Assembly: GCA_964563815.1 (NCBI GenBank)
Contig: CAZLYD010000001.1
Location: 15,757 to 79,756, forward strand
DNA: 64,000 bases
From: an uncultured Spirochaetaceae bacterium
GTDB lineage: Bacteria > Spirochaetota > Spirochaetia > Sphaerochaetales > Sphaerochaetaceae
Direction of reading: 5' to 3'
The notes below the pieces were generated by a model. The model was given only the letters and a program-made list of their open reading frames with translations. It ran no database searches and was not told the DNA's origin. Position 1 is the first letter of the stretch; the number at the start of each line of letters is the position of its first letter. Below, piece by piece: positions 1 through 64,000 of the stretch. The translations under genes and the position numbers were made by a program.

Positions 1-590
1 ACCATATAAGAAGAACATGCCATACCAAGGAAAGAGAAAAGCATTGGTTGAATACCTATAAAATATCCAGAGGAACAGACAACTAAGGCATTACAGCAAA
101 AAGAGACAGAGCCAACTGCTATTGGAGTATAATGGGCAACAGCTTGAGCAACAATATCTGTTCCACCTGTATTACAGCCTGCCTTCATTGTTATTCCAAT
201 ACCAGATCCCAGTAGTACTCCTCCAAAAATTGCTGATAAAAGTATATTCACACCATCGCTTACATCTAGTATCCCACTGTACCCTGTAATGTTACCTAAA
301 ACAGAAATCCACAAAGACAACAAAGATGAACCTAAAAGTGTCTTAATACCATACTTAAAGCCAAAGACACACATACCAACAATGATTAATGGTATGTTTA
401 TCAAAAGGCTTGTTAAACCTAAATCGAATCCAAATAGATTGTAGAGAATGTTAGCAATACCAGATGCCCCACCACTTGTTATTTTGGCTGGAGTATAAAA
501 AATTGTAATTCCGAAGGCTGCGATAAAAGGACCTAAAAGTAAATAAATAACATCTCTATTATTATGCGGGAGGTATTTAGATTTATTCAT
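1..590 (-). CDS. YitT-family (DUF161/UPF0750-like) integral membrane protein, C-terminus cut by window edge
   Basis: Not in the ORF track because there is no stop in the window. My translation of the minus strand from ATG 590-588 stays open to nt 1: MNKSKYLPHNNRDVIYLLLGPFIAAFGITIFYTPAKITSGGASGIANILYN...KAGCNTGGTDIVAQAVAHY. It is hydrophobic, and the GGASG and TGGTD motifs are typical of YitT proteins. Confidence 0.7.
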   Translation of the reverse strand, partial: MNKSKYLPHNNRDVIYLLLGPFIAAFGITIFYTPAKITSGGASGIANILYNLFGFDLGLTSLLINIPLIIVGMCVFGFKYGIKTLLGSSLLSLWISVLGNITGYSGILDVSDGVNILLSAIFGGVLLGSGIGITMKAGCNTGGTDIVAQAVAHYTPIAVGSVSFCCNALVVCSSGYFIGIQPMLFSFLGMACSSYM

Positions 591-714
591 ATTTAGCATG
601 ATACATGGATTTTACTATATTTAATAGCAGAAATAAAAAATAAGTAAAACTATCTTATGCATTGTTTTCTGCATCCAAAAAATAGATAAAATCTGTGAAC
701 TCAGAAACTCTCTT

Positions 715-1875
715 TTAGGCCTCATCACTAGTATGTGTATAGTGATTATTTATCTCTTTGCTTCTATGACCCAAAACAAGCATTCTATCCTCTTGCGAGA
801 GGCTAAAATCTCTACCTAGAGTAGAGAAGGTATGACGAAGAGAATGATAAGTTATGTTTCGTTTCCTTCTTATATCTTCCGTTATTCCAATTAGTGACAA
901 TAGATAATAAAAGCTATTGCGAATTGTTGGTGAAGATATATACTCTTTGCAGCTGCAGGAAGAAGGAAAAATTATTCCTTCTTCATTAGCATTATTAATT
1001 AAAGCCTTAGCTAAAGAATCACAGATCAAAATTGACCGCCCATATTTTCCTTTAGTTTCCTTTAGCCCACTTATATATCCAATAGAGTGAATGATATTAA
1101 TCCGGAAGAAACCTTTAACACTACACGTCTCTATATTCTCCTTTCTTAGTGCCCTAACTTCAGCTATTCTCATACCAGTCACTAGAGAAAGTAGAATAGC
1201 AAGATATTGTGTTTTACCAATACTCTCTTTATGTATTTCAAGAGCTCTTCTTAGCTTAATAACTTCATCTAGTGTAAGTATTCCTCTCTCTTTTGCCTTA
1301 TCTTTTGCAACGAGTAGCTTAGTAGAAGGATTACTGCTTATTAGTCCAATTCTATATGCCTCCTTGAGTGGTATCGAAAAAGAATAGATGATTATAGCTA
1401 TTGTTGTATTCTCCTTCTTTGTTTTATATAGTTCTTTTGCAATTCTATCTAATACAGTTATCGTAACACAGCTAAGCCTTAATCCCTCCGGAATAAGTGG
1501 TTTTACATTCTTCTGAAAGTTCTTTCTCATGTTATAAGCATATTCACGTCCAATAGAATTCTTCTTTAGCCTATTACGTAAAGATATATACTCTGAGTTA
1601 TCATAATCCCAAAATTCTTCACAATAAGAAGAAAACAACATATCTTTCTTTTTAGAAAAAACAATTCCATCCTCTATTGCTTTATTAGCAATAATAGCCG
1701 CTTCCTCTCGTCTTGTAACACTTTTAAAATCAAGAAGACCGAGTCTCTCCTTTAAGCAATCTATACTCTTAGCAGTCATTTGCTTACCTGTCTCTCTATC
1801 TAAAAAACAAACATACCAATAATCACCCATTTTCATGTGTCTTTTATACAAATAGAAATCTCTTCGATGTGCCAT
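715..1875 (-). CDS. tyrosine site-specific recombinase (phage-integrase family), copy 1, stand-alone
   Basis: 386-aa ORF. Catalytic signature: TGMRIAE (Arg), HSLRHTF (His-x-x-Arg), LGHRS, and Tyr in NHYTH. AAGGAG Shine-Dalgarno lies 6 nt upstream of the ATG. The N-terminal ~55 aa are nearly identical to the ORF at 7576-8781. Confidence 0.9.
   Translation of the reverse strand: MAHRRDFYLYKRHMKMGDYWYVCFLDRETGKQMTAKSIDCLKERLGLLDFKSVTRREEAAIIANKAIEDGIVFSKKKDMLFSSYCEEFWDYDNSEYISLRNRLKKNSIGREYAYNMRKNFQKNVKPLIPEGLRLSCVTITVLDRIAKELYKTKKENTTIAIIIYSFSIPLKEAYRIGLISSNPSTKLLVAKDKAKERGILTLDEVIKLRRALEIHKESIGKTQYLAILLSLVTGMRIAEVRALRKENIETCSVKGFFRINIIHSIGYISGLKETKGKYGRSILICDSLAKALINNANEEGIIFPSSCSCKEYISSPTIRNSFYYLLSLIGITEDIRRKRNITYHSLRHTFSTLGRDFSLSQEDRMLVLGHRSKEINNHYTHTSDEA
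1757..1821. repeat. 65-nt perfect direct repeat, copy A (inside the 5' coding part of recombinase 1)
   Basis: Hand alignment: caatctatactcttagcagtcatttgcttacctgtctctctatctaaaaaacaaacataccaata is identical at 8663-8727. The flanks drop to about 80-90% identity. Confidence 0.9.
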
Positions 1876-1909
1876 TTTTTCTCCTTATTTTTCTGCATTC
1901 TTATATTCA

Positions 1910-1943
1910 CTATGAGTAGAATATCTGAACAAAAGACTCATAG
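1910..1943. promoter_or_regulatory. inverted repeat CTATGAGT-N18-ACTCATAG in the recombinase-1 / paralog-A divergent spacer
   Basis: 8-bp perfect arms read directly from the sequence. A TTTTTCTGCA motif lies 13 nt upstream (1888-1897) and recurs at 8816-8825. Function unknown. Confidence 0.3.
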
Positions 1944-1976
1944 AATACGTTAGATGCGGAATTGAGAAAAATATAA

Positions 1977-2049
1977 CAATTGAGGAAATAATGAAAAAAA
2001 TTCTTTCTATCGTATTAATTGCAGCTCTTGCTCTTACATCAGCTTTCGC
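1977..2049 (+). repeat. conserved 5' block (RBS plus signal-peptide coding) of surface-protein paralog A
   Basis: caattgaggaaataATGaaaaaaattctttc...cttacatcagctttcgc. By hand count it is about 90% identical (7 mismatches in 73) to the reverse complement of 4722-4794, and about 82% identical to 8872-8944. Confidence 0.8.
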
Positions 2050-3349
2050 TGGTATCGAAGGTTCTGCAGTAGTTGGTCTCGGATATAACTTCGAGGACAA
2101 ATCATTTGGATTCAATAATTCAACAACAACCAAGGTTACTTACGAGCTTACGTCAGAAGAAGTAGAGATGGCTGGTGAAGGTTCTGTATTTGCAGGAATT
2201 AAAGGATCTTTTACTCTTTCAACAAAAGATTATACTGCTAATGAAGCTGGTGCTCCAACTTGGTCAATTACTCCAGCAGTTGATGAAGCATATATCAAAG
2301 GGGAAGATTGGACAGTAAGCATTCTTGGAGCAGATGACGGTCAAGATTTTGCAACATCTGCACTAGATAAAGTATCTCTAGATGGAGCTTTAATTGCAAC
2401 AACAGTTGCTGTTGATGCTGTAGCTGCACCCGGCGTCAAGGTTACTTATAAAGATTGGACAGTATCTGGGGGATTTGCCACTGGAGCAATAACAACACCA
2501 ACACCAGCAACATATGCATATCGCTACTATGTTGAAGGTGAAAGTGATTTAAAGTATTATGAAGGAACTGAAGCTGGATTTGCTACTTTAGTTGATGAAA
2601 AGGATTATGCTATTGTAAGTAAGTTTGAAGTAGAAGAAGCAACTTCTGTTAAAGAAAACTATCTTGATTATAGCTTCACATTAGCAACTCCAGAACTTGT
2701 TTTCGGAGATGCAAAGGTTGCTCTTGGTGTAGCAGTTGCAGACACTAATACAGAAACAGCTAAAAAGAGTGGTGCTAACCTTGGCGTATCTGCAAAGGCA
2801 TCTTATGAAAACGAACAGCTCAGCGCATCTGTTGCAAGTGATGTTGTTTTTGCTAATGTAGGTACTGAATTAAAGGTTGATGCTGACGTTGCAGCTAAAT
2901 TCTCTTATGCTCCAGTAACTGATGATGCTTATTATGCAACAGAAGCAAAGACACAGAATGTTCTTGAACCAAATAAGTCTAAATCAAACGCAACTGTAAA
3001 GAACCTTCTTTCTGCAAAGGTAGCATTTGATCTTTCATCATTTGAGCTTCCAGTAAAGGTTGCTGTAAGTTGCAGAGATATTCTCGGTGCAAAGGTTTTA
3101 GGAGCTACTGCTTCTACAACTCTTGATGCTCTTACACTTAGTGCTAATGCTGATTATGCTGTTGTCGCTAAATCTTATATTGTTGGTGCATCCGCTGAAT
3201 ATAAGTTTGAGGCATTCACTCTTAAGGCTGGTTTAACATACAGATCTGAAAAGGTTCTTTATGCTAATGCTTCTATCGAGTCAAGTATCTTGTTCCTGGT
3301 GCAACACTTTCTCTTGCATATGGTCCTAACACTAAAGATGGCAAAGTAA
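1991..3349 (+). CDS. surface / putative outer-membrane beta-barrel protein, paralog A (3' end frameshifted, see 3268-3411)
   Basis: 452-aa ORF. Signal peptide MKKILSIVLIAALALTSAFAG, GAGGA RBS, and Ala/Val/Thr/Asp-rich alternating pattern. The N-terminus GLGYNFEDKSFGFNN is shared with the ORFs at 3554-4780 and 8886-10655. The last ~20 aa (ILFLVQHFLLHMVLTLKMAK) look like out-of-frame translation. Confidence 0.75.
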   Translation: MKKILSIVLIAALALTSAFAGIEGSAVVGLGYNFEDKSFGFNNSTTTKVTYELTSEEVEMAGEGSVFAGIKGSFTLSTKDYTANEAGAPTWSITPAVDEAYIKGEDWTVSILGADDGQDFATSALDKVSLDGALIATTVAVDAVAAPGVKVTYKDWTVSGGFATGAITTPTPATYAYRYYVEGESDLKYYEGTEAGFATLVDEKDYAIVSKFEVEEATSVKENYLDYSFTLATPELVFGDAKVALGVAVADTNTETAKKSGANLGVSAKASYENEQLSASVASDVVFANVGTELKVDADVAAKFSYAPVTDDAYYATEAKTQNVLEPNKSKSNATVKNLLSAKVAFDLSSFELPVKVAVSCRDILGAKVLGATASTTLDALTLSANADYAVVAKSYIVGASAEYKFEAFTLKAGLTYRSEKVLYANASIESSILFLVQHFLLHMVLTLKMAK

Positions 3350-3411
3350 CAACTAACCTACTTAATGGAAAGTATGGCTCTGTTAATGCTAAGGCTACAA
3401 TTAAATTCTAA
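3268..3411 (+). pseudogene. out-of-frame 3' continuation of paralog A encoding the family's conserved C-terminus
   Basis: The frame ending at TAA 3409-3411 reads ...LVPGATLSLAYGPNTKDGKVTTNLLNGKYGSVNAKATIKF*. This matches the ATLSL...aromatic C-termini of the other two paralogs. That frame is open only from 3268, so a 1-nt shift must lie near 3281-3294. Confidence 0.7.
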
Positions 3412-3431
3412 TTATTAAGAATTATAGCAGA

Positions 3432-3466
3432 AAGGCATCACCGAATGGTGGTGCCTTCTTATTTAT
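3432..3466 (+). terminator. Rho-independent terminator candidate downstream of paralog A
   Basis: aaggcatcacc-gaat-ggtggtgcctt gives an 11-bp stem (one G-U pair) followed by cttatttatt. Confidence 0.6.
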
Positions 3467-3494
3467 TCACTCAAAAAAAAACGAGTTAACGCTT

Positions 3495-3530
3495 AAAATA
3501 AAAAATGCCCCGAATAAATCGAGGCATTTT
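3495..3530 (-). terminator. Rho-independent terminator downstream of paralog B
   Basis: Minus strand reads aaaatgcctcg-atttatt-cggggcatttt followed by ttatttt. The stem is 11 bp with one G-U pair. Confidence 0.65.
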
Positions 3531-3553
3531 TAAAGCTTTTCAATAATAATCTA

Positions 3554-4780
3554 TTATTTGAAAGAAACCTTAGCAGCTGCTGTGATAGCACCATTCTTCT
3601 TTGCAGAACCAGCGAATTCAGCGCCTGTCCAGCCGAGAGAAAGAGTTGCATTGTCAACAAGCTTATCAGAAGAAACTGTGAGAGATGGCTTGATTGATGT
3701 GAATTCGAAGCTATCAGCAAAAGAAGCCTTGAGAGCAACCTTAGCTTCTGCCTTGAAGAGGTCAGCTGTGTATGTAACTGTTGTTGTTGAAGCAGCAGCC
3801 TTATCAAATACTGAGTAAGAAGCTGTTTCCTTAACCTTGAGAGCGTCAACTGCAACTTCAGCTGTAGCACCAACATCGAGAGATCTAGCATCAGCAAGAA
3901 CGTTTCTTGTTTCAACAAATGCAGAAACCTCAACATCTTCGATTGTCTTTGAAGCATAAAGAAGAGCATCGAGGTTGTTTGTTGTGAAACCATCTTCTGT
4001 ATAGAAGTAAACGTTAGCAGAAACGAAATCGTAAGCAGCGTTGAGAGCAGCTTCAAGAGCAACAACGTCAGCAACGTTTAAGTCAGCAGCAACATCAGCT
4101 GAGAAGAGGTCTTTAGCATAAGAAGCCTTGCCGTTAACAGCAAACTTAGCGCCATCCTGGTTAGCGATAACAGCAGCACCAGCAGCAACCTTTACGCCTT
4201 CAGCAACTTCTGTTTCACTGAGAGCAACATGAGCAAGAAGAGCGAATGTCTTTGCTTCTGCATTACCCATAAGACCGAAACCGCCATTAGCAACATCTGC
4301 CTTAACTGTGAAACCAGGAACACCCTTGAGACCTGTAACAACATCAGAATCTGGATCGCCATCTTCGTCATCATCATAGTAAGAAGCAGCGTAGTTAGCA
4401 CTTGTACCAGCACTGAGAAGACCGAATGTTACCATATCTTTGTAAACGATGTCAGCCTTAGTAATCTTAAGCTTAGAAACCTTAAGGTCAGCTACATCAA
4501 CTGCGCCTGGAGCTGAGAACTTCTTAGCAGCGATTTCTGCCTTGAATTCAGCAGCGATAACAGCCTTTAAGTCGCCTTCGCCTTCGCTACCAGCCTTAGC
4601 TGAATCTAATTCGAAACCCCATTTAGCTTCAACTTTTGAACCGTTTGTGAAGCCATAATCTGTTGAGTCGAGATCATAACCTAAAGAAAGAGTTGCATCT
4701 CCCTTAAATCCTGATACAGCTGCGAATGCAGATGTAAGAACAAGAGCTGCAATTAATGCGATTGAAAGAATCTTTTTCAT
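3554..4780 (-). CDS. surface / putative outer-membrane beta-barrel protein, paralog B (likely the expressed major copy)
   Basis: The ORF track starts at 4816. I prefer ATG 4780 (MKKILSIALIAALVLTSAFAA...), which is preceded by GGAGGAAATA. 408 aa. C-terminus ...NATLSLGWTGAEFAGSAKKNGAITAAAKVSFK. A consensus promoter lies upstream and a terminator downstream. Confidence 0.85.
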   Translation of the reverse strand: MKKILSIALIAALVLTSAFAAVSGFKGDATLSLGYDLDSTDYGFTNGSKVEAKWGFELDSAKAGSEGEGDLKAVIAAEFKAEIAAKKFSAPGAVDVADLKVSKLKITKADIVYKDMVTFGLLSAGTSANYAASYYDDDEDGDPDSDVVTGLKGVPGFTVKADVANGGFGLMGNAEAKTFALLAHVALSETEVAEGVKVAAGAAVIANQDGAKFAVNGKASYAKDLFSADVAADLNVADVVALEAALNAAYDFVSANVYFYTEDGFTTNNLDALLYASKTIEDVEVSAFVETRNVLADARSLDVGATAEVAVDALKVKETASYSVFDKAAASTTTVTYTADLFKAEAKVALKASFADSFEFTSIKPSLTVSSDKLVDNATLSLGWTGAEFAGSAKKNGAITAAAKVSFK

Positions 4781-4794
4781 TATTTCCTCCATTG
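4722..4794 (-). repeat. conserved 5' block of paralog B, inverted relative to the block at 1977-2049
   Basis: Reverse complement reads caatggaggaaataATGaaaaagattctttcaatcgcattaattgcagctcttgttcttacatctgcattcgc. Confidence 0.8.
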
Positions 4795-4853
4795 AAAATT
4801 CGGGGACACGCCTCAAGACATGCCTTTCCCTTTATTCCGTTATACATTTTTGA

Positions 4854-4882
4854 ATTGTACCTAACGATACATTACCTGTCAA
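4854..4882 (-). promoter_or_regulatory. sigma70-type promoter for paralog B
   Basis: Minus strand reads TTGACA-ggtaatgtatcgttagg(17 nt)-TACAAT. This implies a 5' UTR of about 65 nt before ATG 4780. Confidence 0.6.
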
Positions 4883-5033
4883 GATAAATAAAAATGTCAT
4901 ATTAAAGGTTACACTTTTTAATAGAAATTTTTTGTTTTCATATATTTATTATATATATTTCTGCCTTATTTCCCAATTTAATGCTTTTTTGATTATGTAT
5001 ATATATGCATTTTTATTGTATTTTTACTAATTA

Positions 5034-5810
5034 TTATTCATCTTTATAAGGAACATTAGGTGGGATTTCAAACCTTTTTTCCCTTTTCTTCCTCTTTATT
5101 GACTCTTCTTTTATTACTCTTAATTTAATATTTCTTCGTTCAACAAGAATTCTTTCGCTTCTGTCTTTTTCAATATAAAGGACAAGAAAGACAAGTAAGA
5201 ATAAAAATGATGGATTTATTATTTTTCCATTCTCCTTTTCTGCTAGGTAAGAAAAGAAAGAAGAGAAAAGAATAAAAATATAAGAAAACCAATTCTTTTT
5301 TGTTCCAAAAAGAAGAAAGGAAATAATAGCAAGAGCTAAAAAAAGAAAAGAGAAATAGAAAAATCTTTCGTAACTATCAATATTGATTGTTTCTCTATAT
5401 AGATAAACATATGAATTAAGGTATCTTTTTATAGCCATTAAGAAGAGTGTTAGCACTACTAGAGCATAAAAGAGTCTTCCTTTTCTCTTTTGGACAATAA
5501 GCGGAAGAAAAAGTAGAAGGAAGAGTGAATTTGATAATGCACAAACACCTATTTCTCTTATTGGTGCTTTATCTACAAAAAGGGATGAAAGTATGAAATA
5601 TATAAAAGAAAGAAAAATAGAAAATAAAGCTAATATAAAAAATGTTCTATCTTTATTTTTTAAATAAGCGGAAGAAAAAGCTAACAAAACTATTTCAAAA
5701 GCTGCAAAAAGAAAGATAATGGGCTCAAAAGAGAGAAAAAGAAAAAAGAGAGCACCCACTAATAATATAAGAAAAGAGAAAATAGTTACCACTATATTAT
5801 TTTTCTCCAT
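5034..5810 (-). CDS. polytopic membrane protein of unknown function with a Lys/Arg-rich C-terminal tail
   Basis: 258-aa ORF with multiple hydrophobic segments (Phe/Leu/Ile-rich). It overlaps the recX stop by 14 nt. I recognise no motif. Confidence 0.6.
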   Translation of the reverse strand: MEKNNIVVTIFSFLILLVGALFFLFLSFEPIIFLFAAFEIVLLAFSSAYLKNKDRTFFILALFSIFLSFIYFILSSLFVDKAPIREIGVCALSNSLFLLLFLPLIVQKRKGRLFYALVVLTLFLMAIKRYLNSYVYLYRETINIDSYERFFYFSFLFLALAIISFLLFGTKKNWFSYIFILFSSFFSYLAEKENGKIINPSFLFLLVFLVLYIEKDRSERILVERRNIKLRVIKEESIKRKKREKRFEIPPNVPYKDE

Positions 5811-6240
5811 CGCTAAACCTCTCTATCGCCTCTCTTATTTCATAAGAAGAGAAGCCCTTACTTCTCATTTTTATTGTTGCTTTCTCTTCTCCACTTTCTT
5901 CTTTAATGCTATTCCACTTTTTAAATAATGGCTCCAGATATTCTTCATTTTCCCAATACTCTTTTATTATTGGCTCTGCCACTTCTCTCTTGACACCCTT
6001 TTCACTAAGACGAGAAAGAAGTATCGTCCTTCCTTCTACATTCTTTCTTAAGCGAGAAGAAACAAAGGATCTAACAAATCTTTCTTCACTGAGGTAGTTT
6101 TCCTCCTCTAATAAGGAAAGTGCATTCTCTATTTCATTCTTATTAAAACCACGCTCTACAAGCTTTGCTTCTAGCTCTTTATAGCTATGCTCTCTGAGTG
6201 TAAGTAATTTTAATGCTTTGTCGTAAGCGGATTTTTTCAT
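5797..6240 (-). CDS. recX: RecX-family regulatory protein
   Basis: 147 aa. The sequence AYDKALKLLTLREHSYKELEAKLVERGF..EIENALSLLEEENYLSEERF follows the repeated helical pattern typical of RecX. Confidence 0.75.
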   Translation of the reverse strand: MKKSAYDKALKLLTLREHSYKELEAKLVERGFNKNEIENALSLLEEENYLSEERFVRSFVSSRLRKNVEGRTILLSRLSEKGVKREVAEPIIKEYWENEEYLEPLFKKWNSIKEESGEEKATIKMRSKGFSSYEIREAIERFSDGEK

Positions 6241-6261
6241 ATCTAGAATAATAACATAGTG

Positions 6262-6291
6262 AAAAAAGAAAAGACCAGTAAAACTGGTCTT
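6262..6291 (-). terminator. Rho-independent terminator after rpsI
   Basis: Minus strand reads aagaccagt-ttt-actggtctt followed by ttcttttttc. Confidence 0.7.
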
Positions 6292-6310
6292 CTCTTTGAA
6301 AATATAATGC

Positions 6311-6721
6311 TTAACGCTTTGAGAACTGGAATCTTCTTCTTGCTCCGCGCTGACCGTACTTTTTTCTTTCGACCATTCTTGGGTCTCTTGTCATAAGTCC
6401 AGCTGTATGGAGAGCAGGCTTGAGAAGCTCATCATAATCAACAAGAGCTCTTGCAACACCATGTCTTACAGCTTCAGCCTGGCCATGGATACCACCACCA
6501 CAAACGTTAACAACAAGATTGAACTTGCCACTTGTTTCTGTAACATTAAATGGTTCATAAACCTTAGCCTGATCTGTTTCACTTACGAAATACTCATCAA
6601 TTTTCTTTCCGTTAATAACAACGTCACCATTGCCTTCTCTAAGGTAAACTCTAGCAATAGCGGTCTTTCTTCTGCCAACTCCGTGTCCGAGGTCAACAAC
6701 TTTGTTTTCATTCTTAGCCAT
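6311..6721 (-). CDS. rpsI: 30S ribosomal protein S9
   Basis: 136 aa, with GGGIHGQAEAVRHGVARAL and C-terminal RDPRMVERKKYGQRGARRRFQFSKR. Confidence 0.97.
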   Translation of the reverse strand: MAKNENKVVDLGHGVGRRKTAIARVYLREGNGDVVINGKKIDEYFVSETDQAKVYEPFNVTETSGKFNLVVNVCGGGIHGQAEAVRHGVARALVDYDELLKPALHTAGLMTRDPRMVERKKYGQRGARRRFQFSKR

Positions 6722-6736
6722 TCTGCGTTACCTCTC

Positions 6737-7165
6737 TTAAAGCTCAACTTTTTCTGGCTTCTGAGCCATATGTGGGTGCTCAGCACCAGCATAAACATGT
6801 AAATTGACGAAAAGTCTCTTTCCTAGCTTGCCGGAAGGAAGCATACCCTTAACTGCATGTTCCATTGGATAAGTAGGCTTTCTGACAATCATCTTACCAT
6901 AGTTCTCAGCTTTAAGTCCGCCTGGGAACATAGAGTGACGATAATACATCTTGTCTTCAACTTTATTGCCGGTGACATTAGCCTTGGCTGCGTTAATGAT
7001 AATGACATAGTCCCCCATATCCTGGTGAGGAACATACTCTGGTTTATTCTTACCACGGAGAATTCTTGCTGCAACAACTGCAACTCTTCCGAGGTTTTTA
7101 CCTTCAGCATCGATTAAGTACCATTTTTTCTCCATCGTTGCTGGTTTAACAAAAATAGTCTTCAT
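6737..7165 (-). CDS. rplM: 50S ribosomal protein L13
   Basis: 142 aa, starting MKTIFVKPATMEKKWYLIDAEGKNLGRVA..RGKNKPEY and lying immediately upstream of rpsI. Confidence 0.97.
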   Translation of the reverse strand: MKTIFVKPATMEKKWYLIDAEGKNLGRVAVVAARILRGKNKPEYVPHQDMGDYVIIINAAKANVTGNKVEDKMYYRHSMFPGGLKAENYGKMIVRKPTYPMEHAVKGMLPSGKLGKRLFVNLHVYAGAEHPHMAQKPEKVEL

Positions 7166-7190
7166 AACTACATCCTGTTTTTTTCTTACC

Positions 7191-7240
7191 TAGAAAACAC
7201 CGTTTTCTACCTTTAAGGCACCTAGACCGGCTATGGTCTA
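7191..7240 (-). promoter_or_regulatory. two stem-loops in the rplM 5' leader (candidate r-protein autoregulatory leader)
   Basis: The stems are tagaaaac-acc-gttttcta (7191-7209) and tagacc-ggctat-ggtcta (7223-7240). Both lie within 75 nt upstream of the rplM ATG. Confidence 0.3.
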
Positions 7241-7575
7241 CCAGAAAGTACATTCTCTTTGCTTCTCTATTAAGATGGTCGCTCTATCTTAATAACAAAG
7301 AAAAATATATTTCATTCATGCTTCAAGTTCACCGATTCAAAAGAAAAGCAATTTTGACGCCCTCTGGGAAAGGAAATAGCGGAAAAGCTCCAGCATCAAG
7401 CTATCTTCTCTTTTAAATATCTTAAAGCAAGGTAAGAAAAAAAGAGAAAGAGAAGATTGTGGATTCTCTTCTTTCACATTTATTTCCTACTCGGCTGGTG
7501 GGTTCACATGCTTACACATGCTCTGTTATCATACTCGCTTTTATCTTTTCTTGTCCATACCTAGAGAAAGAAAAA

Positions 7576-8781
7576 TCAAAAGAGCGTAAAGAGTTGCTTG
7601 ATAAGAAGAGTAGCTCTGTAGACTGCTTCATCAGATGTGTGAGTATACCTCTCGTTTACCTTTTGAGACTGATGTCCCATTATTAACATCCTATCTTCTT
7701 GTGTAACAGAATAGTCCAAGCATATTGTTGAAAACGTATGACGAAGAGAATGAAAAGAGAGCTTTCTTTTTCTTCTTTCCTCTTCGCTAATGCCAATAGA
7801 AGAAAGAAGCGAGTAGAAAACATGACGAAATGTCGGTGGCGATATATATTCCTTTTTTTTAAACGGAGACGGAAGTAAAAGCCCAGAAGGAGAAGCATTA
7901 TTTATTAACTCTTTCGCAAGATGGGAAGGAATTAAACAAAAGCGCTCATATCCACTTTTAGTTGATTTAATACCACTTAGATATGCAAGTGAGTGTCTAA
8001 TTACAATTTTTTTATAATCAGGATGCTCGCTATCAAGAATATCTTCAACTCTAAGTGACCTTATTTCTGCACTTCTCATTCCTGTAATGAGAGCTAAAGT
8101 TATTCCATAGTAATAAGATGGAAAGATCTTATTTTTCACTTCCTTTAATTTTTTAATGAGTTTTTCCACTTCTATTTTTGTTAGAACTCCTCGTCTCTCC
8201 TCTTCTCTAGAAACCTTTAAAAGATTATCACATGGATTAGTGTCAATAAGACCTTCTCTTTTGGCTTCCTTTAATGGAAGCGTAAACGAAGAGATAAGGA
8301 TACATATTGTTGAAGGCGAAAGATTCTTTTTATATAACTCTCTAATTATTTTATCCAAATCAGATGTTTTTACATCCTTTATATCGAGATTCTCAGGGAG
8401 AAGCGGAAGAATATTCTTTTTGAAGTTTTTTTCCATATTATATGCATATTCTTTACCAATTGAGCCTTTCTTAATGCTATTACGAAGGCCAATATACTCG
8501 CTTTTCTCCCAAGACCAAAAATCAAGGCAGTAAGACGCAAATGTTTTTGTTTTTTTCTTTAAGTCTATGATTTTCCTATCTAATGCTTTTTGTGCAATAA
8601 GTAAAGCTTCTTCTCTTTCTACAACACTTTTAAAATCAAGTATCCCGAGCCTCTCTTTTAAACAATCTATACTCTTAGCAGTCATTTGCTTACCTGTCTC
8701 TCTATCTAAAAAACAAACATACCAATAGTCACCACCCTTCTTGTGTCTTTTATATAAATAAAACTCTTTTCTATGAGCCAT
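7576..8781 (-). CDS. tyrosine site-specific recombinase (phage-integrase family), copy 2, stand-alone
   Basis: The ORF track starts at 8784 (MMAHRK). I prefer the second ATG at 8781, which has better spacing from AGGAGG and matches the copy-1 N-terminus MAHR. Motifs: TGMRSAE, HSLRHTF, MGHQS, and Tyr in ERYTH. Confidence 0.9.
   Translation of the reverse strand: MAHRKEFYLYKRHKKGGDYWYVCFLDRETGKQMTAKSIDCLKERLGILDFKSVVEREEALLIAQKALDRKIIDLKKKTKTFASYCLDFWSWEKSEYIGLRNSIKKGSIGKEYAYNMEKNFKKNILPLLPENLDIKDVKTSDLDKIIRELYKKNLSPSTICILISSFTLPLKEAKREGLIDTNPCDNLLKVSREEERRGVLTKIEVEKLIKKLKEVKNKIFPSYYYGITLALITGMRSAEIRSLRVEDILDSEHPDYKKIVIRHSLAYLSGIKSTKSGYERFCLIPSHLAKELINNASPSGLLLPSPFKKKEYISPPTFRHVFYSLLSSIGISEEERRKRKLSFHSLRHTFSTICLDYSVTQEDRMLIMGHQSQKVNERYTHTSDEAVYRATLLIKQLFTLF
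8663..8727. repeat. 65-nt perfect direct repeat, copy B (inside the 5' coding part of recombinase 2)
   Basis: Identical to 1757-1821 by hand alignment. Confidence 0.9.
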
Positions 8782-8796
8782 CATTACCTCCTATAG

Positions 8797-8832
8797 TGGA
8801 AAGTAAAAATTGTTCTTTTTCTGCACTTTCCA
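8797..8832. promoter_or_regulatory. inverted repeat TGGAAAGT-N20-ACTTTCCA in the recombinase-2 / paralog-C divergent spacer
   Basis: 8-bp perfect arms. The loop contains TTTTTCTGCA (8816-8825), which is also present at 1888-1897. Confidence 0.3.
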
Positions 8833-8871
8833 TAAATTTCATCCCCCCATACCCCGTTCAAATAATATATT

Positions 8872-8944
8872 TAATTGAGGAAACAATGAAAAAGTTCATT
8901 ACTTTCACATTAATTGCAGCGCTTGCTCTTACATCAGCCTTTGC
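8872..8944 (+). repeat. conserved 5' block of paralog C
   Basis: taattgaggaaacaATGaaaaagttcatt...attaattgcagcgcttgctcttacatcagcctttgc. It shares 17-nt and 12-nt perfect runs with 1977-2049. Confidence 0.7.
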
Positions 8945-10655
8945 TGGTATTACAGGAAATGCAAGCTTTGCAGCAAATTATGACCTAAATGAGAGTGTCT
9001 TTACTTTAGATAACTCAAAATTAGGAACAAGTACACTCAAGGTTGATCTTGAAGGTTCTTCTGCTGGTACAGAAGCGCCCGAAAGTGGTATCTATGCAGA
9101 TTTCAAAGGTTCTCTTGAAGCTAACCTTACAGAGGAAGGTGTAGATCTTAAGTCTGAACTCACTGAAGCAGTCATTAAAGATGCAAATGGTGTATGGAGT
9201 GTTGATTTAACAAAGGTTTCTAATGGTGTTGAGGTAACACTCTTAGACTATGTTTTAGATGCCAATTACAAAGATAATCTTAACTGGGGAATAGGTGTAA
9301 AGACTCCTTCTTATACAATTGTTGATGGCCTTACATTAAGTGCAAATGCTACTTACACAGTTGCAGAATTAGATAAGGCTGATCCTGCTAACTATGATAA
9401 GGCATTTGGTAAAAACTCAGAGGGCTATTCTTGGGATGATGTTCACGCTACATACTTTGCAACATATGACAATGGAACATACAAGAATGCAGATCTCAAA
9501 GCTGCTCAAGATAAGGTAAGTGCAGCAAAGGATGCTCTTAGTGAAGCAAAAGCAGCTTTCGCTTTAGATCCTAGCGAAGAAAACTTTGATGCTATTACTA
9601 AAAAAGAAGAGGCATTAAAGGATGCAGAGGATAATCTTAAGAAGGCAGAAGAAGCTGTTGAAAAAGAGTTTAAAAAAGCTAATCCAGAATGGTATCAAGA
9701 AAAAGTCAAATATTCATATTCTGAAAAGTGGTCAACAAGTACTGAAGCTAAAACTTTAAAAGTAAATGAAAAAGAAATATGGCATAGTGAAGAAACTACA
9801 GAAGCTGACAAAAATTACGTTGTCGTACAAAATGCTTCAGGTGCTTATAGCGTTAAAGAACAACTAGACCCATCTGTATTATCTGATACAGCTTCAAAAG
9901 TTGTTTATACATTCACAGCTAAAGCTAATACTACACATGTATACTTAATTAGATCATTGGATGAAACTACTACATATGATGAAATCAAATCTTTCGGAGC
10001 AAAAGATCCTAATTTTGGAACAAGAACACTTAATGGTGGACTTACACTTAATTATGCTAACGATGCCCTATCTGCTACTTTAAAAGGTAATGTTAAGTAT
10101 GAATTAAATTCAAAAGGCTTTGGTTTCGACGTTACAGCCAATGCTAAATATGCTTTTGTTAGTGGTGAAGTTTCTTTCGAAAGAACACTCGACAAAGAAA
10201 ATGTTCTTGGAGCTAGTGCTTCAGCAACATACAGTGGTGTAACAGCAACTATTACAGGAACAGACCTTCTTGCAAATAAGAATGAAAGAAAGCTCGCTCT
10301 TGATCTTTCTGCAACAGTCATGGGTGTTTCAGCTAAGCTTGGTGCAGAATATAACTTCTCTAACAATTTCCATGAAACTGGCGTAGCACCTCTATCACTA
10401 AATGCTGAAATGGCTTATGCATTTGATGATATTTCAGTTAAGGCTAGTGTCACAGGAAAGAGTGAATATAACTTCAATAGTAATGGTGACTACGAAAAAG
10501 CTGCTGTTGCAGTTAGCCCAGCACTTACACTTGAAAACAGCACACTTATCCAGAATGCAACGCTCTCTCTTAGCTGGTCTGGTGCAAAGTTCGGTGGAAA
10601 GATTGATACTCAGAGTAAGGGTGCTCTTCAAGCAAAAGCTGCAATTGCATTCTAA
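8886..10655 (+). CDS. surface / putative outer-membrane beta-barrel protein, paralog C, with a large central insert including a Lys/Glu/Ala-rich helical segment
   Basis: The ORF track starts at GTG 8796. I prefer ATG 8886 (MKKFITFTLIAALALTSAFAG), preceded by GAGGAAAC. 589 aa. C-terminus ...NATLSLSWSGAKFGGKIDTQSKGALQAKAAIAF. A terminator follows. Confidence 0.85.
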   Translation: MKKFITFTLIAALALTSAFAGITGNASFAANYDLNESVFTLDNSKLGTSTLKVDLEGSSAGTEAPESGIYADFKGSLEANLTEEGVDLKSELTEAVIKDANGVWSVDLTKVSNGVEVTLLDYVLDANYKDNLNWGIGVKTPSYTIVDGLTLSANATYTVAELDKADPANYDKAFGKNSEGYSWDDVHATYFATYDNGTYKNADLKAAQDKVSAAKDALSEAKAAFALDPSEENFDAITKKEEALKDAEDNLKKAEEAVEKEFKKANPEWYQEKVKYSYSEKWSTSTEAKTLKVNEKEIWHSEETTEADKNYVVVQNASGAYSVKEQLDPSVLSDTASKVVYTFTAKANTTHVYLIRSLDETTTYDEIKSFGAKDPNFGTRTLNGGLTLNYANDALSATLKGNVKYELNSKGFGFDVTANAKYAFVSGEVSFERTLDKENVLGASASATYSGVTATITGTDLLANKNERKLALDLSATVMGVSAKLGAEYNFSNNFHETGVAPLSLNAEMAYAFDDISVKASVTGKSEYNFNSNGDYEKAAVAVSPALTLENSTLIQNATLSLSWSGAKFGGKIDTQSKGALQAKAAIAF

Positions 10656-10677
10656 GAGAAAACTTAAAATAATTTAT

Positions 10678-10709
10678 CCTGTACCTTTAAAAAAGGTGCA
10701 GGTTTTTTT
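10678..10709 (+). terminator. Rho-independent terminator after paralog C
   Basis: cctgtacctt-taaaa-aaggtgcagg followed by a T7 tract. Confidence 0.75.
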
Positions 10710-10727
10710 ATTGATTGTTTTTGAATT

Positions 10728-10751
10728 AAAAAATGTATCCCACTGGGATAC
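10728..10751 (-). terminator. Rho-independent terminator after the helicase gene
   Basis: Minus strand reads gtatccc-agt-gggatac followed by atttttt. Confidence 0.55.
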
Positions 10752-10778
10752 ACTCAAATTAAACTGACTAGATATATA

Positions 10779-12992
10779 TTAAATTTTCTCTATATTAGCA
10801 CTTCCTGCTACATATCTTGTTACTCTTCCGTCATCATATGTAACAGTTAAAATAGTCTTATCTGTTCTTTTTTCAACACCGCTAATAAAGCCATCGCCCT
10901 TTCCAGGAGCTCTAACTCTGTCGCCTTCCTTAAACTCTAATTGTTGTTTATCAACCTTTGGTTTTACGGTTTCTCTTCTTCTATATGTATTAGTATTAAA
11001 TACTATGCCATTTGCCCAGGATGGGATATTTGTAACATTTGTTCTCTCTTTTTCAAATGAAGAAGAGAAGAATGAATTAGGATTATCAGAAAGGCTAGCT
11101 GTGTCACCAGTGAGAAGAGAAATAGGTATTTCCTTAAGAAAATTTGAAGGAATACGATATCTATCATTTTTTCCCCAAACCATCCTGTTTGTTGCATAAG
11201 ACAAATATAGCTTTTTTCTTGCTCTTGTCATCGCTACATACATTATTCGTCTCTCTTCTTCAACATCCCCACCTCCCGGTATTATTTGTTGTTCTAGCCC
11301 TACACAGAATACTGTGTCATATTCAAGACCCTTAGTATTATGCATTGTAATAAGTGTTACACCTTCTTTATCTCTTGGGTCATCTGAGCCAATTACAGTT
11401 GAATCGAGAGAAAGCTTTTCTAAAAAGGAAGATAGAGCAGCCCTGCTATTTTCTATTTCACCCTCTTCTGTATCGCTGCTACCTTCAAGCGCAGAAACAA
11501 GAACTGACAGGTTCTCAAGCCTTGCGTGTTTTACAGCTATATCTGTTTCACTTTTATAATAATCAATTAGCTCGGTTTCTTCTAATGCAAGCGTTAGGAT
11601 TTCACCCAATCGAACATTTTGTTGTAATCTTTCTTTAGCATTCTCTACTGCTCTGTAAAAGACTCTAGCTCCCTCTGTAGAGGCTCCCTTATTCTCATTA
11701 ATGAAAATACTAAGAGCATGAATAGTATCAAGGCTTTTATCAAGTATTGAATTAACAGTTTTTGCTCCCAGCTTGCGTGATGGCTTATTAATTATACGTC
11801 TAAACGATATTTGGTCTTTTGGATTAATAAGTAAGCGTAAAAAAGCAAGACAGTCCTTAATCTCTTCTCTTTCATAGAATTTTAATGCACCTACTACCTT
11901 ATATGGAATCTTTCTTCGTGCTAACTCTGTTTCAAAAGAGAGAGATTGAGCATTTGTTCTATATAGAATTGCACAATTAGAATAATCATGAATACCTTCG
12001 ATTAATGAAATTACTCTTGTAGCCTCTAAAATAGCATTATTTGACATAAGGACGACAGGCTTACTTCCCTTCTTTCCATCTGCACTTACTATCTCTTTGT
12101 CGTGTCTTTTTTCATTATGCTTAATGAGAGCAGCAGAAGCAGAAAGTATTTCATCAGTACTACGATAATTCTTCTCAAGCTTTATCTCTCTAACATCTTT
12201 AAAGTCTTTAGAGAAAGAGAGAATATTTCTTATATCTGCACCACGGAAGGAATAAATAGACTGGTCGTCGTCACCAACAGCAACTAATTGACTATTGGGA
12301 GACGCAAAGAGCTTTAAGAATTTAAACTGTTCTCCATTAGAGTCCTGGTATTCATCTACAATAATAAGCTTAAAGCGATTATGGCAGAACGCTAATGCAT
12401 CCTTGCTCTTTTCTAAAAGCTCAACACAAAGAGCAATAAGGTCTCCAAAATCAACATTACCAATATTTCTAAGTGCAGCATTATATGCCTTATATAGATT
12501 TCTAAAATCAGGCTCTCGTGAGATTTCATTAAGTCTAGGACTATCTGGATCAAGTCCAAAATCCTTTGCTCGCGATATATACTTATAGTATTCCTTTAAT
12601 TTCGTACGATCCATATTAGAGATAGTTTTCAATAATTCAAAGCTATCGTCGTCATCGTATATAGTAAAATCCTTTTCTAGCCCAATATGAAAGCCAAAGC
12701 GACGAAGAAGTGTTGCACAAAGAGAGTGAAATGTTCTTATCGTTATAGATGAAGTATCTGTAGTGGGGAGGAGCTTTTCTATTCTTGTTTGCATCTCTTT
12801 GCAGGCTCTGTTAGTAAATGTTACAGCACATACCTCATGTGGTTTAACAAATCCTTTTTCAATAGCATATGCAATTTTATATGTTACAGTAAGAGTCTTG
12901 CCACTACCGGCACAAGCTAAGAGAAGTAAGTTGTTTTTGTTATCTAAAACAGCCTCCTTCTGTTCATTATTTAGTACTGAAAGATCAATCAA
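10779..12992 (-). CDS. UvrD/PcrA/Rep-family ATP-dependent DNA helicase
   Basis: 737 aa. Motifs: LNNEQKEAV, Walker A AGSGKT, VDEYQDS, TMHNTKGLEYD and YVAMTRAR. It apparently starts at TTG, 4 codons before... more precisely the TTG start overlaps the rimO stop. Confidence 0.9.
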   Translation of the reverse strand: MIDLSVLNNEQKEAVLDNKNNLLLLACAGSGKTLTVTYKIAYAIEKGFVKPHEVCAVTFTNRACKEMQTRIEKLLPTTDTSSITIRTFHSLCATLLRRFGFHIGLEKDFTIYDDDDSFELLKTISNMDRTKLKEYYKYISRAKDFGLDPDSPRLNEISREPDFRNLYKAYNAALRNIGNVDFGDLIALCVELLEKSKDALAFCHNRFKLIIVDEYQDSNGEQFKFLKLFASPNSQLVAVGDDDQSIYSFRGADIRNILSFSKDFKDVREIKLEKNYRSTDEILSASAALIKHNEKRHDKEIVSADGKKGSKPVVLMSNNAILEATRVISLIEGIHDYSNCAILYRTNAQSLSFETELARRKIPYKVVGALKFYEREEIKDCLAFLRLLINPKDQISFRRIINKPSRKLGAKTVNSILDKSLDTIHALSIFINENKGASTEGARVFYRAVENAKERLQQNVRLGEILTLALEETELIDYYKSETDIAVKHARLENLSVLVSALEGSSDTEEGEIENSRAALSSFLEKLSLDSTVIGSDDPRDKEGVTLITMHNTKGLEYDTVFCVGLEQQIIPGGGDVEEERRIMYVAMTRARKKLYLSYATNRMVWGKNDRYRIPSNFLKEIPISLLTGDTASLSDNPNSFFSSSFEKERTNVTNIPSWANGIVFNTNTYRRRETVKPKVDKQQLEFKEGDRVRAPGKGDGFISGVEKRTDKTILTVTYDDGRVTRYVAGSANIEKI

Positions 12993-14310
12993 TTTTAACC
13001 CCTTCTAAATCAACGCCTCTAACCTTTCTTATACCAACCTTAACACAGTCACCGCTCTTCATGTTGCGCCCCATTATGACAGTTAAGCCATCGACATCTG
13101 GTGCTTGAGAGTAGATGCGGCCTATTGCAAGATCTTCGCCCTCAATTGTCTCTTCAACGAGCGCTGTGTATACAGAACCAACAAATTTTTCGAGACTCCT
13201 TTGAGTGACAATGCTTTGTTTTTCTTCTAGCTCCTTTTGCCACCCCCTTGCTCTTTTTTGAGCCTTATCATGCTCCTTCTTATTTCTCATTTTGAATGCA
13301 GGAGTATCTTCTTCTCTTGAATATAAAAATGAACCCATCCAGTCTGGCTTTGCCCTATCAACAAAATCTAATAGCTCTTCAAAATCTTCTCTTTCTTCTC
13401 CTGGAAAACCTAGCATTAGAGTTGTTCTAATAACAGCACCATCTACCTTTTCACGAATCTTATTAAATAAAGAGGAATATATTTCACCACTACCTGTTCT
13501 TCTCATCTTTACTAAAATGCTGTGAGAAGCATGCTGTACTGGAATATCAAAATAAGGAAGGATCTTGCTTCTAGAAGCAACTAAATCCAACAAAGAAAGT
13601 GGGAATGTATCTGGATGAATATAGAGCATTCTTAAGACGAAGTCCCCTTCTAAAGAAGAAAGAGCATCCATTAACTCTACAAAACGACTCTCTCCATATA
13701 AATCCAGGCCGTATGCTCCAAGATCCTGAGCAATAACATTTATCTCATAAATACCACTCTTTATTAATCGCTTTGCTTCTTCAACAACCTTTTCAAATGG
13801 TCTACTTCTTAGCTCCCCCCTAATTAGAGGAATCGCACAATAGGAGCAGCAATGATTACAGCCTTCACTTATTTTTAAGTATGCAGAACGAGGAAAGGAT
13901 AAGCTTTCTTTTCTATCATCACGCTCCCTATCTGGATCTGGATAGGAAGGAACAAGAAGGGCTTTATCACCCTCTTCTATTGTCTTTAAAACCTCAGGAA
14001 AAAGAGAAAGGTCATGATTTCCAAAGATCGCATCTGCTTCTTCTAATTCCATCTCTTTTCCATAACGCTGAGATAAGCAGCCTGCCATTACAAACTTAGC
14101 ATTAGGGTATTTATTCTTGAGAGAAAAGAAGGTATCTATTGATTCCTTTTTTGCACTTTCAATAAAACCACAAGTATTTACAACAATTAAATCAGCATTT
14201 TCTGCATTCTCTACTCTTATATATCCATTTTCTTCTGCATAAGTAAGAAGAATCTCTGAATCAACTTGGTTCTTAGCACATCCAAGGCTTTCAATATATA
14301 TCTTTTTCAT
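12985..14310 (-). CDS. rimO: ribosomal protein S12 methylthiotransferase RimO (MiaB-like radical SAM)
   Basis: MKKIYIESLGCAKNQVDSE N-terminus, radical-SAM CNHCCSYC motif and a TRAM-like C-terminus. The ORF track starts 6 codons upstream at 14328, so the start is uncertain. Confidence 0.85.
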   Translation of the reverse strand: MKKIYIESLGCAKNQVDSEILLTYAEENGYIRVENAENADLIVVNTCGFIESAKKESIDTFFSLKNKYPNAKFVMAGCLSQRYGKEMELEEADAIFGNHDLSLFPEVLKTIEEGDKALLVPSYPDPDRERDDRKESLSFPRSAYLKISEGCNHCCSYCAIPLIRGELRSRPFEKVVEEAKRLIKSGIYEINVIAQDLGAYGLDLYGESRFVELMDALSSLEGDFVLRMLYIHPDTFPLSLLDLVASRSKILPYFDIPVQHASHSILVKMRRTGSGEIYSSLFNKIREKVDGAVIRTTLMLGFPGEEREDFEELLDFVDRAKPDWMGSFLYSREEDTPAFKMRNKKEHDKAQKRARGWQKELEEKQSIVTQRSLEKFVGSVYTALVEETIEGEDLAIGRIYSQAPDVDGLTVIMGRNMKSGDCVKVGIRKVRGVDLEGVKID

Positions 14311-14433
14311 AGCTATAAGATAACCCAAAAAGAAAAAAGGTTATAGCATAAAGCTCATTTTTATTGTCCTAATGCTCTAGTTAATTTGACACAATATTAT
14401 GTAAATAGAGAAAACCTGAGTTAAAATAAAAGC

Positions 14434-15456
14434 ATGGAAAGAATAATAAAAGTAATTGGAGAAGAAGAGGAAAAAATAAGAAAAAGGCTTCTAGAAGAGG
14501 AGTCAAGAATAAGAGAAGTTATTAAAAAAGAATTCATGATTTTTTCTCCAACTATAACTGGTTTTTTCTTTGCACCACCTTATAAAGAAAACGACTTAGG
14601 CATATTTATTTCATCTGACATGTGCATTCTTTTAAATGAAGAGCTAATTAATGGTGACTACAGCATAACAAAGAATGTATTTATTCATGAGTATAGTCAC
14701 TCAGTTGACTACACTCTTCGTGGATATTCACTCCACGATAGCTTTTTCAAAGAAATATGTAAAAAATTGGGAATAGAGGAAGGCTTTGAAAAAGCTAATG
14801 TAGCATCAAAAATAGTTAAAAAAGAAAGTGTTAAACAAAAAATCGAAAAGCTTATTTCTCTTTCGTCTTCTCCATTTAAAGAAGAATCTCTTTCTGCTTT
14901 AAAGAAGGCTAAGGAATTAATGGAAAAAGAAGGCATAAAGGAATGGGAAGAGAAAAAGAAAAAAGAAGAAAAAATATACTTTGTAGATTTAACTAGTAAT
15001 AAACGTATTGTGTCTCATAAGTATTATACAGCGCGAATTGCGGCTCTTTTATCAAACACTCTATTAGTTAAAATCAACAACAAACCAATCAAAACTCTTC
15101 GTTTATATGGAGGAGTCGGAGAATGTGAGATGGGCTTATATTTCTTTGATTATCTGCTCTCTTCTTTAAAAGAAGAAGTAAAAATAGAAAAGAAAAATGG
15201 AAAAGAAATAAATAAAGATAGCTTTATGTATGGAGCCTTCTTTAGTATAGAAAAAAAGCTAAATAGTAATAATAAAAGCCTAGAATTAATAAACAAAGAA
15301 AGACTGAGAATAATAAAAGAATATCAATTTAAAGAGGGCTATGTAAAAAGAACGACATCACACATAATTCGTAAGAATAATGGATACGAAGAGGGGCAAA
15401 CATTTGGCTTAAGGCTCGATGTATCAAAAATCAAGAAAGGAAAATTACTGAACTAA
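14434..15456 (+). CDS. hypothetical protein with an HExxH (SprT-like) motif and a DUF2786-like helical segment
   Basis: 340 aa. FIHEYSHSVDY contains HEYSH. KIEKLISLSSSPFKEESLSALKKAKELMEKEGI resembles DUF2786 as I remember it. Very Lys/Glu-rich. This is a solitary plus-strand gene. Confidence 0.6.
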   Translation: MERIIKVIGEEEEKIRKRLLEEESRIREVIKKEFMIFSPTITGFFFAPPYKENDLGIFISSDMCILLNEELINGDYSITKNVFIHEYSHSVDYTLRGYSLHDSFFKEICKKLGIEEGFEKANVASKIVKKESVKQKIEKLISLSSSPFKEESLSALKKAKELMEKEGIKEWEEKKKKEEKIYFVDLTSNKRIVSHKYYTARIAALLSNTLLVKINNKPIKTLRLYGGVGECEMGLYFFDYLLSSLKEEVKIEKKNGKEINKDSFMYGAFFSIEKKLNSNNKSLELINKERLRIIKEYQFKEGYVKRTTSHIIRKNNGYEEGQTFGLRLDVSKIKKGKLLN

Positions 15457-15465
15457 TTAAAAAGT

Positions 15466-15496
15466 AAAAAGGTACTCGTCTCCGAGTACCTTTTTT
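15466..15496. terminator. bidirectional Rho-independent terminator
   Basis: aaaaa-ggtactcg-tctc-cgagtacc-tttttt lies between the convergent genes ending at 15456 and 15512. Confidence 0.75.
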
Positions 15497-15511
15497 AAGA
15501 GGGTATATCTC

Positions 15512-17299
15512 TTAGTCCTCAACTGTACAATACATGAAGTACTTGTATCCAAGTGGGTTAGAGAAGAAGCCCTTAACAGAATCATCAATCATGTAGATAT
15601 CTGTATAGAAGTAGAGAGGTACGATACAACCTGTCTGCATGAGGATATCTTCAGCCTTGTGCATTAATGCTGTTCTTACGCTTGGATCTGTTGTCTTCTT
15701 GATGAGAGCAATAAGAACGTCATATGTTTCACTCCAAGTTGCATTTTCAACCTTTGTATCGAATCCAACATCTGTAAGATCGAGAGAATAGATAGCAAGA
15801 TCCTTGTTAGCACCCTTACCATACTGAACGTCGTTGTTACCACTTACTGTTGTCCACATATCGAGGAAGCAGATTGGGTCGTTGTAGTCAGCAAGCCAGC
15901 CGTTTCTTGCGATAGAATAGTCACCATTCTTTCTTGTGTTGAGGAAGGTATTCCATTCCTGGTTCTCGAGAGTCATGTTAACGCCAACCTGAGCGAAAGC
16001 ACTCTGGAGATATTCACCAATTGCCTTATGGCCTTCACTTGTGTTGTAGAGGTAAACAAGTGATGGGAAGTTAGTGAACTTCTGAGCCTTTTCATCCCAT
16101 GCATAGTACTTCTTTAGTGTTTCAATAGCCTTGTTGAAGTTAGATTCCATAGCATCTGCAGAAACATCATAGTAACCATAATAAGCCTTGTCTGTTCCGC
16201 CTGCTGTCTGATAGAACTGGCTACCATCGGCATTAGTAATACCCATAGCTACGAAAGAAGAAGCTGGAACCTGTCCTGCCTGACCAATTTCTTCACAGAT
16301 ATAATTTCTATCAAGAAGAAGAGCAAGAGCATTTCTGATTTCTGCTTCAGCCTTAGCCTTATCTTCAGCTGAGAGAGAAGAATTAGGAAGAATATCCTCG
16401 TTGATATTCCAACAAACATAATATGTACCGATCTGACCAGCGATAACAAATTCTGTTGGGTATTTTACCTTGAGAGCTGGGATTTCAGCTGTAGGAACAT
16501 CATCAATTAAGAGCCATGCACCTGTCTCGAAGTTAGAAAGCATGTTGTTAGCATCATCAGAAAGATAGAACTTAATTTCATCCATTGTTACGTTACTAGC
16601 ATCTGGGTGATTAGCATTCTTCTTGAGTGTGATAACAGAATCATGATCCCAACCGGAAAGAGTATACATACCATTACTTACATATGTGCTTGGATCTGTT
16701 GCCCAACCTTCGTTAGCAACAACATCTTCTCTTACTGGGAAGAATGCTGGGAAAGCAAGAAGCTCGTTCCAGTAAGCAATATAGTTACTTGTTGTGACAG
16801 AAAGAGTATTCTCATCAAGAGCTTCAACTGCTAAATCATCTGGATAGCCCTTAACAACCTCGAACATATAACCATAGTCAGCACCAAGCTCTGTGCTTGC
16901 TGCTCTCTTCCATGCAAATTCATAATCAGCTGCTGTTACTTTCTTTCCATCTGACCAATATGAGTCGACAATCTTATATGTATAAGTAACAGAACCATCT
17001 TCGTTTTCAACACCGTCAACGAGTTCTTCTGCGCTGTCAGCAACGAGAACAAGATTATCATTAGCATCCTGAGCCCACTTGCTTAAACCACTGAAAAGAT
17101 GAGCTGTGAGAGTTGCACCGTCAACACTGCTATTGAGAGCTGGGTCGATTGTATCTGGTTCGGAAGCAATACATACAGAAATAGATGATGGAGCACTTAC
17201 TTTAGCTGAGGAAGAGCTGCTAGCTTCTTGAGCACCCTGTGCGAAAAGGGATGAAGCAATAACCATCAATGAGAGAAGCAATACTAATGTTTTCTTCAT
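15512..17299 (-). CDS. oligopeptide/dipeptide ABC transporter substrate-binding protein (family 5)
   Basis: 595 aa. Signal peptide MKKTLVLLLSLMVIASSLFAQG, a Ser-rich linker and overall OppA/DppA-like organisation. TAGGAG RBS. Confidence 0.85.
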   Translation of the reverse strand: MKKTLVLLLSLMVIASSLFAQGAQEASSSSSAKVSAPSSISVCIASEPDTIDPALNSSVDGATLTAHLFSGLSKWAQDANDNLVLVADSAEELVDGVENEDGSVTYTYKIVDSYWSDGKKVTAADYEFAWKRAASTELGADYGYMFEVVKGYPDDLAVEALDENTLSVTTSNYIAYWNELLAFPAFFPVREDVVANEGWATDPSTYVSNGMYTLSGWDHDSVITLKKNANHPDASNVTMDEIKFYLSDDANNMLSNFETGAWLLIDDVPTAEIPALKVKYPTEFVIAGQIGTYYVCWNINEDILPNSSLSAEDKAKAEAEIRNALALLLDRNYICEEIGQAGQVPASSFVAMGITNADGSQFYQTAGGTDKAYYGYYDVSADAMESNFNKAIETLKKYYAWDEKAQKFTNFPSLVYLYNTSEGHKAIGEYLQSAFAQVGVNMTLENQEWNTFLNTRKNGDYSIARNGWLADYNDPICFLDMWTTVSGNNDVQYGKGANKDLAIYSLDLTDVGFDTKVENATWSETYDVLIALIKKTTDPSVRTALMHKAEDILMQTGCIVPLYFYTDIYMIDDSVKGFFSNPLGYKYFMYCTVED

Positions 17300-17475
17300 A
17301 GTTTTCTCCTAAAAAAATGTTTGATATAGAAAATATAATAGAGAAATTAAAAAAGCAATAGTTTTACATCAAAAAAATACAATTTTACGTATATTTATTC
17401 ATTTGTTATACAAGTAACACTTTCTTGCTAGTATTTAGTTATCATAGTAACATCTTAACCAATATGAATTTATAT

Positions 17476-17503
17476 AAAAAAATACCCCGGATTACTCCGG
17501 GAT
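17476..17503 (-). terminator. Rho-independent terminator after the second opp ATPase gene
   Basis: Minus strand reads atcccgga-gtaa-tccggggt followed by attttttt. Confidence 0.65.
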
Positions 17504-17509
17504 AGAAAA

Positions 17510-18490
17510 CTAGTTAATTTCAGCAACTTTATGACATGCGACAAAGTGTCCTTTACTTACTTCTTTAAATTCTGGCATCTCTTCTGAGCACTTGGAATCA
17601 CAATAGCGACAACGAGTTCTAAATGGACAGCCGGAAGGCGCATTAAGAGGAGAAGGAATATCGCCAGAGAGTACTATACGTTTATTCTCTCTCGCAATCT
17701 TTGGATCTGGTACAGGAACAGAAGAAAGCAAGCTCTGAGAATATGGATGAAGAGGATGTGAGTATATTTCTTCACTAGAAGCAAGCTCAACCATTTTTCC
17801 CAGATACATTACAGCAATTCTATCTGAAATATGACGAACAACGAGTAAATCATGTGCAATAAATAGGTATGTAAGAGATAGCTTTTCCTGAAGCTCTACA
17901 AACATATTAATTACCTGAGCCTGAATAGAGACATCAAGAGCTGAAACTGGTTCGTCACAGACAATAAACTCAGGATTTACAGCCAATGAACGAGCAATTC
18001 CGATCCTCTGACGCTGTCCACCACTAAATTCATGTGCATAACGAGAAGCATGCTCACTATTTAGACCTACATAGTTCATCAATTCAAGAACTCTATCCCT
18101 TCTCTCTTCCTTACTTGAATACATATTATGGATATCAAGAGGTTCAGCAATAATATCAGAAACGGTCATACGAGGATTGAGAGAAGAATATGGATCCTGG
18201 AATACCATAGTAGCCTTCTTTCTGTATTCAGGAAGAAATTGCTTATCTACTTCGTGTCCATCGTAAATAATCTTACCGCCTGTAGGCTTATATAAATGAA
18301 GAATAGAACGTCCTGCTGTTGTCTTTCCACAGCCACTTTCTCCGACCAAGCCTAGCGTTTCACTTTTTTTAATATCGAAAGAAATATCATCAACAGCCTT
18401 CAATGGTTTAGAAGAAAAGAAACCCATGTTGATATCAAAATATTGTTTGAGATTTTTAACTTCCACCAAAGTCTTTTTTTCTTCACTCAT
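17510..18490 (-). CDS. oligopeptide ABC transporter ATP-binding protein (OppF-like)
   Basis: Walker A GESGCGKTT, signature FSGGQRQR, Walker B IVCDEP and a C-terminal Cys-rich oligopeptide-type extension. Confidence 0.9.
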   Translation of the reverse strand: MSEEKKTLVEVKNLKQYFDINMGFFSSKPLKAVDDISFDIKKSETLGLVGESGCGKTTAGRSILHLYKPTGGKIIYDGHEVDKQFLPEYRKKATMVFQDPYSSLNPRMTVSDIIAEPLDIHNMYSSKEERRDRVLELMNYVGLNSEHASRYAHEFSGGQRQRIGIARSLAVNPEFIVCDEPVSALDVSIQAQVINMFVELQEKLSLTYLFIAHDLLVVRHISDRIAVMYLGKMVELASSEEIYSHPLHPYSQSLLSSVPVPDPKIARENKRIVLSGDIPSPLNAPSGCPFRTRCRYCDSKCSEEMPEFKEVSKGHFVACHKVAEIN

Positions 18491-19502
18491 GGCTCTCTTC
18501 CTCCTTTTCTATAGTAGCAGTTCCATCATCAAGAGCATTCTTAACATTCATCCAACATGCTGCCATATGGTCTTCATTAATGAGCATTCTCTCACTTCTC
18601 TCTTTCAAACAAATCTTCATTGCGTTTTCACATCTAGGTGCAAAAGGACAGCCTGAAGGCATATTCAAAAGGTCAATTGGTGTTCCTGTTATAGGCTGAA
18701 GCTTCTTACCTGCTGTATCTTGAGTTGGAATAGAGCGCAGTAGTCCCTTAGTATACTCATGACAAGGATTATAGAAGATTTCATCTGCAGTTCCCTGCTC
18801 ACAGATAGAACCGGCATACATTACTATAACCTCATCACACATTTGAGCGACAACGCCAAGGTCATGGGTAATCATAATAATTGCCATTCCAAGTTTCTTC
18901 TGTAATTCTTTCATCAAATCCAGTATTTGAGCCTGAATCGTAACGTCTAAAGCAGTTGTTGGCTCATCTGCAATGAGAATATCTGGTTCACAAGCAAGAG
19001 CCATAGCAATCATAACACGCTGTCTCATTCCACCACTAAATTCGTATGGATACTGCTTCATTCGTTTCTCTGGCTCGTTAACATTGACCAACTTAAGCAT
19101 CTCTATTGCTCTTTCCTTGGCTTCTTCTTTTGTTCTATCTGTATGAAGAAGAATAGCTTCAACAAGCTGATGACCAATAGTATATGTAGGGTTGAGGCTT
19201 GTCATAGGATCCTGGAATATAATTGAAATTTTTCCACCTCTAATTTTTTTGAGTGCTTTATCATTCAAGCCAACAAGCTGCTCACCATCAAATTTAATAG
19301 ATGAACCTTCTTTAATCTTTCCAGTCGGAGCCAAAATCTGCATTATTGAATATGCAGTAACAGACTTACCACTTCCACTCTCTCCAACAATACCCAACAC
19401 CTTACCATGTTCCAGATTAAAGGAGATTCCATTTACAGCCTTCACTTCTCCAGCATCCGTAAAGAAGCTAGTTCTAAGATTTCTTACTTCTAATAATGCC
19501 AT
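18483..19502 (-). CDS. oligopeptide ABC transporter ATP-binding protein (OppD-like)
   Basis: GESGSGKS, FSGGMRQR, LIADEPTTALD and a C-terminal GCPFAPRC motif. Confidence 0.9.
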   Translation of the reverse strand: MALLEVRNLRTSFFTDAGEVKAVNGISFNLEHGKVLGIVGESGSGKSVTAYSIMQILAPTGKIKEGSSIKFDGEQLVGLNDKALKKIRGGKISIIFQDPMTSLNPTYTIGHQLVEAILLHTDRTKEEAKERAIEMLKLVNVNEPEKRMKQYPYEFSGGMRQRVMIAMALACEPDILIADEPTTALDVTIQAQILDLMKELQKKLGMAIIMITHDLGVVAQMCDEVIVMYAGSICEQGTADEIFYNPCHEYTKGLLRSIPTQDTAGKKLQPITGTPIDLLNMPSGCPFAPRCENAMKICLKERSERMLINEDHMAACWMNVKNALDDGTATIEKEEESHE

Positions 19503-19511
19503 ACTACTCTC

Positions 19512-20576
19512 CTAGCTATTCAATTTTGGGTCAAATGCATCTCTCAAACCATCCCCAAAGAGGTTAAGAGAGAGAACTATCAAAGAGATAATGATAGCAG
19601 GAATTACCAATCTATGAGGGTATGAATACATACCATTTAATGCATCAGAAGCCAAAGAACCAAGAGATGGCATTGGTGCGTTTACGCCCAGTCCCAAGAA
19701 AGAAAGATAGCTTTCTGTAAAAATGGCAGATGGAATCTGAAGTGCAGTAGAAATAATGATAACTGAAATACAGTTTGGCAACAGATGCTTAAGAATAATC
19801 CACTTTCCCTTAGCTCCCGCAGTTCTAGCAGCAAGAACGTATTCCTGTTCCCTTAGAGAGAGGATCTGTCCTCTAATCTGACGAGCCATAGATACCCAGT
19901 AAAGAAGACCGAATACAATAAAAAGTGAGATAATATTACTACCAATCTTCTCAAAAACAGTACCCTCAAGAGCTGCAGAAAGAGGCTCTCTAATAACAGA
20001 TGAAAGAAGAATAATCATAAGCATATCTGGAAGAGAATAGATAACATCTACGATACGCATTATAACTAAGTCAACCTTTCCACCAAAGTAACCCGAAATA
20101 CTACCAACTGTTAAACCAATGAAGAGGACAATAAGAGAAGCAAAGAAGCCAACTGCAAGAGAAATTCTTGTTCCGTAAACAATACGAATAAAGTAGTCTC
20201 GTCCTGCTCCATCTGTACCAAAAATGTGAGGAAATACCTTTTCACCATTCTCAATTCTCTTTAATTCTGTTTTACCATACTGGAAAGGAGCTAAATTCTT
20301 ATAAGAAGGGTCAACTGGTTTACCAGGAGTAACACCTAGCTGTGCATCATATGAATATGGCCAGAAAAATGGGATAAATATACAAGAGAGAGTGATTACT
20401 AGAATTATCACGAGTGAAACAAGAGCAACCTTATTCTTTTTGAAACGCTTAACACCATCTTTAAAGAATGTCGTTGATGGTCTCATCTGCACCATATATT
20501 CTTTTTCTTTCTCACTAGCAGGAAGGAAAGAATTCATATCCTGCTGTATGCTAAATGGTTTATTTCTATTTAACAT
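19512..20576 (-). CDS. oligopeptide ABC transporter permease (OppC-like)
   Basis: 354 aa, polytopic, with a BPD-transport EAA-like loop (EQEYVLAARTAGAKG). Confidence 0.9.
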   Translation of the reverse strand: MLNRNKPFSIQQDMNSFLPASEKEKEYMVQMRPSTTFFKDGVKRFKKNKVALVSLVIILVITLSCIFIPFFWPYSYDAQLGVTPGKPVDPSYKNLAPFQYGKTELKRIENGEKVFPHIFGTDGAGRDYFIRIVYGTRISLAVGFFASLIVLFIGLTVGSISGYFGGKVDLVIMRIVDVIYSLPDMLMIILLSSVIREPLSAALEGTVFEKIGSNIISLFIVFGLLYWVSMARQIRGQILSLREQEYVLAARTAGAKGKWIILKHLLPNCISVIIISTALQIPSAIFTESYLSFLGLGVNAPMPSLGSLASDALNGMYSYPHRLVIPAIIISLIVLSLNLFGDGLRDAFDPKLNS

Positions 20577-20588
20577 CTTCTTTTCTCC

Positions 20589-21518
20589 TCAGCTAAAATC
20601 AATTCTTGGGTCTACAACCTTGTACAGGATATCTGAAAGCAGGTTCATGATAACAATTAGAGATGCAAGAACAATCGTTGTTCCCATAATTAACGGGTAG
20701 TCACGGTTAATAATTGATTTAACAAAAGCTCTACCAATACCAGGAACAGCAAAAATCTGCTCAACCACAAGAGAACCTGTGACGATATATGCAAGCATAG
20801 GACCAACATATGTTATTACTGGAATTAAAGCATTCTTCAAAGCATGCCCAAAGATGATTTTAACTGGAGCAACACCCTTAGCTTTGGCTGTTCTAATATA
20901 ATCCTGACCAAGAACATCAAGCATACTTGATCTTGTAAGTCTAATAATATGTGCCATTGGACTTAGGCCAAGTGTAATAATTGGAAGTATCAAGCCCTTT
21001 GCTGTTTCACCATTAGCTGGAACCCAAAGTAGCTTTACAGCGAATACCAGCAGCAGCAAGGAGCCCATAATAAAGGAAGGAAGAGAAACAAAGGCAGTAG
21101 ATATAACCATGATAACTCTATCAAAAATAGTATTACGTCTAAGAGCAGCGATAGCACCAAGGACAATACCAACCACAGTAGCCCATATTGCAGCAAAAAG
21201 ACCAAGCTTAGCACTTGTTTTAAGGCCATCAACTATAATGTCTAATACCATTCTGCCTCTCTGCTTAAGAGAAGGACCGAAATCAAATTTTGTAATAATA
21301 TCAACCAAGTAGGACCAGTACTGTTCCAACAAAGGCTTATCTAGCCCATATTTAGCCTCTAAGGCTGCTTGTACTGCCGGAGAAACTGCTTTTTCACTGG
21401 CAAAAGGTCCACCTGGAACAAAATGCATAACAAAGAAAGTAATTGTTAATACAATCCACACAGTTAGCACAGCAAGCAATATACGTTTAATGATATAACC
21501 TAATGTTTTTGGATTCAT
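20589..21518 (-). CDS. oligopeptide ABC transporter permease (OppB-like)
   Basis: I prefer ATG 21518 (MNPKTLGYIIKRILL), preceded by AGGAG. The ORF track start at 21563 adds 15 aa. Contains DYIRTAKAKGV. Confidence 0.9.
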   Translation of the reverse strand: MNPKTLGYIIKRILLAVLTVWIVLTITFFVMHFVPGGPFASEKAVSPAVQAALEAKYGLDKPLLEQYWSYLVDIITKFDFGPSLKQRGRMVLDIIVDGLKTSAKLGLFAAIWATVVGIVLGAIAALRRNTIFDRVIMVISTAFVSLPSFIMGSLLLLVFAVKLLWVPANGETAKGLILPIITLGLSPMAHIIRLTRSSMLDVLGQDYIRTAKAKGVAPVKIIFGHALKNALIPVITYVGPMLAYIVTGSLVVEQIFAVPGIGRAFVKSIINRDYPLIMGTTIVLASLIVIMNLLSDILYKVVDPRIDFS

Positions 21519-21584
21519 ACGCTCCTGTCCTTTTATAATATTCTTAGTGGAAAATGCTAACAAAACACAAAAAATATTTCAAGG

Positions 21585-21616
21585 ATAATGCATAAATATG
21601 TAAAATAATGCATAAA
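21585..21616 (-). promoter_or_regulatory. two direct copies of ATAATGCATAAA spaced exactly 20 nt (candidate operator/promoter element upstream of the opp permease genes)
   Basis: Copies lie at 21585-21596 and 21605-21616. Each contains the near-palindrome TAATGCATAA. Confidence 0.3.
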
Positions 21617-21692
21617 GATTGTGATTTTTGTTACTATTAGAACACTTAAAGGCAAAACCAAAGAATTTTTTCTTCTTTCTCGTGCTCTGAGC

Positions 21693-21719
21693 AAAAGAAA
21701 ATGGGGCTAAAAAGCCCCA
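21693..21719 (-). terminator. Rho-independent terminator after the AGCS symporter gene
   Basis: Minus strand reads tggggct-tttt-agcccca followed by ttttcttttg. Confidence 0.7.
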
Positions 21720-21737
21720 AAAAGGAATTATTAAAAG

Positions 21738-23099
21738 TTATTTTTTTCTTTTCAATAATGGATCCAACTCTTCCCTCTTCATTTTCACAACCTCATTACT
21801 TAAGAGTATTAAGCCAATAAGGTTTGGAATAATCATAAGGCCATTAAAGGTATCTGCCAAATCCCATGCAAAACCAAGCGTTGTAATACTTCCAATAAAT
21901 ACAAAGATAACCCAAAGTACTTTAATTACTATCTTTGATTTTGGTCCAAAGATATATTCACTTGCTCTTTCTGCATATGCGTAATAGCTAATAATACAAG
22001 AGAAACCAAAAAGAACAACACAGCCAAGAACAACAGCGCCACCCACTGGCCCAATTAAAGATTGGTAAGAGCGGAGTGTAAGAACAGCACCATCTAGCCC
22101 TTCTTTATTAGTCCATAGGCCAGAAATAACGATTGAAAGAGCAGTAATTGTACAAATAACAACAGTATCTAGGAAGACTTCAACAGGTCCCCAAACAGCT
22201 TGTTCCATACAATTATTTACTTTTGCTCCGGAATGAACCATTGCAGCAGTTCCTAGTCCAGCTTCGTTAGAATAAATACCACGAGCCATACCATAACGCA
22301 TAGCAATAAAGATAGATCCCACAGCCCCGCCTGTTACAGCTTTTGGAGTAAATGCAGCTTTAAAAATTAAGCCGACAGCTCCAGGAACTGAAGAAAGATT
22401 TAGTATTATTACAGCAAGACCACAGAGAATATAAGCACCACCCATAAAAGGAGATATAATTTCACACACTCTTCCTATTCTCTTGATACCACCAAAGACA
22501 ATGATAGCTGTTAGAACTGCCAGTACTGCACCTATTACAACGGGACTAACAGAAAAAGTATCTGCAAGTGTTGAACTTATTGTATTACTATCAACAACAG
22601 GTGAGATAACAAAAGCAAAAGGTAGCACTAAAACAGAGAAGAGAATTCCAAGCCACTTAGCATGAAGCCCTTCAGATAAATAATACATGGCTCCACCACT
22701 TACAGACCCATCCTTATGTATTACTCTATATTTAACACCAAGGGCTATCTCTGCCATCTTTGTTGCCATACCTAAAAATGCAGCAACAATCATCCAGACA
22801 AGAGCACCTGGTCCTCCTGCCATTATAGCAGTAGCAACACCAGCAATATTTCCACTTCCAACGATAGCAGAAACACTAATCATTGCAGCCTGAAAACTCG
22901 TCAACTCTCCCGGAGCAGTTTCTTCCTTCTTTTTAAATGCCTTAACTACTGTATTTTTAAACAAAAAGGCAGGATGACGAAACTGTATAAAATTCAGTCT
23001 AATTGTATAAAAAATACCAGCACCTAAAAGGAGTATTAACAGGGGAGGCCCCCAAACAATACCATTAATAAAATCATTAATAGCTACGATAGTATCCAC
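21738..23099 (-). CDS. alanine/glycine:cation symporter (AGCS) family transporter
   Basis: 453 aa, GTG start preceded by GAGAGGG. N-terminus ...INGIVWGPPLLILLLGAGIFYTIRLNFIQFRH is typical of AGCS. Confidence 0.85.
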   Translation of the reverse strand: MDTIVAINDFINGIVWGPPLLILLLGAGIFYTIRLNFIQFRHPAFLFKNTVVKAFKKKEETAPGELTSFQAAMISVSAIVGSGNIAGVATAIMAGGPGALVWMIVAAFLGMATKMAEIALGVKYRVIHKDGSVSGGAMYYLSEGLHAKWLGILFSVLVLPFAFVISPVVDSNTISSTLADTFSVSPVVIGAVLAVLTAIIVFGGIKRIGRVCEIISPFMGGAYILCGLAVIILNLSSVPGAVGLIFKAAFTPKAVTGGAVGSIFIAMRYGMARGIYSNEAGLGTAAMVHSGAKVNNCMEQAVWGPVEVFLDTVVICTITALSIVISGLWTNKEGLDGAVLTLRSYQSLIGPVGGAVVLGCVVLFGFSCIISYYAYAERASEYIFGPKSKIVIKVLWVIFVFIGSITTLGFAWDLADTFNGLMIIPNLIGLILLSNEVVKMKREELDPLLKRKK

Positions 23100-23199
23100 T
23101 ACTCAACCCTCTCTTTTTCTTTCTTAAGATTATTTTACCTAGAACTAGGTCCACGTCTATACTTTTTATTATTTTATTTTATGCTTTATAATTCTAATT

Positions 23200-24447
23200 A
23201 TGAAAAATAAAGCCAACTATTCAGGGACAATAACAATACCGGCATCAAAAAGTCAAACAATTAGAGCATTTCTTATTGCTCTCGTCTGTAACGGAATATC
23301 AGTAATAAAGCATCCACTTATCTCTTCAGATACACTCTCAGCATTAAGTGTGATAGAACAGCTAGGATGTAAAATAGAGAGAAAAGAGGATGAAATAATA
23401 ATCGATTCAACTTCGCTAAAAAAAGAAAAAATAACTCTCGACTGTGGTAACAGTGGAACAACAAGCTACCTTCTTTTACCTCTTCTGGCTTATCTAGAGA
23501 CTCCTATAACTATTACGGGAGATGAACAAATGGTAAAGAGACCATTCTTACCACTAGTAAAAGCAATAGAGGATTTAGGAGGAAAAATTGAATCGAATAA
23601 TGGTTATATGCCACTTACAATTACAGGACCACTAAAGGGAGGAAGGACAACAATTGAGTGTAGGACAAGTCAATATCTTTCAGCCCTCCTCTTGGCTTCA
23701 CCGCTTGCTCTAAGCGATACAACAATAATGTGCTCTCTACTCTATGAAAAGCCCTATGTTGATATGACACTACAATGGCTAGATAAAGAAAAAATAGAAT
23801 ACGAAATATCGGATGACAAGCTCATATCAAAAATAAAAGGAAGTCAATCATACCACCCCTTCTCTTCTTATATTGAAGGAGATTACTCTTCTTCTTCATT
23901 TTTCTTTGTCCTAGCTTGCTTACATCACTCAACTATAACAGTTAAAGGACTCGATAAAAATTCAACGCAAGGAGACAAAGAAATACTAAGTATTCTTTCA
24001 AAGATGGGAGCACGTGTTGAGTGGAAAGAGGACGGCGTAACTATAACGGGACCGAAAAAGCTAAAGGGGGGTGTCTTTAGCCTAAATTCAATACCAGACA
24101 CACTTCCCTCTCTCTCTGTTCTCGGAGCCTTCGTAGAAGGAGACCTAATTCTTAATGATGTTAGCCAAGCACGCATTAAGGAAACAGACAGAATTGCTGT
24201 AATGAAAGAAGAATTAGAAAAAATGGGAGCAGATATAGAAGAAAGAGAAGATGGACTAGTTATACATGGTAAGGGCTTCTTAAAGGGAGCAAGGGTTAGT
24301 GGTCATAGCGACCATAGAGTAATAATGGCACTCTATATTGCATCAACAGTAGCAGAAGGAGAAACTGTAATAGATGACACAAGTGCAGTAGCTGTTACCT
24401 TTCCAACCTTTTTCTCACTTATGAACGAACTAAAAAAAGAGGAATAA
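23200..24447 (+). CDS. aroA: 3-phosphoshikimate 1-carboxyvinyltransferase (EPSP synthase)
   Basis: 415 aa. Motifs: GTITIPASKSQTIRAFLIA, LDCGNSGTTSY, and RIKETDRI near the C-terminus. Confidence 0.9.
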   Translation: MKNKANYSGTITIPASKSQTIRAFLIALVCNGISVIKHPLISSDTLSALSVIEQLGCKIERKEDEIIIDSTSLKKEKITLDCGNSGTTSYLLLPLLAYLETPITITGDEQMVKRPFLPLVKAIEDLGGKIESNNGYMPLTITGPLKGGRTTIECRTSQYLSALLLASPLALSDTTIMCSLLYEKPYVDMTLQWLDKEKIEYEISDDKLISKIKGSQSYHPFSSYIEGDYSSSSFFFVLACLHHSTITVKGLDKNSTQGDKEILSILSKMGARVEWKEDGVTITGPKKLKGGVFSLNSIPDTLPSLSVLGAFVEGDLILNDVSQARIKETDRIAVMKEELEKMGADIEEREDGLVIHGKGFLKGARVSGHSDHRVIMALYIASTVAEGETVIDDTSAVAVTFPTFFSLMNELKKEE

Positions 24448-24452
24448 TAGAG

Positions 24453-25682
24453 ATGAATAATTACGACTTTGATAAAACTGTAGATAGAAGAAAAACCAAC
24501 TCAATAAAATGGAACAAGGATGCTATTTTCTCTATTTCTGCTAATCCCGAGGCCCTTCCTTTTTGGGTTGCAGATATGGACTTTGAAGCAGAAAAACATA
24601 TAAGTGAAAAAGCACTAGAAATAGCTAATTCAAAAGCTTATGGTTATCCATCTTTCCCACTCATCACATCTTATTTCACGGCGTGGACAAAAAAAAGACA
24701 CAACTGGGCACCGAGCGATGACTCAGTACTCTTTTCTTCTGGCTTATTACATGGTCTTTCACTCGCTATTAATGTTTTTTCTTCTATAGGTGACCACATA
24801 TTAGTACCAAGCCCCCTTTATCGTCCTTTTAGAGAATTATGTGAGAAAAACGGAAGAATAATGGATGAATTTCCACTTTCCTACGACGCTTCTTCCTCTT
24901 CTTTCTCTCTAGACTTAGAAAAGCTTGAGAAAGCAGTAAAAGGGGTTAAGATAATACTTTTCTGTTCTCCTCATAATCCAACAGGCATAGTTTTTAAGAA
25001 AGAAGAGCTGGAGGAAGTATTAAGAATAGCCAAGAAGTATGATGTTTTATTACTTAGTGATGAAATCCATGCTGATTTGGTCCATAGTGATGCCATTCAT
25101 TATCCAATGGGTAAAGTTAATGAAGCAATCGGAGCCGATACTATTACATTTATGGCACCCTCTAAGACATTTAATGTTGCAGGCGAGCATTCTGCCTTTG
25201 CTGTATTCTCTTCTCCTACTCTTTTAGAAAAATGGAAAGAAAAAGAAGATGCACTATTTCTCTCTTCCCCTGGATATTTTATAGGAGAATTAACTCAAGA
25301 GGCATATAAAAATGGTCTTGAGTATAACAAAGCTCTTTGCTTGTATTTAAAAGAAACAAGAGACGAAATTGAAAAATATTTATTAAGCAATCTAAAGGAA
25401 ATCAAGCTGTGTAAAACAAAAGCGTCCTTTGTTGCTTTCCTTGATTGCTCTTCCGTTTATGAAAAAATAGAGAAAAAGGTCTTAGGTGAAAAAGAAAGAT
25501 ACAGCTCCCCTTCCGGTGGTATTTTATCTAAATTCTTTGGAGTAGAAGCCTCTGTTGCCCTTAATGACGGAACTTGGTTTAGCTCTGGAAGTAAAGAATT
25601 TGTTCGTTTTAACTATGGCACAAGCAGAAAAGAAGTTATCTCTGCCTTAGAAAGAATGAAAAAAAGTATAGAAGCGTTATGA
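24453..25682 (+). CDS. MalY/PatB-type PLP-dependent C-S lyase (aminotransferase class I/II)
   Basis: YDFDKTVDRRKTNSIKWN N-terminus, CSPHNPTG motif and PLP-lysine motif APSKTFNVAG. Confidence 0.8.
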   Translation: MNNYDFDKTVDRRKTNSIKWNKDAIFSISANPEALPFWVADMDFEAEKHISEKALEIANSKAYGYPSFPLITSYFTAWTKKRHNWAPSDDSVLFSSGLLHGLSLAINVFSSIGDHILVPSPLYRPFRELCEKNGRIMDEFPLSYDASSSSFSLDLEKLEKAVKGVKIILFCSPHNPTGIVFKKEELEEVLRIAKKYDVLLLSDEIHADLVHSDAIHYPMGKVNEAIGADTITFMAPSKTFNVAGEHSAFAVFSSPTLLEKWKEKEDALFLSSPGYFIGELTQEAYKNGLEYNKALCLYLKETRDEIEKYLLSNLKEIKLCKTKASFVAFLDCSSVYEKIEKKVLGEKERYSSPSGGILSKFFGVEASVALNDGTWFSSGSKEFVRFNYGTSRKEVISALERMKKSIEAL

Positions 25683-26485
25683 AAAAAGAAGAAAGATTAG
25701 ACTACTTATTGGTACTACTACTATCCACATTTTCTTGGTTTACGATAGGTGGAATACTATCAATAGTCTTTGATTGCTTTTTTTCTTCTCCCCTTTCTCT
25801 TTATGTTAATGCTTTTATTCCTCATATCGTTTTATTTATAACGCTTATTATTTTGTCAAAAGCTTTACTAAAAAGACCACTGTTATCATTAATAAAGGAA
25901 GGAAGGTTAGATTTAAAGAAGGATTGCCTCATCCTTTTCGTCTCACTTCTCATTCTTTCTCTGCTTTCTCTATTTGAAAAGGATAAAATAACACCTTATA
26001 TAGGTACTAATAAGATAGCCTTTCTATTCCTCTCTATTATTCTTTTTATTCCACAAACGCTCTCTGAAGAGATAGCCTTTCGCACTTTAATTATTAAAGC
26101 TATCTCGCCAAAACGAAAAATAACGAAATTCCTTACAGCTTTACTCGGAGGCTTAGTATTCACACTTCCACATATTTTAAACAAAGAAGTAATTGAAAAC
26201 AGTACTCCGATTTTCCCTCTTCTTACATATTTTTTGTGGGGCTTTCTCTCTTTTCTACTCTATTTTTATTCAAACAATCTCGAATCCTGCTTAGTTTTAC
26301 ACTATGCGAATAATCTCTTTTGTTCATCTATTGTAGGAAATACGTCCTCTACTATTTTTTCCTCCCCATTCTTTGTTTCAGCTTCTTCCTATTCATCTTT
26401 TCTTCTACTTATTTCACCTTTATTGCTTTTTTCTGTTACTTTTTTCTTAGAATTTCTTTTTAATAGAAGAAGACAAACTTTCTAG
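25679..26485 (+). CDS. CPBP-family (CAAX-type) intramembrane metalloprotease
   Basis: Polytopic. Motifs: EEIAFRTL, FTLPHILN and HYANN. Confidence 0.75.
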   Translation: MKKEERLDYLLVLLLSTFSWFTIGGILSIVFDCFFSSPLSLYVNAFIPHIVLFITLIILSKALLKRPLLSLIKEGRLDLKKDCLILFVSLLILSLLSLFEKDKITPYIGTNKIAFLFLSIILFIPQTLSEEIAFRTLIIKAISPKRKITKFLTALLGGLVFTLPHILNKEVIENSTPIFPLLTYFLWGFLSFLLYFYSNNLESCLVLHYANNLFCSSIVGNTSSTIFSSPFFVSASSYSSFLLLISPLLLFSVTFFLEFLFNRRRQTF

Positions 26486-26497
26486 AGGGAAATAACA

Positions 26498-27514
26498 ATG
26501 GCAAAAAAGAAAAAAAGCAAGAAAAAGAAGAAAGCATTAACTAAAATACTGGGTCTTATTATTGGTTTAATTATTCTCTTTCTCCTCCTTTGTTTTATAA
26601 CACCAACAGAAAGTGAAGAAAAGCTTCAAAGCTTAGGCTTAATCGAAAATTTAGAAATACCAGCCCTAATTAATGGTGAGGAAGTTATAACACACACAGG
26701 ATACACACTTTCGTATAATGAAGAATATGAGCTTCCATCTTGGGTTGCATACGAGTTAACAAAAGAGGAAGTTACAACAATAGCAGTAGAAAGAAATGAT
26801 AACTTCAGAGAAGATGAGAGTGTTACTACAGGTTCTGCTACTCTCTCTGATTACCGTAAAAGCGGTTATGACAGAGGCCACATGGCACCAGCGGCAGACT
26901 TCAGATGGTCAGAAGATGCAATGAATGATACCTTCTATCTAAGTAATATGTGTCCGCAGCTCCACTCCTTCAATGCAGGTATTTGGAGTGATTTGGAGAG
27001 TGCTGTTCGCTCTATTGCATATGAAGACGAAGTGATCTACGTAGTTACAGGGCCAGTACTAACAGATGGTCCATATAAAACTATTGGAACAAATAACGTA
27101 GCAGTTCCAAATTACTTTTATAAGGTAATTCTTGATTACAACGATCCAATTATTAAAGCTATAGGCTTTATTCTTCCACACGAAAATTCAAAGGAAGGTC
27201 TCAGTTATTTTGCAGTAACGGTAGATGAAGTAGAAGAAATAACCGGTATCGATTTCTTCCCTTCTCTTCCTGACGAAATAGAAGAAGTAGTAGAGAGCAG
27301 TGTAGACCCGTCTTTATGGGCACTGCGTAATTATTCTCCTTCATCTTCCTCTATAAACAAGGAAGCCCTTGAATATACAAGTAATTCTACTATTAGCAAT
27401 AAAGACGAGATGAAAATAATAAGCGCATTCAACACTCTCTTCTTAGAACTAAAGAAAGAAGTATTTAGCTATTTAGGACTAACTAAAGAAGCAAGGAAGC
27501 TTGGCTTAATTTAA
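26498..27514 (+). CDS. membrane-anchored DNA/RNA non-specific endonuclease (NucA/EndoG-like)
   Basis: Poly-Lys N-terminus plus one TM helix. Active-site motif YDRGHMAPAADF, followed by SNMCPQ. Confidence 0.85.
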   Translation: MAKKKKSKKKKKALTKILGLIIGLIILFLLLCFITPTESEEKLQSLGLIENLEIPALINGEEVITHTGYTLSYNEEYELPSWVAYELTKEEVTTIAVERNDNFREDESVTTGSATLSDYRKSGYDRGHMAPAADFRWSEDAMNDTFYLSNMCPQLHSFNAGIWSDLESAVRSIAYEDEVIYVVTGPVLTDGPYKTIGTNNVAVPNYFYKVILDYNDPIIKAIGFILPHENSKEGLSYFAVTVDEVEEITGIDFFPSLPDEIEEVVESSVDPSLWALRNYSPSSSSINKEALEYTSNSTISNKDEMKIISAFNTLFLELKKEVFSYLGLTKEARKLGLI

Positions 27515-28404
27515 AATCTTCTTTTGAGCTCCTTTAGAATACTATCAACCTCTTCACCTTTTATTGTCTCTTTTTCTAAAGAGTAGACATAAAAGCGTGC
27601 GTCTTCACCCTTATTGATTCTCTCTTCTCCACTAATAGTTCTACTCTTCATATCTGTCCAAAGAGATGAAGAAATGTGGCTAGCAAACGAGCAGTCAACA
27701 AAGAGCGCCATAGGATTACGATTCCTTGCTCCCGAAGGAAACCATGGACGAGCAAGAAAAACTGAATTATCAGGCACAGAAGAATCGCTTTTGAAGACAG
27801 AATCATGGAAGACAAAACCAATTCTTTCATCACTAAAGGTAGAAGGGGCTGTAACGTACCCTGTATCTCGAGAAACTATATCACAGCCTTGAAAAAGAGC
27901 AGTACCAGCACCAAAGATAAAATCCACACTCCCCTTAATTGTGCAATCCTCTAGAATTGAAACACCATAATCAAGATATAAAGTATCCTGCCATCCTAAA
28001 AAGGTGCATGATCGAAAAAAAGAATTTGTTGCACCATAAGAAGTACGAAGAGCTACTGCTTGTAAATCTCTCTTATCTTCTTCATGCTCCTCATTCCATT
28101 TTTTACCACTTTTCCAATCAAAGCTATTAAGAAAAGTAACGCCAATTGCAGAAAAAGAAGGAGCGGATATAGTAACAGAAGCACTCTCTCCTGTGTTATA
28201 GACATAACCATTTCTCTCTTTACCATGGTAGTCATCGGTACTAATAATGGCACCTTTTTCACTAATGAGTGTGACATCTGGCCTATTAATAAAGACTTTT
28301 TCCCTCCATTCTCCCTCTTCCATTATTAATGTCAAAGGTCCTTCTGGTGCCTCACTAATAGTTTTATTAATAGAATCTTTAGGTGTAATCGTAATAGTTG
28401 TCAT
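27511..28404 (-). CDS. pectinesterase (CE8), no signal peptide
   Basis: QAVAL, WQDTLYL, GSVDFIFG and LARPWF motifs are all present. Confidence 0.8.
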   Translation of the reverse strand: MTTITITPKDSINKTISEAPEGPLTLIMEEGEWREKVFINRPDVTLISEKGAIISTDDYHGKERNGYVYNTGESASVTISAPSFSAIGVTFLNSFDWKSGKKWNEEHEEDKRDLQAVALRTSYGATNSFFRSCTFLGWQDTLYLDYGVSILEDCTIKGSVDFIFGAGTALFQGCDIVSRDTGYVTAPSTFSDERIGFVFHDSVFKSDSSVPDNSVFLARPWFPSGARNRNPMALFVDCSFASHISSSLWTDMKSRTISGEERINKGEDARFYVYSLEKETIKGEEVDSILKELKRRF

Positions 28405-28446
28405 ATTTTAATTATAAAGCAAAAGAACAAATACTCCTAGTTATCT

Positions 28447-29718
28447 CTATACTTGTGCTTTTCTATCTCTATATATCTTCTCTGTGGCAAACCTTGCTTT
28501 AGTAACAACAGCATACTCTTTAGGAGGAAAGAGATAGAAAATTCGCTTCTCGTCTCCGATACTTATCATATCACCAAGCTCGTACCAGTATATATCAGAG
28601 GAGAGCGAATATGAACTGAGAGGATGATAGTAGAAATCAATTTCACCATCATCACTAAGAAGGTGAAAGCCGTCTAGGGTGTGAGTTAATGTGCCATTAC
28701 CAACAAAATATATGGCAGAAAAATCAACCTGTAGAGCAATTCTAACAGGAAAAGAAAGAGCGTATTTACCTTCCTCGATCTCTCTTTCAGTCTCTTTTCT
28801 TTCCCAATCAAACCAATAAGGAATATGAGTAAAGAAATCTTTCCCATCCCTAGCTTTTAGCTCTCCATTTTCCTCCATTTCCCATTCTTTATTACAGCTA
28901 GAGCATTTTAAAGTAATTCCACTAGCTTTCATTTTTCCTTCTTCATGACAATTAGGACACTTATATAAAACACTCTCTAATCCTTCTGCTCTAAAGCTCT
29001 CACATATCTTTATTCCTTCATCCTTTTGCCATTTAAAGTGATCAAACAAAAAATAAGAAGAAATCTTTTTATTTATCTCATCAGTTGTCATTTTCTCTAT
29101 ATCATCTTTCGATAATAGATATTCCATCTTAGCTTTTACTTTAACCCTTCTTTTTCTTAGTAAATTATAGAGAGGGTCTCTATGAAATGCTCCATACGTA
29201 TTAATCATTACGACAGGAAGCTTTAAAAGCTTAATACATTTACCAAGACTATCCGGTAGTGGTGTTGGTGTTGTTCCAGCAAAGGAGTATGATGCCTCTG
29301 GATACATCAAAATTGATGTCTTAATTTTTCTAGCACAGTGTACAAGATCTCTTACCAATGCACTCTCACTGAAAAACTTATGTGTTGGTATACATCCAAT
29401 TTTTCTCATAAGCCATGCCTTAGAGACAAAGCCATCTGCCTCACAAACAATATTAAAAGGCCTAGGATAGAGAATATTAGATGCTATTTCTAAGTCTATA
29501 AATGAGGAATGATTCATCAAAAAGAAAGCATTTTCATTCTTTCCAAGCCTTTCCATTCCCCTTTTTTCACACTCAAAACTAGTAGCAATTAAATCTGGTA
29601 TCGACGCTATTCTCAAAAGAGTTCTAAAAAACAAATTAACTCTCTCTGGTTTTTTCCTTTTTTCAGGTATACGTTCTATTACTTCTCTGTACTTAGCTTC
29701 TTTTGTTTTTATCTTCAT
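28447..29718 (-). CDS. lysophospholipid/glycerol-3-phosphate acyltransferase-family protein with a C-terminal zinc-ribbon domain
   Basis: HX4D motif NHSSFID. CPNCHEEGK...CSSCNKEW supplies four Cys. Confidence 0.7.
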   Translation of the reverse strand: MKIKTKEAKYREVIERIPEKRKKPERVNLFFRTLLRIASIPDLIATSFECEKRGMERLGKNENAFFLMNHSSFIDLEIASNILYPRPFNIVCEADGFVSKAWLMRKIGCIPTHKFFSESALVRDLVHCARKIKTSILMYPEASYSFAGTTPTPLPDSLGKCIKLLKLPVVMINTYGAFHRDPLYNLLRKRRVKVKAKMEYLLSKDDIEKMTTDEINKKISSYFLFDHFKWQKDEGIKICESFRAEGLESVLYKCPNCHEEGKMKASGITLKCSSCNKEWEMEENGELKARDGKDFFTHIPYWFDWERKETEREIEEGKYALSFPVRIALQVDFSAIYFVGNGTLTHTLDGFHLLSDDGEIDFYYHPLSSYSLSSDIYWYELGDMISIGDEKRIFYLFPPKEYAVVTKARFATEKIYRDRKAQV

Positions 29719-29784
29719 AAAGTAAGTATAAATGAAAAAAGAATATTGATTAACGAAAATATATCCTTATTCTATAATGAATCT

Positions 29785-30615
29785 ATGGCAATACTATCTT
29801 CTCTTCATACACACAATACTTTTTGCGACGGCAAATCAAGTATTAAAGAAATGATTGAAAGCGCACTTTCTTTAAATTTTACTAGTATCGGAATCTCTTC
29901 TCATTGTTACACAGGTTATTCCTTTGACTCTTGTGGTATTAAGAAGGAGAAAGTAGAGGAATACTACAACACAGTCTTAAAGTACAAAGAAGATTATAAA
30001 GAAAGAATCAATATCTACCTAGGCTTAGAATTAGAAAGTAGAATAGCAGGCGAAGAAAGACCAACACTCGATCCCAGATTAGACTACACTATAGGCTCTG
30101 TACACTTATTTAGAACACCAAACGGAGTATTTAGCGTAGATAATACTCCCCAAGAATGGAAAAATGCTCTTAATGAGTATAACAACAACCATTTATCTTT
30201 AATTGAAGGCTATTTAGATGAGTTATACAGCTTTTCTTGCTCCTCTTCTTTTGATATCGTAGGGCACTTTGATCTATATACGAAATTTAATGAGAAGGAA
30301 AACCTATTTGATGAAGAAGACGATAGATATAAAAAATTAGCCCTCTACTATTTAGAAAAAATAGCCAAAGAAAATAAGATCTTTGAGGTTAATACTGGAG
30401 CTATGAGCAGAGGATGGAAAACAAAACCGTATCCAGCTATCTTCCTTTTAGAAAGACTCAAAAAGCTTAATGCCCCAATTATCGTTACTTCTGATTCTCA
30501 CAGTAAGGACACACTAAGCTATGGCTACAAGGAAACAGAAAGAATACTTAAGGATTTAGGCTTTACGAATCAAATGGCTCTTAGTGATAAAGGCTGGATT
30601 AATATAGCACTTTAA
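29785..30615 (+). CDS. histidinol-phosphatase-like PHP-family hydrolase (HisJ family)
   Basis: LHTHNTFCDGKSS metal-binding N-terminus, with GHFD and SDSH motifs. The ORF track uses TTG 29746. I prefer ATG 29785, but the start is uncertain. Confidence 0.7.
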   Translation: MAILSSLHTHNTFCDGKSSIKEMIESALSLNFTSIGISSHCYTGYSFDSCGIKKEKVEEYYNTVLKYKEDYKERINIYLGLELESRIAGEERPTLDPRLDYTIGSVHLFRTPNGVFSVDNTPQEWKNALNEYNNNHLSLIEGYLDELYSFSCSSSFDIVGHFDLYTKFNEKENLFDEEDDRYKKLALYYLEKIAKENKIFEVNTGAMSRGWKTKPYPAIFLLERLKKLNAPIIVTSDSHSKDTLSYGYKETERILKDLGFTNQMALSDKGWINIAL

Positions 30616-30683
30616 TATAGTTAGTTTTACAAATTAATTTATTTTTATTATTTCTCCGCTACAATTAAGGAAAGGAGAAAAAA

Positions 30684-33134
30684 ATGATTAATCTAAAAGG
30701 ACAATGGAAGCTAAGACCTATAAATATTGAAGAAAACAAATTTGGTATAACACAAGATAAAATATATTCAATAAATATTCCTGGAGATATCCACTCCTCT
30801 TTGATTGAACAAGAGGTAATTAATGACCCTTACTATGGTAAAAATGAAGACGACATCCTCTTCATTGGACGTGGGGATTGGAAGATAGAGAGAGAATTTG
30901 AATATAGTAAAAAAACAAAAAATTGTTATCTTAAATTAGAAAAATTAGATACTATTGCTACACTCTTTCTTAACGACAAAGAAGTTCAATCCTTTGATAA
31001 CGAACATAGAATCTATTTTGTTGACATTTCTTCTTTCCTTAAAGAGGGGAAAAATACAATATCCTTTGTTTTTAACTCAGCAGAAAAGGAAGCTATAAAG
31101 AGGAATAGCACCCTTCCTTATCCTATTCCATGTTCTCTCTATCCAAATGGTTCCCCTAATAGAAACCTAGTTAGAAAGACACAATGCAATGCAGGCTGGG
31201 ATTGGGGTATTTGCCTCATGACCATCGGTATATATACAGATCCAGTTATAATTGAAACAGATAGTGTCGTTCTAAAAGAATTTGCTGTTACTATAAGTAA
31301 AGAAGATGATATTTGGAAATTAGATTATACACTCTACTTACTTGGGTTAGAGGAAGATGAGAAGGAAGCTTCCTTCACCATATTAGACCAAGAAATAAAA
31401 GAAAAAATAAAAATTCAAAGGGGCGAATTTGTTTATAAGGAAACAATTACACTCGACGATTGCTTAGTCGAAAGATGGTGGCCAAGCGGTATGGGAGAAC
31501 AAAAGCTCTATGAAACGAAAGTAGAAATAGAAGGCCAAAGCAAAAAGCGCAAGGTTGGCTTCAGGACTCTCTCTGTTAGAAACAATAAAACCTTTGGAGG
31601 AAAAGAGTTAACAGTAGTTGTTAACGATGAACCCGTTTTCATGAAGGGCTCTAACTGGATTCCACTTGATGCTCTTCCTTCTCGTTGCACAAGAGAACGT
31701 TACTTTTCTATATTAAACGATGCAAAAAAAGCAAACATGAACGCAATAAGAGTATGGGGCGGTGGCTGGTATGAGATGGAAGATTTCTACGATGCATGTG
31801 ACGAATACGGCCTCCTAATCTGGCATGATATGATGTTTGCTTGCTCTACATACCCATCTCAAGATTGGTTCCTTGATTCAGTAAAAGAAGAAATAAGGGA
31901 CCAAATCAGAAGACTCAAGAGTAGACCATCTATCGCACTTTGGTGTGGAAACAATGAAGATTTAGGTGCTCTGGGCTGGTATGACGAAACAAAAGAAAAC
32001 AGAGAAAGGTACTTAAAGGACTATGAGAAGCTTAATGATGAAGCAGTAGGAAAAACTGTAATGGCAGAAGACGAAACTCGTATTTTCTGGCCTTCTTCAC
32101 CATGTGCAGGTCCCGGAGACTACAGTGATAACTGGCATAACGACGGAAATGGTGATATGCACTTCTGGTCAGTTTGGCACGAAGGTAAAGATTTTGAACA
32201 CTATCATACTGTTAAGCCCCGCTTCTGTTCAGAATTTGGTTACCAATCCTTTCCTAGCCCATATACAGTATCTACATTCTGTCCAAAAGAAGAATACTCT
32301 CTTACTTCTCCTACAATGCTTCATCATCAGCGTAATGATAGAGGTAATGAAATAATTACTGATGAGTTTTCTCGTCTATTTTCAATTCCTTCTTCATTCA
32401 TTAATAGTCTCTATCTATCACAGGTTCAACAAGCTTTAGCAATCGAGACAGCTGTAACATATTGGAGAAGCTTAATGCCTTATTGTATGGGAACACTAAT
32501 ATGGCAGCTAAATGATGTTTGGCCTGTCTCCTCTTGGTCCAGCATCGAATACAATGGAAAATGGAAAACACTTCATTATGCAATAAAGCACTTCTATGCT
32601 CCTATTGCTCCGCTATTATATAAAGACGATGATACAATTTTCGTTAAAGTAATTAACGAAGAAAACAAAAAGCGAAAGGTTAATATAAGAGTTAGAGTAT
32701 TCAGTTATGATGGAAAAACAAAGAAAGATAGCTCTTACTCAATCTTTATTAATGCAAAAAGCGTAAGAGAAATTGAAAGAATTAAAGAAGAAGATAGAGA
32801 AAATGAATTTGTAGTCGTTACTCTCTCAACTAATAAAACAATAGAAGAAAGATTCTTACTTTTTACTAAGCCGCAGGAAGCAAATATAAAAGCTTCTAAT
32901 AGCAAGATAAAGGATGTTAAAAAGTGTGGTAAGGATTATTCAATTACTCTTACCTCAACCAATCCTTCTCTTTTTGTTATTATTGATTCAACATCTATTA
33001 TCGGAAACTTCTCAGATAACTATCTTTTACTTCTCCCTGGAGAAGAAAAAACAGTTCTATTCTCACCAAAAGAAGAAACAGATATAGAAAAAGTAAAGGA
33101 AAGCCTAGTTCTCTGGGATATATCTAAAAAGTGA
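30684..33134 (+). CDS. GH2 beta-mannosidase
   Basis: 816 aa. Motifs: NAIRVWGGGWYE, WCGNNE (acid/base) and CSEFGYQSFP (nucleophile). The N-terminus is of the type GQWKLRP...IPGDIHS. Confidence 0.85.
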   Translation: MINLKGQWKLRPINIEENKFGITQDKIYSINIPGDIHSSLIEQEVINDPYYGKNEDDILFIGRGDWKIEREFEYSKKTKNCYLKLEKLDTIATLFLNDKEVQSFDNEHRIYFVDISSFLKEGKNTISFVFNSAEKEAIKRNSTLPYPIPCSLYPNGSPNRNLVRKTQCNAGWDWGICLMTIGIYTDPVIIETDSVVLKEFAVTISKEDDIWKLDYTLYLLGLEEDEKEASFTILDQEIKEKIKIQRGEFVYKETITLDDCLVERWWPSGMGEQKLYETKVEIEGQSKKRKVGFRTLSVRNNKTFGGKELTVVVNDEPVFMKGSNWIPLDALPSRCTRERYFSILNDAKKANMNAIRVWGGGWYEMEDFYDACDEYGLLIWHDMMFACSTYPSQDWFLDSVKEEIRDQIRRLKSRPSIALWCGNNEDLGALGWYDETKENRERYLKDYEKLNDEAVGKTVMAEDETRIFWPSSPCAGPGDYSDNWHNDGNGDMHFWSVWHEGKDFEHYHTVKPRFCSEFGYQSFPSPYTVSTFCPKEEYSLTSPTMLHHQRNDRGNEIITDEFSRLFSIPSSFINSLYLSQVQQALAIETAVTYWRSLMPYCMGTLIWQLNDVWPVSSWSSIEYNGKWKTLHYAIKHFYAPIAPLLYKDDDTIFVKVINEENKKRKVNIRVRVFSYDGKTKKDSSYSIFINAKSVREIERIKEEDRENEFVVVTLSTNKTIEERFLLFTKPQEANIKASNSKIKDVKKCGKDYSITLTSTNPSLFVIIDSTSIIGNFSDNYLLLLPGEEKTVLFSPKEETDIEKVKESLVLWDISKK

Positions 33135-33185
33135 ATTACTCGACAATTGTATTACCGTGGATTTCCTCTTAATATCCTAAAAGTT

Positions 33186-33217
33186 GAGTCACACCTCTCG
33201 GTGTGACTCTTCTCTTT
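33186..33217. terminator. terminator hairpin between the convergent GH2 and GH20 genes
   Basis: gagtcacacc-tctc-ggtgtgactc followed by ttctcttt. Confidence 0.65.
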
Positions 33218-34595
33218 ATACCCAAGGAGCTGGATTACAGAGTATATTAAGATTATAGCAAAGATCTGAAAGTGCCTTCTTTTTCTCCAATAAAGCATTC
33301 CAGTCCTTATTCTTACCTAGCCATAAATTCTCTGCCAAAATAAAAGCACGAGGGAAGTACATAAATTCAGCTTCTCTACCACTATCTATTTTTTCACACC
33401 ACAAATTACACTGAGCACCAAGAATAAGATCGGCTCTCTCCTTTCCTAACTCCTCTTCCATGCAAATATCTAGGTCAAAGAGAGGCAAAGAGAAGCCCTT
33501 ACTCAAATTACCCTTTTCCCAGCTATCATTAGTTGGATAACGATCTAAATAGCAACCATTTGTTTCAGGACAAAGAATAACCTCATGACCTCTCTTTGTA
33601 GCAATTCTAGCGCCATCTAACCCTCTCCAAGACATTACTACAACGTTTTCATCAATTTTAGGTGCATCTACAACCTCATCCCAACCAATAGCTCTCTTAC
33701 CATACTTTTTAACAAGAGAAGTAGCTTTAGTTGTAAACCAGCCCTGTAGATCATCTACATTATCAATTCCTTCCTTCTTCATCAAAGCAAGACAATCCTC
33801 ATTCTCAGCCCACTGCTTATGTGGACACTCATCGCCACCTATATGCAAGAATGGGCCAGAGAAAATAGAAGAAAGCGTCTCTATAGCTTTATCTAAAAAA
33901 GTCCAAAGTGCAGGAGAAGCTGGATTCATAACATTTTCAAAGATTCCATAGTTATCTTGAACAGGTATCTCTTTTCCTGTACATCCCATCTCAGGATATG
34001 CAGCAAGAAGTGCTTCTGCGTGTCCTGGCATTTCTATTTCAGGAATTACAGTAATTCCAAGGCTCTTTGAGTATTCTTCTATTTCTTTTAACTCATCTAA
34101 GCTATAGAAAGCTGAAACAACATGATGATTGTCATCATTTTCATATCTATTTCGTTTAGATGAGATTGTTTCCAATTTATCATATCCCTCAACAGGGAAG
34201 CGCCAACCCTGGTCATCTGTAAGATGGAAATGGAAATAATTATAACCAACCAAGGAGCAAGTTCTAATAATTCTTTTAACCTCTTCTATTGAGAAAGTCG
34301 CTCTAACGCAATCTAAATGAAATCCTCTATATCTATAGGAAGGTGAGTAAAATTCAAATTCGCAAATAGGTAAAAAATCTTCGTAGTGAATGAGAAGCTG
34401 ATCTATATAACGTAAAGCTTGGTTTTCTGTTTCATCGGAAGTAGAAATAATTGTTATTTTCCCTTCTTCAACTTTCACCTTATTAATATCAGCTCTTTCT
34501 TTAATAACAAGCTCTGGCTTTTTAATAAGCTTTTTAACTAATACATCCTTTGTTTTTATTGTTGGAACAAGAACCTTATCTAAGTATAAATTCAT
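33216..34595 (-). CDS. GH20 beta-N-acetylhexosaminidase
   Basis: Motifs: RGFHLDCVR, HFHLTDDQGWR and HIGGDE. I prefer ATG 34595, which is preceded by GAGGTG. The ORF-track GTG at 34604 lies inside that RBS. Confidence 0.85.
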   Translation of the reverse strand: MNLYLDKVLVPTIKTKDVLVKKLIKKPELVIKERADINKVKVEEGKITIISTSDETENQALRYIDQLLIHYEDFLPICEFEFYSPSYRYRGFHLDCVRATFSIEEVKRIIRTCSLVGYNYFHFHLTDDQGWRFPVEGYDKLETISSKRNRYENDDNHHVVSAFYSLDELKEIEEYSKSLGITVIPEIEMPGHAEALLAAYPEMGCTGKEIPVQDNYGIFENVMNPASPALWTFLDKAIETLSSIFSGPFLHIGGDECPHKQWAENEDCLALMKKEGIDNVDDLQGWFTTKATSLVKKYGKRAIGWDEVVDAPKIDENVVVMSWRGLDGARIATKRGHEVILCPETNGCYLDRYPTNDSWEKGNLSKGFSLPLFDLDICMEEELGKERADLILGAQCNLWCEKIDSGREAEFMYFPRAFILAENLWLGKNKDWNALLEKKKALSDLCYNLNILCNPAPWV

Positions 34596-34662
34596 AGAAA
34601 TCACCTCTATATAAATGCGGGCCGAACTCGACCCGCACCAATTTTAAGTTATAGGTCTAAAA

Positions 34663-36003
34663 TTACTTACCAATGAATGCATTCCATGCAGCGTTTACTG
34701 TGCTAGCAGCCTTTTCAACTGTTGTTGTTCCAAGACCGATTTCAGCAAGAACAGTATTAATAACTTCATAAACAGCTGGATCAAGAACGCCGTCGATAAC
34801 TGGAGTAGCAACTTCAATTCTATTATACCAATCAGCTCTCTTAGCTACGAGTGGTTCGAGGTTGTTTTCTTCACAAACCTTAGCAACGTCGATAGTTGTG
34901 AGTGATGGGAATGCAGCACCAGTTGTAAGTCTCCATGTCTGAGCATATTCGCCCTGGAGGAACTTGATGAGTTCCCAAGCTGCAGCTTCTTCTTTAGAAC
35001 CAGCTGGGATATCAGCACTCATTGCCCAACCTGTACCTACGACAGAAGAGTTAGAGTTATGAACAACTTCGCCCTTGAGTTCTGGGAAGTTAATGAGTTC
35101 AACATCTGTTTCCTGAGCTGCTGGAGAGAAGAGAGCCTGACCTGTTGTGACGTCTGTCTGGAATGAACCACAAGCCCAGTCGCCATCGATATAGAATGCA
35201 GACTTACCATTAGCAAAGTCACCACGACCAGAACCATAAGAGATAGAAAGAGTATTTCTGTTGATAACTCCATCCTTATAGAGGTTGTCGAGAGCTGTAA
35301 GAGCGTTAATAAACCAATCATCTTCGAAATCGATTTCGCCTGCAGCGAGTCTGTCAGCCCAATCAACTCCACCAAATCTTCCACAGAGAAGAGAGAAGAG
35401 ACAAGACTGCATTACCCAACCATCCATACAATCCATTGTTATTACTTCGATTCCCTTAGCGTTGAGAACTGGAACCATTGCTACTAAGTCTTCATATGTC
35501 TTAGGCATTTCAAGTCCGTTTTCTCTGAGAACCTTTGTGTTAACAAACATCATGGATGTAGCTGTGATACCGTTTGGAAGTTCTCCAAGATATCCACCAA
35601 GCTGTGGAGCAATTGCAACAGCGCTATAATCATCTACGAGGCCATCTTTTTCCAAGAATGGAGTTAAGTCCTTGAGTAAACCTTCTGTGTGAAGAGTACT
35701 ACTTCTTCCACTTGGCCAAGCATACATAACATCTGGAAGATTTCCCTGTGCAGCATATGCTTCAATCTTCTGATGATAAGGCTCGTTGAAGAGGTCTTCT
35801 CTGATAACCTGAATGTCTGGGTGTTCTTCTGTGAACTTATTCCAGATACGTTCAATTTCGTTAGCACTGTTTGGTTCTGACATGTCGATATAGTTCAGAA
35901 CTCTGATTGTTGTCTTTCCGCTATTAGCTTCTGACTGTCCCTGAGCGAAAAGAGCTGTTGTTGCAAGAGCAATAACAAGAACAACTGTTAATAACTTTTT
36001 CAT
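34663..36003 (-). CDS. carbohydrate ABC transporter substrate-binding protein
   Basis: 446 aa. Signal peptide MKKLLTVVLVIALATTALFAQG, AAGGAGG RBS and family-1 SBP-like composition. Confidence 0.8.
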   Translation of the reverse strand: MKKLLTVVLVIALATTALFAQGQSEANSGKTTIRVLNYIDMSEPNSANEIERIWNKFTEEHPDIQVIREDLFNEPYHQKIEAYAAQGNLPDVMYAWPSGRSSTLHTEGLLKDLTPFLEKDGLVDDYSAVAIAPQLGGYLGELPNGITATSMMFVNTKVLRENGLEMPKTYEDLVAMVPVLNAKGIEVITMDCMDGWVMQSCLFSLLCGRFGGVDWADRLAAGEIDFEDDWFINALTALDNLYKDGVINRNTLSISYGSGRGDFANGKSAFYIDGDWACGSFQTDVTTGQALFSPAAQETDVELINFPELKGEVVHNSNSSVVGTGWAMSADIPAGSKEEAAAWELIKFLQGEYAQTWRLTTGAAFPSLTTIDVAKVCEENNLEPLVAKRADWYNRIEVATPVIDGVLDPAVYEVINTVLAEIGLGTTTVEKAASTVNAAWNAFIGK

Positions 36004-36092
36004 CTTTTCCTCCTTGTGATGAAAAACCTTTGAGTAGACATAAGCCTACATACGTTTACATATTTAACAAACAGCTTATGCTGTCTATTTCC

Positions 36093-36947
36093 TTAACCCT
36101 TTACAGCACCTGCTGCAACACCCTTTGTTATCTCCTTTCTGAAAACTAGATAGAAGACAAGCATAGGTAATAAGCCAATTACAAGAGAAGCAAAAAGCTT
36201 ACCATAGTCTGTAGATAGAGAACCTGCGAAAGATTGAATACCTACAGGAAGAGATTTATTACTTGAGGATGAAGTAAGCATGTTAATAAGCATGAATTCA
36301 TTCCATGTTCCGGAGATATTCAAAATAGCAAGAGTTGTTGCTACAGGCTTTGCCATTGGGACAACGATAGAAAAGAAGATCTTAAAGTAAGAAGCTCCGT
36401 CTATACGTGCAGATTCTACTAATGCGTCTGGAATACTTCTAATGTATTCAGTACATAGATAGACACCCATTGGTAGTCCAATACCAATATAAGGAATTAA
36501 GACACCAAGCTTAGTATCGTAGAGACCCACCTGATTTATAACAATAAAGAGCGGAATCATAATTGACTGAAGTGTCATCAAAATACCGATTATATAGGAG
36601 CCATAAAGGATTTTAGTACATTTCATTTTAATTTTTGCAAAAGCAAAACCACTCATCATACCCAAAATCAATACAGCGATTACTGTTACAGCTGTGTAGA
36701 CAACACTGTTTATAATATATGTACCAAAGTGACCACGAACCCAAGCATCTCTATAGTTCTGCCAGAAAAACTGCTTAGGGAAACCTAGTCTATCAAGCTG
36801 GTATTCCTGGCTTGTTTTGAAGGAACTCATTATAAGCCAGAGAATAGGAAGAATAGCTAAGAGGGCAAAGATGATAAGAATGGTATATGTTACTACCATA
36901 CTAACCTTTCTACCAACTGTGTTTGTATCTTTAATTTTAGTACTCAT
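36093..36947 (-). CDS. carbohydrate ABC transporter permease (MalG-like)
   Basis: EAA loop ESARIDGASYFKIFFSIVVPMAKP. Confidence 0.85.
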   Translation of the reverse strand: MSTKIKDTNTVGRKVSMVVTYTILIIFALLAILPILWLIMSSFKTSQEYQLDRLGFPKQFFWQNYRDAWVRGHFGTYIINSVVYTAVTVIAVLILGMMSGFAFAKIKMKCTKILYGSYIIGILMTLQSIMIPLFIVINQVGLYDTKLGVLIPYIGIGLPMGVYLCTEYIRSIPDALVESARIDGASYFKIFFSIVVPMAKPVATTLAILNISGTWNEFMLINMLTSSSSNKSLPVGIQSFAGSLSTDYGKLFASLVIGLLPMLVFYLVFRKEITKGVAAGAVKG

Positions 36948-37879
36948 TCTTTGCCTCCAAACTTCTTCTCAACAAGCTTTGTCACTCCAATGAGAGCAAA
37001 GGAAATAATACACATTACGATTGAAACAGCGTTAGCAAGTGGATAGTTAGGTGCACCCTTGAAAGCTGTATCATACATATAGATTGAGAGAACATATGTC
37101 TGCTTAGCAGGTCCTCCACTTGTCATAACATAGATAAGGTCAAAGCTCTTTAATGAACCAGAGATTGCAAGAATAGCAGATGTAACAATTACACCACTTA
37201 AAGCAGGAAGGATGATATAACGTAAAGCTTGGAATTCTGTAGCGCCATCAATCTTAGCTGCCTCGATAACAGATGTATCTATCTTCTGCATATTAGCTAA
37301 GAATATTATCAAATATGTTCCTGTATACATCCAAAGTATTACTAAGAGAACAGGAATCATAGGATGTTCACTATTACTAGCTACATAGCTAGGATTAAAA
37401 ATCTTTATAATATCTGGTAGAGCACCATTTGGAGCAGTAATAGCCTTCCAAAGTCTTCCAATGACAACAGTTGAAATTACACAAGGAAGGTATATAACTG
37501 TCTGGAAGAAGTCTTTACCCTTAATCATACCTCTAAAGATTAAGTACGCCATAAAGAAACCAAGTGGAATCTGACCGAATACACTAATTAGAGTAATCCA
37601 CATATTATTCTTTAAAGCAAGCCAGAAATACTTGTCACGGAACATCGAAACATAATACTGGAAACCAACAATATCAATATGTCTTCTCTTAGGCCCAAAT
37701 AATGCTCCACCTTTATAGTTTGTAATACTTAAAAATAAAGCAAATATCGTTGGGAATGCCATTACAAAAACATAAATTAAAAATCCTGGTAGTATTAAAG
37801 ACCAATAAGCGAATTTTTCTTCCCTTCGACTAGAAAGAGATGAACGCGGGCTCCTTTTTACAACATCAACATTACTCAT
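36944..37879 (-). CDS. carbohydrate ABC transporter permease (MalF-like)
   Basis: EAA loop EAAKIDGATEFQALRYIILPAL. It overlaps the next gene by 4 nt. Confidence 0.85.
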   Translation of the reverse strand: MSNVDVVKRSPRSSLSSRREEKFAYWSLILPGFLIYVFVMAFPTIFALFLSITNYKGGALFGPKRRHIDIVGFQYYVSMFRDKYFWLALKNNMWITLISVFGQIPLGFFMAYLIFRGMIKGKDFFQTVIYLPCVISTVVIGRLWKAITAPNGALPDIIKIFNPSYVASNSEHPMIPVLLVILWMYTGTYLIIFLANMQKIDTSVIEAAKIDGATEFQALRYIILPALSGVIVTSAILAISGSLKSFDLIYVMTSGGPAKQTYVLSIYMYDTAFKGAPNYPLANAVSIVMCIISFALIGVTKLVEKKFGGKE

Positions 37880-37889
37880 CTTTTATTCC

Positions 37890-39077
37890 TTATATTATTC
37901 TCTTTTTTCTTTGCTCTTTTGCAAAATCTATAACATCATCCAAACTCATCTTTTCGTCTTCCGTCTTTTCCAAGTCTGGGATTGCATATAAATCATGCAA
38001 ATACATAAGTGCTGCACCTTTTGCAGACACATATTCATCATTAACACAAAATAGTAATTCACAGCCTGTCTTCTCTAATGCACCAACAAAAGCTGGAACT
38101 CGTTCCTCTAGCGTCCTTCTGACCCACTCTTCGTCACAAAATGGATTACCATGAAGAATAATCTTTTCAAAATCCATAACAACAGTTAATGGAACAAACG
38201 AAGAGAATGTATCCTCTATCCAAAGGGCAAGTGCTTCTTTATCTGAAATTGTTTTTCTTAACACATCCATATCTAAGCCCGATTGATTAGCCGATCCTCT
38301 TTTCCAAGAAATGGAACAAAATTCTCCAGCTGCTTTATGTGAGCCACGATAAACATTACCATTTAAAATTAGTCCTGTTCCAACACCGATTCCAGCAACA
38401 GATGAAACCTTTAATGCTTCTTCATGATAATCTGCAAGAATAGAAAAAGCCTGTGAAGAAAAAGAAGAATCTAAAATAGAATGCAAATCGAACCAAGCCG
38501 CTGAATTGGCATCGTTATCAACATAAACAGGGTACTCTGGATATTTTTTATGAACAAAATCTCTAAAATTAAAATTCGAAATATTAAAAGGGAAAGAGTA
38601 AACAATATATCCTCTTTCACTATCTACCTGTCCAGTAACAGAAAAAGAGAGAGCAAGAACAGGAGCATTGATTGAAGAGTGGGCATGAAAGGCCTCATCG
38701 ATTACAGCATTAATGAAACTTTCAAAGGATAACTGGCTCTTTGGGCCTTTCTTCTCCCACAAAATTGAACCGTCAACACTCATAATGACTGACCTATAAT
38801 GGGATGGCTGTAAATCAAAACCAAAAACACATCCGAAATCTTTGTTGATGGTCAGTTCTATTGGCTTTCGCCCCCCTTGTGTACAAGCATCTTTGTACTC
38901 TCCTTCATTCACAAGTCCTGCTTCTAATAATGATGAAATAATATTGCTAACGGTCGATTTGTTCAGTTTAAGTTGCCTAGAAATGTCTATACGGGAAACT
39001 CCATTATGTCTCCAAATTAGCTGAGCAACCATTGTTGTGTTCGCATTTCTTTGGAAAATATTATTATTTGCAGGCAT
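37890..39077 (-). CDS. ROK-family transcriptional regulator (NagC/XylR-like)
   Basis: N-terminal wHTH (ISRQLKLNKSTVSNIISSL) plus a ROK sugar-kinase-like body (DNDANSAA). Confidence 0.8.
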   Translation of the reverse strand: MPANNNIFQRNANTTMVAQLIWRHNGVSRIDISRQLKLNKSTVSNIISSLLEAGLVNEGEYKDACTQGGRKPIELTINKDFGCVFGFDLQPSHYRSVIMSVDGSILWEKKGPKSQLSFESFINAVIDEAFHAHSSINAPVLALSFSVTGQVDSERGYIVYSFPFNISNFNFRDFVHKKYPEYPVYVDNDANSAAWFDLHSILDSSFSSQAFSILADYHEEALKVSSVAGIGVGTGLILNGNVYRGSHKAAGEFCSISWKRGSANQSGLDMDVLRKTISDKEALALWIEDTFSSFVPLTVVMDFEKIILHGNPFCDEEWVRRTLEERVPAFVGALEKTGCELLFCVNDEYVSAKGAALMYLHDLYAIPDLEKTEDEKMSLDDVIDFAKEQRKKRII

Positions 39078-39259
39078 TCCAAGGCGCTCCTTTTTTTAAT
39101 TAGTTCTTCCACTGAACAAACTTACCTTAACACCACCATAGCCACATGTCAAATTAAAACGTTACCAATTAACAAAGAATTAATATTCGGTAATTCAGAT
39201 TTTACCTAATACTTTTCTTATATTAAAAAGATTCTAAAAAACGAAGATGTCTCTTTTTA

Positions 39260-39296
39260 TTAACTGTTTCTTTTGTTTAAGAGTAAAAACAGTTAA
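39260..39296 (+). promoter_or_regulatory. 10-bp perfect inverted repeat TTAACTGTTT-N17-AAACAGTTAA just upstream of the glgA RBS
   Basis: Read directly from the sequence. It ends 20 nt before the glgA ATG. Confidence 0.3.
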
Positions 39297-39316
39297 AATA
39301 AATGAGAGGTGGTAAA

Positions 39317-40774
39317 ATGAAAAAGATATTATTTGCTTCTTCTGAATGTGTTCCTTTCGTAAAAACAGGAGGACTTGCTGATGTTGTTGGTAGCCTTCCC
39401 AAAACCTTTGATAAAAGAAAATATGATGTAAGAGTAATACTACCTCAATATCAATGTATAAATGACAAATATAAAGAGAAGCTACAAAATATATGCTATT
39501 TTCAGATGGATAATAGAATCTATGTTGGCATTAACACTCTAGTTTTAGATGGAATCACATTCTATTTTGTAGATAATATCCAGTACTTCAGCGGTGATAA
39601 ACCATACTTTGACCTATTTACAGACCTTGAACGCTTTGCTTATTTTTCAAAGGCAATTCTTTCCTCTCTTCCCCTAATTGGTTTTAGACCAGACATCATT
39701 CATTGCCATGATTGGCAAGCTTCACTTGTCCCTGTGTATTTAAATACTCTATTTCAAGGCGACACCTTCTTTAATGGCATTAGAACTATCATGACTATCC
39801 ATAACATAAGATTTCAAGGCTGTTGGAATGTAGGTCACCTTAGATGGGTAACTGGACTACCTGATGAATTATTTGCTCCAGGTCTGCTAGTTTCCCCATT
39901 TCAGGATACCTCTTTACCAAAGGACGAATGGAATGCATCAATGCTTCGTGGCGGCTTAGTTTTTAGTGATTGGATTACAACTGTTTCTTCTTCATATTCA
40001 AAAGAAATCCAAACACCACAATTCGGGGACGGCTTAGATGATATTCTCTCTTGGCGTAAAGATAGACTCCTAGGAATAGTAAACGGAATAGATTATTCAC
40101 TTTGGGATCCAAAACTAGACAAAGCTATTTGTACTAACTACTCATCCTCTTCTTTTATTGAAGAAAGAATGAAAAACAAGGTTGAATTACAAAAAGAATT
40201 AGGGCTACCTGTTAATAAAGACATCTTTACTCTTGCAATCATCTCAAGACTAACAGACCAAAAGGGAATAGATTTAGTTGATGCAATAATGGATAGAATG
40301 GCAGAAAGAGAGATGAATTTAATTATTCTTGGAACAGGAGACTCCTATTACGAGAACATGTTTAGGTATTATCAGGATAAATACCCAAATAAAATTAGAG
40401 CAATTATTTCATTCTCAGAGCCTCTTTCTAGAAGAATCTATTCTTCCTCTGATGTTGTTCTAGTACCTTCTGCATTTGAGCCATGTGGCCTTACGCAGCT
40501 ACTTGGGCTCAAATATGGAGCTATTCCTATTGTGCATGAAGTAGGAGGATTAAAGGATACAGTAAAAGCATTTAATGAATTTAGTAATAGCGGAACTGGT
40601 TTTTCCTTCTATGATTACACGCCCGATGCGCTTTACTCTAGATTTGAACATGCCTACAACACATTCTATTACAAAAAAGAACTATGGACTGAGATGCAAA
40701 AAAGAGGCATGAACGAGGATTGGTCATGGAGAGCCTCTTCTTCTCGTTATGCTCAGCTATATGATACTTTATAG
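39317..40774 (+). CDS. glgA: glycogen synthase (ADP-glucose type)
   Basis: MKKILFASSECVPFVKTGGLADV N-terminus, preceded by GAGGTGG. The ORF track starts 5 codons earlier. Confidence 0.9.
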   Translation: MKKILFASSECVPFVKTGGLADVVGSLPKTFDKRKYDVRVILPQYQCINDKYKEKLQNICYFQMDNRIYVGINTLVLDGITFYFVDNIQYFSGDKPYFDLFTDLERFAYFSKAILSSLPLIGFRPDIIHCHDWQASLVPVYLNTLFQGDTFFNGIRTIMTIHNIRFQGCWNVGHLRWVTGLPDELFAPGLLVSPFQDTSLPKDEWNASMLRGGLVFSDWITTVSSSYSKEIQTPQFGDGLDDILSWRKDRLLGIVNGIDYSLWDPKLDKAICTNYSSSSFIEERMKNKVELQKELGLPVNKDIFTLAIISRLTDQKGIDLVDAIMDRMAEREMNLIILGTGDSYYENMFRYYQDKYPNKIRAIISFSEPLSRRIYSSSDVVLVPSAFEPCGLTQLLGLKYGAIPIVHEVGGLKDTVKAFNEFSNSGTGFSFYDYTPDALYSRFEHAYNTFYYKKELWTEMQKRGMNEDWSWRASSSRYAQLYDTL

Positions 40775-40846
40775 TAAGCTCTTTTTCTGATAACCTTGAC
40801 TAGTCTTTATTGCTTAGTTATTTTCTTCTCGAGAGGCACTTAAAAC

Positions 40847-41524
40847 ATGGATGGTAGAGTTTGGGGCATAATTGTCGACTCATTTTTCAAGATATTAAAA
40901 CCCGGTATAGAGATGACTATACCTCTAACCCTTATATCTTTTTCACTGGCACTAGTTATTGCAACAGTAGTTGCTCTTGTACAAGTAGCCTCTGTCCCAG
41001 TATTAAAAACAATTGCGCGTTTCTATATATGGGTTATTAGAGGAACTCCTCTTCTAGTTCAGCTTTTCGTAGTATTTTATGGCTTACCAAGTTTGGGTAT
41101 TGTAATTGATCCATTTCCTGCAGCAATTATTGTTTTTTCGCTCAACGAGGGAGCATATTCGGCAGAAAGTATAAGAGCTGCAATAACTGCAGTTCCTATT
41201 GGTCAACTAGAGGCAGGAGAATGCGTTGGAATGAGCTGGCTACAGACAATGAGGAGGATTGTTCTTCCTCAAGCATTTAAGATAGCATTTCCTACTCTCT
41301 TTAATTCTTTAATTAGCATGCTTAAAGATACTTCTCTTGCTGCAAACATTACAGTTACAGAGATGTTTATGCAAACACAGCGTATTGTTGCTCGAACATA
41401 TGAACCTCTTGTTCTATACATTGAGGTTGGTCTTATATACTTAGCTATGTGTACAATATTAACAAGGGTACAGGCCTGGGGAGAGAAGAAGCTAAATAAG
41501 AATATAGGGAGAAAAGCATCATGA
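40847..41524 (+). CDS. amino-acid ABC transporter permease (His/Glu/Gln/Arg/opine family)
   Basis: 225 aa, with motifs [11 protein letters not shown] and [15 protein letters not shown]. Confidence 0.85.
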
Positions 41525-42270
41525 TGATTTTGAAAGCAGAAAACATTAAGAAGCACTACGATTCTCTCCTTGTTCTTGATGGAATATCATTAGAAGTCGA
41601 TAAAGGTGACGTCATTGCTATTCTTGGCCCTAGTGGAAGTGGAAAAACAACACTTTTAAGAACATTGGACTTTCTTACTTCTGCAGACAGTGGCACTCTA
41701 ACCTTTGATGGAAAAGAGTACGATTTAAATAAAATCACAAAAAAAGAGATTCGAAATATTAGAATGAAAACAGGCTTTGTATTCCAATCCTTTAATCTCT
41801 TTAACAACAAGACTGTAATAGAAAATGTAATGGAAGGCTTAATTGTTGCACACAAAATGAGCAAAGAAGAAGCTGAGAAAAAAGCAATAGAAAACTTAGA
41901 GAAGGTTGGAATGCTTGATAGAGCAGCTTACTACCCATCGCAGCTCTCAGGAGGGCAACAACAGCGTGTTGCTATAGCTAGAGCTCTAGCCTCATCTCCC
42001 CTTCTATTATACTTTGATGAACCAACATCTGCTTTAGACCCAGAGCTTACCGGAGAAGTATTAGATGTAATGAAGAAGCTAGCAGAAGAAGGAATGACGA
42101 TGCTAGTTGTTACACATGAAATGGCATTTGCACGCAAAGTAAGCAATAAGGTCATCTTTATGGAAAATGGTAAAATTGTAGAAGAAGGAAAAGCAGAAGA
42201 AGTATTTACCAATGCTAAAGAAAAGAGAACAAAGGAATTCCTATCTAGAATGGAGCTTCCTAAATTATAA
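41521..42270 (+). CDS. amino-acid ABC transporter ATP-binding protein
   Basis: [35 protein letters not shown] and VTHEM. Confidence 0.9.
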
Positions 42271-42285
42271 AACAAGGAGAAAACG

Positions 42286-43083
42286 ATGAAAAAATTAGTT
42301 ACAGTACTACTAATTGCTATTCTTCTAGCTAACTCAATAATGGCTGGAGGAAACAAAGAAACAGAGGTAAGTGGTGATCACTTAGAGCGTATTAAGGCCA
42401 AGGGCGAAATTATTATCGCAATGGAAGGAACATGGGCTCCTTGGACTTATCATGATGAAAATAATACTCTTGTCGGATTTGACACAGAAATAGGAGAAGC
42501 CATCGCTAATAAGCTTGGTGTAAAGCCACTTTTTATTGAAGGCGAATGGGATGGCTTACTTGCTGGCTTAGATGCAGGAAGATACGACATTATGATTAAT
42601 GGTGTCGATATAACAGCAGAAAGAAGTCAAAAATATGATTTTTCAACTCCATATGCTTATAATAAAACTGCTGTTATTACTAAAAGTGACGATAATTCTA
42701 TTTCCACTATGCAAGATTTAAAAGGAAAAAGAACAGCAAATACAATTAGTTCTACTTATGCTGAAGTTGCAGAAAAATATGGTGCTAATGTTACTGGTGT
42801 TGATGACTTGATTCAGACCTTTGAACTACTCAAAAGCGGTAGAATAGATGCAACACTAAATGCAGAAGTAACATACTACGATTATATGAAAGCACACCCT
42901 AGTGCAGAGTTTAAAATTGCATGCTTAGACCCTACTGTAACAAGTGTTGCTATTCCCTTAAAGAAAGGAGAAGACAACAAAACACTACTAGATGCAATTA
43001 ACAATGCTTTAAAGGAATTAAAAAATGAAGGAGTTTTAAAGGAACTCTCAATTAAATACTTTGGAGCTGATATAACTGAATAG
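42286..43083 (+). CDS. amino-acid (cystine/polar type) ABC transporter substrate-binding protein
   Basis: 265 aa with a signal peptide. GFDTEIGEAIANKLG and the WDGLLAGLDAGRYD pattern are typical of family-3 SBPs. Confidence 0.85.
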   Translation: MKKLVTVLLIAILLANSIMAGGNKETEVSGDHLERIKAKGEIIIAMEGTWAPWTYHDENNTLVGFDTEIGEAIANKLGVKPLFIEGEWDGLLAGLDAGRYDIMINGVDITAERSQKYDFSTPYAYNKTAVITKSDDNSISTMQDLKGKRTANTISSTYAEVAEKYGANVTGVDDLIQTFELLKSGRIDATLNAEVTYYDYMKAHPSAEFKIACLDPTVTSVAIPLKKGEDNKTLLDAINNALKELKNEGVLKELSIKYFGADITE

Positions 43084-43097
43084 GAAGAGCTACATTT

Positions 43098-43133
43098 AAG
43101 ACGATATCCCATCTGGTTTATCGTCTTTTTTTT
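43098..43133 (+). terminator. Rho-independent terminator after the amino-acid ABC operon
   Basis: aagacgata-N12-tatcgtctt followed by a T6+ tract. Confidence 0.7.
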
Positions 43134-43207
43134 CAAGCTTACTTATTGATTCTATCCTATTCCTCTTTTCCCTTCTTTTAACTAGAATTTAATAAACAAG
43201 GTAATTT

Positions 43208-44551
43208 ATGAATAAGGATTTAACGGTTGGGAAGCCACAAACAGTACTTTGGAAGTTTTGTCTTCCGCTTTTTGGTTCAATAATATTTCAACAGCTATAT
43301 AATATTGGAGACAGCTTTGTTGCTGGTAAATTCATCTCAGAAGAAGCACTAGCCAGTGTAGGAAATGGATACGAAATTACACTGATTTTTATTGCTTTTG
43401 CCTTTGGTTGCAATGTAGGCTGCTCTGTATTAGCTTCAAGATTATTTGGAGCAAAAGAGTATTCGAGGATGAAGAGTGCCATATATACATCATTTATTTC
43501 TACACTCTTTACCTGCATCGTCTTAATGATTATTGGTCTAGTTGGAATGGATACTATTCTAAAGCTAATAAAGACACCGGAAAACATTTACCAAGACTCT
43601 GCGCTCTATTTAGATATATATATCTATGGTCTTCCATTTTTATTCTTATACAATCTTTCTACTGGTATTTTCTCTGCCCTCGGAGACTCTAAAACACCAT
43701 TTTACTTTTTGGCCTTCTCTTCAAGTGCGAATATAGCCGTAGATATTCTTTTTGTCACAGTCTTTAATATGGGAGTTTCAGGGGTTGCTTGGGCTACATT
43801 TATTTGTCAGGGCTTTAGTGCTTTCCTTGCTGTTATTGTTGTACTCAAAAGAATGAAAAGCACTCCAGACAGTGGAAACGTAAAATTATTCGATACTACC
43901 CTATTTAAAGAATTTATATCTCTTGCTATTCCTAGCACCATACAGCAAAGCTTTGTATCTATCGGAAATATATTTGTACAAGGTATGATTAATGGCTTTG
44001 GCTCCTCTGTTGTTGCTGGATACTCTGCATCTATAAAGCTAAATAATCTAGTAATATCATCCTTCTCTACAATTGGAAGTGGACTAAGTAACTATACAGC
44101 ACAAAACCTTGGAGCAGGAAAAGAAGAGAGAGTAATAGAAGGCTGGAGGGCCGGACTACGTATTGTTTGGACTATATCAATACCTTTCATACTTCTCTAC
44201 TTTGGTCTTCCAAACCTCTTACTAAGATTATTTATGGAAAACCCATCAGAGGGTGCTCTTAAAAGCGGTAGAGAAATTCTAAGAATTCTTTCTCCCTTCT
44301 ATATTATCATATGCTGCAAGATGATATCTGATGGTGTGTTAAAGGGAGCTGGAAAGATGAACTATTTTATGATTTCAACCTTTACAGACCTTATTTTGAG
44401 AGTCCTCATTGCATTCATTCTTTCTAAAACTATCTTAGGAGCAACAGGAATATGGCTCAGCTGGCCACTTGGCTGGGTAATAGGCTCTGTTCTCTCTGTT
44501 TCGTTTGTTAAAACAGGCTGCTGGAAAGATAAAAAGATCAAGCTCCACTAA
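43208..44551 (+). CDS. MATE-family efflux transporter
   Basis: 447 aa with about 12 TM segments. The N-terminus ...LPLFGSIIFQQLYNIGDSFVAG is typical of MATE. Confidence 0.8.
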   Translation: MNKDLTVGKPQTVLWKFCLPLFGSIIFQQLYNIGDSFVAGKFISEEALASVGNGYEITLIFIAFAFGCNVGCSVLASRLFGAKEYSRMKSAIYTSFISTLFTCIVLMIIGLVGMDTILKLIKTPENIYQDSALYLDIYIYGLPFLFLYNLSTGIFSALGDSKTPFYFLAFSSSANIAVDILFVTVFNMGVSGVAWATFICQGFSAFLAVIVVLKRMKSTPDSGNVKLFDTTLFKEFISLAIPSTIQQSFVSIGNIFVQGMINGFGSSVVAGYSASIKLNNLVISSFSTIGSGLSNYTAQNLGAGKEERVIEGWRAGLRIVWTISIPFILLYFGLPNLLLRLFMENPSEGALKSGREILRILSPFYIIICCKMISDGVLKGAGKMNYFMISTFTDLILRVLIAFILSKTILGATGIWLSWPLGWVIGSVLSVSFVKTGCWKDKKIKLH

Positions 44552-44564
44552 GCTTTGTTTTCGT

Positions 44565-44602
44565 AAAAAACGACATCTACACTAAGTAAATGTCGTTTTT
44601 TT
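44565..44602. terminator. bidirectional terminator between convergent genes
   Basis: aaaaaacgacat-N13-atgtcgtttttt. Confidence 0.65.
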
Positions 44603-44621
44603 ATATTAAATGCTTTTTTTC

Positions 44622-45680
44622 TTATACTGTTAATTCGTATTTTTCGCCCTCTACAAAATAAGAATTAAGCTCTGTTGGCTTTAAAATACCCTTGTTTGTA
44701 ACAATACCTGTAATTAACTCCGGTGGTGTCATATCAAAGGCTGGGTAATAGCCCTTAACTCCATCAATTGTTGTTCTAACTCCCATAGCTTGGAGCGAGA
44801 AGGATGGGTCTCTCATCTCAATATTTACAGTATCAAAGGTTGGATGAGACTTATCAGGCGCACCTGTAACGTAGACAGGAATACCAAAGTGTTTAGCACA
44901 GATTGCAATCTGACTAGTTCCAACCTTATTAAAAACATAACCATCACAGCTAATAGCGTCAGCTGCACATGTAAATACATCTACCCCTTCCTTCTTCATT
45001 ACGAAGGCTGGCATATTATCTGTAATTACAGTTACATCAAATCCCATCTCGTAGCAAACTGTAGATGTAAATCTAGCTCCCTGGAAATAAGGTCTTGTTT
45101 CTGGGCAGAAAAGACGAATGTTATTTCCTCTTTTCTTGCACTCTCGAAGCATCAGTCCCAGTACTGTTTCTGCATAACACTGTGTCATAACAGTACCGCC
45201 TTGAGGAAATTTATCACATAGATATGATGCAATTTTTGCAACCCTATTGTATCTAGCATTATTAGATTGAATTACATGCTCTCTTACTTCGTCTGCTGCA
45301 TTTTTTCCTTCCATCTTGGCTTTTATAGCAACAGGAATACAAGCCTCTGTAAGCATTGCCATACGTTTGGTTGTTGTAGGCCTAGAAGTAGAAATAATAT
45401 GGGATGCTTCCTTCATTTTTTCTTCAAATTTATCAAGTGGAAGCTCTCTATATAAATAAGAAGCTAAAGCCATTCCCATTGGTGCAAGAGTATATGGTCC
45501 AGTCGATTGCGTAACCATATCCTTAATTGCATCTCTTACACTTTCAACTGTGCGACAAACCACCCATTCTATTTTCTGAGGGTAGACTCTTCTATCTAAT
45601 ACTCTTACTTCACCGCTATCATACCAAGCAACATTTTCATATCTAAGCATAAAAGCTAGACCTGTATCTGCTCTTTCCAT
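44622..45680 (-). CDS. eIF-2B alpha/beta/delta-like sugar-phosphate isomerase (MtnA-like methylthioribose-1-phosphate isomerase family)
   Basis: 352 aa. VLDRRVYPQKIEWV N-terminal pattern, and FTCAADAISCDGYVFNKVGTSQIAICAKHFGIPVYV matches the GADxIxxNGxxxNKxGT core. Confidence 0.7.
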   Translation of the reverse strand: MERADTGLAFMLRYENVAWYDSGEVRVLDRRVYPQKIEWVVCRTVESVRDAIKDMVTQSTGPYTLAPMGMALASYLYRELPLDKFEEKMKEASHIISTSRPTTTKRMAMLTEACIPVAIKAKMEGKNAADEVREHVIQSNNARYNRVAKIASYLCDKFPQGGTVMTQCYAETVLGLMLRECKKRGNNIRLFCPETRPYFQGARFTSTVCYEMGFDVTVITDNMPAFVMKKEGVDVFTCAADAISCDGYVFNKVGTSQIAICAKHFGIPVYVTGAPDKSHPTFDTVNIEMRDPSFSLQAMGVRTTIDGVKGYYPAFDMTPPELITGIVTNKGILKPTELNSYFVEGEKYELTV

Positions 45681-45712
45681 TTTATTACTCCTATTTTTTA
45701 ATAGTACTATCT

Positions 45713-47089
45713 TTAGCCCTTATTTTGTACCCCTCTCCCACTTTCCTTCTTTAGTGGACGATAAAGTGTAAGGTACATAGTCAAGAAACAGCAGGATGCA
45801 CCAAAAAGCTGACTAAAGAACTCAGCATAAAAGACTCCATCTACTCCTAGCCTTGTTAAGGGAAGGAGAAGCGAAAGAGGAAGAACAAGAAAAACCTTTC
45901 TTAAAAGAGAGAAGAATACTGCTCTCTTTGGTTTATTAAGAGAGATAAATGTTGTTTGCCCTGAGGATTGGAAACTCATCATGAAGAATGCTAGAAAATA
46001 TATATATGCAGAATGGACTGTAATGTTAACAAGAGTTTCATCTGGAGTAAAAATACCTATTATTGTTGATGGGAAAAGAAGAACTAAAGCCCAGCTAATT
46101 AAGCCATAGCTAAGTGCAATAAGAACCATTATCCTTATTGCCTTAATCACTCTCTTATTCTCACCAGCCCCATAATTAAAGCTTATTATTGGCTGTGTAC
46201 TATTAGTGATAGAAACGATTGGAAGAGATATCATCTCTCTAATAGAATTTATGATACTCATTGCACCTATATAGAGTGTACTATCTGCTCCTCCATATTT
46301 TCTCAGCTGTATATTTGAAACTCCTTGAGTGAGTGAATTAGTGAGCTTAAAAACAAAGCCGCTAATACCAAGTTTAACAATATTAATTAGAGTAGGAATA
46401 TCGAGATAGAATCTATTTAGTTTAATAGGAGCTTTAAAAATCAAAAAATATAGCACCCAAAGAGCAGAAACGGCTTGTGATATTACAGTTGCAATACTAG
46501 CGCCTCTTACACCAAGTTTAAAAACAAAGATAAAGATTGGATCAAGAATAGTATTTAATAGAGCGCCTATTATTACTGTAGCCATGGCAGTAACAGAATA
46601 ACCCTGCATATTAATAAAGGAATTTGCTCCAAGGCTAATTAAAACAAAGACTGTTCCAAGGATATAGACAGAAAAATAAGAGTAGGCATAATCAAGAGTT
46701 GAAGAATCTGCTCCCATTAAGAGAAGAAGTGGCCGCTGAAAAATAAAGAGTAGAATAGTAAGAATTACTCCAATGACAACTAAAAACGTTACAGATGTCA
46801 CCATTATTAGCTGAGCTTTTTCTTCGTTCCTTTCTCCTCTCTTTATTGATGCCAATGGAGCTCCACCTGTAGAAACAAGAGAAGCAAAAGCACTTATAAA
46901 GGAGATGAGCGGAAAAGTAACACCAACTCCCGATAGTGCTAGGCTACCGTAAAGAGGAATGTGCCCAATAAACATTCTATCAACAATACTATATAAAACA
47001 TTAACTAGTTCGGCAAAAAATGTCGGAATAGCTAAAGAAAGAATATGCGAAAACACACTTCCTTCTTTGAAATTCCCTTTATCCTTCAT
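45713..47089 (-). CDS. MATE-family efflux transporter
   Basis: 458 aa, polytopic. N-terminus ...LAIPTFFAELVNVLYSIVDRMFIGH. Its start overlaps the folA stop by 11 nt. Confidence 0.8.
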   Translation of the reverse strand: MKDKGNFKEGSVFSHILSLAIPTFFAELVNVLYSIVDRMFIGHIPLYGSLALSGVGVTFPLISFISAFASLVSTGGAPLASIKRGERNEEKAQLIMVTSVTFLVVIGVILTILLFIFQRPLLLLMGADSSTLDYAYSYFSVYILGTVFVLISLGANSFINMQGYSVTAMATVIIGALLNTILDPIFIFVFKLGVRGASIATVISQAVSALWVLYFLIFKAPIKLNRFYLDIPTLINIVKLGISGFVFKLTNSLTQGVSNIQLRKYGGADSTLYIGAMSIINSIREMISLPIVSITNSTQPIISFNYGAGENKRVIKAIRIMVLIALSYGLISWALVLLFPSTIIGIFTPDETLVNITVHSAYIYFLAFFMMSFQSSGQTTFISLNKPKRAVFFSLLRKVFLVLPLSLLLPLTRLGVDGVFYAEFFSQLFGASCCFLTMYLTLYRPLKKESGRGVQNKG

Positions 47090-47597
47090 ATCGCTTTAAA
47101 TCTAAATTTTTATACGTTGTAAACTTAATGGAATAACCATTATCTAACACACTCTCACTCTCTTCTTCTAAAAGCCAGGAAGGATTATCATCCAAGTTTT
47201 CAAAAAAGACTTCAGCCCCGCCGTCTGCATCAACCTTTGTAAGAAGCACCTCACTGCAGTATGGTAGCATAGTCTTATACATCATTGCGCCGCCAATTAT
47301 AAATACGTCATCGCTATTATATTTCTCTATCTCACTAAACAATTCATCTAATGTTTCAACAAGAATAAAGCAATCTTCCTTTGCTTTTTCTCTGTCTCCA
47401 CCGGGCCATAAAACAACATTTATTCTTTTCTTAAGTGGCTTCGAAGACGGAAAAGAAAGAAGAGTGTTAGAACCCATAACAACAACCTTATTCAGTGTCA
47501 TTTTACGGAAAAATGCCATATCAAGAGGAAGATGGAACATCAAATCGTTCTTTTTACCTATCCCCCATTTTTTATCACAATGTAGTATAGCTTTCAT
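47079..47597 (-). CDS. folA: dihydrofolate reductase
   Basis: MKAILHCDKKWGIGKKNDLMFHLPLDMAFFRKMT, VVMGSNT and IIGGAMMY. I prefer ATG 47597, preceded by GAGGGA. The ORF-track TTG at 47609 is less likely. Confidence 0.85.
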   Translation of the reverse strand: MKAILHCDKKWGIGKKNDLMFHLPLDMAFFRKMTLNKVVVMGSNTLLSFPSSKPLKKRINVVLWPGGDREKAKEDCFILVETLDELFSEIEKYNSDDVFIIGGAMMYKTMLPYCSEVLLTKVDADGGAEVFFENLDDNPSWLLEEESESVLDNGYSIKFTTYKNLDLKRYEG

Positions 47598-47605
47598 TTT
47601 ATCCC

Positions 47606-48436
47606 TCAAATTGCAACTTCAATATTATACTTTTTATCATTAGGATTATATCCAATAAGTTTAAAATCATTTTTTGTAAACTTGTAGAAATCCTTTATTT
47701 CTTTATTCATGACAAAAGTTGGTGCCTCTTTTTGTGGAGACTGGATAATTTCCTTAATAAGAGGAATATGTCTGTCATATATATGAGCATCAGCAATAAC
47801 GTGGACAAGCTCTCCTACTTCTAAATCTGCAACCTGAGCCATCATATGCATCAATACAGCGTATTGAACAACATTCCAATTATTAGCTGTAAGCATATCT
47901 TGGCTACGCTGATTTAATATTCCATTAAGAGTTCTTCCACTAACATTAAATGTCATAGAATAGGCACATGGATAGAGCATCATCTCTGATAAATCATGAT
48001 GGTTATAAATATTAGTAAGTATTCTCCTAGATTGTGGATTATTTTTTAAGTCATATATAACTCTATCGACTTGGTCAAACTCACCCTCTTTATACTTATG
48101 CTTAACACCTAGCTGGTAACCATAAGCCTTTCCTATAGTACCATTTTCATCAGCCCAACTATCCCAAACATGAGATGCGAGGTCTTCAATTCTATTACTC
48201 TTTTTTTGCCAAATCCATAATAGCTCATCAATAGCACTCTTAAAATATGTCCGCCTTATAGTAATAATTGGAAATTCTTCTTTTAAATTGTATCTATTTA
48301 CTATTCCAAATTTCTTTATGGTATGAGAAGGTGTACCATCGCTCCAATGGGGTCTTACCTCTAAATTCTCATCAGAGAATCCATTTTCAAGAATATCGAT
48401 AACATTTTCAACAAAAATCTGATCAGCTCTACTCAT
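47606..48436 (-). CDS. thyA: thymidylate synthase (ThyA, Bacillus ThyA-like subtype)
   Basis: 276 aa. SDGTPSHT, ELLWIWQKKSN, NPQSRR, catalytic Cys in LYPCAYSMTFNV and ADAHIYDRH. It closely parallels my recollection of B. subtilis ThyA. Confidence 0.9.
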   Translation of the reverse strand: MSRADQIFVENVIDILENGFSDENLEVRPHWSDGTPSHTIKKFGIVNRYNLKEEFPIITIRRTYFKSAIDELLWIWQKKSNRIEDLASHVWDSWADENGTIGKAYGYQLGVKHKYKEGEFDQVDRVIYDLKNNPQSRRILTNIYNHHDLSEMMLYPCAYSMTFNVSGRTLNGILNQRSQDMLTANNWNVVQYAVLMHMMAQVADLEVGELVHVIADAHIYDRHIPLIKEIIQSPQKEAPTFVMNKEIKDFYKFTKNDFKLIGYNPNDKKYNIEVAI

Positions 48437-48439
48437 ACT

Positions 48440-49336
48440 CTACTTCCTACTTAATTTTTCTTTTATATATTTTATCCAGTTTTTAAGCTTTTCTTTTCCT
48501 TTTTCTTCTTTTACATTTTTAGCAGCATCAAATTCTGTCGTGTAGCAATTGATTCTCTTCATCTCATCCCACCTTCGAACTAAAAACATATAGATATCTG
48601 CTTCCGAATAACCCGGATATATAGATTGTAAATGTTCTTTATCAAGGGCATCTACAATTGGTCTATATACATTTTTATACCAGCTTATTGCACCTTCTTC
48701 AAAGGTCATTTCTCTTTCTTTTTTCTCATTAGCATAATACTTATGAACAAGAATGTGATTAACCATCTCAGGATAAGAACCAGGCGTAGTAAATACTATC
48801 TCCTTCATCGGAAGAAAGGTGGGCTTGTATTGCTTAATGAACATCTCCCTTTCGTGTTCAACTACACGTTTTTTAAGTTCATTAAGTGTCATGCCCTCCT
48901 CAAGCGGTATCTGACTAGATAGTTCTACAACCTCTGCATCTATATATTCCTGTCCCTTGCTTTTTGCTACCGATACTCTATGGTTTCCATCTCTAACAAA
49001 GTACCAAGCGCCAACCTTGTATACAGAAATAGGAGGAAGAATAATATCACTATTATAAGCGGCATCAACACTCTCCCACCTGGATTGCAATTTATAACTC
49101 TTGGGATAAAATGCAGACGAGAAATCATGATATCTATTCTCAGAGCCAATAATATCCTTCACTCTTATTGCCTGCATCCCTTTATAAGACTGGGAATCTG
49201 GTTTAATAAGCTTTGTAACTTCATAAAATGAGAGCAAATCTGGATTTTTCCATCTAAAGGTCGAGAATACTTTTTGTAATTTTGCTCTATGTAGTGCTGA
49301 TTCAAAATCATTATTTAAAATAGTATTATCTGCCAT
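48440..49336 (-). CDS. ParB/Srx-fold domain protein of unknown function
   Basis: 298 aa. IIGSENRYHDF...VYKVGAWYFVRDGNHRVSVAKSKGQEYIDAEVVEL contains the DGNHR ParB-like motif. The C-terminal half is uncharacterised (possibly DUF4032-like, from memory). Confidence 0.6.
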   Translation of the reverse strand: MADNTILNNDFESALHRAKLQKVFSTFRWKNPDLLSFYEVTKLIKPDSQSYKGMQAIRVKDIIGSENRYHDFSSAFYPKSYKLQSRWESVDAAYNSDIILPPISVYKVGAWYFVRDGNHRVSVAKSKGQEYIDAEVVELSSQIPLEEGMTLNELKKRVVEHEREMFIKQYKPTFLPMKEIVFTTPGSYPEMVNHILVHKYYANEKKEREMTFEEGAISWYKNVYRPIVDALDKEHLQSIYPGYSEADIYMFLVRRWDEMKRINCYTTEFDAAKNVKEEKGKEKLKNWIKYIKEKLSRK

Positions 49337-50003
49337 ATAGATTTTCTATTCCTTCTTCGTCAATCAAAAAAGAAGAGTAAGCATTTATAATTTTTGTCTC
49401 TCCTCTCCTTCTCTCTCTTTCTGCATTTAAGTCATCTAGATGAACATGACCATGAATCAAGTATCTAGGTTTAAATACATCAATAAACTTCAAAAAACAT
49501 TTATATCCCTTGTGACAAAGGTCTATGTCATCTCCAAGACCAAAGGGAGGCGCATGTGTTATGAGTATATCAAGATAACGTCCATAGCGAATTTTGTTAT
49601 ATAAAAGAGTGGGAATAAGCTTAATTATTCTTTGCTTCATCTCTCTCTCACTAAATTGGCTGTCTCCTCCGTTATAAAGCATACAGCCACCTAGCCCCGC
49701 AATTATTAATCCACTCTTTTTATCTCTAATGCATTTTCCATCAACCATAAAGCCATAGAATTTTTGTTCCTCTATGGAAGAAAAAGCATGGCTCTGCTTA
49801 TTCATTATCTTTTTATAATTTTCGAGATTATGATTTCCAAAAACATAGTAGAGGTCACTATTAAGCATAGTAGAAACATAATCATAAGAATCAAGAGGAA
49901 TATCACCAGAACTCAATATTAGGTCAATATCCTTATATATCTCCTTAACTGCGGGAGAAAAAGCTAATGACCGTGTAGTATCTGATATGCATAAAATTCT
50001 CAC
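49326..50003 (-). CDS. calcineurin-like metallophosphoesterase
   Basis: MRILCISDT, SGDI, GNHN and GHVH motifs, with a GTG start. It overlaps the next gene by 11 nt. Confidence 0.75.
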   Translation of the reverse strand: MRILCISDTTRSLAFSPAVKEIYKDIDLILSSGDIPLDSYDYVSTMLNSDLYYVFGNHNLENYKKIMNKQSHAFSSIEEQKFYGFMVDGKCIRDKKSGLIIAGLGGCMLYNGGDSQFSEREMKQRIIKLIPTLLYNKIRYGRYLDILITHAPPFGLGDDIDLCHKGYKCFLKFIDVFKPRYLIHGHVHLDDLNAERERRRGETKIINAYSSFLIDEEGIENLYGR

Positions 50004-50070
50004 GCCTTAATTATAGTTAAGAATTCTATAGTAAACTACTGTTCTATTATTATAATTTCTTATTTTGAAT

Positions 50071-51201
50071 CTATACTCTTTCCATCACGACTGCTGTCTC
50101 TATATGGCTAGATCCAGGATAGAAATCAAAAACAGAAAAAAGAGTTGGTTTATAGATAGAGAAAAGCGGAATATCTCTAATAAGAGTAACAGGATTACAT
50201 GATACATATATTACTCTCTCTGCTTTCCATTTGTTTATCTCTTCTATTACTCTCTTATCGAGTCCAGTTCTTGGAGGGTCTACAATTACTGTATCAACAT
50301 GTCCTCTGTTCGCGTTAACCCATCTTTCAACATCTTCACTAAAGGAGATAGCACTAGGCGCATTTTTCCTAGATAAAGATAGACACTTCTTCTCTCTTTC
50401 TACTGCATACACTTTTTTTCCACTATTTTCAAATAAAGCAGAGAATGTTCCAACACCACTATAGAGATCCATAATTGTATCTCCAATACTATTCTCCTTT
50501 ACAAAAGAAAAGAGAGAAGAAAGAAGTGCTGGATTTGATTGGAAGAAAACAGAAGCACTAACGGTATAATTAATACCGGAGACATTGATTAGTACACTCT
50601 CATCTCCCATACTTACCTTTTCGTCTCCTGCAAAAAGAGGAACCTCTACATATCCAGTATTTCTATTAACTCTATTTTCAAACATTAAAGAGCGTGCTTT
50701 ATTAAATAGAGCTCCATTTCTTTCTGCAAGAAGGTCATTTAATGTTGGATAAAGAAGCGGACAAGAAGAAATAGGGACAAGAGAAGAGGAAGAACGAGAA
50801 AGAAAACCTTGCTCTTTACTCTTTAAATCAACATGTATTCTTACTCTTCTTCTGTATCCTTCTCTTTCACCATATATTGGAGGAAGAAAAGTAGTATTTG
50901 GCGCAATATGGCTAATAGCATCCCTTACAATCTTCTCTTTAAAAGATGCAGAGTCGCGTGGCGTAACAAAAAGAAAATCACACCCACCACATACTCCATA
51001 ATATGGGCAAGGCGGAGTGATGCGAGATAAAGAAGGAGAAAGAATTGAAGTAACATGTGCTTCAATTACGCCCTTTCTCTCTCTTTCTATTTTGTATTCG
51101 ACAATCTCATCGGGAAGAACACCGCTCACGATAACAGTTTTACCATTATCGTGACCAATACCCTTACCTCCGAAAATCAGCTTTTCAATTTTTAGAGCCA
51201 T
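50071..51201 (-). CDS. RumA/TrmA-family RNA (uracil-5-)-methyltransferase with an Fe-S cluster cysteine motif
   Basis: N-terminal TRAM-like region, CPYYGVCGGCDF, SAM motif DLYSGVGTFS, then DPPRTG and VSCNP. Confidence 0.8.
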   Translation of the reverse strand: MALKIEKLIFGGKGIGHDNGKTVIVSGVLPDEIVEYKIERERKGVIEAHVTSILSPSLSRITPPCPYYGVCGGCDFLFVTPRDSASFKEKIVRDAISHIAPNTTFLPPIYGEREGYRRRVRIHVDLKSKEQGFLSRSSSSLVPISSCPLLYPTLNDLLAERNGALFNKARSLMFENRVNRNTGYVEVPLFAGDEKVSMGDESVLINVSGINYTVSASVFFQSNPALLSSLFSFVKENSIGDTIMDLYSGVGTFSALFENSGKKVYAVEREKKCLSLSRKNAPSAISFSEDVERWVNANRGHVDTVIVDPPRTGLDKRVIEEINKWKAERVIYVSCNPVTLIRDIPLFSIYKPTLFSVFDFYPGSSHIETAVVMERV

Positions 51202-52901
51202 TCTTTTAGTTTTTCAGCATATTGTCCAATTAAAGCAATTCCTTCCATCCAGAAAGCCTTGTCCTCGATATCACAGCCAGCAGCTAAAGCTACATCCTTT
51301 GCTGGATAACGACCAGTCATAGACAACACTTTCTTATAGTGTGAAGCAAAGTCATCTGTCTTATCCTTAGAAGCAAACAAACCAAGAGCAAATAGCTGAC
51401 CAAAAGCATATGGATAGTTATAGAAAGAAAAACCTTCGTTATAGTAATGACCCTTAACAGCCCACATATATGGATGCTTTACTCCTAGTCCATCCCCATA
51501 GGTCTTTTCTTGAGCTTCAGTCATTAAACGTGAGAATGTCTCTGGAGAAGCATTACCTTCTTTACATGCTTCAAATGCACTCTTCTCGAAATAGAAACGA
51601 GAAAGAATATCAACACAAACCTGACAGGAAGAAGAAACGAAAGCTTCAATAAGCGGAAGCTGTTCATCTCTTGTAGCTTTCTTCAATACCTCCTGGAAAA
51701 GATTTGTTTCACCAAAGATAGAAGCTGTTTCTGCTAGTGTCATAGGGTAATCAGCTTGGCTAGGTGGGAAATCCTTAACTACTGAATCATGGTAAGCATG
51801 TCCCAATTCATGGGCTAAGGTAGAAACAGAATCATAGCTACCTTCCCAGTTCATCATGATTCTTGATTCCTTTTTCAGTGGGAATGAAATATCATAAGCA
51901 CCACCAATTTTTCCTTCGTGGGATTCTGGATCTATCCAATTATTCTCAAAAGCATTCTTAATAAAGGCACCTACCTCTTCTGAGAAAGAAGCATAGGATG
52001 AAATAACAAGCTCTTTTCCTTCTTCCCATGTAAAAGACATATCCTTTTTGCCAACAGGAGCAAACATATCATACCACTCAAGTTTCTCTAAGCCCAAAAG
52101 CTTAGCTTTTGTCTTAAGGTATTCTCTAAACATAGGTAAAGAATCAGAGAGAGCTGAAATGAGTGCATCCAATGCCTTTTTCGAAATACGAGAAGAAAAG
52201 ATAGATCTATCAATTGGATCAAGCCAACCTCTTCGCCTTTCAAGAAGAAGTGTTGTCTCTTTAACACCACTAAGAGCAAAGGATAGAGCTACTTCATTTT
52301 CTTTAAGAATCTTTATTTCTCTTAGATATGCATCCTTTCTTACTTCTCTATCTGGACTAGTAGCCAATCCACGAAGCTGAGTTAGTGTTAATCCATTATC
52401 TTTAATGGAAGAGGTAACTGATTCGTGCAGTCTAGACCAAGCAGAGGCAGAAACACGAAGCATCTCATTTGCAATACCTTCTTCCTCAAGACTCATCATA
52501 TGGTCACTAGAAACAGAAATCTCCTCTAAGAAAAGAGCATAATCCTTTAGAGAAGAATTATTGAATTCATTCTTTCTTTTTGAACAATAGTGCTTGAATA
52601 CAGTTACTGCATCACTATATGCAACAATAGCTTTTTCTGTTTTTGAATATGCTGCTAAAACAGCAGGAGAAGTAGTATTAACAGAAAAGGAAGTATAAGA
52701 GAAGGAAGAAACATTCATCACAATGCTAGTTAATCTGTCATACAGCTCTATTAATTCTAAAAGAGGAAGAGACTGAGCACTTTTTTCCTTTAATTCTTCT
52801 GAAAGAGTATAAATAGTATCAATATCATGATTAAACTCTTCACATTCAACACTTTTGTATATGGATTCTAGATTCCACTTTGGTAGTTTTTCTTTATTCA
52901 T
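51192..52901 (-). CDS. pepF: oligoendopeptidase F (M3B metallopeptidase)
   Basis: 569 aa with the HELGHAYH zinc motif and an overall PepF-like layout. Confidence 0.85.
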   Translation of the reverse strand: MNKEKLPKWNLESIYKSVECEEFNHDIDTIYTLSEELKEKSAQSLPLLELIELYDRLTSIVMNVSSFSYTSFSVNTTSPAVLAAYSKTEKAIVAYSDAVTVFKHYCSKRKNEFNNSSLKDYALFLEEISVSSDHMMSLEEEGIANEMLRVSASAWSRLHESVTSSIKDNGLTLTQLRGLATSPDREVRKDAYLREIKILKENEVALSFALSGVKETTLLLERRRGWLDPIDRSIFSSRISKKALDALISALSDSLPMFREYLKTKAKLLGLEKLEWYDMFAPVGKKDMSFTWEEGKELVISSYASFSEEVGAFIKNAFENNWIDPESHEGKIGGAYDISFPLKKESRIMMNWEGSYDSVSTLAHELGHAYHDSVVKDFPPSQADYPMTLAETASIFGETNLFQEVLKKATRDEQLPLIEAFVSSSCQVCVDILSRFYFEKSAFEACKEGNASPETFSRLMTEAQEKTYGDGLGVKHPYMWAVKGHYYNEGFSFYNYPYAFGQLFALGLFASKDKTDDFASHYKKVLSMTGRYPAKDVALAAGCDIEDKAFWMEGIALIGQYAEKLKEWL

Positions 52902-52940
52902 AGAAAAAAGAATAAACTATTCTAAGGAGTTTTAAAACAG

Positions 52941-53495
52941 TTAAAGATAAATCTCTCGCCCTCTCTCAAAAAGACTAACGTCCTCTCTAGTGTGTGTAAC
53001 AACTATAATAGTTTTACCCTTCGTTTCCTCTCTTATTATCTCACTTACTCTCTTTTTTGTTTCTTCATCTAGTGAAGAAAAAGGTTCGTCAAAGATATAT
53101 GTATTAAAATCTAACAAGAGAAGACGAGCTATACTTACTCGTCGTCTCATTCCCCCAGAAAGAGAGGAAATATTACTCTTTTCTTCTTTTTCTAGTCCCA
53201 GCTTCTTTAGTAAAAGAAGAGCTCTTTCTCTATCATCCGTTACAAGAAGAAGATTAGATATAACACTAATATTCTCAACAAGTCTATCCTCTTGAAAAAG
53301 GAGAGCTACTTTCCCATTTTTCTCAACGAAACCATCATAGTCATTATCTAGTCCAGCAATAATTCGCATTAAGGTAGTTTTACCTCTTCCGCTCTCGCCC
53401 ATTACTACAGCTGTTGTTCCATCTTCTATAAAAAGAGAAAAATCTTTAAAAATTACTTTATCACCAAAATGCTTATCTTTTATATAAACCTTCAT
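52941..53495 (-). CDS. short ABC transporter ATP-binding protein (NitT/TauT-type importer)
   Basis: 184 aa. GESGRGKTT, LSGGMRRRV, YIFDEPFSSLD and VTHT. No C-terminal accessory domain. Confidence 0.85.
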   Translation of the reverse strand: MKVYIKDKHFGDKVIFKDFSLFIEDGTTAVVMGESGRGKTTLMRIIAGLDNDYDGFVEKNGKVALLFQEDRLVENISVISNLLLVTDDRERALLLLKKLGLEKEEKSNISSLSGGMRRRVSIARLLLLDFNTYIFDEPFSSLDEETKKRVSEIIREETKGKTIIVVTHTREDVSLFERGREIYL

Positions 53496-54253
53496 TTTTC
53501 AACAATTCTCTCCAGCTTTTCTAAAAGAATAAATGTTATCTTTTCAAATAAAAAAGAGAGTAAAACGATAACAATTGTGTAACTAAATAGATCCTTTGTT
53601 ACTAAATAAACCTTTGCTTCATATAAAAGAGTACCTATACTATGACGAGGAAGCGCAATAACCTCTGCTGCAATCGCACTTTTAAAGGCCATTCCTATTG
53701 CATTTCTTAGACCTACCTTTAAGAAAGGAAACAGGTGCGGTATATAGATGTATCTTATCTTTTTCTTTTGTGAAGCATTATAGCACTCTGCCATCTCTAA
53801 CAAGGCTTGAGGAGTTTCTTTCATTGCAGAAAGAGTAGATGAATAAAGAAGAGGAAAAACAACTAAAAATGAGATAACAATTGAAAGGTTTTTACTTTTC
53901 ACCCACAGAAGAATAAGAATGATAATAGAAGCAACTGGAATACTTCTAATCGCTTTAACCAAAGGCGAAAGCAGTGTTTCCAAGAGCGAATAAAACGAAG
54001 AAAGAATGCCAAGAAACAAAGCAAAGGCAAAAGATAAAGCTAGACCTAATAAGAGACGAGAAAGAGAGGAGAATATTGAATACCAAAATTGAGTATCTGG
54101 TAATAATTTAAATAAAGCTTGAAGTGTTGATAGAGGAGACGGTAAGAAAATCTCTTCATCAATCCAAAGTGAGAGTAAGTACCAAACAAGGAGCCAAAAC
54201 AATATGGCTCCTATTTTTTTTAAATAATCATTCTTCTTAATAGTAGAACTCAT
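53492..54253 (-). CDS. ABC transporter permease (nitrate/sulfonate/taurine-type)
   Basis: 253 aa with about 6 TM segments. It overlaps both neighbours. Confidence 0.8.
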   Translation of the reverse strand: MSSTIKKNDYLKKIGAILFWLLVWYLLSLWIDEEIFLPSPLSTLQALFKLLPDTQFWYSIFSSLSRLLLGLALSFAFALFLGILSSFYSLLETLLSPLVKAIRSIPVASIIILILLWVKSKNLSIVISFLVVFPLLYSSTLSAMKETPQALLEMAECYNASQKKKIRYIYIPHLFPFLKVGLRNAIGMAFKSAIAAEVIALPRHSIGTLLYEAKVYLVTKDLFSYTIVIVLLSFLFEKITFILLEKLERIVEK

Positions 54254-55211
54254 CGCCAGGTATTACACCACCTATACTCTTTGGATTTTGTTTATAAAGA
54301 GCATCATAGTAGACTGAAAGCATTTTCCTCATTTCTTCTCCTTCTACTAATACTATATTACATTCAGGAAGTGCGCTTTGAGCAATTTGAGACTTTATAA
54401 TACCTTCGTTTTCAATAAGGACAGAGGCCTCTTTAACATTTTCATTTACCCAATCAACACTATTTTTGTATTCGAAAAGAAAATTATCTACATCTTCTCT
54501 TCTATTTTCTGCCACATCCTTAGTTACAACAGCACAACCAGTAACTAGAGGAGAACCAGTAAGAGATAGCCATGCATCATTGAGGTCTAATAGTACAGAC
54601 AGGTTACTATTTTGCATTAAAGCAGATGTAACAAAGGGTTGAGGAAGAAGAGCTAAGGAGGAAGGAGAAGAAAGAAGAGAAGCTACACACTCAGCATGTT
54701 CACTCTTCCACTCAACAAAAACATCCTTCCCATCAACAAGATTAAAGCCATTAAGCACAGTCTCTAAAGCGTATTGAGGAGTAGAACCCTTACCACTAGC
54801 ATATATTGTCTTTCCCTTCACATCCTCGACAGAACTAATTAGAGTATCTGAAGAACCAACTAAATATAGAACGCCAAGCGTATTAACAGCAAGAATCTTT
54901 ACTTTTCCTGTATTATTAAAGAGAGTTGCTGCCAAATTTGCAGGAATAGCTGCGATATCTACTTCTCCCTTTGCAAGAGAGGGAACGACGGCATCAGGAG
55001 ATGCCTCTAAAGAGAATGTATAACTATTTTTTAGTATTCCTGCACTATTTTTGCTATCATCCATAAGCTTTACAAGTCCCATTGCCGTTGGACCTTTCAA
55101 AGCCACAACACTAAGCTGTGGCTTTTCTTTTTCGCTTACTTCTGTTGCGGGATGAGCAAAAAGAGTAAAACAAACTAATGATAAGATCAGTGATAAAAAA
55201 AGCTTCTTCAT
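54237..55211 (-). CDS. ABC transporter substrate-binding protein (NMT1/THI5-like)
   Basis: 324 aa with a signal peptide. LSVVALKGPTAMGLVKL and the AIPANLAATL pattern. The family assignment is tentative. Confidence 0.65.
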   Translation of the reverse strand: MKKLFLSLILSLVCFTLFAHPATEVSEKEKPQLSVVALKGPTAMGLVKLMDDSKNSAGILKNSYTFSLEASPDAVVPSLAKGEVDIAAIPANLAATLFNNTGKVKILAVNTLGVLYLVGSSDTLISSVEDVKGKTIYASGKGSTPQYALETVLNGFNLVDGKDVFVEWKSEHAECVASLLSSPSSLALLPQPFVTSALMQNSNLSVLLDLNDAWLSLTGSPLVTGCAVVTKDVAENRREDVDNFLFEYKNSVDWVNENVKEASVLIENEGIIKSQIAQSALPECNIVLVEGEEMRKMLSVYYDALYKQNPKSIGGVIPGDEFYY

Positions 55212-55270
55212 ATCACTGATTCTATTAACTCTTCATCGTTCATAGCAAGCCCAATAAAGAAAGAAAACTA

Positions 55271-56443
55271 TCACTCATAGCTAAGAGCTTCAATTGGATC
55301 AAGGCTCGAAGCCTTTGCTGCAGGATACCAACCAAAGAAAATGCCAACGGCTGAAGAGAAGCCTAAGGAAAGAACAACAGCAAGAGGAGAAATATATAGT
55401 GGCCAAGAAAAAGCTTTAGCAACTATATAACTAACTACATCTCCGAAAACTATTCCAATTATTCCACCAAGAATAGAAAGGACCGTTGCTTCTACTAAGA
55501 ATTGTCTTCTAATATCCTTTGGAGTTGCACCTAAAGCCTTTCTTATTCCTATCTCTCTTGTTCTCTCTACAACTGTCACGAGCATAATATTCATTATTCC
55601 TATGCCTCCGACAATAAGAGATATAGAAGCAATTGCAGACAAAAAGCTTGTTAGGTATCCAGTAACAGTACTTGTCATATCTACTAATTGCTGAGCTGTA
55701 GTAACTAAATAGTCGTTAGAAGAAGAACAAGAAGAAAGATATTCCTTTACACTATCAACTACATCAAGCGAAGAAAAATCTTCGTTCACAAGAAGAGTAT
55801 ATTGGCTAACAACATCTATCTTCCTTAATTTTGATGAAAAAGTGTTAAATGGAATATATGCAGAGTTATTTGTATTAGAAAGCATATTACCAGAAGTATC
55901 CTCTAAAACCCCAATTACTTTATATTTTTTTGCCTGATTGCGGTATAAAGAAACATAAGAGCCTAGTGCAGAGCCATCTGGAAACAAATCCTGAGCAAGG
56001 TCATAACCTAAAATAATTAATTGAGCATGCTCTATATTATCTTCTTTAGTAAACTGTTCACCATAAAGTAGCTCTAGCTTATTCTGCTTAAAATATTCGC
56101 TTGTTACTCCATAAACCTGGCAAGAATAGCTTTCCTGCATATATCTTATAATTGCTGAAGTAGAGGTAGAAGATGAGACACTTTCAATTCCAGTTACGTT
56201 ATCTAAAAAAGAATAACCAAATTCTTCATTAAAAACATCGTTACTGTTTAATGGAGTAACTGTAATTAAATCAACGCCTCCAATATTCATCGTATCAGAG
56301 ATAGACTTTTTTACACTCTCTCCCAGATTCATGATTGTAACAACAGAAGCAACACCTATTACAATACCCAAAAGAGAGAGAAATGTTCTCATTTTACTTG
56401 TAACTAAGCTATTGATAGCTAATTTAAGATTCTCGAAAAACAT
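55271..56443 (-). CDS. FtsX/MacB-type ABC transporter permease
   Basis: 390 aa. A TM helix, then a large periplasmic domain, then three TM helices with VERTREIGIRKALGA. Confidence 0.85.
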   Translation of the reverse strand: MFFENLKLAINSLVTSKMRTFLSLLGIVIGVASVVTIMNLGESVKKSISDTMNIGGVDLITVTPLNSNDVFNEEFGYSFLDNVTGIESVSSSTSTSAIIRYMQESYSCQVYGVTSEYFKQNKLELLYGEQFTKEDNIEHAQLIILGYDLAQDLFPDGSALGSYVSLYRNQAKKYKVIGVLEDTSGNMLSNTNNSAYIPFNTFSSKLRKIDVVSQYTLLVNEDFSSLDVVDSVKEYLSSCSSSNDYLVTTAQQLVDMTSTVTGYLTSFLSAIASISLIVGGIGIMNIMLVTVVERTREIGIRKALGATPKDIRRQFLVEATVLSILGGIIGIVFGDVVSYIVAKAFSWPLYISPLAVVLSLGFSSAVGIFFGWYPAAKASSLDPIEALSYE

Positions 56444-57125
56444 CTCTATCCTCTAACCTTCCATCTTTTATAAAGACCTGATTTGGACATTGCAAACCAA
56501 GCTTTCTATCATGAGTAACGAATACAATAGTTCGACCCTCTTCATTTAATTCTTGAAATAGTCCCATTACATCGCTACCTGTTCTACTATCGAGAGCACC
56601 AGTTGGTTCGTCAGCTAGTAAAATATCTGGATTATTAACCAAAGCTCTAGCTATAGCAACTCTTTGTTTTTGTCCACCACTAAGCTCCGAAGGAAGATGC
56701 TTCATTCTATCCTTAAGACCAACCTTTTCAAGCATAAATTCAGCTCTTTCTCTTCTCTCTTTATGTGAAACACAACCATAAACCATTGGCGTCATAACGT
56801 TCTCAATGGCATTAAGCTTACCAAGAAGGTTAAATTGTTGAAAAACGAATCCTATCTTCTCATTTCTTAGGTATGCTAATTCATCCTCGCTCATACCATT
56901 TGTAAGTTCTCCACCTATAGTAATGTAGCCACTTGTTGGAGTATCTAGGCATCCAATAAGATTCATCATTGTGGATTTACCACTACCACTGGGTCCCATT
57001 ATTGCAGTAAAGGAACCTTTTTCGAGAGAAAGAGAGACTCCGTCTAAAGCCTTTACTAAAAAATCTCCAACTAAGTAATAACGTCTAACATCTGTTAGCT
57101 TAATTACTTTTTCAGATTCCGACAC
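56424..57125 (-). CDS. MacB/LolD-type ABC transporter ATP-binding protein
   Basis: [32 protein letters not shown] and LLADEPTGALD. Confidence 0.9.
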   Translation of the reverse strand: MSESEKVIKLTDVRRYYLVGDFLVKALDGVSLSLEKGSFTAIMGPSGSGKSTMMNLIGCLDTPTSGYITIGGELTNGMSEDELAYLRNEKIGFVFQQFNLLGKLNAIENVMTPMVYGCVSHKERRERAEFMLEKVGLKDRMKHLPSELSGGQKQRVAIARALVNNPDILLADEPTGALDSRTGSDVMGLFQELNEEGRTIVFVTHDRKLGLQCPNQVFIKDGRLEDRDVFRES

Positions 57126-58230
57126 TAGAGAAACCTCCTCCTATAAGAAGTGAAGATAGTGGAGAAGAAGAGTTAGATTCATAGATTATAGTTTCACCCT
57201 CCGTTAAGCCAGATAATACTTGAGAATATCCTTCTCCCATATATTGAACAGTTATCTTTCTTGTCTCTATGTTTCCTTCTTTATCTTTAACCCTTACCGT
57301 GCTATCTCCTCCTCGTTCTGTAGCAACTGAAGAAGATGGAATAATTAGCATCTCTATATCGCTTTCTAATTCAATGTTACCAGAGAAGGTATAACCAGAA
57401 CGAAGACCAGAAGGAGGATTAGCAATTGTTAATTCTACTTCAACTACTCCAATTCCCTGCTGAGTATACTTTCCTTCCATTGGAATATATGAAACATAGC
57501 TATCAACAGTTACACCAGGAAGAGCATCAAAATGTAATTCTGCAGTCTGTCCTAGTTCTATATATTGCATATCTATTTCATCTATTTCGACAGTAGTCTT
57601 CAGTTTTGATACATCGATAATAGTAAGAGCGGAAGAACCAGCCTCAAAATAGTCATTAACAGCTACATCTACCTTAGAAACAACACCATCAAAGTTAGCT
57701 GTTAAGGTAGTATAATCAAGCATGTTTTGATAGTTTTCACGTCTCATCTTCAAAAGCTCTAAGCTCCTAGTGGCTCCCTGTATCTCTGCTTCAGCTATCT
57801 GATTATCTATATCCTGAAGATTCAGCTTTTGAGAGGTGTTGTCGATAGTTGCTAGCACTTCACCTTCTCTTACAAAGTCTCCTTCCTTAACAAATACGCC
57901 GGTAACAGCACCCGTTGACCTAAATTTTGCATCCAATCTATCATATGGTTCAACAAAACCAGAGACATCAATACTTTTACTGTATTGTGTCTTTGTAACT
58001 ACATACTCGATGCTAGATTGAGCATTTTGAAGAGCCTTAATACGCTCTTCACTCTCCGTTTTCATCTTTAAAAACCAAATTAGAACAAGAAAAACAATAA
58101 AAAAAACAACAAGCCAACCAACGATGCTCTTTATTCTCTTTTTTCTTTTACGTTGAGCATTCGCTGCTCTTAGCTTCTTTTCTTGTCTCTCGCTTTCGCT
58201 TAATATTTCATTCTTATTATCCATTTCCAT
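57112..58230 (-). CDS. HlyD/MacA-type periplasmic adaptor (membrane fusion) protein
   Basis: 372 aa. N-terminal TM helix, a lipoyl-like motif (FVKEGDFVREGEVLATID) and coiled-coil segments. Confidence 0.8.
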   Translation of the reverse strand: MEMDNKNEILSESERQEKKLRAANAQRKRKKRIKSIVGWLVVFFIVFLVLIWFLKMKTESEERIKALQNAQSSIEYVVTKTQYSKSIDVSGFVEPYDRLDAKFRSTGAVTGVFVKEGDFVREGEVLATIDNTSQKLNLQDIDNQIAEAEIQGATRSLELLKMRRENYQNMLDYTTLTANFDGVVSKVDVAVNDYFEAGSSALTIIDVSKLKTTVEIDEIDMQYIELGQTAELHFDALPGVTVDSYVSYIPMEGKYTQQGIGVVEVELTIANPPSGLRSGYTFSGNIELESDIEMLIIPSSSVATERGGDSTVRVKDKEGNIETRKITVQYMGEGYSQVLSGLTEGETIIYESNSSSPLSSLLIGGGFSSVGI

Positions 58231-58235
58231 TATCC

Positions 58236-59618
58236 TTATAAAGCAAAAATATCTAATTCACACTGTAGACTCAAGCCTTCCAATAATACTTGTTGCCAAC
58301 TCTTTTCTGCATTTTCAAATGCAACTCTTGCACTATCTAAACTATCGAGAGTAGATATACCTAAATTATATAATGTTTCTTCATTTTCCAGAGTTACTCT
58401 CTTTAATTCTAAGTCGCTCTTACTCTGTGCTTTCTTGTTTTCCCAATTTAGAATCCTTAAGCTATAGCTTTGAACGTCTTGATGATAAGAGGAAAGCTTT
58501 TCTAAATAACTATTTTGTGCACTTTGAGCATCATTAGAGGCTTTTTCAACAGTTCTAATGTTACTATTACTATTGTTAGACCACCTTCCACTTATAGTAA
58601 CACCAGTCTTAACCTTACCATCTTCTCCGATTGTGAAGTTCGGAACAGCACTTACACTCCAAGAAGATGAAGTATAAGTAGCACTTAAATTAATATTAGT
58701 ATTGTGATTCAAGTTATTAGAAGAAAGAGAAAGAGAAACATTAAGCAATGCTGGATTATAGGTTGCAATAGCTTCATTGAGCTTTTCAAATGCACCTTCT
58801 GCCTTTAATGATTCAATTAAAACTGCAGTATTTCCATTTTCATATGTAATATACTCTAATTCAAAATCTTCAATAGCATCTAAGCTTACCCAATCTAAGC
58901 CTGATAATGTTTTGTAAGAGGTAAGTAGATTATTATATTGTGTCTTTGTTTCTTCCAAATTATTCTTCAGCTCTACTAGAGTATTTTGAACATTAAGAAA
59001 GGTGGGAGAGCTTGATGAATAGCTATTTAGAGTGTTAAGAGCATCTAACGCCTTTTGCTGCTTATTAACATTATATTCAAGTGTATTTATGCTCTTCTCC
59101 ATTTCAATTATCTGAGAAACAGTTGTTATTACTGTTTTCTCAAAACTAAGCTCTGCTTCTCTATATGTTTTCTCTGTTTGATACTTTGTTGAAGCATAAA
59201 CTAAGTCATCAGCTTTGTCTTCGTCGTATGGAGAAAAATCAAAAGAATGAGACGCTGTCAACGAGCCATCTAGCACTGTGTGAGTTCCATCATATTTAGC
59301 TTTGATGTTAGCCCTTCCTTCTACTATTGTGCCACCTAAACTGGGAAGTGTAACTTTTACTGAGGGTGAGACTAATATTTCATTATTCTCTACTCCATCT
59401 AAAGGAACAACATCAGCACCAAGGGTAATCCCAACCTTGTCTTTTTCTTCTAAGTCTAAAATAGAAAGAAGACCGTTTTTGTAATTAAGAAGAATAGTTT
59501 GGTATGTTGGACTATTATTCTTTGCTCCTTCTATTATTTCATCTATCGTTACAGCACTAAGAGAGAAAGATAAAACAAAAAAAAGTAACAATAAAATAAA
59601 CAATTTATTTTTTTTCAT
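58236..59618 (-). CDS. TolC-like outer-membrane efflux protein
   Basis: 460 aa with a signal peptide, two-repeat helical composition and its position upstream of the adaptor/ABC genes. Confidence 0.7.
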   Translation of the reverse strand: MKKNKLFILLLLFFVLSFSLSAVTIDEIIEGAKNNSPTYQTILLNYKNGLLSILDLEEKDKVGITLGADVVPLDGVENNEILVSPSVKVTLPSLGGTIVEGRANIKAKYDGTHTVLDGSLTASHSFDFSPYDEDKADDLVYASTKYQTEKTYREAELSFEKTVITTVSQIIEMEKSINTLEYNVNKQQKALDALNTLNSYSSSSPTFLNVQNTLVELKNNLEETKTQYNNLLTSYKTLSGLDWVSLDAIEDFELEYITYENGNTAVLIESLKAEGAFEKLNEAIATYNPALLNVSLSLSSNNLNHNTNINLSATYTSSSWSVSAVPNFTIGEDGKVKTGVTISGRWSNNSNSNIRTVEKASNDAQSAQNSYLEKLSSYHQDVQSYSLRILNWENKKAQSKSDLELKRVTLENEETLYNLGISTLDSLDSARVAFENAEKSWQQVLLEGLSLQCELDIFAL

Positions 59619-59752
59619 TATGTCTCCATTTTTACAGAGAATTCTATTACTCTATTAATTATAAAGATAATATCTAAATTTGCATTAACCGTGAAGATTT
59701 TGAGTATTTTATTATCTTCACTAGACTTCACACTTTAAGTAAAATAACAAGC

Positions 59753-60682
59753 ATGATTAGAAAAAAATTAGAAGATCCTTTTTTATTGGAACATTTATCC
59801 CATCTACCAGATGATAGAAGAGAAATATACCTTTTATGTGATGGCGAAATAAGACTAAGTGCAGTTAGTGCAACTAGAACTATAAACCAAATGAAGGCAA
59901 ACCACGAAACAGGACCACTAGAAACATACATTCTAGGCCAGGGATACATAGCTGGAGCTCTTCTTTCATCAGAAGTAAAGGGAAATGATAGAATACAACT
60001 AAGTATAGAATGTGGCGGACCAGTAAAGGGCATGCAAATAGAAGCATGGGCCTGTGGTGCTGTTAGAGGATACTTAATGAATAACCCAATTCCTCTCTCA
60101 TCTCCCCTCACATCCCTTGATACAAATGCTATTTATGGCCCTGGCTTTTTATCAATAACAAAGATACTCGAAGGCTCCAAAACACCATTTACTGGTCAAA
60201 TAATGATGGAATATGGTCATCTTGCTCAGGATTTAGCACTTTATTATCAAAAATCGGAGCAGACCCCTTCACTATTTTCACTATCTCTTTCTTTTGATAA
60301 AGAAGCAAGAGTGTGGGGAGCTGGAGGAATAATGCTACAAGCTATGCCTGAATGTAGAGTTGAAGTTCTAGAAGAAATCCAAAAAAGTGCTTCCTCTTTT
60401 TCTAATATTGGAGACTGGGTTGCTAGTGGAAACGACATTACAGAGTATATTGAGAATACCTTTAGTAAATATGGTGTAACACACCTAGGTCATGCCCCAA
60501 TAGGTTTTTCATGCCCATGTAGTGAGAAAAACTTTTCTTCATATCTTCAAAATCTTCCACAAAAGGAAAAAGATGAAATACTATCTGGGCCAATGCCATT
60601 AAAACTGCAGTGCTTTAATTGTGGCACTGAATATTCATATACGAAGAGTCAATTGTTACAGCTCTTCTCGGAGGAAAAATGA
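59753..60682 (+). CDS. hslO: redox-regulated chaperone Hsp33
   Basis: 309 aa with the C-terminal zinc centre CPCS...CFNCG. Confidence 0.9.
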   Translation: MIRKKLEDPFLLEHLSHLPDDRREIYLLCDGEIRLSAVSATRTINQMKANHETGPLETYILGQGYIAGALLSSEVKGNDRIQLSIECGGPVKGMQIEAWACGAVRGYLMNNPIPLSSPLTSLDTNAIYGPGFLSITKILEGSKTPFTGQIMMEYGHLAQDLALYYQKSEQTPSLFSLSLSFDKEARVWGAGGIMLQAMPECRVEVLEEIQKSASSFSNIGDWVASGNDITEYIENTFSKYGVTHLGHAPIGFSCPCSEKNFSSYLQNLPQKEKDEILSGPMPLKLQCFNCGTEYSYTKSQLLQLFSEEK

Positions 60683-62877
60683 TTTATTTTGCAACAAGTG
60701 CAGCAAACCAAGGTGATTTAATTGCAAACGAAGCAAGAGAATGTGGTGCAACTAGAGTAAAAGTAACCCCAAGTGGCGTCGAATTCGAAGGAGATTTAGA
60801 GACAGGATATCGTTTTACTTTCAACACACGCATATCTAGTCGTCTTCTTCTTGGACTATTTTATGATGAAGATATCATCAGCGATGATGAATTGGAAGAA
60901 GCAACAGCAGAAATTCCATGGGAAGAATATATTACACCAGAGAAAACACTAAAGGTTACATGCACATCTCAAAACTGCTCATACATTAAAAACACTCATT
61001 ATGGTGCTTTAAAAGTTAAAGATGGTATAGTAAAGAGAATTAGAAGCAAGTTCGATAATCTTAGACCAAATATCGAAATTCATGATCCAGATCTATCTGT
61101 CCATGTTCACATCGAAGGCGATAGCGTTAAATGGTATATCGATTTTTCGGGAGAAAACCTCTCTATGCGTGGCTACAGAGGAGAACAGACAGAGGCTCTC
61201 CTAAAAGAACATCTAGCAGCAGCATTAATTGAGAGAAGTGAATGGAAAAAGAGTGTAGATAATAATGCACCTCTTCCTTTCTATGACCCATTCTGTGGCT
61301 CTGGTACAATAGCAATTGAAGCAGCATTAATGGCAACAAACACAGCTCCAGGCTTACTAAGAAAGAAACCATACCAATTTGAAAAGCTACCATCCTTCGA
61401 TAGCAGCTTATTTGAAAAAATAGTAGACGAAGCAGAAGAAAAAAGAGAAAAAGCCCTCAATGAGAGAGACATTTCAATTTATGCCAGTGATATTTCTCGT
61501 ACAGCCGTAGAAATAAGTAAAGCAGCTGCATTAAAGGCCGGTGTATTAGATTTTATCGATTTCTCTGTCGCCGATTTTACAAAAAAGGAAAAAGCTCCAA
61601 CTGCCATCGGATGTATTGTTACAGACCCTCCTTATGGAGAAAGAATGGCCGTTAGAGATATAGACAAGCTATACTATGAAATAGGTAGAGCACTACAAAA
61701 TACCTACAAGGGTTGGAAAGCAACTATTTTGACAGGAAATAGCGAATTACTCGCCAACATCGACCTAAAGCCAGAGAAAACAAACACTCTCTTTAATGGT
61801 GGTATTCAATGTCAGGCTGCTCATTATTCTATCTTCACAGATGAAGAAAGAAATAAAATGATGGAGAAGGCACTAGAGAAAAAGAAAATCAGACAGTCCT
61901 CTCCTCTCTCTCCTTACGCAAGTATTATTTATGATTATCTTCTTGAGAGACTCAATACCCTTGGAAATAAAATGAAAGAGGATGGTATTGATTGCTATCG
62001 TCTATATGACGAAGATAATCCCGATTATCCTTATGCCATCGACATCTACATGGGCAAATGGGTTGTCGTATATGAATATGTTTCCTCCTCTATTGGAGAA
62101 GAAGAAAAAAGAAGAAGAATTGACGATCTACTACTTGCCGTAGAAAGAGCAACTGGAATAGACATTGAAAAAATATATCTTAAAGAACGTTCAAGAATGA
62201 AAGGAAAAGAGCAATATAATAAACTAGCATCTAATACTAACATGTATGTTGCTCAAGAAAATGGTGTCAAATTCCTTGTTAATTTTACAAATTATATCGA
62301 TACAGGAATCTTTTTAGACCATAGACCAGTGAGAAAGCTTATTCAAAATATGGCAAAGGATAAGAGATTCTTAAATCTCTTCTGCTATACAGGAACAGCA
62401 ACTCTAAATGCTATAAAGGGTGGTGCACTTTCTACAGTTTCTGTAGACACATCCTCCACATATCTATCATGGCTTACGGAAAATTTAAAAATTAATGGTT
62501 ATTCCACAGTCTTTGGTAACTACCTTTATAAATCAGATGCTATCGACTGGCTTTGGAATACCTATGATAAATTTGACTTAATCTTCTGCGATCCTCCTTC
62601 TTTTTCAAATAGTAAAGGAAGAAACGACTTTGATGTTCAACGAGATCATAAGAGACTAATAGAAGCAGCAGTAATGCACCTTTCTAAAAATGGTACTTTA
62701 ATTTTCTCAAACAACTTAAGAACATTTAAAATGAGCGAAGAAATTTTGAATAAGTATATTGTTGAAGACATAACAGAAAAAACAATTGGGGAAGATTTTA
62801 GAAGAGAAAAAACTATCCACCATTGTTTCTTAATAAAGAACAAGGTAAAGATTTCTATTAAGAGAGTGAAAAAGTAA
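60679..62877 (+). CDS. rlmL: bifunctional 23S rRNA methyltransferase RlmKL (THUMP plus two SAM-MTase domains)
   Basis: 732 aa. N-terminal THUMP-like region, DPFCGSGT, DPPYGER, and a second MTase ending CDPPSFS. Confidence 0.85.
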   Translation: MIYFATSAANQGDLIANEARECGATRVKVTPSGVEFEGDLETGYRFTFNTRISSRLLLGLFYDEDIISDDELEEATAEIPWEEYITPEKTLKVTCTSQNCSYIKNTHYGALKVKDGIVKRIRSKFDNLRPNIEIHDPDLSVHVHIEGDSVKWYIDFSGENLSMRGYRGEQTEALLKEHLAAALIERSEWKKSVDNNAPLPFYDPFCGSGTIAIEAALMATNTAPGLLRKKPYQFEKLPSFDSSLFEKIVDEAEEKREKALNERDISIYASDISRTAVEISKAAALKAGVLDFIDFSVADFTKKEKAPTAIGCIVTDPPYGERMAVRDIDKLYYEIGRALQNTYKGWKATILTGNSELLANIDLKPEKTNTLFNGGIQCQAAHYSIFTDEERNKMMEKALEKKKIRQSSPLSPYASIIYDYLLERLNTLGNKMKEDGIDCYRLYDEDNPDYPYAIDIYMGKWVVVYEYVSSSIGEEEKRRRIDDLLLAVERATGIDIEKIYLKERSRMKGKEQYNKLASNTNMYVAQENGVKFLVNFTNYIDTGIFLDHRPVRKLIQNMAKDKRFLNLFCYTGTATLNAIKGGALSTVSVDTSSTYLSWLTENLKINGYSTVFGNYLYKSDAIDWLWNTYDKFDLIFCDPPSFSNSKGRNDFDVQRDHKRLIEAAVMHLSKNGTLIFSNNLRTFKMSEEILNKYIVEDITEKTIGEDFRREKTIHHCFLIKNKVKISIKRVKK

Positions 62878-62895
62878 TAGAATTATCTACATTTA

Positions 62896-62938
62896 AATAA
62901 TCCCTTTTAACAAAAAGAGTTAAAAGGGATTATTTTTT
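62896..62938 (+). terminator. Rho-independent terminator after rlmKL
   Basis: aataatcccttttaa-N9-ttaaaagggattatt gives a 15-bp stem running into a T6 tract. Confidence 0.8.
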
Positions 62939-62952
62939 ACTTAACTAACTAA

Positions 62953-63153
62953 TTAAGGTGTTTCTTTAAAACCAATATCTGGTATTTTACTTTCTTTGTA
63001 ATCAGAAATTACAACAGTTGCATATTTTGAACCAGTTTTATCAATACTAATAAAAGATGGCTCTGTTGTTCCACTACTCTTTAGTTCTTCTGTAAAGACT
63101 TCTCCAAAGTAGTTACCTGTATAATTATAAGTATTAGCACCAATAACATACAT
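62953..63153 (-). CDS. 66-aa orphan ORF, possibly a gene remnant
   Basis: ORF track only. No Shine-Dalgarno and no recognisable motif. It sits in an AT-rich, gene-poor gap. Confidence 0.2.
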   Translation of the reverse strand: MYVIGANTYNYTGNYFGEVFTEELKSSGTTEPSFISIDKTGSKYATVVISDYKESKIPDIGFKETP

Positions 63154-63307
63154 TAATTATATTATTTAACAAAATATTGTTAGATAACAAACAAACATAA
63201 CCATATTGTCTATTATAAATTTTACTAAAATATTTTTACAACTAAAAATTTACCGTCTCACTATCTTTTTTTTCGGGCTTCAAAGTAAGAAAAATACTCT
63301 GTGAAAC

Positions 63308-63341
63308 AAAAAAATCGTCCTAGAGTAATATCTAGAACGAT
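63308..63341 (-). terminator. Rho-independent terminator after the MazG-like gene
   Basis: Minus strand reads atcgttctag-N8-ctaggacgat (one G-U pair) followed by ttttttt. Confidence 0.65.
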
Positions 63342-63365
63342 CAGAATACATGTAGAAACAGAAAA

Positions 63366-63704
63366 CTATAGCTCGTTATACTTCTTTTTTGAGTCTTTAG
63401 CTTTCTCTACTGGATACTTTTTTCTATTCTTAACCATCTTATCTTTAATTATTTCATTTAAATCAAAATTAAGCACAGACGCAAAATCAATTGCATATAC
63501 AATTACATCTGCTAGCTCTTCTTTCATCTTCTCCCTATTTTGTTCTAAAGCCTCTTCATTTGTTTTCCATTGGAATAGCTCTAGTAATTCAGAAGCTTCA
63601 AGACTAAGAGAGAGGGCAAGATCCTTGGGATTATGAAATTGCTCCCAATTTCTTTCTTTAACAAAATTTAAACAGTCATCAATAGTTTCTTTTTTAATGT
63701 CCAT
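63366..63704 (-). CDS. MazG-like nucleotide pyrophosphohydrolase (small all-alpha NTP-PPase)
   Basis: 112 aa. EASELLELFQWK...EELADVIVYAIDFA carries the EExxE/D metal motifs. Confidence 0.8.
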   Translation of the reverse strand: MDIKKETIDDCLNFVKERNWEQFHNPKDLALSLSLEASELLELFQWKTNEEALEQNREKMKEELADVIVYAIDFASVLNFDLNEIIKDKMVKNRKKYPVEKAKDSKKKYNEL

Positions 63705-63754
63705 AGCAAAAAAATATGGCTCCGAAAAAATCGGAGCCGTATATATTAGTTCGT

Positions 63755-64000
63755 TTAGAACTTAATTCCTAAACCAACGTTAGCACCGACAAAGAGATGA
63801 GACTTATCAAGTGCAAATGTATTAATGTCCTTAACACGAAGCTTTGCATTTCCTTCGAAATTAAGTGTTACATGGTTACCTAAATTGAAGGAAGCACCTG
63901 CAAGTCCTGTTAATGCCCAAGAAGTATTAAAGCCGTAGAGTGGAGCTTCTGTTGAATCAACTGGATCAAATCCATTAGAGACAAATGAATATCCCATACC
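63755..64000 (-). CDS. outer-membrane beta-barrel protein (OmpA-beta-barrel/opacity-porin-like), N-terminus beyond window
   Basis: C-terminal sequence ...HLFVGANVGLGIKF* with alternating hydrophobic residues and a terminal Phe. The frame is open to the window edge. This family differs from paralogs A-C. Confidence 0.6.
   Translation of the reverse strand, partial: GMGYSFVSNGFDPVDSTEAPLYGFNTSWALTGLAGASFNLGNHVTLNFEGNAKLRVKDINTFALDKSHLFVGANVGLGIKF

Follow-up and report, generated by a model that had tools for sequence, protein, structure and literature searches.

Why do two tyrosine recombinase genes, each divergent from a gene for a paralogous surface protein, bracket rplM and rpsI in a gut spirochete? 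The first-pass annotation had described this layout in the window—the whole stretch of 64,000 nucleotides analyzed here—and on re-check it was confirmed, the coordinates and strands of the recombinases and paralogs proved right as open reading frames (ORFs), and the window indeed contains no tRNA, nor any tmRNA. Both recombinases, R1 (present ORF 715–1875, minus strand, 386 aa) and the intact R2 (7576–8781, minus strand, 401 aa), match Pfam Phage_integrase (E 1e-13 and 4e-17, respectively), and they share 58% identity over 386 aa without gaps (E 1e-159). R1 is paired with paralog A (1991–3411, plus strand) and R2 with paralog C (8886–10655, plus strand, 589 aa); a third paralog, B (3554–4780, minus strand, 408 aa), converges on A. 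Core genes on the minus strand separate the two modules (5034–7165): a membrane protein gene (5034–5810), recX (5797–6240), rpsI (6311–6721), and rplM (6737–7165). Upstream of rplM lies a conserved, structured noncoding leader or RNA (7166–7575, minus strand; promoter 7557–7528), for which an Rfam search returned no match. The 3′ neighbor of R1 is a partial YitT-family membrane protein gene that runs off the window start (1–599, minus strand; Pfam YitT_membrane, called from the L002 and L098 orthologs).

Are both pairs intact? For R1 and A, the ORFs had been read correctly, but neither is the complete gene. A nonsense codon in R1 (TTA to TAA at 715–717) strips a C-terminal tail of ~20 codons; the following 60 nt remain in frame, and comparison with the 406-aa R1 of the sister lineage (L098) places the ancestral gene at 655–1875. 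In paralog A, the loss of 1 nt near 3287 shifts the reading frame: the present ORF stops at 3349, and the true C terminus is at 3411. The ATLSL motif and terminal strand attributed to A do exist, but in the other frame, ending at 3411 with F. Near-identical strains carry A intact at 473–474 aa (L001, L083, L088, and L089), and in L084 it has 452 aa. Because of the R1 nonsense codon and the A frameshift, the R1+A pair appears, from its sequence, to be decaying in this strain.

What do the paralogs encode? Comparison confirmed that A, B, and C have a signal peptide and first segment in common; their overall identity is ~30%, and no family was found for them in Pfam or NCBIfam. The AlphaFold model of B, the paralog on which the β-barrel prediction was run, is all-β with more than 20 strands, and its top PDB matches are porins; the paralogs are thus predicted to be porin-like β-barrel outer-membrane proteins. 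B is the conserved barrel, its orthologs keeping a steady length (402–405 aa) and ~54% identity, while C has a long insert, predicted to be exposed, and occurs as the same gene at the same position in L098–L100. Each of the three genes is complete at its 5′ end and has a terminator of its own: those of A (3432–3457, plus strand) and B (3531–3501, minus strand) stand back to back as intrinsic terminators within 3432–3531, and that of C (10678–10702, plus strand) faces that of uvrD (10755–10731, minus strand) within 10656–10778. B is preceded by an expression site of its own type (4781–4882, minus strand), with a sigma-70-like promoter predicted at 4882–4854 (TTGACA, 17 nt, TACAAT) and a conserved 5′ untranslated region (UTR), CCCGAATTTTCAATGGAGGAAATA; promoter prediction called none for A or C. 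This UTR is kept in L002, L014, L016, L033, L045, and L046, and it is fused to a different body type in L016 and L092.

Do these genes form a fast switch? The annotation had suggested a surface-protein switching system, and a rapid, reversible version of it would involve frequent inversion between inverted 5′ blocks, for instance those of A and B, changing which paralog is expressed. The material for such inversion is present: a block of ribosome-binding site plus signal peptide precedes or begins A (1977–2049, plus strand) and C (8867–8963, plus strand), and the convergent A and B genes carry it as a 73-nt inverted repeat (1977–2049 / 4722–4794) of 90% identity. Only B has a predicted strong promoter; the convergent layout beside the recombinase recurs in L014, L016, L040, L045, L046, and L056; and the BT1041 shufflon of Bacteroides thetaiotaomicron, acting at susC-like 5′ ends, offers a precedent (10.1101/521070). 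Nevertheless, ~12 independent assemblies, including the 89%-identical sister lineage, all show one arrangement, with contigs running straight through both the A and B blocks, and across that lineage the two blocks retain their own single-nucleotide polymorphisms, never mixed. A single expression site with 5′-truncated silent copies was not found, nor was a consistent inverted repeat around a promoter, as promoter inversion would need. Recombination between the A and C blocks would be lethal, because they form a direct repeat (1977–2049 / 8873–8963, 80%) around the essential rplM-rpsI, and the enzyme is by its predicted structure an arm-binding, integrase-type protein rather than a small or simple invertase. 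We therefore regard recombinase-driven fast switching at A, B, and C as unlikely. The switching idea overall is partly supported: the association and recombination at 5′ ends stand, and the fast switch does not.

How, then, do the 5′ ends recombine? The block is identical within each of four genomes (L010, L040, L045, and L056) and differs between genomes, while paralog 3′ ends are not homogenized, a pattern that points to concerted evolution of the 5′ block within genomes. Between L002 and L090, which are 97% identical, homology ends at precisely −13 relative to a paralog gene. In L017 a ribosome-binding site, an ATG, and 23 codons of signal peptide form an orphan block joined directly to the recombinase-side repeat described below. 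Orthologous body types occupy B-type, recombinase-adjacent, or internal sites, depending on the genome. Together, the comparative data show that the shared 5′ ends are a recombination hot spot at which porin-like genes become re-joined to new flanks. The homogenized tracts vary in length and look like RecA-type gene conversion, and the recombinase genes themselves have such a tract in common: codons 21–40 of R1 (1756–1815, minus strand) and the corresponding stretch of R2 (8662–8721) are identical at 19 of 20 codons, versus ~40–50% of same-residue codons elsewhere and between species. The 5′-block data are therefore explicable without the recombinase. On that account the enzyme is a passenger or relic integrase of an old integrative island, or of a mini-element of recombinase plus one paralog, linked to the paralogs only through co-inheritance and co-transfer; the paralogs would owe their diversity, and the block its homogenization and reshuffling, to RecA-dependent recombination and diversifying selection alone. 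We consider this possible, if somewhat doubtful. The conversion tract connecting R1 with R2, the invariant arrangement in this species, and the lesions in R1 and A all agree with it, but the L017 junction, which fuses the signal-peptide block with the repeat, does not.

What kind of enzyme is it? The catalytic residues (R, K, H-x-x-R, H, and Y) are invariant in all 20 recombinase family members. Foldseek ranks two integrases as the best matches to the predicted model of R2 (pLDDT 82): full-length lambda Int, its N-terminal domain included, and the Int of Tn1549. The model indicates a three-domain, lambda-Int-like fold with an N-terminal arm-type domain. A single Xer-like enzyme (such as XerH or XerS) that acts on a dif site next to its gene to resolve chromosome dimers would account for the conserved chromosomal position and the adjoining cis element, and XerH does appear among the structural matches. 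However, the NCBIfam Xer models score only 18–49 bits against cutoffs of 220–335, GC skew changes sign at none of 16 related loci, two copies lie 7 kb apart, an arm-type domain is predicted, and the repeats are direct rather than a dif-like palindrome, making this role highly improbable.

Is the pairing with a paralog more than coincidence? Its double occurrence had been held to argue against chance, and wider comparison bears this out: the divergent pair is found in ~27 of ~41 nonredundant related loci and in at least four distinct flanking contexts, being kept at other flanks in L040, L044–L046, and L056. The order rimO-uvrD-rplM-rpsI-recX-membrane protein-[paralogs]-R-YitT is kept across species, the recombinase being followed by YitT in ~30 related loci; where the two are apart, the intervening genes are ordinary metabolic genes. 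In Ornithospirochaeta-like Sphaerochaetaceae, the recombinase is at one edge of a variable array of porin-like paralogs. The R2+C pair, 3.2 kb long, is an additional two-gene insertion, copied as a unit: it is absent from the uvrD-rplM gap in L002, L014, L016, L090, and L092, and it is bounded by the R2 stop codon, at the rplM leader on the right, and by the uvrD stop codon, adjoining the 10656–10778 terminator region on the left. The association has exceptions, in part of the sort that the annotation had thought damaging: B-type paralogs never adjoin a recombinase, and in some relatives (L036 and L048) no paralog adjoins the recombinase.

These comparisons bear on the passenger account from both sides. 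Features that fit a former mobile element are the lambda-Int-like fold, the candidate arm sites, placed as in lambda at the gene's 3′ end, and the clean insertion or deletion of R2+C with R2 at its extreme edge. Islands of relatives hold toxin–antitoxin, Fic, DUF4143 ATPase, and insertion sequence genes, and the more distant L075 and L076 enzymes are classic integrases adjoining a tRNA gene. A relic should decay, yet here the catalytic residues are invariant and the gene is intact and syntenic, even among genomes whose recombinases are just 40–60% identical. Flanking direct repeats, a tRNA target, and an excisionase gene were looked for, and none was found. The recombinases sit outside any prophage or integrative and conjugative element: the neighbors are ordinary chromosomal genes, and viral matches number just three, all distant, so that viral contigs yielded no close relative. 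The recombinase gene is fixed in the chromosome and subject to purifying selection.

What might it act on? The first pass reported no obvious att repeats. That description suits the window, where the motif is degenerate, and not the family, whose genes are bracketed by a conserved tandem repeat with a 12-bp phase; its motif reads GTGCAGA in relatives and ATGCAGA/ATGCATA here. The R1 3′ copy, GGATGCAGAAAACAATGCATAAGA, lies inside the ancestral last R1 codons (653–677, minus strand; position weight matrix [PWM] score 14.7), and a degenerate 5′ copy (1889–1913, minus strand; PWM score 10.0) lies between R1 and A, upstream of the R1 ribosome-binding site, a position at which clear copies occur in L003, L005–L007, L012, L014, L016, and L017. 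R2 has a half-degenerate 5′ repeat, AAAGTGCAGAAAAAGAACAAT (8812–8832, minus strand), read from the sequence and below the PWM threshold; a PWM search found no 3′ copy. Across related loci, the repeat stands at the recombinase gene 3′ end in 30 of 33 (counting six copies 60–100 nt before the mechanical ORF end) and upstream of the gene in 15 of 32. Other strong matches number just seven in 0.79 Mb, five of them upstream of paralog genes, including paralogs that do not adjoin a recombinase, a distribution that speaks against a mere passenger. In L045 and L046, inverted copies bracket the whole array plus recombinase, as a passenger's element ends might. Distant homologs (30% identity) have a different tandem repeat, TTGAACAA or TTGAGCA, in the same position; the repeat therefore co-varies with the enzyme. 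In both clades it separates the likely promoter of the recombinase gene from its ribosome-binding site, and some copies are 57–81 nt upstream of paralog start codons, as expected if the protein were a domesticated DNA-binding regulator that controls its own gene and the adjacent paralog from the divergent-promoter repeats without recombination. A pure regulator, however, has no need of invariant catalytic residues, and the best-conserved repeat copy, at the gene 3′ end, is ill-suited to a promoter operator; we think this quite improbable.

We favor, tentatively, a reading in which a domesticated integrase-type recombinase occasionally remodels the paralog island. Each pair would be one copy of a lineage-specific two-gene module, recombinase plus divergent porin-like paralog, with R2+C the intact extra copy placed between uvrD and the rplM leader. 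The N-terminal arm-type domain would bind the 12-bp-phased repeats that bracket the recombinase gene and precede some paralogs, autoregulating the gene and positioning the enzyme, which would then catalyze occasional site-specific insertions, deletions, or inversions with junctions at the ribosome-binding-site/signal-peptide block or beside the repeat. The outcome would be slow remodeling of body–promoter combinations and paralog number, playing out between strains and species rather than as rapid ON/OFF switching. Against this remodeling, neither the 5′ block nor the sequence beside the tandem repeat yielded a definable core-type inverted repeat, the L017 junction is a single case, and no paralog was found near the 30%-identity homologs. 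The invariant arrangement in this species, the resemblance of the tracts to RecA-type conversion, the degenerate repeat copies in the window, and the L036 and L048 recombinases that lack an adjacent paralog count against it as well.

How does the locus compare with known systems? In lambda, the P′ arm sites adjoin the 3′ end of the recombinase gene, and the spirochete locus likewise has short tandem repeats abutting that end. The predicted three-domain fold and the best Foldseek matches place the enzyme with the heterobivalent lambda and Tn916/Tn1549 integrases, and R2, like them, lies at the extreme end of an inserted segment. Unlike them, it has no phage or conjugative cargo, excisionase, tRNA target, or flanking att direct repeats, and across genera its gene is inherited vertically at a syntenic position. 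Campylobacter fetus sap inverts a promoter-bearing segment by RecA-dependent recombination over ~600 bp of homology; there, too, surface-protein paralogs have conserved 5′ ends that serve as recombination substrates, and bodies are exchanged relative to a promoter, but the spirochete block is just 60–100 nt and a recombinase gene is adjacent. The Mycoplasma vsa/HvsR, vsp, and vpma/Xer1 systems comprise lipoprotein genes that share one expression site, which carries the promoter; their recombination sites (vrs, vis, and RS) are short and defined, and inversions are frequent and easily seen between clones. They resemble the spirochete locus in having a dedicated tyrosine recombinase adjoining surface-protein paralogs with a common 5′ region and signal peptide, whereas the latter has porin-like paralogs with complete 5′ ends and, in this species and its sister lineage, a single arrangement.

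Other parallels in layout come from Bacteroides. Recombinase genes in B. thetaiotaomicron accompany S-layer lipoprotein/OmpA-like loci with a 301-bp invertible promoter flanked by 17-nt imperfect palindromes (10.1101/521070). As there, the spirochete recombinase lies directly upstream of surface genes in an architecture repeated several times per genome, but the intergenic regions span 104–115 nt and have no consistent flanking inverted repeat. In the B. thetaiotaomicron BT1032–BT1053 shufflon, which has relatives in the B. fragilis SusC/SusD shufflons, the tyrosine recombinase BT1041 serves three genes, two of them 5′-truncated, with one common expression site; every recombined state is PCR-detectable, and a mutant in the recombinase stays fixed in a single state (10.1101/521070). 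The spirochete paralogs differ in all having a full 5′ end and in showing no alternative state, the enzyme in its predicted arm-type N-terminal domain, and the system in its host and its unrelated protein family. What the two have in common is a tyrosine recombinase within a cluster of outer-membrane β-barrel paralogs (predicted, in the spirochete), recombination at paralog 5′ ends, and a suggested purpose: variation of surface receptors under phage pressure.

What are the two recombinase-paralog pairs in this window? Each is a copy of a conserved module that occurs twice here, in which a domesticated-looking recombinase of the lambda-Int type borders a variable island of porin-like paralogs. 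The open reading frames lie where the first-pass annotation had placed them: the tyrosine recombinases R1 (715-1875, minus strand) and R2 (7576-8781, minus strand) and the paralogs A (1991-3349, plus strand), B (3554-4780, minus strand), and C (8886-10655, plus strand). Two of them, however, are not complete genes. In A, 1 nt is deleted near 3287 and the terminal beta-strand is lost, the real C terminus (ATLSLAYGP...KATIKF) lying in another frame and ending at 3411; A is intact (473-474 aa) in near-identical strains, and the same 452-aa allele occurs in one other sample. R1 ends at a nonsense codon (TTA to TAA, 715-717) and thereby lacks its 20 C-terminal residues; the gene encodes 406 aa in the sister lineage, and the 60 nt that follow it in the window are still in frame. 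These two lesions leave the R1-A pair with no undamaged gene in the window strain; both genes are intact in the sister lineage.

R1 and R2 can be assigned by sequence to the tyrosine recombinase/phage integrase superfamily. Their catalytic domains match PF00589 (Pfam Phage_integrase) at 51.9 and 62.9 bits, respectively, above the cut-off of 27.1, and the catalytic residues R236, K272/K275, H344, R347, H370, and Y379 (numbered as in R2) do not vary in 20 of 20 family sequences. The two proteins are 58% identical over 386 residues without a gap, and their family is narrow—approximately 90 clusters at 42-61% identity, followed by a steep fall to ~30%. From N to C terminus, the R2 model (mean pLDDT 82) consists of a beta-hairpin (residues 7-25) with a helix, a helical core-binding domain, and the catalytic domain; the arm-type N-terminal domain of heterobivalent integrases is thus present in the predicted structure. 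Foldseek searches with this model placed full-length lambda Int chains on top (aligned over 386-407 columns) and Tn1549 Int next, with XerH, IntI, and Cre below. Because of this domain order and these best matches, we regard the recombinase as an integrase-type enzyme with a predicted arm-binding domain and not as a small invertase. The choice had been left between Xer and arm-type integrase clades, and the model points to the latter. Equivalog models for Xer proteins (XerC/D, XerS, XerH, XerA) scored 18-49 bits against cut-offs of 220-335, and the locus has no switch in GC skew; Xer-like dimer resolution, the role these enzymes would imply, is extremely improbable. The integron integrase IntI is likewise rejected (24.7 bits with TIGR02249, whose cut-off is 265), as is an integron cassette array: the window genes point both ways and are terminated individually, in contrast to attC-bounded promoterless cassettes.

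The paralogs share a signal peptide and a first mature segment, with an overall identity of only ~30%. None of the three matched a Pfam or NCBIfam family, and exact-protein look-ups of A and C returned no record. The AlphaFold model of B (30 homologs) is all-beta, with more than 20 antiparallel strands and a pLDDT of 70-87 over residues 150-370, and its PDB matches are headed by general porins, Campylobacter jejuni MOMP, and VDAC, at low TM-scores of 0.3-0.4. Besides this barrel, predicted in the B model, the paralogs have the signal peptide and C-terminal aromatic residue of porin-like proteins (C termini ...VSFK, ...IAF, and ...IKF). Since the B model is all-beta and porins are its best PDB matches, "porin-like outer-membrane beta-barrel proteins" is a fair description of the predicted products, and the barrel fold suspected earlier is borne out to that extent. 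MAGs of Spirochaetales and Candidatus Ornithospirochaeta supply the homologs of B, whose orthologs keep a steady length of 402-405 aa at ~54% identity.

Is the pairing of recombinase and paralog more than a coincidence? A one-genome-per-species scan yielded 80 loci (L numbers denote the related loci and assemblies compared with the window). By our own count, a divergent paralog lies directly 5' of the recombinase in ~27 of ~41 informative, nonredundant loci. The common gene order, seen in L002, L014, and L016, is rimO-uvrD-rplM-rpsI-recX-membrane protein-paralogs-recombinase-YitT, and in ~30 loci the YitT gene comes next after the recombinase; where genes intervene between these two, they are ordinary metabolic ones (nagB, uxuA, a GntR regulator, and uxuB). 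The pairing persists in other flanks, by opp genes (L040, L042) and between eno and nagB (L044-L046, L056), so the earlier argument against coincidence holds beyond this genome. In one subclade, an aldolase-like gene stands between recombinase and paralog, or the paralog is absent.

The R2+C pair is missing from the uvrD-rplM gap of L002, L014, L016, L090, and L092 and present, in unchanged arrangement, in the sister lineage (L098-L100). Set against the empty sites, the insertion extends from the stop codon of uvrD to that of R2: it has the presence/absence polymorphism of an island, with an integrase at the boundary. A search for flanking direct repeats (attL/attR) yielded only chance-level short matches, and a core site duplicated at the element ends was not found, either as direct repeats or as an inverted half-site. 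A prophage or ICE context can be dismissed, since the neighbors are core genes and a scan of viral contigs gave just three matches at 23-28% identity; the window also contains no tRNA or tmRNA gene. The recombinases are thus, as first described, without phage, conjugation, or transposon cargo and without an adjacent tRNA.

Several features of the related loci lie outside the window's own arrangement. Larger paralog islands occur in relatives (L002, 11887-18905; L090/L091; L092, 4221-21257; L010, 3877-4746), interleaved with AAA_14/DUF4143 ATPase, HTH-Fic, and RelB/PIN toxin-antitoxin genes and IS elements, none of which is found in the window; these islands look like a defense or variation hot spot. 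In one subclade (L037, L038, L039, L044, L046, L056), a tRNA-Arg(CCT) gene lies 45-900 nt 3' of the recombinase in the same orientation (e.g., L038, 1945-2020; L039, 1950-2026), its 5' end facing the recombinase, unlike the usual placement of a tRNA 3' end beside an integrase. Many short contigs carrying the spirochete locus are also filed under other MAG names (L003-L009, L016, L017, L024: Eggerthellaceae, Ruminococcus, Comamonas, Lachnospiraceae, Faecalibacterium, Muribaculaceae, and Flexilinea), probably through mis-binning of short, repeat-bounded contigs.

Could the recombinase drive a fast, reversible shufflon, as the proposal of surface-protein switching had it? The 5' block of the paralogs—the ribosome-binding site and signal-peptide stretch common to them—forms a 73-nt inverted repeat between A and B (1977-2049 and 4722-4794, 90% identity), that is, a conserved and inverted 5' segment beside a dedicated recombinase, as in a shufflon. 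However, gene order and orientation are the same in all assemblies of the species (L001, L083-L089) and of its 89%-identical sister lineage (L098-L102), these being short-read consensus assemblies from which minor isoforms could escape. The structural heterogeneity that switching predicted was therefore not seen, and several contigs run unbroken through both the A and B blocks. The seven differences that separate A from B within the block stay unmixed in every strain, and the longest identical run of the two there is only 17 nt. Nor do the genes resemble one expression site with silent, promoterless or 5'-truncated copies: none of A, B, and C lacks a ribosome-binding site, an ATG, a signal peptide, or a terminator of its own, and B has its own promoter (11/12). 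Around the essential rplM-rpsI, the blocks of A and C form direct repeats (80%). An invertible promoter is ruled out, since no inverted repeat consistently flanks a promoter; the intergenic regions measure 104-115 nt, compared with the ~150-350 bp promoter segment of fimS-type invertible promoters and Bacteroides invertons, and they contain just one inverted repeat, in R1-A, with 15-nt arms separated by 58 nt; R2-C lacks it. MAG contigs that end in the signal-peptide block are set aside as a sign of heterogeneity, because repeats can account for such ends. Together with homogenized tracts that resemble another process (below), these observations make a fast shufflon quite unlikely.

The block does, however, carry a record of slower change. 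Within one genome, in L010, L040, L045, L056, and L016, paralogs that elsewhere are near random-level identity have an identical stretch that begins at about -10 and ends at about +60 to +95, counted from the start codon. The block is uniform within genomes and different between them, which marks concerted evolution. Two-flank, cassette-type gene conversion is ruled out, because homogenization was looked for at the paralog 3' ends and not found. Homology between L002 and L090, which are 96-97% identical, stops exactly 13 nt 5' of a paralog start codon. When the mature regions, or bodies, are clustered, one body type is found at different sites in different genomes (B-type, recombinase-adjacent, or internal), so that reassortment of bodies relative to expression sites has taken place, joined within the 5' block. 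The B-type expression site itself (4781-4882 in the window, ~700-816 in L045, and ~5230-5341 in L046) is conserved in distant species with different body types; it comprises a strong promoter (TTGACA, 17 nt, TA(C/G)AAT) and a 5' UTR reading ...CCCGAATTTT(C)A(A)TGGAGGAA. Judged from these comparisons, the block is a recombination hot spot, the place where the rearrangements occur. Dyad symmetry around the paralog start codon, inspected by eye in four genomes, is not conserved.

Homologous recombination by the host might suffice for this pattern. The homogenized tracts vary in length and resemble RecA-type gene conversion, and the recombinase genes contain such a tract themselves: over codons 21-40 (1756-1815 in R1, 8662-8721 in R2), 19 of 20 codons are identical. 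As the near-identity is confined to these codons and absent between species, we read it as an intragenomic conversion tract, and a cis element near the start of the recombinase coding sequence is ruled out on the same grounds. Logan contigs of the species are invariably interrupted at codon 28-30 in R1 as well as in R2, because the tract is an exact repeat longer than the assembler k-mer (which we take to be k = 31); these breaks, too, are set aside as a sign of heterogeneity. That the integrase is a relic or passenger, with RecA doing the shuffling, is a serious possibility, if in our judgment a somewhat doubtful one.

Does the enzyme have a binding site of its own? A tandem repeat with a 12-bp phase, in recombinase orientation (A/G)GTGCAGA-N5-GTGCAGAAA, provides two half-sites 12 bp apart. 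One copy stands just 5' of the recombinase ribosome-binding site in many loci, and a second, in the same orientation, at or just before the recombinase stop codon. Of 33 genes scanned with a PWM, 30 have the 3' copy (including six located 60-100 nt before the mechanical ORF end); the upstream copy is present in 15 of 32, and there are only 7 other strong matches in 0.79 Mb. Three of these 7 lie 57-81 nt 5' of paralogs that are not beside a recombinase (L032, L035, L019), and two, inverted, mark the distal end of the entire array, right after the eno terminator (L045, L046); L029 has a weaker copy 5' of another paralog not beside a recombinase. The window copies are degenerate (653-677, score 14.7; 1889-1913, score 10; a half-site at ~8812-8832), and the scan of the window found no 3' copy for R2. 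Sphaerochaeta homologs of 30% identity (L050-L081), which are located after smpB with no paralog nearby, carry TTGAACAA two to three times in tandem just 5' of the ribosome-binding site (e.g., L053, ~70-150; L057, ~9900-9985), and the subclade of L067, L069, L071, and L077 has a TTGAGCA repeat instead. A tmRNA between smpB and these homologs was considered and is not there, the tmRNA gene being 2-9 kb off; still more distant relatives are classic integrases beside a tRNA gene.

Mainly because the repeat, which flanks the gene, co-varies with the enzyme clade, there is reason to think that it is the recombinase's own putative binding site, either arm-type or operator. A sigma-54-like reading (CTGCAC, 6 nt, CTGCAC, versus TGGCAC, 5 nt, TTGCA) is unlikely, since the invariant GG is absent and the best-conserved copy is at the 3' end of the gene. 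An inverted half-site beside the repeat, as a core site would have, is not enriched. The operator reading touches on a further alternative, that the protein is a DNA-binding regulator acting without recombination; we hold this to be very unlikely. Block and repeat meet in one locus: L017, which has no adjacent paralog (L003 and L004 have one beside the recombinase), carries an orphan block on the recombinase strand (1373-1495) with ribosome-binding site, ATG, and a 23-codon signal peptide but no paralog body, its 3' end directly joined to the upstream repeat (...GCTGGTCTTACAGA / CTGAGAGTGCAGAAATAAGTGCAG, the slash marking the joint). This is the sole orphan signal-peptide block among ~90 loci; a Fic-like gene lies upstream of it.

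The reading we tentatively prefer, at somewhat less than even confidence, is that the recombinase would occasionally remodel the porin-paralog island. A more specific version, in which a domesticated, arm-binding, lambda-Int-type recombinase inserts, deletes, or inverts porin cassettes through candidate GTGCAGA arm sites and a core at the 5' block or signal-peptide cleavage region, is rather unlikely; it would amount to programmed cassette exchange, intermediate between integron and shufflon and copying itself as a recombinase-plus-porin unit.

The locus holds a further conserved feature, a noncoding element of ~370 nt (7166-7575, minus strand) 5' of rplM-rpsI with a sigma-70-like promoter (7557-7528). 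RNAalifold predicted 98 pairs across six species, 51 of them with compensatory changes; the element had no Rfam match at gathering score or E <= 1 and is not a tmRNA. For the L13-S9 operon, it represents a candidate structured leader or small RNA of a novel kind.

Birds, ruminants, and humans commonly harbor Sphaerochaetaceae and Ornithospirochaeta in the gut, and our literature search found no paper on their surface variation, surface proteins, or recombinases. If the recombinase remodels the porin array, recombinase-linked variation of outer-membrane proteins, so far a matter of Bacteroides and Mycoplasma, would extend to spirochetes, and an arm-binding integrase would be working as a host-domesticated remodeler of a gene array, with a bearing on phage-receptor evasion and integrase domestication. 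If it is merely a relic integrase, the finding is an ordinary one, and the concerted evolution of the signal-peptide block remains. The tandem repeat and the 5' block offer concrete candidate sites, and public read sets exist for samples containing the strain, among them SRR22923253, SRR22923255, SRR22923216, SRR21733471, and SRR36265364. The closest known systems are the BT1041 susC shufflon of Bacteroides thetaiotaomicron and the recombinase/S-layer/OmpA-like loci (10.1101/521070). Compared with these B. thetaiotaomicron systems, the locus described here has no silent 5'-truncated copies and no observed alternative state, and its enzyme is of a different type.
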